The notes: generated from the letters alone by a model not told the origin. Shown: positions 1 through 64,000, counted from the stretch's first letter. The stretch: DNA of 64,000 nt from Macrostomum lignano (GCA_002269645.1 NIVC01003827.1:1-64000); one strand, 5' to 3'. Numbers and translations: made by a program.

Positions 1-109
1 CTGATGACAGAATAGGAAACTCTTCATCATTTATATTTCAAGGTTGGTAAGGTTTTATTTAGTTTGTTTGGCAGTAACAGTTTGGCATGCCTGCAGCTGC
101 ATGTGTGCT

Positions 110-473
110 TCAATCGGCAGTCACTTTTAAATCAGTTGAACCTCGCATCCAGTGTTTCCGCATTCTCGGGTCTCGCGCGAACATTTCCGCCAATCCAGTC
201 GGCCACCCCATGCTTATTCCATTATACGAATTGTTAATGTGCAGCTTCAGCTTCTGCGCATCCGAGATTATGTAGCCCTCCTTCAGAAGAGTCACGATGA
301 AGGCGCTGTCCAGGCACAAGTAGGCCTTATGCTTGCCGCTAGCGGCGGGTTCACGCAGGACTTCCTCGCGACAGCCTCCAGCTCGCCCACCGCCACCTCG
401 TTTTCTGAAGTACGTCTGAGATAGCCGAGCCTCTTCAGCGTCCCCGCGGTATAGAAAATGCCGCCGCTATCTT
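110..473 (-). CDS. 3' exon of an ENTPD5/6-like nucleoside diphosphatase (GDA1/CD39 family), with an apparent 1-nt frameshift near 340-350
   Basis: After acceptor tctgcag| at 473 the frame reads DSGGIFYTAGTLKRLGYL...VAVGELEAVARKSC. A shifted frame continues KHKAYLCLDSAFIVTLLKEGY...NGISMGWPTGLA. Both parts match the recalled ENTPD5/6 C-terminus (F-Y...AREVC...FLCMDL..LL..G(F/Y)...GW.LG). Upstream exons were not resolved. Confidence 0.6.
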
Positions 474-2042
474 CTGCAGAATTGACGAAAATTAATTACG
501 AGTGATTGTAGCAATGCAGTGCACCGCTATTCAGGATTTAATAATTGGATTTCCTAACAAGTCTTTTGAGACATTGGTTCAACTGTAAACAGACAGACAG
601 ACAGACGATCCCGAATGCTATTTGACAAAACCGCCATCTGATATCCTGTATGACTTACTTGAGGCGAGGGTCGCCTATTCCGCTAGCCCGTCCTGCAGCG
701 TGCTTTTCCGTGGGGAAGAAGGTGGCTCATCTAGTCATCCGGAGGAACCGGATGAGCCGTAGGATGCTGTCGGACTGGCAGACCTCGTCAATTGACTGAT
801 TCGGTCCGAGGTAGCGTAGCCGGTCTCTGGTAAAGAAAGGGCAGTGACAAACAAAGTGCTTGAGAAGTACAATAAATAAAAATACAAGTATTTTTTATTC
901 CACTCACGATGTCCGCAACAGCGCGATGAGCTATTATTAGGCCGAATCCGTTTGCTGCAAACACAACCCAGACGCTTTGCGTTGCGTTGTCTGAAAATTT
1001 TGGGGGAAGACGATGAGGCTTCGGTCGTCTTTGATGACCAATGCAGAGCTGACAACCTGGATCTATGAAAGTAAGGGTCGGATTTCATTTCCTAATTCAA
1101 CGCTGTTTGACTTCTTTTTTCCGGATCCAAAAAGCAATAAGAGATGCATTTCTTTCTGGGGGCTCTGCATGGCTACGTGTAATCCTGGTGTAATTGTCTA
1201 TAATTAAAATAACTTTTTAGAAAACAAACATTGCACACGAAAGAAACACAACAGAGCTGCGCGATCCGCTTGCTGGAGACAAAGAAATTCGGGAGCTTAC
1301 AGAAACGCTGCCTTATAGCGCCGTTGACGGCAATCAGATGGGCCTGGCCTGGGTGAAGCTGGACAGATAGGCAGAATTGGCGTTCGGTGCGCCACAGAAA
1401 TTCTTCACCAGGCGGCCATCAGCAGGCAGAGGCCAAAAATTAATTTGAGACCTACCTAGCCAACTTTTAATGCATTTGATTGATTATGCTTCATTTGATA
1501 TGAATTGATATGAATAATTTATATTTTAGGTTGTGGCAAACATGTCGACCAAGTCATGAAGAATATTCCTGAGGATCAACGTTGCAAGTGTCCAAGATAA
1601 AAGATGTATATACTATTACCATTGGCTAGGCCCTATATCATATAGGACCTATGATATCAAATGAATATCATCAAATGAATAGGCCCTATATCATATAGGG
1701 CCTAGCTACCAATTACAATTTTGTTGTAGGGATGATAAAGATTGATATTGAGATGGATATTTTTACTTTTAATGCAAGGGGAGCCCTAAGTCCCTAGGGT
1801 CAAGCAACAGATTTTTGATACTGTATGCCAATTGTGGTTAGGATTGTAAGGGCTCAAGTTAAGATGAATGAAGCCAATAAGGAAGCTGCTTAGCATTTTC
1901 CACCATCAAAGAAGGCAAGACTGCAAGCAATGAGGCTTTTGCTGCCCAATCAACTCGGGAACCAACTGACACACAGGCCATCGCTCTCACAGAAGATCTT
2001 GGTAAGCATAGGAGATTTTGTTCTTTTAGTCACTTTAACATT

Positions 2043-2408
2043 GAGGGGGCCGTAGCCCAGCGGTAGCGCAGCTGCTCTGGTGTGCCAGCGACCCAGGCTC
2101 GATTCCAAGTGCAATGACATTAATTTGGGGCTGAATTGGAATCTCGGCTTGGCTCTGCTCGTGCAATTAACGGCCTTGAGAGCCAACCCCCCAAGGCGCA
2201 GTGAAGTGTACATGCCTAATGATAAAATAAAGTTAGGGCCGCTGTAGACTCCTGTGTGAGTGTGTGCCTGCGTACGTATCTGCGCGCTTGTGTGCCTGCT
2301 CAGGGGTGTCGGCGGAATGGGCAGCAATGCCTCTCGCCGGTTGTGTGCCTATGTCGCTTAAAGTGCGCCAGGGTGCACACAACCCCGCTGCCTCTAATAA
2401 ATAAAAAT
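2043..2408 (+). mobile_element. tRNA-derived SINE, full-length copy with target-site duplication
   Basis: A box TAGCCCAGCGG (2053-2063), B box GGCTCGATTCC (2096-2106), A-rich tail, and an 11-bp direct repeat ACTTTAACATT at 2032-2042 and 2409-2419. The body recurs at about 26838-27173. Confidence 0.85.
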
Positions 2409-2424
2409 ACTTTAACATTACAAG

Positions 2425-2715
2425 GTGAGATATGAGAGGGAGAGAGGTGAGCGAATAGGGGAGAGGACAGAGGGGAGAAAGAGGAGAGAGGAGAGGGTAG
2501 GGAAGAGAGGAGAGGGAAGAAAGAAGAGGGGAGAAAGAGGAAAGAGAAGAGAGGAGAGGAGACGGCAGAGATGGGAGAACGAGGAGAGGAGAGGAGAGGA
2601 GAGAGAAGATGGGAGAGATTAGAGAGGAGGGAAGAGAGGAGAGAGAAGAGGGGAGAGAGAAGAGGGGGAGAGAGAAGAGAGGAGAGAGGAGAGGAAAGAA
2701 TTATATAATATGGGA
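2425..2715. repeat. GA-rich low-complexity tract
   Basis: Almost pure G/A sequence; the E/R/G-rich ORFs here are by-products. Confidence 0.85.
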
Positions 2716-3411
2716 GAGAGGAGAGAAAATCATTGGATCAAAGGCTATTATTTATGGGCGGGGTACTCACATGAAGTGGCTATTCATTAGCAGAGCTAAG
2801 TGCTAATAATTCCTAATTAGCGCTTTTCCTAGGCATTCAAAGGCCAATTTATCCCACACCTTATATAGAAAAAATATTGACATGAGTAAATGGCTTCAAA
2901 AGGTGAATGAAAGCTAAACATTCTCACATAACTGATGGATAGTTTTCTGTTAACCTTTACTGCTATTGTGCATGTCTATAAAGCGTAGAGCAGCGTACTG
3001 TAGCTAAGCACACAACCTCTAAATGTTATTTGTAGAGCAGCTGAGTTATTTACGACCCAATGCAATATCGCTGCATAACAGAACAATGGGCGCTAACTGC
3101 ATGCTAGATAAACTTTATTGTGGCCCTGCCTCCTGGCACTTTATGCGTCCCTGCTCAAACAAGCTCTCACTTGCAATAACACAGTATACTATTCTCATTC
3201 TCACTAGCCATGGTGGGCTGTGTGCAGTTGAGTAAGTATTGATTGCACGTATAATCACAATAAGATAATACAGATACATTACCGACTTGGGTTTTGATGA
3301 TTTTGGAGACCAGCACAGGCTGGCAGCTCTGTTTTCTGAGAAATGCTGCCCACTGACTTGAAAAGGAGCTCAGTTTAACTTACACGTATCAAAAGAGCAG
3401 TTCCTACTATA

Positions 3412-4495
3412 CGAGAACCTGTCTACAGAGGCCAGTTTCCCATGAGAACCCCTGTCTACAGAGGCCAGTTTCCCACGAGAACCCCTGTCTACAGAGGCCA
3501 GTTTCCCATGAGAACCCCTGTCTACAGAGGCCAGTTTCCCACGAGAACCCCTGTCTACAGAGGCCAGTTTCCCACGAGAACCCCTGTCTACAGAGGCCAG
3601 TTTCCCATGAGAACCCCTGTCTACAGAGGCCAGTTTCCCATGAGAACCCCTGTCTACAGAGGCCAGTTTCCCATGAGAACCCCTGTCTACAGAGGCCAGT
3701 TTCCCATGAGAACCCCTGTCTACAGAGGCCAGTTTCCCACGAGAACCCCTGTCTACAGAGGCCAGTTTCCCACGAGAACCCCTGTCTACAGAGGCCAGTT
3801 TCCCACGAGAACCCCTGTCTACAGAGGCCAGTTTCCCATGAGAACCCCTGTCTACAGAGGCCAGTTTCCCATGAGAACCCCTGTCTACAGAGGCCAGTTT
3901 CCCATGAGAACCCCTGTCTACAGAGGCCAGTTTCCCATGAGAACCCCTGTCTACAGAGGCCAGTTTCCCATGAGAACCCCTGTCTACAGAGGCCAGTTTC
4001 CCATGAGAACCCCTGTCTACAGAGGCCAGTTTCCCATGAGAACCCCTGTCTACAGAGGCCAGTTTCCCACGAGAACCCCTGTCTACAGAGGCCAGTTTCC
4101 CACGAGAACCCCTGTCTACAGAGGCCAGTTTCCCACGAGAACCCCTGTCTACAGAGGCCAGTTTCCCACGAGAACCCCTGTCTACAGAGGCCAGTTTCCC
4201 ACGAGAACCCCTGTCTACAGAGGCCAGTTTCCCACGAGAACCCCTGTCTACAGAGGCCAGTTTCCCACGAGAACCCCTGTCTACAGAGGCCAGTTTCCCA
4301 CGAGAACCCCTGTCTACAGAGGCCAGTTTCCCATGAGAACCCCTGTCTACAGAGGCCAGTTTCCCACGAGAACCCCTGTCTACAGAGGCCAGTTTCCCAC
4401 GAGAACACCTGTCTACAGAGGCCAGTTTCCCATAAGAACCCCTGTCTACACAGGCCAGGTTCCATGAGAACCCCTGTTTACAGAGGCACTTTCAC
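3412..4495. repeat. 33-bp minisatellite (GAGAACCCCTGTCTACAGAGGCCAGTTTCCCAY), about 32 copies
   Basis: Direct reading; the 11-aa periodic ORFs on both strands reflect the 33-bp unit. Confidence 0.95.
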
Positions 4496-5497
4496 AGAGA
4501 CAGACAGAGTACAGAAATAGATGCAATGATTTATGCAGTCAAGCTTCAAGCTGCATCTACTAGAGTAGTCTCGTGACTGCATTTTTTAATCTGTTTAGTG
4601 TGACTATACTTTAAAATGAAGGTTTTGCCAATTCTGTAACTAAACTGTATAACTTATCATGATTGTCACTTGAACTATAGCTATTACAACCCTCAGTAAA
4701 TAAAGTGCTGGATTGTTGAAGAACCAATTGAATGTCCATTTTCTTCACAATTGTGAAAAAACAGCTATTAATTAAATTTATTTTATCGGTGTTCGCTCGT
4801 ATTGCCATGCGTGTTAAGTAAATGTGAAAAGAACAATTATTTTAAACGACACTAAGTTGCACTGCAGGCTATTAGCAAGGACGAATGTCTGCACGCGTGT
4901 ACTTTAAAGCACAGAGGGAATAATGAAGTGCAGCAATGCGAGAAGGGAAAAGATGCTACAGTTATCTACGGAACGGCAAAACGATATAAAACTATATATA
5001 AGTAATCTTTGTTGACGATACTCAGGTCTTTGTATGCACACCAAAATACGTGTGAAAGCAATTATAAAGTTGGTACTTCACAAAGACTTTTAATGTGAAA
5101 ATTGATTGAAACTAAAGAGATAGCATAGAGGTACCTAGCACTATTATTAGTAAACTAGCGAGGTAAGTAAGAGAATATAAATTGTTCAGCATATGTTTGG
5201 CTTGTCATTATGCTTGCGCAGTGCCTATAACATCATACAAGTAATACTGCGGGACTCGCACGACTAAATTTGCACTCACTGTCTAGGAAAATGTCGGACT
5301 CAGAAGCCGGCAGAGCTTATTCGAGCCATGCATAGCAATTTCTTTAAAACTTTTAGATTAGAAAGGACTGTTCTTCTGACCTCTAGTACACTCTTCTGAA
5401 ACTGAAGTGCGGTCTAATGACCATTAGGCTACCTATTTAGATATGGTGCGCAAAGCTATAGGGATGGATCTACAAAGCTGTTGGCTGGTCCTGGTAA

Positions 5498-5846
5498 TTA
5501 CTGCTGATATGCTTGAGACTCCACAGTCTCGTCTGCTGCCGCCTCAGACGGGGCGCTGTTTCCGCTGCCCACCTGCAGGCCCAGTAGCTCACTGAGGGCG
5601 CCGGGTAGCGCTGACTGAAATATGCTCATAGGCTGCGACTGCTGCTGTTGCGATGGCGGCGGAGGTCGCGGCGGGGGCGACGTGGAGGAGCCGAAACCGA
5701 ACGCCGTCGCCAGCGGGTCGAAGGCGGAGCCGCCACCTTTGCCTGCTGAAGTGGCGTCGCCTGGCTGCGCTGAGGCAAATGGGTCGTCCGGAATCTCCAG
5801 GTCAGTAAAAACTGGCTTCGGCGGCGGCGGCGGTGGCGGCTGCGCT

Positions 5847-5887
<41 letters not shown>

Positions 5888-8629
5888 CTGCTGCTTCGGC
5901 GAGTCGTCGAGCACGCTGGTTACGGGAGGTTTCTTTCGCTCGCCCAGCTCGTAGCTGATGGCCCAACTGTAGCTGTACTTGGCCGTGTACTGCACAAACT
6001 TTCCAGCTTGGGCGGTGTGGTCTAGCCCGATGCTGCGGACAGTGCAGCCGGACACGGTGCTCCCCGGCATGCGGAATTCCACCTGGGCGCTGGGCTCCAA
6101 GGCCTCCCAGCTGGGCACCGTATCGTGAGGCTCGAGCTGCAGTCTGCACGTGAACAGGTGCGACTTGTACGCACCTGAAGTGGAGTTGTGGTTTGAGGAT
6201 TACTGTGGGAATACATTGTTCCATACATCATCTCCTGCAGCTGATTATGATCTTAAGATACATGAGAGCAAATGCTCTCGTCAGACCTTTCCGTCATCAA
6301 ATGAGATATTCTTTCCTTCAGTATAATGGAAAGACCTGACGGTTACCTGCTCTGTATCTTCAGATCATCATGCGATGGTCAAATGAAAAATGATCCTCTT
6401 ATCTTTGGTGAACCGCCTTGCTATGGCAGGGGCCATCATCTTTAAGCAATATTCGGGTAATTTAGTGTCCTTGTGACGATATGAATATTTTTAGACACTG
6501 CTTTTTCTCTCTCATATAGCTTACATCGATACCGCGAAAAGTCTCACCGTGGTGCTTTCCGGCAGTTTGGAAATTCGCCACACAATGGCTCGGTACAGAT
6601 GCTCGTACTTGGCCACACCAACATTGGCCTCCATGATGGACGGCGGGAAGAAGCCCTGTGCCATCTGCGTGATCCGCTCGATGCCCTTGATGCGGCCCGG
6701 CTTGCGCAGCGCCGAGTGCACCGAGTTGTACTTAAACTTGCCTTCCTGTCGGAAGAAATAGACCCAGTCTTCCGGGATCGGAATACGGATCTCGATGTCC
6801 TCTGCGGGGACCTCGTGGCAGCGTGTGTGGCTGCTGAAGAAGCCGGGCACCATGACGTCGCAGCGGATGTTGACCCGGTCCTGGTCGATGGAGAACACAC
6901 ACTTCAGCTGAAGGGGAAGCTCCTGGTTCTCGCGCAGGGCAACTCGAAACCGCATGAGCTCGAAACGACAAGCATCCAGAGGGTAGAAGCATATCATGTG
7001 CGAGTTGTTGTATCGGTCCATGTCCACCACCGCGTGGAACTCGGGCTCGTACATGTCGATCCAGTCGTCGTGCAGCATGGGAATAATGTCCTGCCGCTTG
7101 ACCACCTCGTTTCCGTAGCGCCACTTGTCGTTGAGTCCCAGCTCAACGTAGGGCATGCCGGTCACAAAGGCGGTGAAGAACACCCGAGTACGCGACTTCT
7201 GCCGCTGAATGCGGCCCTGCAAGTCCACGGCAGCCTCGTACTCGTCCTGAACGTAGGCGCAGACCTCCTCCTTGACGTAGTCGACAGGCGCTTTATTGCG
7301 GTCTCTGACCACCGTAGAGCGCATCATGAGGTCCTCGATCTGCCACATCAGAGACCGGATGTCGTGCTGGTTGATGCTGCCAAACTTTACAATCTCCTGT
7401 CGCACAGGCATGTGATCCAACACGTCTGTGGTCTTCGGCTTGGCCAGCATGTTCTGAATATTTTTTAGCGACCACTTTTCTGTGCGAACGCCGACCATCT
7501 CCTTGTAGGTCAGCAGGTTTACCTTGAAGATGTGCAGCTTTCCGTATTTATCGTACTGCTGCAGCTTAGCTTGGCTTAGTTGAAAAAAGGGCTCCAGGCG
7601 AATGCATCGGTACGGATTCTCCAGGTCCTCCAGGTTGAACAACTTCAGCGTTGGTCGTTCCTGCTCCCATACCAGACGCACCAGAATGTCCTTCCACCAA
7701 CGGTCAGAAGTGAACTTGCTCATTTGCTTGCCGAGCTTCTTCTTGGTTTCTGGCATGCGAATAAAAAGTTTCCAGCTGTCGCCCATGCAGGCTGGGTGAA
7801 ACGGCTCAAACGGCGGCATCGGCGGCGTCTCCGAGCGTAGGCGGCTCCGGCGACCCGACTCTTCAGCTTCCCCCGCTGCCGGCCGGGCCCAGTCGACCTC
7901 AAAAGCTGCCGCCTCGCCAGCACCCGACGCCTCGCCCCAAACATTATCGTCGGCACCTAGGTCGGCAGTGGTGGTTTCCGCTCCGCCAAGATTGAAAGGG
8001 TTGAAACGGTTCTGATCGTCATCATCTTCGTTTACCGTTTCCGTGAAGGCGGCAGCTGCTGCTGCTGCTGCTGCTTTCGCTTGAGCCCTCGACGGCGGCC
8101 CCTGGATGTGCGGCACCACTTCCGCCTCTGCTGCTTCGTCGCCGCCACCGATTTTGACACTCACCGAGACGCCAGCGCCGCCGTCCTCGTCGCCGCTGTT
8201 GTCACTCTCCGGATAGATGGTGGACAGCGGGTCAAAGCCGTTTGCCTCCCCGTCAGTCAGCTCTGCTTTAGTCTCCGCGGGCTCTTCTACCGCAACATTT
8301 TTTGGAGTTTCCGCTGCTTGTGGCGACGCAGTCATCAGAAACGGATCGTCGGCCTCCAAAGATGCGACTCGAAACGGGTTGTTCCCGGACAGCGTGTCCT
8401 GCCGAGGCACGCCCTTGGCCCGATCCCGCCTCGTCGGCGTGGATTCCTCCGCGGGCAGGATTTTTGCTGTAGCCGCCGCCGAGAAGTTGGAAAAATCTCC
8501 AGCAGCGTCAAATGGATTTTCCTCGTCAGGAGCGAGGTCGACTGCTTCGCCAAAAGCGCTGGAGAAGGGGTCGAAGGCAGACTGGTCAAACACGCCATCG
8601 TCAAGTTCATCCTGGTCCTGTTTGGCCAT
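5498..8629 (-). CDS. Stonin / stoned-B-like endocytic adaptor (N-terminal DPF/NPF motifs, stonin-homology domain, mu-homology domain); exons 6548-8629 and 5498-6174
   Basis: Long ORF with FDPF, ENPF, NNPF, DDPF and FNPF motifs, and mu-homology sequence (YVKEEV...RVFFTAFVTGMPYVELGLND, FHAVVD, FYPLDACRFELMRFR, AKYEHLYRAIVWRI). Exon 2 reads AYKSHLFTCRL...VEFRMP...VRSI...KFVQYTAKYSY. The ATG at 8629 is inferred. The exon junction is off by one base (see findings). Confidence 0.88.
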
Positions 8630-11600
8630 GGCGGAGGAATCAGCTTGGACGCAAAGAACGGAATTGACTGACGCCCCCTCAGTTGGGCCGGTGCTGATTT
8701 CTGCTCCGGATTCCTTCTGCCTCGGAAGAGTTCTCAAAAGTTGCGCCTTCGCTTCCCCTGTTTGCAGTCCGTGAGATCTCCGCACTTTCGCTCACAAGGA
8801 ATGATGAAAAGAAAAAGACTGGACTGAATGGAAATGGAACTCTAGAAGATTTTGTGTGTTAGCATGTGCCCGTGCGCGGGCCTGAGCAGGCGTGCTGGCT
8901 GGCGGCCCGTGTACTACCGCGTCTCTCCAGCTCAACTCTGCGATGAGGAGCTCCAGATTAGTGGCTCTCTGCGGCTGTTTCTCCCTCCTTCTCTCTGCTG
9001 CCGGCGACACGCCTCTCCCCCTGCCTTCTTTGCTTACCCTCTGCGACAATCCCCTCCCCAGCTTCTCTGCACTTCTCTCCGGGCCCGCCAGCCCCGGCTC
9101 CTGTACTCATGCATGCGCGCATTTTTGCGGCAAGAGCAAGAGCTGGCTGACTGCCTGCCCCCAGTCCTCATCCGCCCTCTTCCCCCGCTCCCTCTGAGAT
9201 GCATTCTCGGCTCTCTCTCTCTCTCCAGTTCCTCTCGCTCATGGGAGCCAAGCCAGATCGATAGCCCGCGGACCTCCCTACCCTCCTCCTAATGGCCGGT
9301 GTGCTGCACTCAGCCACTGACTTCGCCCCCTTCTGTCTCTGCCTTCCCTCCGAGGTCCTGCATTGGCTTTAAAGCACCTTTCGAAAGTGGGAGAAAAAGT
9401 TGAGCTCTCTCTTGTCCGATGAAACTGTATCGGATGAGCTGCTGCTGCTAGTCCGATCTGCCTCGTCTCCCTTGTTCCCCATCGCCTTGTGTCGGGCAGG
9501 CATGGCTGATAATTCACGAGATTTAAACAGTGCTTTGACAGTGGATAAAGAGAATAATGCGCAGGGGGTAAATTAGGGATGGAGGAATAAGAAAGCAGAG
9601 GAGGAGCTCAGATAAACGGAGAACGCTCGGTCAGGGAGACAGTCGGAATAAAATTTTGCGTCCCCTAGGAATTCTGAAATTTCCGCGAGCTCAGCTGGCG
9701 TGTTTCTGCAGTCTCCGGTCCCTCAGTTTCTCCCATCTTTCTCGCATTTCCTGCTATCTGTTTTTCCCGCTCTTCCGGGCCTCAAAGCGAGTCGGAGCGG
9801 AGCGGTCGCACGAGCTGCACTTGAGCTGGGAGCAGAGCATGACGAGCGAGCGCTTGGCCATCCGTTTCTTTGATTCTGTTCTCACAGTTTGCTATTGCAT
9901 TTAGGTTTGCCTAACTAATTAAAAAGAAAGTGGCTTTTAATACTCGGGAAGACTCGTGTTCAAGGGTTCTTTCATTTTTGTCCATTTGCGCTTTAGGAAA
10001 CTGCTCATCCGAGACGGCGGTGGCGGATTTGAATGAAGTTTTACCGGTGCGAGATGCGAGAGTGGAAACTGAAGAGGATGGAATTTGAGAGGCAGGGTGT
10101 CGGTTGGGGGGATGACAGCTTAAATAAAGCCCAGATGTGATTAGGAATGTTAAAGAGGCTTACGGTTAAGAGCGAAGAGTGATAAAACAGTGAGGGCTGC
10201 TAAGGTTGAGCAGCAGGGGTGGACAGTGAGGGTGAGCAGCAGGGGTCAAAGCATCATCAGGCCTAGAGCAGTGTGTCATGCTGCCTTTCGGAGAGTTCGT
10301 GACGGAGCAGCCGGTTTCGCTTCCTGCTTTCGCTAGTGAGTTTCCTTCTCTTTGAAGACAGTTGCTATGCCATGGGCTCGGATTCGGAACAGGTAATTAA
10401 TTGCATGTGCTCTGTCTGATATGCCTCAAAGGTAAAGAGGTGAAAGCGTTAATTTTATCCATATTTGCTCGCAAGCTGCTTGTGACGTCTCGGGTCGTGC
10501 GACTCGTCAGGGATGAATTTCACAGGCACGCCAGAACTGTGCTACCCATGCTACTACTTGGAGTAGGCAGCTGGAGGAATCTCATTGAAATTAGTGCAAT
10601 TTCTGTATTGATTCAAGTGCGCTGACTTGAGCTCTAAATTAAATATTTACAAATGTCATCTCAAAACGTCCCAATGGCTTTCGAACTTGAGACTTCATGC
10701 AATTCTGCTTCACGTTCCTAATTTGTAGCACTTCTTATATTAATTTCATTAATTGAAGCTGTAAGCAAACAATTTAAAAAAAGTGCTAAAAAATTCGCGA
10801 TATTGAATCGAACTTCGCTGGGCTGAACTCGCCAACTGTGCGAGGGAATTATCTGACAAATCGTTCCACTTTCGGAGTTGCTGAACTCCCTCCTATCGCT
10901 TTGATATCAGCCAAACTGCTTGTCGCTATTCCAGCACTGGCTGCACTTCTCTCTGTCTGTCTTTTCAGCGGCCTTGCCACTCGGCAGGCTCGGAAAAAAC
11001 CTCCGGCTAAAAAATGCCCCCCCCTTGCTGGGTAGCAACAGAATTGCCGCTACTCTCAAAACACTGCGACACGCGATGTCCTCATTTCGAATCCCCATTC
11101 TCTGTCTTTGAGTGGTCGATTTCTGAAGTGCTCAAAGTGATAGACACGTGCGACCGCTTCTGTTTGATCTGCAGGTTCGAATTTATTGTAAGAGCGAATG
11201 ATTGTGGTGTGATTAACTGGGTCTAAAAGACTATTCGGTTTGAGATAATTGTGGGTAGGATATTCCATGCATCATAGTAGCGTTTTATCCCTGAATCCGG
11301 TAGAGTGTACAGGGTACAATACGAGCTACAAGTACACGAGTCCTTACTCAGGTAACAGCTGTCGGCTTTCCGGAATCTGGGGCGTCAGGACGCTGGGCCA
11401 CTAACCAAATTTAGCTAGGTGTTATATTACGCTTATTAGTTTAATTAAATTTGCACCGCACAATGGGCTTGGGTCCCAGTGGGTCAGTAAAATCGCGACT
11501 AAAAAGCCAGACCACCACGCCTCCCGACCGGCCCTACCCCACGCCAGCCAATCACACCGCGGGAGGGGGAGAGAGAGAAACTGAGCCTGCTGCCTGGCCC

Positions 11601-11704
11601 AGCCAATGAGGACTCTGCGGCTCTCAGCGCCAAAGCTAAAGACGAAAGCAATACAAGACGCATGGGAGTTGATAGACAGGCGCACTGAGTCGTGTGGCAT
11701 TTCA

Positions 11705-11930
11705 GGTAATTTGCACAGGATATTCCAGGTATTTAAGATGGAAATTCCAGGCATTAAAGATAGGACATTCCAGGTATTTTGGGTCAGGATATTCCAGTAT
11801 TTAGGACTGGACATTCCAGGTATTTTGGGACCGGGATACTCCAGGTAATTTATGTAGGAGATTCCAGGTATTTATTTAGTAGATAATGTAGATTCCAGGT
11901 AATTTATTTAGGAGATTCCAGGTATTTCGG
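11705..11930. repeat. Degenerate ~19-bp repeat with core TTCCAGGTATTT
   Basis: About 10 imperfect copies upstream of the GPCR. Confidence 0.7.
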
Positions 11931-12178
11931 CGGGGAAAATTATTACTAGGCTTTGAGAACCGGGGCTTCTGAAGCACTTTATACTCGATAGTTTACCAGA
12001 TGCTCAAGTTATCCCTAAGCCAGCGCAGTCCACAGCAGCATCACTCTCTGCAGATAAATGCTTCATAAAGCCGGAGTTCGCTAGCCAATGAACGAACTCC
12101 CTGTCTGCCAATGCCTGCGGGGCTGCACTGATATTATGGAGCGACAGTCGCTGCTGCAGCAGAACAGCTCCTAAAGAG

Positions 12179-13357
12179 ATGGCAAGCTCGGCTGCTGACG
12201 TCAACAACTGCACGGAGCACTCGGTACTCGGCTCCCCGGGCGCGGCGCAGGCCTCCCTCATCTTCTACGCCTGCCTCGGCTTCATCGGGGTCGTTGGCAA
12301 CGCGCACGTCATGCTGGTGTTCCGGTCAAGCCGGGAGCGCAGCCTCCGCTTCCTTGTGCTGTTTCTGAGCTGCCTGGACCTGGGCATCTCGGGCCTCATC
12401 CTGCCCCTGGACTGCTACCGGGTGTACTCGGAGTTCGCCACGAGGGGCCGCCTACCCTGGCACTTCCTGGGCACCGTGATTCTCTCCTCAAGACAGGCGG
12501 CCTTCGAGCTGGAAGGCTGCGTGCTGGTGCTGATCGCCGTGGACCGCTTCCTGTGCGTGGTGAAGGCGCGGCAGGAAGGCCTCTCCTACAGGCGCACCGC
12601 GGCCGCCCTGCTCGCCAGCGCCGCCGCCGTGGTTGCCTTGGAAACCAGCATCGTGGTCACGCACTACGTCATCGAGGACGACTGCGAGTTGAAGACAAAA
12701 CTGGAGACCTCCCTGCTGGTGTTCTACGGCGCCCTGGGCACGTGCTCGATCGCGCTGGTGGCCGGCCTGTACGCCAGGATCCTCTCCTTCGTGGCCGCCA
12801 TGGAGCGGCGCAGGTCTCACCGTCGGAAGCGCGCGCGCCAGACTCTGAGCAGCCTGACCATGCAGCCACGCGGCCGGCCGCGGGCCACCCTCGGCAGCAG
12901 CACCGGGGCGGCGCCGTCGCAGTCGCCGGCGAACGCGGCCACGCCGATTGCCGAGACGGCGGAGGCAGCCGCGCTGGCCGAGGAGGCGCCCTTGAACAAC
13001 GGGCATGAGCCGCCGCGCTGCCCGCTGGTGCAGTTCAGCCTCGATGTCCAGCCGACGGCGGCGGAGGGCAACGCCGGCGACGACTCGGATGCTCCGGTCG
13101 GGTGTGCAGAGCCGCGCGGGCCGTCCCCGGTGGCCTGGTTCCCGCTGCGCCTCGCCCTGATGTTGTTCGGCGCCTCCGTGCTGTTCTACCTCAGCCTCCT
13201 GCCGGGCATCCTCATCAACTTCAGCATCATCAGCGACTCGCCGCTGCACCGCCTCTACTACCTGAACTCCTCCCTGAACTTTGCCGTGTACGCGCTGTTC
13301 AACCCCAAATTCAGGTCCGACCTGCGCGGCCTGTACTTGAAACGGTGCGGGCTGTGA
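12179..13357 (+). CDS. Intronless orphan class A (rhodopsin-like) GPCR, 392 aa
   Basis: Seven hydrophobic segments; GN in TM1, L-x-x-x-D (LSCLD) in TM2, DRF at the end of TM3, P in TM6, NFAVY plus helix-8 FR after TM7; GC3-rich codons. Confidence 0.88.
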   Translation: MASSAADVNNCTEHSVLGSPGAAQASLIFYACLGFIGVVGNAHVMLVFRSSRERSLRFLVLFLSCLDLGISGLILPLDCYRVYSEFATRGRLPWHFLGTVILSSRQAAFELEGCVLVLIAVDRFLCVVKARQEGLSYRRTAAALLASAAAVVALETSIVVTHYVIEDDCELKTKLETSLLVFYGALGTCSIALVAGLYARILSFVAAMERRRSHRRKRARQTLSSLTMQPRGRPRATLGSSTGAAPSQSPANAATPIAETAEAAALAEEAPLNNGHEPPRCPLVQFSLDVQPTAAEGNAGDDSDAPVGCAEPRGPSPVAWFPLRLALMLFGASVLFYLSLLPGILINFSIISDSPLHRLYYLNSSLNFAVYALFNPKFRSDLRGLYLKRCGL

Positions 13358-13565
13358 CTGGCTGGGACCACGGATCTCTGATAGCCTGGCTGGGATCACG
13401 GATCTCTGATGGCCTGGCTGGGATCACGGATATCTGATAGCCTGGCTGGGATCACGGATCTCTGATGGCCTGGCTGGGATCACGGATCTCTGATAGCCTG
13501 GCTGGGATCTCAGATCTCTGATAGCCTGGCTGGGATCTCAGATCTCTGATAGCCTTGCTGGGATC
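13358..13565. repeat. 28-bp minisatellite (CTGGCTGGGATCACGGATCTCTGATAGC), about 7 copies
   Basis: Begins on the base after the GPCR stop codon. Confidence 0.9.
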
Positions 13566-14152
13566 ACAAATCAAAGATCACAAACGGACTGAGATATCAC
13601 AAACGCAACAGACCTATTTTCATAACTAAAAATGTTGTTTTTAATATGAGCACCATTGAACTCACTCTCAATTCTTCATCCCTGTCACCGCCCTAGATGC
13701 AGCGAAAGTCCTTCGGTTTTGTCACCATCAACACCCCCTTGACCTAATTTTTTTATTGACTTTTCAAGCCGAAAATTGCTAGTCGAGTACACAGGAACAC
13801 CAGTGCTTGAACCGTGAGTCTGCGGCTGTATTGTCTTCATCATTCGCCATATGTGAATTTCCTACTGAGTAATCGCTAATTACTATATGTCCAAATGATG
13901 GAGTGAGACACCTGAGCCCGTGTCCATCCCGCCCAACATCTCAGATTCCCAAAGCAGTTTTCCATACAGGTTTCATCATTCAACTCAAAACAGGCCCCAG
14001 GAAATGTGCAGTCGCTCACCTGGGCGGGGCCGCACTTTCCTGTTGTCCAATTTGCAAACACGTGACTTCATTGCGACTCCCTTCTGCGTCCCTCACTCTG
14101 AATGTAGAATAACTCTGCACTTCCCCATATGGGCAACTTCTGACTCGATTAT

Positions 14153-14625
14153 ATGACACTGTATGTCACTCAGATTGGCGGTGTATGTCACTCAGATTGG
14201 CGGTGTATGTCACTCAGATTGGCGGTGTATGTCACTCAGATTGGCGGTGTATGTCACTCAGATTGGCACTGCGTATGTCACTCAGATTGGCACTGTGTAT
14301 GTCACTCAGATTGTCTGTCACTCAGACTGTATGTCACTCAGACTGTATGTCACTCAGACTGTATGTCACTCAGACTGTATGTCACTCAGACTGTATGTCA
14401 CTCAGACTGTATGTCACTCAGATTGTATGCCACTCAGACTGTATGTCGCTCAGACTGTATGTCACTCAAACTGTATGTCACTCAGACTGTATGTCACTCA
14501 GACTGTATGTCGCTCAGACTGTATGTCACTCAGACTGTATGTCACTCAGACTGTATGTCACTCAGACTGTATGTCGCTCAGACTGTATGTCACTCAGACT
14601 GTATGTCACTCAGACTGTATGTCGC
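14153..14625. repeat. Compound minisatellite: 22-bp units changing to 16-bp units (core TGTATGTCACTCAGA)
   Basis: TGTATGTCACTCAGATTGGCGG units give way to CTGTATGTCACTCAGA units near 14310. Confidence 0.92.
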
Positions 14626-14974
14626 TCCAATGTCCCGTTCATCGACCGACTACACCCCAGTCAGGCTTCCCTCGTTATTGCTTCTTTAAACAAGCGGCTG
14701 AAACAAAAATTTGGATGAAATTTCCCCAAGAATCGCTGTCCAGGAGTCACAAAAATGTGAGCCCAAATCGAAAAATTTCTGCGCACTTTGTGCTCAGAAA
14801 GCTCGCTGTAGCATTGCAGCGGGATGGCTGACCGGGAGCCGAGCTTGACAGCAGCGGAGGCTGAACTCGAAAATAAAATTTCACTGAGCAGAGAGTGATT
14901 AAACTTGTTGTGCATTTGATGATGAGCGCTGCTGGAGGCTGGAAATGCTTTCCGCAATGCTTACAGATTTGAGA

Positions 14975-17900
14975 GTCCTTGTTATCCATTTGGGTGTCCC
15001 TGTGATCCAGATGGGTGTCCCTGTGATCCATTTGGGTGTCCCTGTGATCCAGATGGGTGTCCCTGTGATCCATTTGGGTGTCCCTGTGATCAATTTGGGT
15101 GTCCCTGTGATCCATTTGGGTGTCCCTGTGATCCATTTGGGTGTCCCTGTTATCCATTTGGGTGTCCCTGTGATCCAGATGGGTGTCCCTGTGATCCATT
15201 TGGGTGTCCCTGTGATCCATTTGGGTGTCCCTGTGATCCATTTGGGTGTCCCTGTGATCCAGATGGGTGTCCCTGTGATCCGGATGGGTGTCCCTGTGAT
15301 CCATTTGGGTGTCCCTGTGATCCAGATGGGTGTCCCTGTGATCCAGATGGGTGTCCCTGTGATCCGGATGGGTGTCCCTGTGATCCAGATGGGTGTCCCT
15401 GTGATCCAGATGGGTGTCCCTGTGATCCATTTGGGTGTCCGTGTGATCGATTTGGGTGTCCCTGTGATCCATTTGGGTGTCCCTGTGATCCAGATGGGTG
15501 TCCCTGTGATCCATTTGGGTGTCCCTGTGATCCAGATGGGTGTCCCTGTGATCCATTTGGGTGTCCCTGTGATCCATTTGGGTGTCCCTGTGATCCATTT
15601 GGGTGTCCCTGTGATCCATTTGGGTGTCCCTGTGATCCATTTGGGTGACCCTGTGATCCAGATGGGTGTCCCTGTGATCCAGATGGGTGTCCTTGTGATC
15701 CGGAAGGGTGTCCCTGTGATCCATTTGGGTGTCCCTGTGATCCATTTGGGTGTCCCTATGATCCATTTGGGTGTCCCTGTGATCCATTTGGGCGTCCCTG
15801 TGATCCATTTGGGTGTCCCTGTGATCCATTTGGGTGTCCGTGTGATCCAGATGGGTGTCCCTGTGATCCATTTGGGTGTCCCTGAGATCCGGATGACTTT
15901 GTGATCCATTTGGGTGTCCCTGTGATTCGGATGACCCTGTGATCCAGATGGGTGTCCCTGTGATCCATTTGGGTGTCCCTGTGATCCATTTGGGTGTCCC
16001 TGTCATCCATTTGGGTGTCCCTGTGATCCAGATGGGTGTCCCTGTGATCCGGATGGGTGTCCCTGTGATCCAAATGGGTGTCCCTGTGATCCAGATGGGT
16101 GTCCCTGTGATCCAGATGGGTGTCCCTGTGATCCAGATGGGTGTCCCTGTGATCCATTTGGGTGCCCCTGTGATCCAGATGGGTGTCCCTGTGATCCATT
16201 TGGGTGTCCCTGTGATTCATTTGGGTGTCCCTGTGATCCAGATGGGTGTCCCTGTGATCCAGATGGGTGTCCCTGTGATCCATTTGGGTGTCCGTGTGAT
16301 CCGGATGGGTGTCCCTGTGATCCAGATGGGTGTCCCTGTGATCCGGATGGGTGTCCCTGTGATCCAGATGGGTGTCCCTGTGATCCAGATGGGTGTCCCT
16401 GTGATCCAGATGGGTGTCCCTGTGATCCAGATGCGTGTCCCTGTGATCCATTTGGGTGTCCCTGTGATCCAGATGGGTGTCCCTGTGATCCATTTGGGTG
16501 TCCCTGTGATTCGGATGGGTGTCCCTGTGATCCATTTGGGTGTCCCTGTGATCCAGATGGGTGTCCCTGTGATCCATTTGGGTGTCCCTGTGATCCAGAT
16601 GGGTGTCCCTGTGATCCATTTGGGTGTCCCTGTGATCCATTTGGGTGTCCCTGTGATCCATTTGGGTGTCCCTGTGATCCATTTGGGTGTCCCTGTGATC
16701 CATTTGGGTGACCCTGTGATCCAGATGGGTGTCCCTGTGATCCAGATGGGTGTCCTTGTGATCCGGAAGGGTGTCCCTGTGATCCATTTGGGTGTCCCTG
16801 TGATCCATTTGGGTGTCCCTGTGATCCATTTGGGTGTCCCTGTGATTCATTTGGGTGTCCCTGTGATCCAGATGGGTGTCCCTGTGATCCAGATGGGTGT
16901 CCCTGTGATCCATTTGGGTGTCCCTGTGATCCATTTGGGTGTCCCTGTGATCCAGATGGGTGTCCCTGTGATCCATTTGGGTGTCCCTGTGATCCATTTG
17001 GGTGTCCCTGTGATCCATTTGGGTGTCCCTGTGATCCAGATGGGTGTCCCTGTGATCCAGATGGGTGTCCCTGTGATCCAGATGGGTGTCCCTGTGATCC
17101 ATTTGGGTGTCCGTGTGATCCGAATGGGTGTCCCTTTGATCCGGATGTCCCTGTGATCCAGATGGGTGTCCCTGTGATCCATTTGGGTGTCCCTGTGATC
17201 CAGATGGGTGTCCCTGTGATCCATTTGGGTGTCCTTGCGACCTATTTGGGTGTCCCTGTGATCCAGATGGGTGTCCCTGTAATCCATTTGGGTGTCCCTG
17301 TGATCCAGATGGGTGTCCCTGTAATCCATTTGGGTGTCCCTGTGATCCAGATGGGTGTCCCTATAATCCATTTGGGTGTCCCTGTGATCCGTTTGGGAGT
17401 CCGTGTGATCCGGATGGGTGTCCCTTTGATCCGGATGTCCCTGTGATCCAGATGGTCGTCCCTGTGATCCATTTGGGTGTCCCTGTGATCCGGATGAGTG
17501 TCCCTGTGATCCGGATGGGTGTCCCTGTGATCCAGATGGGTGTCCGTGTGATCCAGATGGGTGTCCCTGTGATCCAGATGGGTGTCCCTGTGATCCATTT
17601 GGGTGTCCCTGTGATCCAGATGGTCGTCCCTGTGATTCATTTGGGTGTCCCTGTGATCCAGATGGTCGTCCCTGTGATCCATTTGGGTGTCCCTGTGATC
17701 CATTTGGGTGTCCTTGCGACCTATTTGGGTGTCCCTGTGATCCATTTGGGTGTCCCTGTGATCCAGATGGGTGTCCCTGTGATCCATTTGGGTGTCCCTG
17801 TGATCCATTTGGGTGTCCCTGTGATCCATTTGGGTGTCCCTGTGATCCAGATGGGTGTCCCTGTGATCCGGATGTCCCTGTGATCCAGATGGTCGTCCCT

Positions 17901-18395
17901 GTGATTCATTTGGGTGTCCCTGTGATCCAGATGGGTGTCCCTGTGATTCATTTGGGTGTCCCTGTGATCCATTTGGGTGTCCTTGCGACCTATTTGGGTG
18001 TCCCTGTGATCCATTTGGGTGTCCCTGTGATCCATTTGGGTGTCCCTGTGATCCTTTGGGTGTCCGTGTGATCCAGATGGGTGTCCCTGTGATCCATTTG
18101 GGTGTCCCTGTGATCCGGATGGGTGTCCCTGTGATCCGGATGACCCTGTGATCCAGATGGGTGTCCCTGTGATCCGGATGGGTGTCCCTGTGATCCAGAT
18201 GGGTGTCCCTGTGATCCATTTGGGTGTCCGTGTGATCCGGATGGGTGTCCCTGTGATCCGGATGACCCTGTGATCCAGATGGGTGTCCCTGTGATCCGGA
18301 TGGGTGTCCCTGTGATCCAGATGGGTGTCCCTGTGATCCGGATGGGTGTCCCTGTGATCCAGATGGGTGTCCCTGTGATCCGGATGGGTGTCCCT
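14975..18395. repeat. 21-bp minisatellite (GGGTGTCCCTGTGATCCA-TTT/GAT), about 160 copies
   Basis: Direct reading; two main variants interleaved; internal block duplication. Confidence 0.96.
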
Positions 18396-18894
18396 TGCAA
18401 AATTTCGAGTACTGAGAACTTAGCTTGCTCAGCTGAGGCCCCGAACTGCTTCTGTCTGCATTGGCAAAAATAAATTACTATTTTTAGGCTAGAAAAATTA
18501 AGAACAAAACTTTTGTAGGGCAAGCTCGGCTTTGAGAGCTCTGCTACCCAAGCAGACTGCAGGTGATAAGATATGGTTTTATTGCCACCTGATGCCTGGG
18601 TGGCTTGCACTCTGAATACTTTATTAAACTCGTTAGTCTGTGCAAAGTGGAACTGGGTAGTTTATAAAGTGGTTATCTCTGAAAAGTACTTTTATGATTT
18701 TTAACTTTATTTGAATAGAATCTGGAATTTTGAAGCTGGACTACTGATAGTAATATATTTCTCTAATCGATCACATAGATAGAGACCTACCTACCTTCCG
18801 ACAAACCATTTTTAGTATGTTACGAGCGTAGATTAGTATTGGTAGATATGCTCGTAACAGTCTCCATGCGATACAGTGAGAAGAAAAATAGATA

Positions 18895-20163
18895 AGATGT
18901 GATAGATGCGGCTCTGCAATTTGATAGATAAGGCTCTACAATGTGATAGATAAGGCTCTGCAATGTGATAGATGCGGCTCTGCAATTTGATAGATAAGGC
19001 TCTGCAATGTGATAGATAAGGCTCTGCAATGTGATAGATGCGGCTCTGCAATTTGATAGATAAGGCTCTACAATGTGATGGATGCGGCTCTGCAATTTGA
19101 TAGATAAGGCTCTACAATGTGATAGATAAGGCTCTGCAATGTGATAGATGCGGCTCTGCAATTTGATAGATAAGGCTCTACAATGTGATAGATAAGGCTC
19201 TGCAATGTGATAGATGCGGCTCTGCAATTTGATAGATAAGGCTCTGCAATGTGATAGATAAGGCTCTGCAATGTGATAGATGCGGCCCTGCAATGTGATA
19301 GATAAGGCTCTGCAATGTGATAGATAAGGCTCTGCAATGTGATAGATGCGGCTCTGCAATTTGATAGATAAGGCTCTGCAATGTGATGGATGCGGCTCTG
19401 CAATTTGATAGATAAGGCTCTACAATGTGATAGATAAGGCTCTGCAATGTGATAGATAAGGCTCTGCAATGTGATAGATAAGGCTCTGCAATGTGATAGA
19501 TGCGGCTCTGCAATTTGATAGATAAGGCTCTGCAATGTGATAGATAAGGCTCTGCAATGTGATAGATGCGGCTCTGCAATTTGATAGATAAGGCTCTGCA
19601 ATGTGATAGATAAGGCTCTGCAATGTGATAGATGCGGCCCTGCAATGTGATAGATAAGGCTCTGCAATGTGATAGATAAGGCTCTGCAATGTGATAGATG
19701 CGGCTCTGTAATGTGATAGATAAGGCTCTGCAATGTAATAGATAAGGCTCTGCAATGTGATAGATAAGGCTCTGCAATGTGATAGATAAGGCTCTGCAAT
19801 GTGATAGATAAGGCTCTGCAATGTGATAGATAAGGCTCTGCAATGTGATAGATAAGGCTCTGCAATGTGATAGATAAGGCTCTGCAATGTGATAGATAAG
19901 GCTCTGCAATGTGATAGATAAGGCTCTGCAATGTGATAGATAAGGCTCTGCAATGTGATAGATAAGGCTCTGCAATGTGATAGATAAGGCTCTGCAATGT
20001 GATAGATAAGGCTCTGCAATGTGATAGATAAGGCTCTGCAATGTGATAGATAAGGCTCTGCAATGTGATAGATAAGGCTCTGCAATGTGATAGATAAGGC
20101 TCTGCAATGTGATAGATAAGGCTCTGCAATGTGATAGATAAGGCTCTGCAATGTGATAGATAG
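18895..20163. repeat. 22-bp minisatellite (GATAAGGCTCTGCAATGTGATA / GATGCGGCTCTGCAATTTGATA), about 57 copies
   Basis: Direct reading; core shared with the FReD intron arrays. Confidence 0.95.
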
Positions 20164-20470
20164 GGGCGGCGCTCTGTTAATAATTCAAAATTCAGTTAGA
20201 CGAAAAAAAGTTGCTTTCAAGAAAAAACCCAATGGTTCCCAGCGGTGACAATTTGTCTGGATTGCAACATATTGCCGTAAATGGGATGAGCTTGCCAACT
20301 TGCCAGAAATTGTCCTAAGCTTTACTTTGGCGGAAACATTATTTAAAAAAAATTAATCGAGTTATCAATTTGTGTTACTTGAGCTCATATTGCTCTGTCC
20401 AATCTAAACAAAATCTGATTTCACTTCTCAACCAAGGCATCCACGATTCTTAAAAATTGAATTGGTTCCG

Positions 20471-22665
20471 TCACGGCGAAATGCTGACCATGAGTTTGAG
20501 CTCCTTCATCGGAACATCGCCTGTCGGGAGTTTCCAAAACATGTTCTGCCTGTGGTGGATGTACACATTCGAGTAGATGCCTGTTGGGTTCGGCTTCATG
20601 CAACCGTTATACCACCAGCCACCGCCGCCTCTCACGCGGGAGCAATGCGCACTTGACACAACATCATTTTCAGCATCTAAAGTGGAGAACTGCATTCCTG
20701 AGTGGTAAATCATCGCATCGTGATTGACGCTGCAGCGGTCGCTGAGAAACGGAGCCACCGTCAGAGTGTAGTTGGTGAGCTGGCTCTGCACCATGAAGTT
20801 CGGGTGCTCGCAGAAGTAGCTGACATTGTCCCAGGAGGTCATCTCCACCCTCAGCTTCTCGGATCCGCTTGCGGTGAGAGCGTGGAGGGACCGGAGGCCT
20901 GGAGAGGTCAGGGTGACTTGTCCAGTACATCACTCATGACTCTCCATCACCAGCTCTGCTCATGACTCACCCATCACCAGCTCTGCTCATGACTCACCCA
21001 TCACCAGCTCTGCTTATGACTCACCCATCACCAGCTCTGCTCATGACTCACCCATCACCAGCTCTGCTCATGACTCACCCATCGCCAGCTCTGCTCATGA
21101 CTCAGCCATCACCAGCTCTGCTCATGACTCACCCATCACCAGCTCTGCTCATGACTCGACCATCACCAGCTCTGCTCATGACTCATCCATCACCAGCTCT
21201 GCTCATGACTCACCCATCACCAGCTCTGCTCATGACTCATCCATCGCCAGCTCTGCTCATGACTCACCCATCGCCAGCTCTGCTCATGACTCAGCCATCA
21301 CCAGCTCTGCTCATGACTCACCCATCACCAGCTCTGCTCATGACTCATCCATCACCAGCTCTGCTCATGACTCAGCCATCACCAGCTCTGCTCATGACTC
21401 ATCCATCACCAGCTCTGCTCATGACTCACCCATCACCAGCTCTGCTCATGACTCATCCATCGCCAGCTCTGCTCATGACTCACCCATCGCCAGCTCTGCT
21501 CATGACTCACCCATCCACCAATTCTCCGAGTTGCCGAAGCCGCTCTCGTACTCAGCCCACGTCCGGTTGAACAGAACCGAGTTGCTGACGCGCTGCATGA
21601 ACACGCAGTAGCGACTGTCCTCAACGACGGCCTGCTTTGGACAGGGCTCTGAAATGGGGTGGGTGCGGCTCTGCAATGGGGTGGGTTCGGCTCTGAAATG
21701 GGGTGGGTGCGGCTCTGCAATGGGGTGGGTGCGGCTCAGCAATGGGGTGGGTGCGGCTCTGCAATGGGGTGGGTGCGGCTCTGCAATGGGGTGGGTGCGG
21801 CTCTGCAATGGGGTGGGTTCGGCTCTGCAATGGGGTGGGTGCGGCTCTGCAATGGGGTGGGTGCGGCTCTGCAATGGGGTGGGTGCGGCTCTGCAATGGG
21901 GTGGGTGCGGCTCTGCAATGGGGTGGGTGCGGCTCTGCAATGGGGTGGGTTCGGCTCTGAAATGGGGTGGGTGCGGCTCTGCAATGGGGTGGGTGCGGCT
22001 CTGCAATGGGGTGGGTGCGGCTCTGCAATGGGGTGGGTGCGGCTCTGCAATGGGGTGGGTTCGGCTCTGCAATGGGGTGGGTGCGGCTCTGCAATGGGGT
22101 GGGTGCGGCTCTGCAATGGGGTGGGTGCGGCTCTGCAATGGGGTGGGTGCAGCTCTGCCCTTTGGTTGTCTCAGTGTTACAGTCCAGTGATCTCATCGAA
22201 AATCAACCTGAGCTTCACCTGTCGAGTAGCAGGTGTCGGTGAGCTCATCGAAGGAGCTGCGAGTCTCCGAGGTCTCAGAGCCCCAGCAGTCGATCGGCCT
22301 GTCGGCCATGCAGCATCTCTGATGCAGCTGGTGGAAGTCGAACCACCTGCAGGTTTTCCACGCGGTGCACAAGGTCGCGCACTCGATGAAGCTGCGAGCG
22401 GCCACCTGAGACGATGAGGCAGCTGCCGGTGTCTCAGGAGTCGTAGCACCTTGCCGCTTCATCTTGAAGCTGCAGGTGTCTGCAAGTTTAGATTCAGGTT
22501 ATCTGCTGTGCATGAAGCGCCACTGCGGGCTGCCAAGAGCAATGAACAAATGAGTGAAATGAACAACTCACAGGCAGTCGCGTGAGTTCCTAACTGCAGA
22601 AGCAGTGCGGCTGTCTCGATCATCAAGAAGACACGCGAATTTGTGCTCAGTTCGATGTGTGCCAT
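20471..22665 (-). CDS. Secreted PAN/apple-like + fibrinogen C-terminal domain protein, copy L; exons 22572-22665, 22219-22479, 21511-21648, 20471-20898
   Basis: GT-AG introns with compatible phases (1,1,1). Hydrophobic leader; Cys pattern ECATLC...C.WF.F...C; FReD motifs FNRTWAEYESGFG, WWMGL, LRVEM, GMQFSTLD.END, HC...GGGGWWY..C..NPTG. Confidence 0.85.
20935..21510. repeat. 27-bp intronic minisatellite containing the splice donor (sense unit GTGAGTCATGAGCAGAGCTGGTGATGG), about 21 copies
   Basis: Fills most of intron 3 of FReD copy L; only about 4 copies in copy R (25805-25935). Confidence 0.92.
21650..22150. repeat. 22-bp intronic minisatellite (sense unit CCCCATTGCAGAGCCGCACCCA), about 23 copies
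   Basis: Intron 2 of FReD copy L; abuts the acceptor; inverted counterpart at 25150-25666. Confidence 0.93.
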
Positions 22666-23440
22666 GATGGAAATTTTTAGCAGGCTGCCACAAGCTGTCT
22701 GCTTACCCTGTTGTGAAAGCAGACATGATTTATAGAGCCCGCTTGCGTGTCTCTTGTGTGATGCGACAGCCTCTCAAACCTCCCGCCAATGGCAGCAGCC
22801 GGACCGTGAATTGCTGAGAGGTTGCTGCTATGAAGAAACTGTGAGAAATGAGCAGGGATGCTGCAAATCTTGCAGGACTTCACAAGGGCGCTGCCACCCC
22901 CAAGGCAAGACAAAATTAACGAGCATTTTCCCTAACAAGCTAACTAGCTTGAAACTCAACAATGTGGAAAACCGCTTGAATGCTGCAAACTCCCAGATGC
23001 CATGAGGCAGCAGTCGAAGGGAAACTGCCGACTCTGCGTGGGCTGTGTCTGCAACCGAAGTACTTTTATGAAACCTTTGTCACTTTTGAGTCACCATATG
23101 CCACTGTTTATTGACTAATGCTGCTTCCATTCGCTTTGGCGGCTGAGCGGCAGGTGAATATTCATAAAAACTATAATAAATAATAGTATCCGTTAGAAAC
23201 CATAGAAACCATAACAACCATAACACCAATTACCATAGTAACCATAGCAACCATCAAGTCCTGAGAACAAGTAGCGTGGAATTTCATGGGAAGCAAGTAC
23301 ATGTACCTCGCAAGTTCGAGCCCCACTTTTTGGCCCACATTTAAAGAATTTCGCCAGCTTCCTGTAAGCAAAGTTTACTGTTAGCTTGATTGCTACTTGA
23401 TTAAATAATATCTGAAGAATTTCGTCAGATTAATTTTTAC

Positions 23441-24144
23441 CAGAGGCGCCAGCACCAGAGGCGCCAGCACCAGAGGCGCCAGCACCAGAGGCGCCAGCAC
23501 CAGAGGCGCCAGCACCAGAGGCGCCAGCACCAGAGGCGCCAGCACCAGAGGCGCCAGCACCAGAGGCGCCAGCACCAGAGGCGCCAGCACCAGAGGCGCC
23601 AGCACCAGAGGCGCCAGCACCAGAGGCGCCAGCACCAGAGGCGCCAGCACCAGAGGCGCCAGCACCAGAGGCGCCAGCACCAGAGGCGCCAGCACCAGAG
23701 GCGCCAGCACCAGAGGCGCCAGCACCAGAGGCGCCAGCACCAGAGGCGCCAGCACCAGAGGCGCCAGCACCAGAGGCGCCAGCACCAGAGGCGCCAGCAC
23801 CAGAGGCGCCAGCACCAGAGGCGCCAGCACCAGAGGCGCCAGCACCAGAGGCGCCAGCACCAGAGGCGCCAGCACCAGAGGCGCCAGCACCAGAGGCGCC
23901 AGCACCAGAGGCGCCAGCACCAGAGGCGCCAGCACCAGAGGCGCCAGCACCAGAGGCGCCAGCACCAGAGGCGCCAGCACCAGAGGCGCCAGCACCAGAG
24001 GCGCCAGCACCAGAGGCGCCAGCACCAGAGGCGCCAGCACCAGAGGCGCCAGCACCAGAGGCGCCAGCACCAGAGGCGCCAGCACCAGAGGCGCCAGCAC
24101 CAGAGGCGCCAGCACCAGAGGCGCCAGCACCAGAGGCGCCAGCA
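23441..24144. repeat. Perfect 15-bp array (CAGAGGCGCCAGCAC), about 47 copies
   Basis: No variant units seen; lies in the spacer between the two FReD genes. Confidence 0.96.
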
Positions 24145-24636
24145 GACAGATCAAGTAAAGATTCAATGAGACAAAGTCATCCTTAGTTGCCGTGACAAGG
24201 TAAATAATTCCCGTTGAAGAGAAACGGATTTTCGTGGGCTCAGAGTTTACTCTTCAATCTTGATTGTTCTGAGCAAACTGCCAGGGAGCGGAAAGCAGCG
24301 CCGCCCAGTGTCGAGCACTCAGTCAGCGTTGAGAAGCACCGGAAGAGCTGATCGGCACAGGGCGCATTCCAGTGAACAAACACTGCGTTTCACATCAACT
24401 TTTTCGAATTCACATCTTCCAGACTCTTCCCGGCAGACAGAGGCAGCTTTCCCTGCTCATGCAATCTTCAAAATCAAGTTTGCTTCTGAATGCCGGAAGG
24501 AGAACACGGATGGAGAAGGATCGATAAATGTATTCGTTCTGCTCGCACCTCAAGCTTGCATAAAAGCGATCCAAGAGACCAGAGTTCCCGCTTAGCGATT
24601 CGGTTTGAAAAACTCTGAACAGCATTTGAACCGCGC

Positions 24637-26398
24637 ATGACCGCTCCTGAGACTTTGCTAAGCCAGCAGCCGATCGCCATCGCCACTCTGCTGCTGGTGA
24701 CATCGCCAGGACTCGCGGCTGCCTGTAAGTACTTAACCAACCAAATGGAACGGACTGTACTGTACTGCATCGAATCATTCTATAAATCAACTCTCTCAGA
24801 CTCCTGCAGCTACCGTCTGAGGCCGTCACCCGAAATTCACACTTTCGCGGGAGCCACGGCAGCTGCCTCATCGTCTCAGGTGGCCGCTCGCAGCTTCATC
24901 GAGTGCGCGACCTTGTGCACCGCGTGGAAAACCTGCAGGTGGTTCGACTTCCACCAGCTGCATCAGAGATGCTGCATGGCCGACAGGCCGATCGACTGCT
25001 GGGGCTCTGAGACCTCGGAGACTCGCAGCTCCTTCGATGAGCTCACCGACACCTGCTACTCGACAGGTGAAGCTCAGATTGATTTTCGATGAGATCTGCC
25101 GGACTGTCACACTGAGTGGACCAAAGGGCGCACCACACTGAGCTCAACCTCCCCATTGCAGAGCCGCACCCACCCCATTGCAGAGCCGCACCCACCCCAT
25201 TGCAGAGCCGCACCCACCCCATTGCAGAGCCGCACCCACCCATTGCAGAGCCGCACCCACCCCATTGCAGAGCCGCACCCTCCCCATTTCATAGACTCAC
25301 CCACCCCATTGCAGAGCCGCACCCACCCCATTTCATAGACTCACCCACACCATTGCAGAGCCGCACCCACTCCATTGCAGAGCCGCACCCACCCCATTGC
25401 AGAGCCGCACCCACCCCATTGCAGAGCCGCACCCACCCCATTGCAGAGCCGCACCCACCCCATTGCAGAGCCGCACCCACCCCATTGCAGAGCCGCACCC
25501 ACTCAATTGCAGAGCCGCACCCACCCCATTGCAGAGCCGCACCCACCCCATTGCAGAGCCGCACCCACCCCATTTCAGAGCCGCACCCACCCCATTGCAG
25601 AGCCGCACCCACCCCATTGCAGAGCCGCACCCACCCCATTGCAGAGCCGCACCCACCCCATTTCAGAGCCCTGTCCAAAGCAGGCCGTCGTTGAGGACAG
25701 TCGCTACTGCGTGTTCATGCAGCGCGTCAGCAACTCGGTTCTGTTCAACCGGACGTGGGCTGAGTACGAGAGCGGCTTCGGCAACTCAGAGAATTGGTGG
25801 ATGGGTGAGTCATGAGCAGAGCTGGTGATGGGTGATAGGTGAGTCATGAGCAGAGTTGGTGATGGTGATGGTGAGTCATGAGCAGAGCTGGTGATGGGTG
25901 AGTCATGAGCAGAGCTGGTGATGGGTGAGTCATGATTGATGTACTGGACAAGTCACCCTGACCTCTCCAGGTCTCCGGTCCCTCCACGCTCTCACCGCAA
26001 GCGGATCCGAAAAGCTGAGGGTGGAGATGACCTCCTGGGACAATGTCAGCTACTTCTGCGAGCACCCGAACTTCATGGTGCAGAGCCAGCTCACCAACTA
26101 TACTCTGACGGTGGCACCGTTTCTCAGCGATCGCTGCAGCGTCAATTACGATGCGATGATTTACCACTCAGGCATGCAGTTCTCCACTTTGGACGCTGAC
26201 AATGACGCTGCATCAAGTGTGCATTGCTCCCGCGAGAGAGGCGGCGGTGGCTGGTGGTTCAAGAGATGCGTGTTGCCGAACCCGACAGGGATCTACTCGA
26301 ATGTGTCCATCCACCGCAGGCAGAACATGGTCTGGAAAGTAGAATCTGTTGACATTCCGTTAAAAAGTATCAAGCTAATGGTCAGCGCCACTCCATGA
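24637..26398 (+). CDS. Secreted PAN/apple-like + fibrinogen C-terminal domain protein, copy R; exons 24637-24724, 24800-25066, 25667-25804, 25971-26398
   Basis: Same exon structure and phases as copy L in inverted orientation; donors gtaagt, gtgaag, gtgagt; acceptors ctctcag, tttcag, ctccag; same FReD motifs. Confidence 0.87.
25150..25666. repeat. 22-bp intronic minisatellite of FReD copy R
   Basis: CCCCATTGCAGAGCCGCACCCA units ending at the acceptor ccccatttcag|AGCC. Confidence 0.93.
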
Positions 26399-26837
26399 GC
26401 ACTGCAGCTCCATTCTGTTTGCTGTAGCCTTCACGCTAACTGAGAGCGGAGTGATAATGAGATGACCCACCCTAGTCGAAATGTTACATCTGAAAACTGA
26501 AATGAGCTTAAAACAGCGCAAATGTCTGCCACCTGCTGCACTGGATTCTTGAAAATTACAATGCTTAACAAAACTTAGTAACCTTTTCGTAGTTGAATAA
26601 ATTTCACGTAGCATTCTTCTGGTTCTCTTTGCTTGCAAATTTGTAGCTTTACATAACACCTTGAGTTGGCGACCTACCAGCTGAATGAAATGATGAGGAT
26701 ACACCGCCTGACACAGACACTTGTCCTTCCTGTTATTTTCTGTTAATCAATCAGATTTTGCTGTCCATGGTAGCAGTCAGTCAGGAGCATTCAGCTACGT
26801 GCGTATAGGTTCCTAGAAATTACTTCTAGTAGTGCTT

Positions 26838-27173
26838 GGGGTGCGCAGCCCAGTGGTCCAGCGCGGCGCTCTGATGTACCAGCGGCCCAGGCTCGATTCC
26901 TAGTGCAGTCACATTAATTTGGGGCTAAATTGGAATCTCGGCTTGGCTCTGCTCGTGCAATTGACGCCCTTGAGAGCCAACCCCCCAAGGCGCAGTGAAG
27001 TGTACATGCCTAATGATAAATAAGTTAGGGCCGCTGTACACTCCTGTGTGAGGTGTGCCTGTGCGTATGACTGCGTACGTATCCGCGCACTTGTGTGCCT
27101 GCTCCGGGGAGTCGGCGGAATGGGCAGTAATGCCTCTCGCCGGTTGTGTGACAATGTCGCTTAAAGTGCGCCA
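26838..27173 (+). mobile_element. tRNA-derived SINE, second copy (3' truncated)
   Basis: A-box-like CAGCCCAGTGG, B box GGCTCGATTCC; aligns by eye with 2045-2370; no A tail. Confidence 0.8.
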
Positions 27174-27520
27174 GAGAAACTAACTGGTGGTAGTCCTTGA
27201 TTTCAAATTTTTGCACTTCTGACTTCAAAGTGAAGAAAATAGCAAAATCCGAAACACACAAGAAAACGTCCTGTCGCAAAGCAGAATGCCAGTTTCCATG
27301 ACAATCGGTTGGCCGAGATTCCTCAATGTATTTTCGCTGGTGCCAATCGGTGCAAAAGTAGCAATCAGGAATTTGCTAATGAAAATACTGGCAGGCCGAC
27401 CGAGTCTCTGCAACCATCCACGTCAGGGCTGCTAAACGGCGCAGGTGAGATAATTAGACCTATGCTGCTGCTGGGGACTATTTAACAGTGGGGATTCGAT
27501 CTATGAAATATGGTGGGGGG

Positions 27521-38276
<10,756 letters not shown>

Positions 38277-38399
38277 CTGGATTTTGAGGTGGAGATAAAG
38301 GCTGATTTTCAGGGCTTATTGAAAATGGGATTTTGTACGAGCTATATTACTGGAAAACGTCAATAATCTTCGTACGTAGCTCATAAGTGTAGAGAGTCT

Positions 38400-38790
38400 C
38401 TCAAGCTCCACGCTGCTTTGACCGAACCTCAGAAGTGTTTTTGTCAAGGAGCGAAGCGTAAAGAGCCTCTCAAGCTCCACGCTGCTTTGACCGAACCTCA
38501 GAAGTGTTTTTGTCTATGGGCGAAGCGTAAAGAGCCTCTCAAGCTCCACGCTGCTTTGACTGAACCTCAGAAGTGTTTTTGTCTATGGCCGAAGCGTAGA
38601 GAGCCTCACAAGCTCCACGCTGCTTTGACCGAATCTCAGAAGTGTTTTTGTCTATGGGCGAAGCGTAAAGAGCCTCTCAAGCTCCAGGCTGCTTTGACCG
38701 AACCTCAGAAGTGTTTTTGTCAAGGAGCGAAGCGTAGAACAAGCTCCTTGCTGTTTTGACCGCACCTCAGAGGTGTTTTGTCTATGGGTG
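38400..38790. repeat. 69-bp tandem repeat, about 5.5 copies
   Basis: TCAAGCTCCACGCTGCTTTGACCGAACCTCAGAAGTG... period 69. Confidence 0.88.
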
Positions 38791-38923
38791 AAGCGTACAG
38801 GGCCTCAAGCTTTTTTCTGTATTACCAACACATCAAATGGCAGCTTTATGTCTAGGCATTGCAGAAGCGTAGAGAGCCTCCAAAGCTCTTTACCACGCAC
38901 CAGACGCAGAAAAATCAACTCAC

Positions 38924-39013
38924 TTCGGGATCAATCTGTGCAGCCAGAGATCTGCGATGGCAGGCGCCGCTTCCGCCGGCACTGTTTCCGCCCCTCGAAG
39001 TGGCCTCCGCCAT
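38924..39013 (-). CDS. Candidate alternative first coding exon A of the DPP gene (MAEATSRGGNSAGGSGACHRRSLAAQIDPE)
   Basis: aaaaATGG start context, 30 codons, phase-0 donor GAA|gtgagt; joins in frame to give IDPE-ELVGS. Confidence 0.7.
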
Positions 39014-40304
39014 TTTTCCAAATCAAATATTTCAGCTGCCTGTCCCTCTCTCCTCGACAAGGGCAAAAAATGATTCTCGTCGTCAAGAAACGAGAAGAAA
39101 TATCCCATCCTGCGGTCTTTATGATCTCCTCTTCCATCTATTCCGCCTCTCCCCAACTGCTCATTCGCGCCCGCCATCTGGCGCGTCTCATTTTCGAGCT
39201 CGCCTGCCTCTCCTCCCATCGCTTCCTTCCTCTCTCGCTTCTCCCACTGTCAGAGAGGCAGATGGGAGCTTTCGAGATGGAATTGCTGGCCAAGAAGCCA
39301 AAGAGCTTGGCGGAGGAATAAAAGCGGGGGTTGCAGGTGAGCAATGTCTGCCCTCCCTGCTGTCACCCCTGCTCCTGCCCGCTGCCAAGATGAGCACAAA
39401 GAGGAACGGCGGCAAAATAGAAGGGATGCCACCTGATGCCGGCTGGAAGACAGCTACAGGAGCTGCTGCACTTCTGCTACTATAAGAAGATTGTTATCAG
39501 ACTGGGGATGGTCGCGTAGTGTTGCTTCGTGCCAAATTTCTGGCAATTGTTGACTCTCGGCTTATCAGTCAATTCGGTGTTCTTCCTGGGGTCGCTGGCA
39601 GATGCTGGCAAACATTTGCCGACAGCTGTCACTCGAGCTGTCACTCCGCTGTTGCCTGGCACTCTATTGGGGTATTTCTGTAACTTTCTGCTCACAGACC
39701 ATCTGTTTGTCTTTCTGTATTTTTCTTTGCCATTAACTCTTGTCTGTCTCCGCGTGGCTCCCGACAGGTTTCTCTGGTTTCACTCCGTTTTTCACTTCAT
39801 TTTTACTCCGTTTGTCACTCCATTCTCACTCGATTTGTCACTCTTTCTCACAGTTTTTCTTCTCTCCATGCTCGTCCAACCCAACAAGAAATCTGTACTA
39901 TAAATGAGCGGCCCGGATGGGCGGCCTCACTGAGCGGACAGCTCAATACAGAAAGCAGGGACCTGAGACAGCAAGTCACAGATCAAGAAAAGCGAAGATC
40001 CATCGATGGGATGGAGAATGCGTCACTCGCGTGTCAGGGAGCAGCTCAAGTAACAAGAGCCCATATTGCCGTGCCCCAATGTGCATCAATATTGCCCAGC
40101 GCCTCCGTGTAGAAGGCAAAAACTTATATCGATTTTGCCAAAACCCTCCCTGAGAATTTCAACTGAACCAAAAAATCCCTGCCCACACTCTGAGTGGTCA
40201 AGAAGTTTAACAGCATTCGATTTGGCTGCATTGAGCATACTACTGATTTGAGTAGGCAGCGGGTGCATTCTGGGAGTGCATTCGAAGGGAACGACAAAAC
40301 ATTG

Positions 40305-40940
40305 ATCAGGTGGCACCAAATTGATCAGGTGGCACCAAATTGATCAGGTGGGGCCAAATTGATCAGGTGGAGCCAAATTGATCAGGTGGCACCAAATTGA
40401 TCAGGTGGGGCCAAATTGATCAGGTGGGGCCGAATTGATCAGGTGGGGCCAAATTGATCAGGTGGGGCCAAATTGATCAGGTGGGCCAAATTGATCAGGT
40501 GGGGCCAAATTGATCAGGTGGCACCAAATTGATCAGGTGGGGCCAAATTGATCAGGTGGGGCCAAATTGATCAGGTGGGGCCAAATTGATCAGGTGGGGC
40601 CAAATTGATCAGGTGGGGCCAAATTGATCAGGTGGGGCCAAATTGATCAGGTGGGGCCAAATTGATCAGGTGGGGCCAAATTGATCAGGTGGGGCCAAAT
40701 TGATCAGGTGGGGCCAAATTGATCAGGTGGGGCCAAATTGATCAGGTGGGGCCAAATTGATCAGGTGGGGCCAAATTGATCAGGTGGGGCCAAATTGATC
40801 AGGTGGGGCCAAATTGATCAGGTGGGGCCAAATTGATCAGGTGGGGCCAAATTGATCAGGTGGGGCCAAATTGATCAGGTGGGGCCAAATTGATCAGGTG
40901 GGGCCAAATTGATCAGGTGGGGCCAAATTGATCAGGTGGG
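40305..40940. repeat. 19-bp minisatellite (CAAATTGATCAGGTGGGGC), about 33 copies
   Basis: Direct reading. Confidence 0.95.
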
Positions 40941-41569
40941 CTAGATTACGCAGACACGCTGATAAGCCGCTCACGAGATTCCCTAAGCTACAAAAATCTG
41001 CAGCATCCACCTACCTCATCCGCAGTTGCATAAGCCGATTCCATGAAGCCAACTCCGAAATGACAGAACAGAGCGAGCAAGCACCGGATTTCCAATCACA
41101 GCGTGCCTTCACTTTTAAGGGCCAAATTTTACAATACCTGTCTCTCACTGCCTGTCCTGAACTACTCGCAAGCCGTTTCGGGTGGGAAAGCCTTCAGCCA
41201 ATCAGCTCTCAGTTTGAAAATGGGGCCGTTAAGCGAACTGTTTTGTTAAAATAACAACTTGTCAAGCCCGGGATGAAAAATTGCTGACGGAGCAGCGCTG
41301 AAGGCGGATTAGCGAGAATCCGGGGGGGGGATGAGATTGACAAGACGGTGGTGTGACGCTGGCAGCTGCATCAGCTTAAAACCATAAATGCATCTGATAT
41401 AAGATCCTGTGAAATAACTCTGAGCTCCCTATGAGATCCCCGAGAATCCCCCCCGAGATTGCTATGAGATCACTTTGGAATCTCTACTAGATAACTGAGA
41501 GTCCATGAGTTTCAACCCGAGATCCTATGAGATCTCAGTGACCCCATTACAGCTATTCCTTGAGAATCT

Positions 41570-41855
41570 AAGTGAGACCTAATTGAGAATCTAAATGAGA
41601 TATAATCTTAAGAATCTAAGTATGAGCTAATTAAGAATCCAATCGAGGACTAATGAGATCTAATTAAGAATCTAAATGAGACCTAATTAAGAATCTAAGT
41701 GAGATCTAATTGAGAATCTAAATGAGATCTAATTAAGAATCTAAGTGAGAGCTAATTAAAGAATCTAAGTGAGATCTAATTAAAAATCCAAGTGAAATCT
41801 AATTAAGAATCTGAGTGAGACCTAATTAAGAATCTAAGTGAGACCTAATTGAGAA
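41570..41855. repeat. Degenerate ~23-bp AT-rich repeat (GAGATCTAATTAAGAATCTAA..)
   Basis: About 12 imperfect copies. Confidence 0.8.
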
Positions 41856-42389
41856 GGCCAGTGCTATCTCCAGCGCTTAGTCCCCAATCGCATATGAATC
41901 GGTGAGGGATTAATCAACATAGGAGTAAGCTGGCTTAAGAAGCTGAGAAAGGCATAGAAAGTGCTCAAAGCGCTGGAGAATCTGTGTCCCATTCAATTAG
42001 CCGAGCGACTGCCTTCCGGGGCTGGAGATGGGAGAGGAAAAGGGAGGCCCCGGAGCTGCCTCATCTGGCCCCGCCTTTCCCAATATCCTGCCTCTGTACG
42101 ATGCGAGCTCTCTGTGCTCCGTGGTGAGGGGTTCTCAGGCGCTGAGCACTCCGGGGTTTCCGCACGACCGGCCGGGCTGCTCGAGAGATTCGGCCGGGTT
42201 TCCTTTGTAAGCCGGGGAAGTTCCCTTTAGTCCCGAGTTCGAATCGACTCCCCAAAAATTAGGGGACGAACTGCGACAGTTGAGGTTAGTCGTTAATCCT
42301 TCGCTGATTTCAGGCATTTAAATCCTTCTGAACTCACTTGTTTTAGCGCTGTAAATCGTTAATCCTTCGTATGTACTGTACTGTATCGG

Positions 42390-44255
42390 ATTGTAGCCTA
42401 GTGGGGGTTGTAGCCTAGTAGGGGTTGCAGCCTAGTGGGGGTTGCAGCCTAGTGGGGGTTGTAGCCTAATGGGGGGTTGTAGCCTAGTGGGGGTTGCAGC
42501 CTAGTGGGGGTTGTAGCCTAGTGGGGGTTTTAGCCTAGTGGGGGTTGTAGCCTAGTAGGGGTAGCAGACTAGTGGGGGTTGTAGCCTAGTGGGGGTTGTA
42601 GCCTAGTGGGGGTTGTAGCCTAGTGGGGGTTTTAGCCTAGTGGGGGTTGTAGCCTAGTGGGGGTTGTAGCCTAGTGGGGGTTGTAGCCTAGTGGGGGTTA
42701 TAGCCTAGTGGGGGGTTGCAGCCTAGTGGGGGTTGTAGCCTAGTGGGGTTGCAGCCTAGTGGGGGTTGTAGCCTAGTGGGGGTTTTAGCCTAGTGGGGGT
42801 TGTAGCCTAGTGGGGGTTGTACGAGTAGCCTAGTGGGGGTTGCAGCCTAGTGGGGGTTGCAGCTTAGTGGGGGTTGTAGCCTAATGGGGGTTGTAGCCTA
42901 ATGGGGGGTTGTAGCCTAGTGGGGGTTGTAGCCTAGTGGGGGTTGTAGCCTAGTGGGGGTTGTAGCCTAGTGGGGGTTGTAGCCTAGTGGGGGTTGTAGC
43001 CTAGTGGGGGTTGCAGCCTAGTGGGGGTTGCAGCCTAGTGGGGGTTGTAGCCTAGTGGGGGTTGCAGCCTAGTGGGGGTTGTAGCCTAGTGGGGGTTTTA
43101 GCCTAGTGGGGTTGTAGCCTAGTGGGGGTTGTACGAGTAGCCTAGTGGGGGTTGCAGCCTAGTGGGGGTTGCAGCTTAGTGGGGGGTTGTAGCCTAGTGG
43201 GGGGTTGTAGCCTAATGGGGGTTGTAGCCTAGTGGGGGTTGCAGCCTAGTGGTGGTTATAGCCTAGTGGGGGTTTTAGCCTAGTGGGGGTTGTAGCCTAG
43301 TGGGGTTGTAGCCTAGTGGGGGTTGTACGAGTAGCCTAGTGGGGGTTGCAGCCTAGTGGGGGTTGTAGCCTAGTGGGGGTTGCAGCCTAGTGGGGGTTGT
43401 AGCCTAGTGGGGGTTTTAGCCTAGTGGGGGTTGTAGACTAGTGGGGGTTGTACGAGTAGCCTAGTGGGGGTTGCAGCCTAGTGGGGGTTGTAGCCTAGTG
43501 GGGGTTGCAGCCTAGTGGGGGTTGTAGCCTAGTGGGGGTTGTAGCCTAGTGGGGGTTGTACGAGTAGCCTAGTGGGGGTTGCAGCCTAGTGGGGGTTGTA
43601 GCCTAGTGGGGGTTGCAGCCTAGTGGGGGTTGTAGCCTAATGGGGGTTGTAGCCTAGTGGGGGTTGTAGCCTAGTGGGGGTTGTAGCCTAGTGGGGGTTG
43701 TAGCCTAGTGGGGTTGTAGCCTAGTGGGGGTTATAGCCTAGTGGGGGTTTTAGCCTAGTGGGGGTTGCAGCCTAGTGGGGTTTGTACGAGTAGCCTAGTG
43801 GGGGTTGCAGCCTAGTGGTGGTTATAGCCTAGTGGGGGTTGTAGCCTAGTGGGGGTTGTAGCCTAGTGGGGGTTGTAGCCTAGTGGGGGTTGTAGCCTAG
43901 TGGGGGTTGCAGACTAGTGGGGGTTGCAGACTAGTGGGGGTTGTAGCCTAGTGGGGGTTGTAGCCTAGTGGGGGTTGTAGCCTAGTGGGGGTTTTAGCCT
44001 AGTGGGGGTTGCAGCCTAGTGGGGGTTGTACGAGTAGCCTAGTGGGGGTTGCAGCCTAGTGGGGGTTGCAGCTTAGTGGGGGTTGTAGCCTAGTGGGGGT
44101 TGTAGCCTAGTGGGGGGTTGTAGCCTAGTGGGGCGTTGTAGCCTAGTGGGGGGTTGTAGCCTAGTGGGGGGTTGTAGCCTAGTGGGGCGTTGTAGCCTAG
44201 TGGGGGTTGTAGCCTAATGGGGGTTGTAGCCTAATGGGGGGTTGTATCCTAGTGG
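42390..44255. repeat. 17-bp minisatellite (TGTAGCCTAGTGGGGGT), about 110 copies; each unit carries a Pol III A-box-like TAGCCTAGTGG
   Basis: Direct reading; sits immediately 5' of the remainder of a SINE head. Confidence 0.95.
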
Positions 44256-44575
44256 GGGACTATTGGGGCCCCACTCCGATGTTAAAGCGTCGAACTCTCG
44301 ACTTGATGGTCGGGGGTTCGATTCCAGATCCCACTGAAACAAGTTATGTGCTTGAGTAAGACACTTAAATCTGCATCGCTTCAGTTCACCCAGCTGTAAA
44401 ATGGGTGCCAGCATTAGCTGGGGTAATTGAGGGTGTGTGGCGACCCTCCAGTCCTTGGACTGAACAGCCGTACGCAGCCTTCAGATGCGCCGCGCAATAG
44501 CTGCGGCTGAGCTGTCGGTTGCACATCTGGCTCATTTGGGGCAGGTGTAATCCTATTATATTATTTATTATCATG
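44256..44575 (+). mobile_element. tRNA-derived SINE with a CORE-like central domain (head disrupted by the array)
   Basis: GTTAAAGCG...GGGTTCGATTCC (B box), then TGTGCTTGAGTAAGACACTTAA...GCTTCAGTTCACCCAGCTGTAAAATGGG, resembling the recalled CORE/MIR consensus (CTTGGGCAAGTYACTTAAC...CCTCAGTTTC...CTGTAAAATGGG); AT-rich tail. Confidence 0.75.
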
Positions 44576-44579
44576 CACT

Positions 44580-45065
44580 GTAAGTACTGTATGTACTGTA
44601 TTTACTGTATGTACTGTATGTAACTGTATGTAACTGTATGTACTGTATGTACTGCATGTACTGTATGTACTGTATGTACTATATGTACTATATGTACTGT
44701 ATGTGATGTATGTACTGTATGTACTGTATGTAACTGTATGTAACTGTATGTAACTGTATGTACTGCATGTACTGTATGTACTGTATGTACTGTATGTACT
44801 GTATGTAACTGTATGTAACTGTATGTAACTGTATGTAACTGTATGTAACTGTATGTAACTGTATGTACTGCATGTACTGTATGTACTGTATGTACTGCAT
44901 GTACTGTATGTACTGTATGTACTGTATGTACTATATGTACTGTATGTAACTGTATGTAACTGTATGTACTGTATGTAACTGTATGTACTGTATGTACTAT
45001 ATGTACTGTATGTAACTGTATGTAACTATATGTACTGTATGTGATGTATGTACTGTATGTACTGC
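44580..45065. repeat. 9/10-bp repeat (TATGTACTG / TATGTAACTG)
   Basis: Follows the SINE tail; matches GTATGTACTGTA at 42369-42380. Confidence 0.92.
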
Positions 45066-45469
45066 ATAAGCATGTCGCCTATCCAGTGAAATCTTTTCTT
45101 ATTTTTATACAATCCGATTGCCTCACCAGAAATGCTCCCTCCATACGGCTACTTCAAGTAGAATGAGTAGCTTAACAGGTATTTTATTTAACAAAAAGAT
45201 TTCCTTATTCCCAGAATACTTTCAGCTCGATGTCCCAGCTGTTAAATAATTTATTGCGCAAACTCGAATTTTGAACGGAGATCAAGCGAGTCAAATTCGA
45301 AATGCAGCAGGATCCTGTCTGGTCTCCGGTCTGAGCTCCCCGAGGATTTGCGGGGTCAATATGCTTTGTAGGAGAAAATCCCATCAATAAACTCTGCTGC
45401 GAACTCGGAGCAAACTAACTGGGCTGGATCGATTTTCTAACCGTGATTGGGTGAGTGACAGATGAGATT

Positions 45470-47045
45470 GAGGCATTGATAAACACACTAGAGATTGATA
45501 AACACACTAGAGATTGATAAACACACTAGAGATTGATAAACACACTAGAGATTGATAAACACACTAGAGATTGATAAACACACTAGAGATTGATAAACAC
45601 ACTAGAGATTGATAAACACACTAGAGATTGATAAACACACTAGAGATTGATAAACACACTAGAGATTGATAAACACTCTAGAGATTGATAAGCACACTAG
45701 AGATTGATAAACACACTAGAGATTGATAAACACACTAGAGATTGATAAACACACTAGAGATTGATAAACACACTAGAGATTGATAAACACACTAGAGATT
45801 GATAAACACACTAGAGATTGATAAACACACTAGAGATTGATAAACACACTAGAGATTGATAAACACACTAGAGATTGATAAACACTCTAGAGATTGATAA
45901 ACACTCTAGAGATTGATAAACACACTAGAGATTGATAAACACACTAGAGATTGATAAACACTCTAGAGATTGATAAGCACACTAGAGATTGATAAACACA
46001 CTAGAGATTGATAAACACACTAGAGATTGATAAACACACTAGAGATTGATAAACACACTAGAGATTGATAAACACACTAGAGATTGATAAACACACTAGA
46101 GATTGATAAACACACTAGAGATTGATAAACACACTAGAGATTGATAAACACACTAGAGATTGATAAACACACTAGAGATTGATAAACACACTAGAGATTG
46201 ATAAACACACTAGAGATTGATAAACACTCTAGAGATTGATAAACACTCTAGAGATTGATAAACACACTAGAGATTGATAAACACACTAGAGATTGATAAA
46301 CACTCTAGAGATTGATAAACACTCTAGAGATTGATAAGCACACTAGAGATTGATAAACACACTAGAGATTGATAAACACACTAGAGATTGATAAACACAC
46401 TAGAGATTGATAAACACACTAGAGATTGATAAACACACTAGAGATTGATAAACACACTAGAGATTGATAAACACACTAGAGATTGATAAACACACTAGAG
46501 ATTGATAAACACACTAGAGATTGATAAACACTCTAGAGATTGATAAACACTCTAGAGATTGATAAACACACTAGAGATTGATAAACACACTAGAGATTGA
46601 TAAACACTCTAGAGATTGATAAACACTCTAGAGATTGATAAGCACACTAGAGATTGATAAACACACTAGAGATTGATAAACACACTAGAGATTGATAAAC
46701 ACACTAGAGATTGATAAACACACTAGAGATTGATAAACACACTAGAGATTGATAAACACACTAGAGATTGATAAACACACTAGAGATTGATAAACACACT
46801 AGAGATTGATAAACACACTAGAGATTGATAAACACACTAGAGATTGATAAACACACTAGAGATTGATAAACACACTAGAGATTGATAAACACACTAGAGA
46901 TTGATAAACACACTAGAGATTGATAAACACACTAGAGATTGATAAACACACTAGAGATTGATAAACACACTAGAGATTGATAAACACACTAGAGATTGAT
47001 AAACACACTAGAGATTGATAAACACACTAGAGATTGATAAACACA
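45470..47045. repeat. 19-bp minisatellite (GATTGATAAACACACTAGA), about 83 copies
   Basis: Direct reading; rare CTCTAG and AAGCAC variants. Confidence 0.96.
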
Positions 47046-47422
47046 CAAGATGCATCCAATTTCCAGAGTCAGTTAATGGCTGATTTTACAGCTCTGGCCG
47101 CAGTTGCAATTTGATTTAAAGCTCAGTGGGGGGGGGCAAGCCGGAGCTGAAGACTGAGTGAGGCAGGCCATGGGGGGCCGATGTTAGTGCTCATATCTCA
47201 TGGCTGCCATAGCTGGGAGTGAATGGGAGGAGCAGAGCTCGAGATTGAGCAGCATCTCCCACCTCGGCCTCGGGGAATCCCCAAGCGGGCTGGTGCTAAA
47301 AAACATCTCGGCAAATTTCGCCCCTTTGACTCCGGCCGCCCTGCCTGCCCTCTGCTCGCGGAATTCTTGAAATATTTTCGTCTCTGCTCTCGATTTTATG
47401 AGTTTTCGACCGCAGCTTTGCA

Positions 47423-47954
47423 CAGAGGCGCCAGCACCAGAGGCGCCAGCACCAGAGGCGCCAGCACCAGAGGCGCCAGCACCAGAGGCGCCAGCACCAG
47501 AGGCGCCAGCACCAGAGGCGCCAGCACCAGAGGCGCCAGCACCAGAGGCGCCAGCACCAGAGGCGCCAGCACCAGAGGCGCCAGCACCAGAGGCGCCAGC
47601 ACCAGAGGCGCCAGCACCAGAGGCGCCAGCACCAGAGGCGCCAGCACCAGAGGCGCCAGCACCAGAGGCGCCAGCACCAGAGGCGCCAGCACCAGAGGCG
47701 CCAGCACCAGAGGCGCCAGCACCAGAGGCGCCAGCACCAGAGGCGCCAGCACCAGAGGCGCCAGCACCAGAGGCGCCAGCACCAGAGGCGCCAGCACCAG
47801 AGGCGCCAGCACCAGAGGCGCCAGCACCAGAGGCGCCAGCACCAGAGGCGCCAGCACCAGAGGCGCCAGCACCAGAGGCGCCAGCACCAGAGGCGCCAGC
47901 ACCAGAGGCGCCAGCACCAGAGGCGCCAGCACCAGAGGCGCCAGCACCAGAGGC
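47423..47954. repeat. Second perfect 15-bp array (CAGAGGCGCCAGCAC), about 35 copies
   Basis: Unit identical to 23441-24144, same orientation, unrelated flanks. Confidence 0.96.
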
Positions 47955-49094
47955 TCCAGGAGTTGCAGAAATTTCACTAATGCTGTAATTGGCTCACACC
48001 TGGACACCTACATACGCGTGGGGCGATGTTTCTCGCAGTTTCCAGCTAGTGGCAACAAATTATCTTAGAAAAGAGCATGCTTAGGCCAATCAAATTCTGC
48101 TCATAACTTGCCCTAAACTGGCTTTTTAGGCTGATATAAAAGCTACGAATTATAATCCAATAAGTACAAGTGCATTTCTAGGAAAGTCCATAAATTGTCG
48201 TGTAGCGATCGAGGACAACCTGAGTCGGCCAGGCCGGGACTTGTAGGACAATGAAATCCGAGTGGCATTGATAAGGGGATACAGAAATGGGGGAGAGGAA
48301 GCGCGGAGGACCGGGTCCCAACAGCTGCTACAGAAGCCTCTCTTGCCTCACTGTCCGAGACTCTTCCGCTGTTCCATTGCTGAGCACACGGCAATCAATT
48401 CCCCCGATCCCCAATTCCGACTCCCAATTCGAAAGCCATTTCTGAGCAGCCCTGACCAGCAGCTCAGGACCTGGCGGTGTTCGCGGACAAGCATTTAAAA
48501 GGCTTTAATAAAACCCCGCTGCCACTTCAGGCGGGTCCCCGAAGCAGTTTCTCCAAATTTTAGGCGCCAATTTCTGAACTCATATTCGCCTGCGACAGAC
48601 GGGATCGAGAGACGGTTGGAGGGCGGTTGGCAGAGAAGAGAAATTTTCACGACAAACTTCTTCCGCCGCAAAAATTGTCGATAGCAACAACTTTATTTGC
48701 CCGACAGCGGTTGCCGGGGAAATAAAAAAATAGAGACAGAGTTAGAGAGATTTCTCGGCAAACGAAGGAAGCGAACCAGAGAGAGAGAGAGAGAGACTGC
48801 AGCCACCGCCTGCTCCATCAATTCTTAATCAGCTCACTGCGAACTGCAACTCCGATCCCCCTGGAACCGGGCAGTTTCAGCCCGAACTCCCCAGGGGGAG
48901 CGCCGGGATTCCACTTTGAACTTTGAGGCCGCGCCACTCGAGAAATTCGCGGGCTATCGGGGAGAGGCCGGACTCGAGTCCCAGCGGCTGAGCTGTCTGC
49001 CAGTGAAAATGTTATTTACGATACATATCGGCTAACTGGCTTGCGTGCACGAAAGTTATCCGGTTGGGTTGAGGTGTGACTCACAGCCATGAGG

Positions 49095-49160
49095 GCATGT
49101 CTGAGTGCAGTATTGGTGCGCTTGTGTGCTCGGAGTCAGCGGAATGAGCAGCTTGAAGGA
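49095..49160 (+). mobile_element. Degenerate fragment of the 2043-2408 SINE family
   Basis: GCGCTTGTGTGC..GGAGTCAGCGGAATGAGCAGC resembles GCGCTTGTGTGCCTGCTCAGGGGTGTCGGCGGAATGGGCAGC. Confidence 0.45.
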
Positions 49161-49314
49161 CTTAAGATTGCAGATTTTCCTCAGCATTGCCTCCCCAGTT
49201 CGCTTTGACAGGCTGGGCCTAAATATTGCACCTGCCTGTTAGTTGCTTTTGGGTGCTTCCTAAATTTGGTTTGCTTAAATATTTGTTGACTTGCCTCTCA
49301 GGTACTCTGTCCTC

Positions 49315-50130
49315 ATCATATCTATTCTCACCCAATTTATTCTCACCATAGCCATTCTCACCTAATCTATTCTCACCCTATCTATTCTCACCATATCCAT
49401 TCTCACCCAACCTATTCTCACCATATCCATTCTCACCCAATCTATTCTCACCCAATCTATTCTCACCATATCTATTCTCACCCAATCTATTCTCACCCAA
49501 TCTATTCTCACCAAATCCATTCTCACCCAATCTATTCTCACCCAATCTATTCTCACCATATCTACTCCCACCCAACCTTATTCTCACCATATCTATTCTC
49601 ACCTAATCTATTCTCACCATATCCATTCTCACCCAATCTATTCTCACCCTATCTACTCCCACCCAATCTATTCTCACCCTATCTACTCCCACCCAATCTA
49701 TTCTCACCCAATCTATTCTCACCCAATCTATTCTCACCCAATCTATTCTCACCCAATCTATTCTCACCCAATCTATTCTCACCATATCTACTCCCACCCA
49801 ATCTATTCTCATCATATCCATTCTCACCCAACCTATTCTCACCCAATCTATTCTCACCCAATCTATTCTCACCCTATCTACTCCCATTCAACCTATTCTC
49901 ACCCTATCTACTCCCACCCAATCTATTCTCACCATATCCATTCTCACCCAACCTATTCTCACCATATCTACTCCCACCCAATCTATTCTCACCATATCCA
50001 TTCTCACCCAACCTATTCTCACCATATCTACTCCCACCCAATCTATTCTCATCATATCTATTCTCACCCAACCTATTCTCACCATATCTACTCCCACCCA
50101 ACCTATTCTCACCATATCTACTCTCACCCG
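49315..50130. repeat. 15-bp minisatellite (TATTCTCACCCAATC and variants), about 54 copies
   Basis: Direct reading; starts about 100 bp downstream (minus sense) of the exon B donor. Confidence 0.93.
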
Positions 50131-50232
50131 AGTGTCGGTAGGATTTTGAGTCTACCTTTTGGTCCTTTCCCTCCTCTCTCATGGCCATAGCCAGTTTCTA
50201 CACGCCATCAGCGACCCCCTCCGCAGCCTCAC

Positions 50233-50427
50233 CTCCAGGTTGTCGAACATGGTGTCCACATTTTCAGTCCGTCGATTCCATCGAACTCCCCGAACTCCGC
50301 CGCCTCCGCCGCTGCCTCCTCCGCCGCCGCCGGCTCCGCTGCCGAGCTGACGACCTTCCGAGAGGTGCTGGTGGTGGTGGTGGCCCAGCTGCTGGCCGCC
50401 AACCACCGTGGCTCGGGTTGCAAACAT
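50233..50427 (-). CDS. Candidate alternative first coding exon B of the DPP gene (MFATRATVVGGQQLGHHHHQH...ENVDTMFDNLE)
   Basis: ATG at 50427, 65 codons, GC-rich, phase-0 donor GAG|gtgagg. Confidence 0.7.
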
Positions 50428-50984
50428 TGTGCCCGTCTGCCTGCCCACTGCCTGCCGTCACCGCAAGCGGCAGTTTGCCATTTTTGTCCGCCCTGCCTGC
50501 CCTCCACTTGTCCGCAGCCACCCCCCCCCCGATTCCGCAATCCAATCCTCATGCACTCGCCTCACAGCCTGGCCATTTTTTCAACTCTGCAGCATAAATT
50601 TCTATCATAAAATTCTTTTCTTGCCTACTAATAGTAGCTGAAAATCCACATGGAAATGTTTTTCAAGAATAACGAATGGCGCTGTAAGGACTGGAGGGAT
50701 TAGAAATATTCGCAGAGTGCACACCTGGGCATTCTTCACTCTGTTAATTCCCTCTGAGCACAGTTTATCTTCCCCTGATCCCACAGGGCCGGACATTGGT
50801 TATAATTGAAATTCCGGATAGCAGAGAGAACTGAAATCTGTAGCGATAGGCAAACAGGGGGTGAGGAGGGGAGCGGCTCTGAGAGTTGCAAAACGGCCCC
50901 GAGAAATGCTGCTCTGCTTTGTCTGACCTGATGAATTAGAAAAACGGCTGAGTGCCTTTCGAATACTTGAATAAAGATTTCAAT

Positions 50985-52290
50985 TTAATCATCTATGCCT
51001 GTCTATCTCTGCCTATGCCTGTCTATCTCTGTCTATCTCTGTCTATCTCTGCCTATGCCTGTCTATCTCTGTCTATCCCCGTCTATCCCTGTCTATCCCT
51101 GCCTATCCCTGTCTATCCCTGTATATCCCTGTCTATCCCTGTCTATCCCTCTCTATCCCTGTCTATCCCTGTCTATCCCTGTCTATCCCTGTCTATCCCT
51201 GTCTATCCCTGTCTATCCCTGTCTATCCCTGTCTATCCCTGTGTATCCCTGTCTATCCCTGTCTATCCCTGTCTATCCCTGTCTATCCCTGTCTATCCCT
51301 GTCTATCCCTGTCTATCCCTGTCTATCCCTGTCTATCCCTGTCTATCCCTGTCTATCCCTGTCTATCCCTGTCTATCCCTGTCTATCCCTGTCTATCCCT
51401 GTCTATCCCTGTCTATCCCTGTCTATCCCTGTCTATCCCTGTCTATCCCTGTCTATCCCTGTCTATCCCTGTCTATCCTCGTCTATCCCCGTCTATCCCT
51501 GTCTATCCCTGTCTATCCCTGTCTATCCCCGTCTATCCCTGTCTATCCCTGTCTATCCCTGTATATCCCTGTCTATCCCTGTCTATACCTGTCTATCCCT
51601 GTATATCCCTGTCTATCCCTGTGTATCCCTGTGTATCCCTGTCTATCCCTGTCTATCCCTGTATATCCCTGTCTATCCCTGTCTATCCCTGTGTATCCCT
51701 GTCTATCCCTGTCTATCCCTGTCTATCCCTGTCTATCCCTGTCTATCCCTGTCTATCCCTGTCTATCCCCGTCTATCCCTGTCTATCCCTGTCTATCCCT
51801 GTATATCCCTGTCTATCCCTGTCTATACCTGTCTATCCCTGTATATCCCTGTCTATCCCTGTGTATCCCTGTGTATCCCTGTCTATCCCTGTCTATCCCT
51901 GTATATCCCTGTCTATCCCTGTCTATCCCTGTGTATCCCTGTCTATCCCTGTCTATCCCTGTCTATCCCTGTCTATCCCTGTCTATCCCTGTCTATCCCT
52001 GTCTATCCCCGTCTATCCCTGTCTATCCCTGTGTATCCCTGTGTATCCCTGTCTATCCCTGTCTATCCCTGTATATCCCTGTCTATCCCTGTCTATCCCT
52101 GTGTATCCCTGTCTATCCCTGTCTATCCCTGTCTATCTCTGTCTATCTCTGTCTATCTCTGTCTATCTCTGTCTATCCCTGTCTATCCCTGTCTATCTCT
52201 GTCTATCTCTGTCTATCTCTGTCTATCTCTGTCTATCTCTGTCTATCTCTGTCTATCCCTGTCTATCCCTGTCTATCCCTGTCTATTCCA
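50985..52290. repeat. 10-bp minisatellite (GTCTATCCCT), about 125 copies
   Basis: Direct reading; edges drift to GTCTATCTCT. Confidence 0.95.
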
Positions 52291-52882
52291 GTTTATCTCA
52301 GTTTGCACTTGTTTATCTCATTTAATGCCAGTTTATCTCATTACAGTTGAACTCAGTTGCAATGCGAGAAAGGCAGATGGCAGACTACAGGATCTGCAGC
52401 GGAGCAGCTGAGTCTGCTACTCAGACTTATCTGAGGAACTTTATTTATCCCCATTTGAGATCTGAGGCGCAGATCTGGGACAAGCTCTGCCGCTTGCCCC
52501 ACTCAATAAATTAGCTGGCTTTGACAGCGGGCTGCCCCAGCAACCACCGGTCTTAGCTGGGACCGATTTCGCACCTTCAAGCCGAGCTTATCATGAATAA
52601 ACTGCATTAAGAGAGAATTTCAGACTCGTGCTAGAAAATTGATCCGGGGCTTGGCTTGGTTCCACGCAAACTCGTGAGAGCAAAACTTCAAGGCTCATTG
52701 TGCGTCTTTCACCGATGAGAAAGCCGGGGCCGCTGTACACCCTCTGTGAGCGTGAGCCTGTGGACAGCACCAATGTGGGTGCTCAGGGGTCAGCGAAATG
52801 AGATGGGCATGGCTGCTTGGCTCTTTGCTGGCTGCGGGCCCACTGTCGACTTCCTTGACTTGCGGCAGCGCCCGAAGCCTTT

Positions 52883-53205
52883 AAGTCACGTGAGTTTCAT
52901 TTTGAAGAGAATTTTCAAGTCACGTGACTTTCATTTTGAGGGAGTTTTCAAGTCACGTGACTTCCATTTTTGAGAGAATTCTCAAATCACGTGACTTCCA
53001 TTTTCGAGGGAGTTTTCAAGTCACGAGACTTTCATTTTTGAGAGAATTCTCAAATCACGTGACTTCCATTTTCGAGGGAGTTTTCAAGTCACGTGACTTT
53101 CATTTTTGAGAGAATTCTCAAATCACGTGACTTCTATTTTCGAGGGAATTTTCAAGTCACGTGACTTTCATTTTAGAGAGTAATTTTCAAATCACGTGAC
53201 TCACG
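52883..53205. repeat. ~33-34-bp repeat with a palindromic TCACGTGA E-box in nearly every unit, about 10 copies
   Basis: (G/A)TCACGTGACTT motifs at regular spacing, alternating two unit types; one unit reads TCACGAGA. Confidence 0.85.
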
Positions 53206-53477
53206 AAAAATAAAGATATTTTTAACTTTTCTCTCTGGTGAAGACAAGTCTCTTGCTTTTTCCTAATCTGAGGAATTTAGGTAAAACATCACATGACCTC
53301 GAGTTCTCAAAGCGTTCGAGGTCAAATTGTACCGATGCTACAAGCCAATTTAGCTTCGAAGGTGTATCTAATCTGTCTGAAAAGTAGCAACAGGAAGATA
53401 AGAAACCACAGCTGTGACGCCAAAAAATCTCAATCAGAGATGTGACTTTGATGTGACTTTGATCACACTTCTACGAC

Positions 53478-56065
53478 TGGATAGAGGCGCCAGATCGGGG
53501 AACTGACAGAGGCGCCAGATCGGGGAACTGACAGAGGCGCCAAATCGGGGAACTGATAGAGGCGCCAGATCAGGGAACTGACAGAGGCGCCAAATCGGGG
53601 AACTGATAGAGGCGCCAAATCGGGGAACTGATAGAGGCGCCAAATCGGGGAACTGACAGAGGCGCCAGATCGGGGAACTGACAGAGGCGCCAGATCGGGG
53701 AACTGATAGAGGCGCCAGATCGGGGAACTGACAGAGGCGCCAGATCAGGGAACTGACAGAGGCGCCAAATCGGGGAGCTGATAGAGGCGCCAAATCGGGG
53801 AACTGATAGAGGCGCCAAATCGGGGAACTGACAGAGGCGCCAGATCGGGGAACTGATAGAGGCGCCAGATCGGGGAACTGACAGAGGCGCCAGATCGGGG
53901 AACTGACAGAGGCGCCAGATCGGGGAACTGATAGAGGCGCCAGATCGGGGAACTGACAGAGGTGCCAAATCGGGGAACTGATAGAGGCGCCAAATCGGGG
54001 AACTGATAGAGGCGCCAAATCGGGGAACTGACAGAGGCGCCAGATCGGGGAACTGACAGAGGTGCCAAATCGGGGAACTGATAGAGGCGCCAAATCGGGG
54101 AACTGATAGAGGCGCCAAATCGGGGAACTGACAGAGGCGCCAGATCGGGGAACTGACAGAGGCGCCAGATCGAGGAACTGATAGAGGCGCCAAATCGGGG
54201 AACTGATAGAGGCGCCAAATCGGGGAACTGATAGAGGCGCCAAATCGGGGAACTGACAGAGGCGCCAGATCGAGGAACTGATAGAGGCGCCAAATCGGGG
54301 AACTGACAGAGGCGCCAGATCGGGGAACTGACAGAGGCGCCAGATCGAGGAACTGATAGAGGCGCCAAATCGGGGAACTGATAGAGGCGCCAGATCGGGG
54401 AACTGATAGAGGCGCCAGATCGGGGAACTGATAGAGGCGCCAGATCGGGGAACTGATAGAGGCGCCAGATCGGGGAACTGATAGAGGTGCCAGATCGGGG
54501 AACTGATAGAGGCGCCAGATCGGGGAACTGACAGAGGTGCCAGATCGGGGAACTGATAGAGGCGCCAGATCGGGGAACTGATAAAGGCGCCAGATCGGGG
54601 AACTGATAGAGGTGCCAGATCAGGGAACTGATAGAGGCGCCAGATCGGGGAACTGACAGAGGTGCCAGATCAGGGAACTGATAGAGGCGCCAGATCGGGA
54701 AACTGACAGAGGTGCCAGATCGGGGAACTGATAGAGGCGCTAAATCGGGGAACTGACAGAGGTGCCAGAGCAGGGAACTGATAGAGGCGCCAGATCGGGG
54801 AACTGACAGAGGTGCCAGATCAGGGAACTGATAGAGGCGCCAGATCGGGGAACTGACAGAGGCGCCAGATCGGGGAACTGATAGAGGCGCCAGATCGGGG
54901 AACTGACAGAGGCGCCAGATCAGGGAACTGACAGAGGCGCCAAATCGGGGAGCTGATAGAGGCGCCAAATCGGGGAACTGATAGAGGCGCCAAATCGGGG
55001 AACTGACAGAGGCGCCAGATCGGGGAACTGATAGAGGCGCCAGATCGGGGAACTGACAGAGGCGCCAGATCGGGGAACTGACAGAGGCGCCAGATCGGGG
55101 AACTGATAGAGGCGCCAGATCGGGGAACTGACAGAGGTGCCAAATCGGGGAACTGATAGAGGCGCCAAATCGGGGAACTGATAGAGGCGCCAAATCGGGG
55201 AACTGACAGAGGCGCCAGATCGGGGAACTGACAGAGGTGCCAAATCGGGGAACTGATAGAGGCGCCAAATCGGGGAACTGATAGAGGCGCCAAATCGGGG
55301 AACTGACAGAGGCGCCAGATCGGGGAACTGACAGAGGCGCCAGATCGAGGAACTGATAGAGGCGCCAAATCGGGGAACTGATAGAGGCGCCAAATCGGGG
55401 AACTGATAGAGGCGCCAAATCGGGGAACTGACAGAGGCGCCAGATCGAGGAACTGATAGAGGCGCCAAATCGGGGAACTGACAGAGGCGCCAGATCGGGG
55501 AACTGACAGAGGCGCCAGATCGAGGAACTGATAGAGGCGCCAAATCGGGGAACTGATAGAGGCGCCAGATCGGGGAACTGATAGAGGCGCCAGATCGGGG
55601 AACTGATAGAGGCGCCAGATCGGGGAACTGATAGAGGCGCCAGATCGGGAACTGATAGAGGTGCCAGATCGGGGAACTGATAGAGGCGCCAGATCGGGGA
55701 ACTGACAGAGGTGCCAGATCGGGGAACTGATAGAGGCGCCAGATCGGGGAACTGATAAAGGCGCCAGATCGGGGAACTGATAGAGGTGCCAGATCAGGGA
55801 ACTGATAGAGGCGCCAGATCGGGGAACTGACAGAGGTGCCAGATCAGGGAACTGATAGAGGCGCCAGATCGGGAAACTGACAGAGGTGCCAGATCGGGGA
55901 ACTGATAGAGGCGCTAAATCGGGGAACTGACAGAGGTGCCAGAGCAGGGAACTGATAGAGGCGCCAGATCGGGGAACTGACAGAGGTGCCAGATCAGGGA
56001 ACTGACAGAGGCGCCAGATCGGGGAACTGACAGAGGCGCCAGATCGGGGAACTGATAGAGGTGCC
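53478..56065. repeat. 25-bp minisatellite (GA(T/C)AGAGGCGCCA(G/A)ATCGGGGAACT), about 103 copies, with a ~1175-bp internal duplication
   Basis: Rare variants recur 1174-1175 bp apart (53777/54952; 54741/55915). Confidence 0.95.
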
Positions 56066-56169
56066 ATTCGACTTTCGAGCTTAACCTCCAGACCACTTAA
56101 AAAACTTCATCAGCAGTTGCGCCTCAGCCTCTAAAACTGCTTCATCAACGTTCACTCCATCAGCCTCAC

Positions 56170-56484
56170 CAGCTGTAGCAACTGCAGCTGCTGCTCCTGC
56201 ACCTGCTTCCTCAGCAAGTCCTGCTGCCTCCGGCGTGCTGCCGTCTCCCGCATGGAGCACGCACTGCCGCTGCCGCTGCCGCCGACGCCTTCGCCGGCTC
56301 CTCCAGCGGCGCCGGTGCCGTCGACTGCCATCGTTGGCGTCGCCTCGCCGCCGTCGGCGCCCAGCGCGGCCGCCACGCTGCGCCTGAGCTGGCGCTGAAG
56401 CTGCGAGCTGCGCCGCTTCGCCAGCCGCCTGTCCTCGTCGTTGGCGTAGTCCTCGAACAGCGGGTCCGGGGGCCGCTCTGCCAT
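56170..56484 (-). CDS. Candidate alternative first coding exon C of the DPP gene (MAERPPDPLFEDYANDE...QQLQLLQL)
   Basis: ATG at 56484 (cggATGG), 105 codons, very GC-rich, phase-0 donor CTG|gtgagg. An overlapping Ala/Glu-rich frame in the 3' part makes the exon end less certain. Confidence 0.55.
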
Positions 56485-57477
56485 CCGGGTGGCAGCAGCC
56501 AGACAGCCTGTCGCAGATCCCGCCAGATGCTCCCACCGGAAATTGCCTGTCCCTGGCCGCTCCGCCGTCAATCTTTGAGCCGGGCAGCTCAGAGAAATGT
56601 CACGCGCACAGCCGAGTCTGCTTTATCTCGGCTTGCTAAATCCATTCTCTTTACCTGCGAATCCAGGCCTCAATTACAATTGGTCCGAGGTTACCTGTGC
56701 CGCGCCGTATCCGGGATTGGCAGCGGTTCAGAGCCGCTGCCTTTCAGCCTCCGCCTCTCCTGTCATGAGCCGTCTCGGCCCGAACCCCCCTCCCCTATTC
56801 AGAAATCCATTTTTTGCATCGCTCATGAAATTCTGCTTCATTCTTTCTCCCTCTAATTGTGTGCTGCTGCCAGCTCCCATCCCCTCAGCTCTCCGCCAGC
56901 TTTCACTGTTGCCCCATTGTCTTCCGCTGCCTGCGCTCGGCAAAGGCCCGGCTCTGCCAAGCAGATTCAAATTAGGCCAGGAAGACTCTGCCTCCCCAAG
57001 GTTGCCCCGGACTCGATTCCGCCACGTGAGGCCACTTTTTTTCAATGAGACAGTCAGGGCCGCGTACACCCTGCATGAGCCTGTGCCTGCGTTGGGGCAG
57101 GGCCAACCCCCCCCCCTGCGAAAGATGCATTCTGAGTTTGAAACCAAATAACTTCAATCTTCAAGCAACGTTGGGACTGAGGTTGCCTGGGGAACAGAAT
57201 GGATGATGCTGGAGTTGACAGGGCCAGGAGCTCTGCCTGCGGCTGTCAGCTGTAAATGACGAATGAGGCTGTAGAGGTTGGCCCGGCACGGGGCTATCAA
57301 TATGGGCTGCCGTGCTGGCGACAGGGAGCGGGGAGGAGAGAGTTTTAGAATGTTTTGGGAGAAAGTCGGCGTAAAAAATCCAACACAGCGGCTCGGAGAG
57401 GGACGGAAGGAAAATTGACCGAAAATGTTTTCAATTCAGAAGGATGGGCAGTATGAGATGAGAGTCAGATAAGGAAA

Positions 57478-58195
57478 TTCAGACAAGGAGAGAGTCAGAC
57501 AAAGAGAGAGTCAGACAAGGAGAGACAAGGAGAGAGCCAGACAAGAAGAGACTCAGACAAGAAGAGAGTCAGACAAGGAGAGAGTCAGACAAGAAGAGAG
57601 TCAGACAAGGAGAGAGTCAGACAAGGAGAGAGGAGAGACAAGGAGAGAGTCAGACAAGAAGAGAGTCAGACAAGGAGAGAGTCAGACAAGGAGAGACAAG
57701 GAGAGAGTCAGACAAAGAGAGAGTCAGACAAGGAGAGAGAGTCAGACAAGTATAGAGTCAGACAAGGAGAGAGTCAGACAAGGAGAGACAAGGAGAGAGT
57801 CAGACAAAGAGAGAGTCAGACAAGGAGAGAGTCAGACAAAGAGAGAGACAAGGAGAGACAAGGAGAGAGTCAGACAAAGAGAGAGTCAGACAAGGAGAGA
57901 GTCAGACAAAGAGAGAGTCAGACAAGGAGAGAGTCAGACAAAGAGAGAGTCAGACAAGGAGAGAGTCAGACAAGGAGAGAGTCAGACAAAGAGAGAGTCA
58001 GACAAGGAGAGAGTCAGACAAGGAGAGACAAGGAGAGAGTCAGACAAGGAGAGACAAGGAGAGAGTCAGACAAAGAGAGAGTCAGACAAGAAGAGAGTCA
58101 GATGAGAAGAGAGTCAGACAAGGAGAGACAAGAGAGTCAGACAAGAAGAGAGTCAGACAAGGAGAGAGTCAGACAAGGAGAGAGTCAGACAAGGA
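57478..58195. repeat. ~16-bp purine-rich minisatellite (GAGAGTCAGACAAGGA)
   Basis: Direct reading; units of variable length. Confidence 0.92.
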
Positions 58196-58530
58196 AAAAT
58201 TAAGATAAAATCGCGTCAGCTTGGATTTCATCAGCTGTCCGAAGCTGTCCATCCGTGTCTGAGCAAAGCCTATAAAATTGAACCGTTTTGTACAGCAGCT
58301 CAAACAGCAGCTCAAATCAACAATCAATGCTTGAGACCAATCGATAAAAATATCTCCCACAGGGGAATCAGATTTCGTCAGCAGCTGGGAATTGGACAAA
58401 ATGGAAAGATTTACAAACTCATTCTTCCTCTTATAAGTTTTTCATCAAACTGGAGCTTAAGAAAATATTTTAACTGTCCCGCCTGCTTTTACTGCAAGTA
58501 GGCCAGTGCGAATTTTGTCAGTCAGCTCAC

Positions 58531-58672
58531 CGCAAGCACATCGGGCGGAATGTCGTTAATATTGACGTTGTTCTTGCCTCGGCGCTTGCCGCGGTACGGA
58601 GAGGTGCCGCTTCGTTCGCCGCCTGCGCCTGATGAAGCGTACATGATGATGCCGGATGCTGCGGAGGTTGGC
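58531..58672 (-). CDS. Candidate alternative first coding exon D of the DPP gene (MYASSGAGGERSGTSPYRGKRRGKNNVNINDIPPDVLA; ATG at 58644)
   Basis: Acceptor ttttcag| at 58672, 38 codons from the ATG, phase-0 donor GCG|gtgagc; GC-rich island in AT-rich flanks. Confidence 0.6.
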
Positions 58673-59697
58673 CTGAAAATTTTGTCAAATATTTTTCTTA
58701 GATTTTCTTAGAAACGTATATTTGCCCTAAGTGCAGTTAGAACACACAGAGCAGGGGGTTTTGCCATAGACAAATTCTATCAAGAAGCATTAAAAAATCT
58801 GATTCCCGATAAAAACTCTCTAGCTCATTTCTAAGAAAATCGAGCTCAGAATTGAATTCGAATCGAAATCAGCGCATAAAAAAGTCAGTTGGGGGCATTG
58901 TTGAAATTTTGTTATGAATATCGACCCCTTCGCATCGGAAATAATCGATATTCGCTGCACCTCAAAGCTCAACCTTTGAGCTCACTGGATTCCTTAAATT
59001 ATTAATGCACTTCTGCACTTCCTCAGCCCCGCAGCAACCGACTCCTGCTTGACCCCGGCAGCAACTGAGCACAGCTGATGAGCTGTTGTTCATCTCGGCA
59101 GAAAATGGAGAGAAGAAAAAGAAAAAAAATCAGTTGGAGCACCGCGAGTTTTCCCTCCGAGCCGCCCGCCGGTTGGAAGGAGAGAAACCGTCCGGATCAG
59201 AGAGGAGAGGCTGGGAGCAAAGATGACGGACTTCTGTTTATATTGAGAGCGGCAAAGCCTCCCCGTGAGTGAGTTTGAGAGCGCCGCGCTGGCCTGCAGA
59301 TCCTGCAGAGGGAGGAGGGCAGCTCATGCGGTCTGCAACTCGATTCTAAAAATAGCGCAGCAGCCAGGAATTTCGAACCCGGGAGTCCCTCTCCCTCCCA
59401 GACTAATTAAGCCCGAGTCAGACTGCGGCGTCTGTCAGGCGCTGGCGAGGTACCGGGCTCGAATTTCCCGGATGCGGCAGCTTGAGTGAAAATAAAAACG
59501 GAGTTTAGAGCGACTGGGGAAATTCTGCGGGATATGGACGGCGGAGAGGGGGAAAGGGGGAAAAGGACGTTTGCGAATAAGGAACAGATTTACTGACTGC
59601 TGTGGGGACTTTGGGTGACTGGGGACTGCGACAGAGTAAGACGAAAAAATAGTAACAGCTCCTCATGCACTAAGAAAAACTTAGTCAGACCGCCATT

Positions 59698-60065
<368 letters not shown>

Positions 60066-60089
60066 ACAAGCAGGCAGACAAACAGGCGA

Positions 60090-60560
60090 GGAATCAGAGG
60101 AGACAGGCGGCGAATCAGAGCGGACAGGCGGGGAATCGCAGAGGACAGGTGGGGAATCAGAGCCGACAGGCGGGGAATCAGAGAGGACAGGCGGGGAATC
60201 AGAGCGGACAGGCGGGGAATCAGAGCGGACAGACGGGGAATCAGAGCGGACGGGCGGGGAATCAGAGCGGACAGACGGGGAATCAGAGCGGACGGGCGGG
60301 GAATCAGAGCGGACAGGCGGGGAATCAGAGCGGACGGGCGGGGAATCAGAGCGGACGGGCGGGGAATCAGAGAGGACAGGCGGGGAATCAGAGCGGACAG
60401 GCGGGGAATCAGAGCGGACGGGCGGGGAATCAGAGCGGACGGGCGGGGAATCAGAGAGGACAGGCGGGGAATCAGAGCGGACGGGCGGGGAATCAGAGAG
60501 GACAGGCGGGGAATCAGAGCGGACGGGCGGGGAATCAGAGAGGACAGGCGGGGAATCAGA
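60090..60560. repeat. 21-bp minisatellite (GGCGGGGAATCAGAGCGGACA), about 22 copies
   Basis: Direct reading. Confidence 0.92.
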
Positions 60561-61719
60561 GCGACCCCCAGCTTGTCCCCCCAGCTGGGAAAGTACAACG
60601 TGTCGGGCTGCTATTTTGCAAATTAGAATAATGAGGAACGTGGGGGGAAAAAGTCGGCGTCACAACGAAGGAAAGGATGAGGCGATTCGCAAGGAGGCTG
60701 CAGCTCGTGGGAATTGGGACGCCGCCTTGAGCGAGAATTCCTGGCTCAGTGGGATTTGGCAAGATAGAATGAATTCGATGGGATGCCCTGCTTCACAGGA
60801 GTTGAGAATCCCGCGCGAGTCCGACTGAGGTAGCGAGTGAGAATAATGAGGCAGCCGACAATAAAGCTGTAAGACTGACACGCACACGGATGCGTACATT
60901 GTGCACCAGCGGCACTGACTCTCATTGCCGCGCTCACGGACAGCTGAAGCAGAAGACAGCTGCACTACAGAAGCAACAGACGGCCCCGTGTTCGCGGCAA
61001 AATGCATTGGCGAGGTTGGAAAGTTTTCAGTTCAAGGACTACTTAAGTAGATGGATGGGAAACTTCGTTTCTTGGAATGTTTTAGAAGGCCGGTTTTACC
61101 CGAAAGAATACATTAAGGAGAACGGAGGTTATTATTTTTTTAGCACAAAATTTGTTAGCTAGCTGAAAAAAAGTGGATTTTTTCTGTATCTCAGCAGTTC
61201 CTTCTCGAAAATCAGACTCAAGCAACTACTTTCCCCCAAAAGGTCTCAGAGAGCCGCTGCTCTGGGTTGAGTACTGCGGTAATATTCAAACTTTCCCTAA
61301 GGAACTGCTGAATATATCAGCGATGTTGAAAAGCGGCCAGCTGCCGCCACTCCGCGGAACTGGATCGAGGACAGAAGTTGTGCAGAATGCTGATCTTCTT
61401 GCATTCTGGGAAGACCCAGATCACGGATGAGGGGAGCCGGAAGATGAAAACATGACAGTTCGAGTTAAAAGGGCCGAACGATCCTGTTGGAATTCTGCCG
61501 ATGGCCGAAGTTCGAAATTTCGCACTAAAGGCTTTGCCAGAAATGCACCATTCAAAACTGCGATCGATCCCCGCTGGCACCAGGATTGAAGTCGCAGTGA
61601 ATGCGCAGATCAAAAACTGTTTCCATGCTTTGGCTTTAAGCGCAATGCAGCACTAATTAGTGGCAGCGTTTAGCAATTAATATGGAGAGTCATTTACTGC
61701 GTGTTTAATCATATGTAGA

Positions 61720-62465
61720 TGATAGATTAGCAATCCATTCTATTCCTTCATCACTGATGTAGGCTAGATTAGCAATCCATTCTATTCCTTCATGACTAAT
61801 GTAGGTGATAGATTAGCAATCCATTCTATTCCTTCATGACTAATGTAGGCTAGATTAGCAATCCATTCTATTCCTTCATGACTGATGTAGGCTAGATTAG
61901 CAATCCATTCTATTCCTTCATCTCTGATGTAGGCTAGATTAGCAATCCATTTTATTCCTTCATCTCTGATTTAGGCTAGATTAGCAATCCATTCTATTCC
62001 TTCATCACTGATATTAGCTAGACTAGCAATCCATTCTATTCCTTCATCACTGATGTTGGCTAGATTAGCAATCCATTCCATTCCTTAAACAGTGATTTTG
62101 GATAGATTAGCAATCCATTCTATTCCTTAAACAGTGATTTTTGGATAGATTAGCAATCCATTCTATTCCTTAAACAGTGATTTTGGATAGATTAGCAATC
62201 CATTCTATTTCTTAAACAGTGATTTTGGATAGATTAGCAATCCATTCTATTCCTTAAACAGTGATTTTGGATAGATTAGCAATCCATTCTATTCCTTAAA
62301 CAGTGGTTTTGGATAGATTAGCAATCCATTCTATTCCTTAAAAAGTGATGTTGGATAGATTAGCAATCCATGAACTATTCCTTAAACAGTGATTTTGGAC
62401 AGATTAGCAATCCATTCTATTCCTTAAACAGTGATTTTGGACAGATTAGCAATCCATTCTATCCC
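61720..62465. repeat. 42-bp minisatellite (TAGATTAGCAATCCATTCTATTCCTT + variable 16 bp), about 17 copies
   Basis: Constant left part; the right part changes stepwise along the array. Confidence 0.92.
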
Positions 62466-63105
62466 CTCACGCACTCGAGAGTTCGACAGTGCAGCGGTGC
62501 TCGCCCTGCAGTCCTCACCTGTCAGCAGTCAGCGGTAGAACACAGCAGCAGTTGCACTGCTGCAGCTCTTTCTATGACGTCACGGCAGTACTTTGTTCTT
62601 GTAGCAGAAATTTTCACCGTTATAGCTATACGGCATCACTCATAAATATTGTCTGGGGGTGAGCTGGGCTGCGCCGAAGTCCTGGTGGACAATGCCCCCC
62701 CCCCTGCTGCGCTGATAACCCCAGCAGCTCGCCAAGCTGCTCTGGGCTGGGGGCGCCCATCAGAGCGGATTGGCCGATAAGCGCACCTCAGGCGGCTGGG
62801 CTCTCCCGCATTGGCCCGGTCAGTTCTGCAGCAAAAAGAGCTGCCCACGCTCTGATGCCGCTGAGGGCCAAATTGATTGACCCCAGAGACTGGCTGGCAA
62901 CCGGCTGATGCCGCAGCGGCTTCCCCTATTCTTCAGTGTTTTATGAAATTGCCCTGAACACAATGGCGGCTAATCGCGCGTCCAGGAGAAATGCAGATTT
63001 TACAGCTTAGGCACGGGGGGACAAGAGATGCAGAGGATTCTGGGAGCCTGCAGAGGATGAGGATTGATGAGGATGCGAGGATTCTGCTCAAAAATATTTT
63101 GATCG

Positions 63106-63405
63106 CAGCAACTGAGGATCTGGGAGGCTGGCCCAGCAACTGAGGATCTGGGAGGCTGGCCCAGCAACTGAGGATCTGGGAGGCTGGCCCAGCAACTGAG
63201 GATCTGGGAGGCTGGCTTAGCAACTGAGGATCTGGGAGGCTCGCCCAGCAACTGAGGATCTGGGAGGCTGGCCCAGCAACTGGGGATCTGGGAGGCTGGC
63301 TCAGCAACTGAGGATCTGGGAGGCTGGCTCAGCAACTGAGGATCTGGGAGGCTGGCCCAGCAACTGAGGATCTGAGAGGCTGGCCCAGCAAGTGAGGATC
63401 TGCGA
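63106..63405. repeat. 28-bp minisatellite (CAGCAACTGAGGATCTGGGAGGCTGGCC), about 10 copies
   Basis: Direct reading. Confidence 0.92.
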
Positions 63406-64000
63406 TGTGGGAGTAAATCAGATGCAAAAAGTCGGAATTAACAAAGCCACTTACTGTCACACAGCATCTGATGTTTTCATTGACATTCATCTCAGCCATG
63501 CCTGAATCTCAAGATTCAAGAGGAAGGCAGAGCAGCAGGATCTGATTGAGAAGAAAAATCGGAATTGGTTTTCTGTTTTCCTATAGTTGGACTTGGCAGT
63601 AACCAGGAGATAAGTGCGCAGGAAAGATTGAGAGAGGTAAGGAAAAGAGTTAGGGAGAAGGGCGAGAGGGTGAGGGAGAGGGTGAGAGGGTGAGGAGAGG
63701 GTGAAGAAGATGGTGAGGGAGAGGGCGCAAATCAAACACATACGTACACTAGTCGTAGTAGGCAATGATTAGAAAATAACGACTGATTGATATATTTGAA
63801 GTCAGCGTGGATTTGCTGTGCGACTTGAATGGCAGATGCTTGTGGCACACAGTTGCCTTTTATTGCCTGTAGCTCTTTTTAGCACTAATAAAATCACAAT
63901 GGTGTCACCTTCTGGACTTCCAGAAGGCGCAAGCGGCTGTTTCATTCGAGGTGGCACTCGCAAGTTTGTCAAGAAAAAGTTTGAAATTAGCAATATTTTG

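Follow-up and report, generated by a model that had tools for sequence, protein, structure and literature searches.

A head-to-head pair of PAN-like/FReD genes in Macrostomum lignano with stepped silent divergence and diverged ends

Two neighbouring genes of Macrostomum lignano, here called L and R, are best explained by an old duplication that set a secreted lectin-type gene, with PAN-like and fibrinogen-related (FReD) domains, head to head with its copy, followed by arm-to-arm conversion that repeatedly overwrote the gene middles, a reading given a probability of about three in four. An old inverted duplication with later gene conversion is well supported because synonymous divergence along the genes is stepped and because a 329-nt identical run between them is beyond chance. 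Judged from their sequences, the two genes encode one shared protein scaffold, with probable differences in the ligand-binding surface, the signal peptide and regulation. The pair is a clean but ordinary case of duplicated recognition gene evolution, in which the middles would have been copied across and the ends, presumptive sugar-binding loops included, kept different. All divergence tests compare two sequences, L and R, from one assembly.

Gene models and extent of the inverted homology

The pair lies in a window of 64,000 nt, the whole stretch of DNA analysed. As an earlier sequence-only reading had proposed, it consists of two head-to-head four-exon genes, both intact, with clean models, spliced open reading frames, GT-AG at every intron and 306 codons each. 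The architectures are alike: a leader, a PAN-like Cys domain and a FReD without the first ~40 profile positions. No protein records were found for L or R. The arms below were delimited by blastn of the arms and a repeat search, and the tandem arrays by TRF.

20471..22665, (-) strand: gene L, four-exon CDS 22665-22572, 22479-22219, 21648-21511, 20898-20471; 306 aa
24637..26398, (+) strand: gene R, four-exon CDS 24637-24724, 24800-25066, 25667-25804, 25971-26398; 306 aa
20483..22428, (-) strand: left arm of the inverted repeat, the only stretch of L homologous to R at the DNA level
24857..26386, (+) strand: right arm of the inverted repeat
22429..24856, no strand: unique spacer of 2.4 kb, no arm-to-arm homology
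23439-24144: perfect 15-nt x47 array in the spacer
22729-22734: TATA-like box of L, -69 relative to the L ATG
24560-24565: TATA-like box of R, -77 relative to the R ATG
21645..22158, (-) strand: L intron 2 minisatellite, 22-nt units, 23.4 copies
25151..25670, (+) strand: R intron 2 minisatellite, 22-nt units, 23.7 copies
20933..21520, (-) strand: L intron 3 minisatellite, 27-nt units each beginning GTGAGT, 21.8 copies
25795..25935, (+) strand: R intron 3 minisatellite, the same 27-nt GTGAGT unit as in L, only 4.7 copies

The spacer holds both promoters, the leader exons, intron 1 and the first ~18 exon 2 codons of each gene. Within the arms, the repeat search returned inverted matches of 597 nt at 96% (21480-22076 vs 25239-25835) and 463 nt at 89% (20483-20945 vs 25924-26386), and blastn found no significant arm-to-arm homology beyond L 22428-20483 and R 24857-26386. 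In the segment alignment, the upstream regions and promoters, leader exons, intron 1, first ~55 nt of exon 2 and 3' UTRs could not be aligned, in agreement with the earlier description of the leader exons, exon 2 start and 3' UTRs as diverged. The accompanying statement that the introns and their arrays are shared holds for introns 2 and 3, minisatellites included, but not for intron 1. Amino-acid identity between the leader exons is 28%; at the 5' ends, intron phase is equal in L and R and the motif A-Y-[TS]-C-S-[FY]-[KR] is kept after the leader, two features which suggest that the 5' ends are those of old paralogues.

Silent divergence and conversion history

The alignable coding sequence falls into strata of different apparent age, which are as follows.

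22219..22428, (-) strand: youngest tract, L exon 2 core, 0 differences vs R 24857-25066; abrupt 5' edge at CGGCAGCTGCC
24857..25066, (+) strand: youngest tract, R exon 2 core, same sequence as L
20672..20898, (-) strand: middle-age stratum, L exon 4 codons 165-240; R counterpart 25971-26197; dS 0.18, dN/dS 0.03
20594..20671, (-) strand: L codons 241-266; R 26198-26275; 10 amino-acid differences, dS 0.255, dN/dS 0.84
20474..20551, (-) strand: oldest coding stratum, L codons 281-306; R 26318-26395; pS 0.81, saturated

At the protein level, both counts of the sequence-only reading were reproduced, i.e. one L/R difference (H/Y224) across residues 50-240, from AAASSSQ to FSTLDA, and 23 in the final 66 residues, and its coordinates for the near-identical part, 22430-20672 and 24858-26197, were right within a few bases. 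Uniform dS had been named beforehand as speaking against an old inverted duplication with a core homogenised later. Silent divergence was not uniform but rose from 0 in the exon 2 core (43 synonymous sites) through 0.04 in exon 3 and 0.18 in codons 165-240 to 0.25 in codons 241-280, level with the preceding stratum, and then to saturation. The young and middle strata differ in synonymous differences per site (1/69 vs 8/49, Fisher p=0.004), although not significantly on 4-fold degenerate sites alone (1/48 vs 5/48, p=0.2), as do codons 241-280 and 281-306 (6/26 vs 13/16, Fisher p=0.0004). The longest difference-free run, the 329 nt mentioned above, lies among 774 alignable coding nt with 57 differences and was matched in 0 of 200,000 permutations (p<5e-6); for the silent third positions of identical codons the permutation p was 1.4e-4. 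The 5' boundary in exon 2 is abrupt, passing from unalignable to 100% identity within the exon, and this edge, the non-uniform dS and the sharing of introns 2 and 3 but not intron 1 bear out the duplication and later homogenisation proposed. GC3 is 0.83-0.85 in the youngest strata vs 0.54-0.73 at the unconverted ends, as expected under GC-biased conversion.

The homogenised core is nevertheless not one block: the exon 2 core and exon 3 are young, but codons 165-240 are not. That the proteins are so alike in codons 165-240 is due to purifying selection acting after an older homogenisation, not to recent conversion, because there are 8 synonymous differences against 1 nonsynonymous (NG86) at a dS of 0.18; this selection has been strong on both copies (dN/dS 0.03). 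By segment, identity is 205/205 in the exon 2 core, 137/138 in exon 3, 43/44 in the unique flank of intron 3 and 95.7% in the intron 2 array, where a unit-by-unit listing shows arm-private variants and where, in L, the final unit supplies the exon 3 acceptor. Because the 5' flank of intron 2 is diverged (7 mismatches in 60 nt plus a 24-nt indel) between the identical exon 2 core and near-identical exon 3, either the young stratum must be a mosaic of short tracts or the adjoining array must destabilise this flank.

A history consistent with these strata would begin with an ancient head-to-head duplication of a PAN-like/FReD gene in Macrostomum lignano, followed by at least two interlocus conversion events differing in age and extent, the younger running from the exon 2 core through exon 3 and the older extending to about codon 280. 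The boundary between the two strata would be the intron 3 minisatellite, which in L sits at the step in dS from 0.04 to 0.18. Conversion would never have reached the last 26 codons, the 3' UTR or the entire promoter/leader module, codons 281-306 lying outside all detectable conversion, and codons 241-266, inside the older converted block, would since have acquired their 10 replacements at a near-neutral rate.

Two alternative explanations of the identity were weighed. A duplication of uniform age, with a core kept identical by extreme purifying selection and unconstrained ends, would fit the dN/dS of codons 165-240 and the greater variability, family-wide, of the last ~40 residues (column entropy 1.6-2.0 bits vs 1.1 in the FReD core). 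However, protein selection cannot explain third-position differences of 0/65 in the exon 2 core, 1/41 in exon 3 and 8/38 in the tip, nor introns 2 and 3 that are 96-98% identical beside an unalignable intron 1, and over the equivalent core the other paralogues of the family reach just 30-44% identity with L and R. The FReD core, in which L equals R, is not invariant across the family (mean column entropy 1.13 bits), and domain constraint alone does not yield the L/R pattern, because the two inspected M. lignano pairs (L001 and L003), which unlike L and R are tandem, have 71-85% exon DNA identity and no identical tract; this account is barely credible. An artefact of assembly or polishing, in which collapse, a chimeric join or a consensus of multi-mapped reads produced the second arm as a whole or just the identical tract of exons 2-3, has a little more in its favour, since 180 Mb of the M. 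lignano DV1 assembly lies in blocks at least 95% identical and simple/tandem repeats make up 15% of the genome (PMC5730564), and since contig NIVC01002498.1 differs from window positions 1-20089 by 3-4% plus indels, the contig fragment ending ~400 nt before gene L. It is still very unlikely, given that the arms form no fold-back but are separated by 2.4 kb of asymmetric unique spacer, with leader exons and 3' UTRs lacking homology, that the minisatellites beside the identical exons have arm-private variants and copy numbers of 21.8 vs 4.7, and that dS graded along the genes, together with eight synonymous differences to one nonsynonymous in codons 165-240, resembles evolution rather than polishing.

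The C-terminal tip and the presumed ligand site

The end of the near-identical protein sequence at FSTLDA is not a break in age: dS is 0.25 after it vs 0.18 before, and what changes is dN/dS, which is 0.03 for codons 165-240 and 0.84 for codons 241-266. Across codon 241, dN goes up ~35-fold, from 0.006 to 0.214, with dS not raised (0.18 vs 0.255), and the synonymous:nonsynonymous ratio shifts from 8:1 in codons 165-240 to about 5.5:13.5 in codons 241-280 (p=0.004-0.013). Because dN/dS jumps there with dS flat, true escape from conversion begins near codon 281 and is limited to the last 26 codons; the proposed escape of the tip therefore stands for codons 281-306 (pS 0.81) but not for codons 241-280, whose dS is like that of codons 165-240.

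By motif match to FIBCD1 Asp393/Asp395/Cys401-Cys414/His415 (FIBCD1 site residues from PMC3908420), codons 241-266 belong to the presumed ligand site, of which they form the Ca2+ loop and a disulfide-bounded wall. The P-subdomain disulfide and acidic Ca2+ motif are present in both proteins as D239-A-[E/D]241-N-D243 ... C250 ... GGWW[Y/F]xxC264, and neither has lost Cys250, Cys264, GGWW, NPxG or LKSI. The Ca2+ loop and the surroundings of the Cys250-Cys264 disulfide take up all 10 replacements of codons 241-266, including the equivalents of FIBCD1 Asp393 (E/D), Asn413 (G/R) and His415 (M/V); at the Asp393 equivalent, residue 241, Asp is family-invariant and L carries Glu. The S1 pocket of acetyl-group-binding FReD lectins (tachylectin 5A, FIBCD1, L- and M-ficolin) is defined by the equivalents of Tyr405, His415, Tyr431, Ala432 and Trp/Tyr443. 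Motif spacing places the acetyl-pocket equivalents of His415 at M265 (L) or V265 (R) and of Tyr431 at H/R280, the alignment being uncertain past residue 275, and shows no aromatic at the Tyr405 equivalent, in a region where the AF2 model of paralogue P0011 has pLDDT <50. On this spacing, the canonical acetyl pocket of FIBCD1 and tachylectin 5A is probably absent from L and R.

A possible, if tentative, explanation for the tip difference is that the ligand-binding loops are under positive (diversifying) selection, which would also act against conversion there; the rise in dN without a rise in dS, the shift in substitution ratio and the placement of all 10 replacements point this way. However, dN/dS above 1 was not seen: NG86 on two sequences, with low power and none for site tests, gives 0.84 for codons 241-266 (p=0.74 vs neutrality) and 0.33, significantly below 1 (p=0.002), for codons 241-306, so the diversifying selection suggested for the last 66 codons is not borne out. 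The two specificities proposed earlier for the one scaffold are conjectural. The tip differences also fall in family-variable columns (Mann-Whitney p=0.009, paralogue family alignment), and relaxed constraint fits such family-wide variation equally well. Less probable again, and unlikely overall, is that one copy, most likely L, is decaying or non-functional and that the tip differences are degeneration. As a signal peptide the L leader is weak (maximum 9-aa hydropathy 1.9 vs 3.1 in R), L has Glu for the family-invariant Asp at residue 241, no canonical AATAAA was found in the 400 nt past its stop codon vs one at +198 in R, and both genes are unannotated. Open reading frames and all splice sites are nonetheless intact in both, the family-invariant Cys, Gly and Trp are all kept, eight synonymous differences to one nonsynonymous in codons 165-240 require that both lineages were constrained, and the missing annotation is explained by a GenBank filter dropping transcripts that overlap repeat annotations (PMC5730564).

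Domain assignment and comparable systems

The fibrinogen domain described from sequence was confirmed by Pfam PF00147 Fibrinogen_C over residues 132-288 (L 114.7 bits, E 7.4e-33; R 116.6 bits, E 1.9e-33; cut-off 22). In L and R the match starts only at position 43 of the 221-position profile, and every tested M. lignano paralogue has its start at 40-44; by these profile matches the A subdomain is truncated or diverged across the whole family. For the Cys domain, the label 'PAN-like' is plausible though sub-threshold: PF00024 PAN_1 scores 17.7 bits in L and 19.4 in R, below the 21.4 cut-off, with 18.7-25.2 over the equivalent region in paralogues P0011, P0026 and P0001 and 25.8 in a starfish PAN+FReD protein, and the P0011 AF2 model has a beta-alpha-beta-beta unit there (pLDDT 70-79), for which no PAN structure match was retrieved. 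The best PDB sequence match of the pair is ficolin-2 (8.5e-24), and the P0011 model matches L-ficolin (Foldseek E 6.6e-12). Neither 306-aa protein has a Gly-X-Y run (collagen-like region), the Cys-rich PAN-like domain being N-terminal instead, and IgSF domains were not found in L or R, Pfam giving only Fibrinogen_C and the weak PAN_1.

The M. lignano PAN-like/FReD paralogues (BOX15_Mlig012238g1/g2, i.e. P0011/P0151; Mlig025725g1, P0029; UniRef A0A1I8JAL4, P0001) have an architecture like that of L and R, with a signal peptide, a PAN-like domain and a C-terminal LKSI-R/K-L motif, and they too occur as local gene pairs. With the ficolins, tachylectin 5A and FIBCD1, which are Ca2+-dependent acetyl-group lectins, L and R have in common the FReD fold, the D-x-[DE]-N-D Ca2+ motif and the Cys-Cys pair framing site S1, but they differ in lacking a collagen-like or transmembrane region and the first ~40 FReD positions and in having a PAN-like domain upstream. 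Mosaic conversion is classically seen in the human gamma-globin genes, a pair whose tract stops at a simple repeat within an intron, and from arm to arm in Y-chromosome palindromes. L and R resemble these in that paralogues of older divergence enclose a sharp-edged identical tract and that conversion has kept the inverted arms similar, but are much smaller (arms of about 1.5-1.9 kb), and their unconverted ends include ligand-site coding sequence.

The identical inverted core, bordered by minisatellites whose units are copies of the exon 3 splice junctions, might also be a recombination cassette in which crossovers, in addition to conversion, flip the 2.4-kb spacer, an idea that is highly improbable here. 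Such flips, in the germ line or even somatically, would swap the recognition tips between the two promoters and signal peptides, or produce chimeric tips, and would make the pair a flatworm equivalent of FREP-type diversification. The FREPs of Biomphalaria glabrata are, like L and R, invertebrate FReD proteins, and their diversity as recognition proteins has been put down to gene conversion plus point mutation (PMC12074976); unlike L and R they have IgSF domains and a diversification reported to be partly somatic, whereas L and R show only germline-type concerted evolution at two loci. In the sea urchin Sp185/333 (SpTransformer) genes, micro- and minisatellites bound shared segments and are proposed to promote duplication and conversion (PMC3091723). 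The likeness to L and R lies in clustered immune-type genes with repeat-bounded segments, the dS step in L and R coinciding with the intron 3 minisatellite; the protein family is unrelated, and the repeats flank the Sp185/333 genes, whereas in L and R they fill introns 2 and 3.

Gene models and the paralogue family

The fibrinogen-related domain (FReD) gene pair consists of the following coding exons, each set forming a spliced ORF:

22665-22572, 22479-22219, 21648-21511, 20898-20471, minus strand: gene L
24637-24724, 24800-25066, 25667-25804, 25971-26398, plus strand: gene R

The two genes lie head-to-head and are both intact, with GT-AG at all introns, equal intron phases and 306 residues each. 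The Pfam profile Fibrinogen_C matches residues 132-288 of both products (E~1e-33), beginning at profile position 43 of 221, and PAN_1 matches residues 52-91 below threshold (17.7 and 19.4 bits; cut-off 21.4). As judged from the predicted products, L and R belong to the FReD family, with an A subdomain that is truncated and a PAN-like domain at the N-terminus; they have neither a collagen region nor an IgSF domain, and are hence neither ficolins nor Biomphalaria-type FREPs. A TATA-like box precedes each start codon, by 69 nt in L and by 77 nt in R, AATAAA occurs 198 nt past the stop codon of R, and there is no third copy of the FReD gene within the 64-kb window. The predicted leader of L (MAHIELSTNSRVFLMIETAALLLQLGTHATA; 22572-22665, minus strand) is weak as a signal peptide relative to those of R and of the M. 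lignano paralogue P0011: it contains charged residues and its hydrophobic core is short. L may in fact begin with another exon or at another start codon.

No protein on record for L or R was found by a word-indexed homologue search with spliced L or by exact look-ups with exon ORFs. Missing annotation as a sign of non-expression was rejected, as transcripts overlapping repeat annotations were removed from the GenBank annotation of Mlig_3_7 (PMC5730564) and the introns of both genes are filled with minisatellites. When exon 4 alone served as the query of an exhaustive HMMER search, the nearest relatives of the FReD exon were the M. lignano paralogues P0001 (A0A1I8JAL4), P0011/P0151 (BOX15_Mlig012238g1/g2), P0016, P0019 and P0029 (Mlig025725g1), which have the architecture of L and R and only 30-44% identity to them. 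Additional unannotated FReD paralogues occur at two other M. lignano loci, L001 (8097-9098 and 13592-13759) and L003 (14415-15690), in tandem with and adjoining the annotated Mlig012238g1 and Mlig025725g1, so the family exceeds its annotated size. Protein identity along the L001 pair is mosaic (45%, 82%, 59%). With this locus, a lineage-specific and unannotated PAN-like/FReD gene family is on record in a model flatworm. Transgenesis is now possible in this species, so that expression of each copy, exchange of the tips and binding of glycans can be tested directly.

Silent divergence and probable conversion between the arms

DNA homology between the arms is limited to L 22428-20483 and R 24857-26386. 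All counts made in the sequence-only reading were correct on recount, with one difference (H/Y224) over residues 50-240, from AAASSSQ to FSTLDA, and 23 differing positions in the final 66 residues, and introns 2 and 3 are common to both arms as described (array 95.7% identical; intron 3 unique flank 43/44). The leader exons, the start of exon 2 and the 3' UTRs had been called diverged and are indeed unalignable between the arms (in exon 2 over the first ~55 nt), as are the upstream regions and intron 1, and promoter homology amounts to an 11-mer at most (E=7.4, not significant). The leaders are 28% identical and have intron phase and an A-Y-[TS]-C-S-[FY]-[KR] motif in common, which implies that the original duplication spanned the whole gene.

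Divergence between L and R by coding segment
Exon 2 core, codons 50-118: dS 0 (0/43 synonymous sites)
Exon 3, codons 119-164: dS 0.04
Codons 165-240: dS 0.18, dN/dS 0.03
Codons 241-280: dS 0.25, dN/dS 0.65
Codons 281-306: pS 0.81 (saturated), dN 0.30

Uniform dS along the genes was looked for, and dS was found to be strongly non-uniform, from 0 to saturated. The longest coding run without a difference covers 329 of 774 nt, with 57 differences overall, and was reached by none of 200,000 permutations; the same test on only the third positions of identical codons gave p=1.4e-4. Fourfold degenerate sites alone follow the same trend (0, 0.06, 0.09, 0.15, 0.5), with too few sites for significance. 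The youngest strata have a GC3 of 0.83-0.85 and the unconverted ends one of 0.54-0.73, a decrease in line with GC-biased conversion. The two other local family pairs, at L001 and L003, have 71-85% identity in exon DNA and no identical tract, and the FReD core columns of the family alignment are not invariant, so the identity of L and R goes beyond constraint alone. A single uniform age, with the pattern generated by selection alone, is contradicted by both silent sites and introns.

The non-uniform dS, the identical run and the common introns 2 and 3 are best explained, at a probability of about 0.75, by the proposed old inverted duplication with subsequent arm-to-arm conversion. An assembly or polishing artefact appears very improbable given that the spacer between the arms is asymmetric, the intron 2 arrays carry variants private to each arm, and the differences between L and R are graded and biased to synonymous sites. 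A fold-back (palindromic read) artefact was separately ruled out by the asymmetry of the spacer and both ends.

Under duplication and conversion, an old inverted duplication of the whole gene would have been followed by an older homogenisation extending over codons 165-240 and to about codon 280, and by a younger conversion of the exon 2 core and exon 3 stratum. This youngest stratum is patchy, with 7 mismatches in 60 nt and a 24-nt indel in the 5' flank of intron 2, and the rise of dS from 0.04 to 0.18 falls at intron 3 and its 27-nt minisatellite (21.8 copies in L vs 4.7 in R). The core had been read as one homogenised block; the protein identity extends to codon 240 as stated, but the single block does not, as codons 165-240 carry 8 synonymous differences and 1 nonsynonymous. 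Protein identity there reflects purifying selection since the older homogenisation, and such selection on both copies would be the strongest evidence at hand that both are functional. The weak leader of copy L and its Glu241 point to decay; its intact ORF and the same 8:1 synonymous excess speak against it.

The C-terminal tip

The break placed at FSTLDA is real for protein divergence, which jumps there (dN 0.006 to 0.21 at codons 241-266, dN/dS 0.84; shift in synonymous:nonsynonymous differences between codons 165-240 and 241-280, p=0.004-0.013), but it is not a break in age, as dS stays at ~0.2 up to codon 280. Escape of the tip from conversion accordingly applies from near codon 281, where pS is 0.81, and not from codon 241. 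Diversifying selection had also been offered as a cause; the computed dN/dS of the tip is nowhere above 1 (0.65 over codons 241-280), and positive selection on the ligand loops is possible, if less probable than not.

In the FIBCD1 crystal structure, Asp393 and Asp395 are Ca2+ ligands, Cys401-Cys414 form a disulfide, Asn413-Cys414 is a cis-peptide, and Tyr405, His415, Tyr431, Ala432 and Trp443 are pocket residues (PMC3908420). Tip positions of L and R were matched to these through conserved motif spacing.

Tip residues (L/R) and FIBCD1 equivalents by motif spacing
E/D241: Asp393
G/R263: Asn413
M/V265: His415

By this spacing, 10/10 replacements in codons 241-266 fall within the Ca2+ loop or near the Cys250-Cys264 disulfide, and the tip differences sit in family-variable columns (p=0.009). 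Both genes retain the acidic motif, both cysteines, GGWW, NPxG and the C-terminal LKSI-like strand, and the canonical acetyl pocket appears to be missing from both alike. The tip pattern fits one scaffold with two putative binding surfaces, and L and R may bind different ligands. The AF2 model of P0011 has pLDDT <50 over residues 215-271 and is unreliable at the tip region, and a Foldseek search with it reconfirmed the FReD fold and nothing more.

Mosaic conversion between duplicated genes is known from gamma-globin and the Y-palindromes, and immune-type multigene families offer well-known examples of conversion from which specificity-determining segments escape. The L/R locus does not change this general view of gene conversion; it is a compact, well-delimited 6-kb case of concerted evolution, in which a converted scaffold, a purifying-selected block, fast-evolving ligand loops and never-converted ends are legible at one locus. 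Its evolutionary pattern matches the mosaic conversion of duplicated recognition genes in FREPs (PMC12074976) and in the microsatellite-bounded Sp185/333 clusters (PMC3091723).

Minisatellites and neighbouring genes

On both sides of exon 3, in L as in R, lie minisatellites that resemble tandemly repeated splice junctions of that exon:

21645-22158, gene L, intron 2 array, 22-nt units
25151-25670, gene R, intron 2 array, 22-nt units
20933-21520, gene L, intron 3 array, 27-nt units
25795-25935, gene R, intron 3 array, 27-nt units

The intron 2 units begin with AGCC, as exon 3 does, and have TTGCAG or TTTCAG as their final six bases, the real acceptor being supplied by the last unit, and the intron 3 units start with GTGAGT and end in TGGTGATGG as exon 3 does, the real donor being supplied by the first. 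These arrays yield 5 to 24 cryptic splice sites per side, and read-through from exon 3 reaches TGA after 3 codons.

Between the L and R promoters lies a perfect 15-nt array, ACCAGAGGCGCCAGC x47 (23439-24144; units 100% identical), with a second array of the unit 23 kb away (47423-47959) and its 11-nt core AGAGGCGCCAG also present within a 25-nt array (53480-56066). The core has 135 matches in the window, all on the plus strand, vs 0.04 expected, and the arrays suggest a minisatellite family that is dispersed and built on a common core. A 22-nt array at 18897-20162, ~300 nt downstream of L and oriented as L, has the TGCAGAGCC core in common with the FReD intron 2 array (72% similar).

A stonin-like ORF (6521-8785, minus strand) is 100% identical to BOX15_Mlig034083g2 over the aligning part (92% of the ORF). 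Through this neighbour, the GenBank Mlig_3_7 contig NIVC01002498.1 (27539-50666) was compared with positions 1-20089 of the window, which gave an identity of ~96-97% and numerous indels, located mainly in arrays; the 10-kb flank covered on this contig ends ~400 nt short of gene L. The window would represent either another assembly or the block of chromosome that is duplicated in the DV1 line. A single-exon ORF of 392 aa with a rhodopsin-family 7TM match (12179-13357, plus strand) and DPP4-like S9 peptidase exons with a GWSYGG motif (about 27900-34400, minus strand) are apparently unannotated, with no M. lignano protein found on record for the GPCR ORF (exact look-up) or the DPP4-like gene. An exon-abutting array as in the FReD genes was sought at the DPP4-like intron array, which does not abut an exon. 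About 30 different long tandem arrays, with periods of 4-140 nt and lengths of up to 3.4 kb, occur in the window, a density far above the 15% of simple/tandem repeats reported for the M. lignano genome (PMC5730564).
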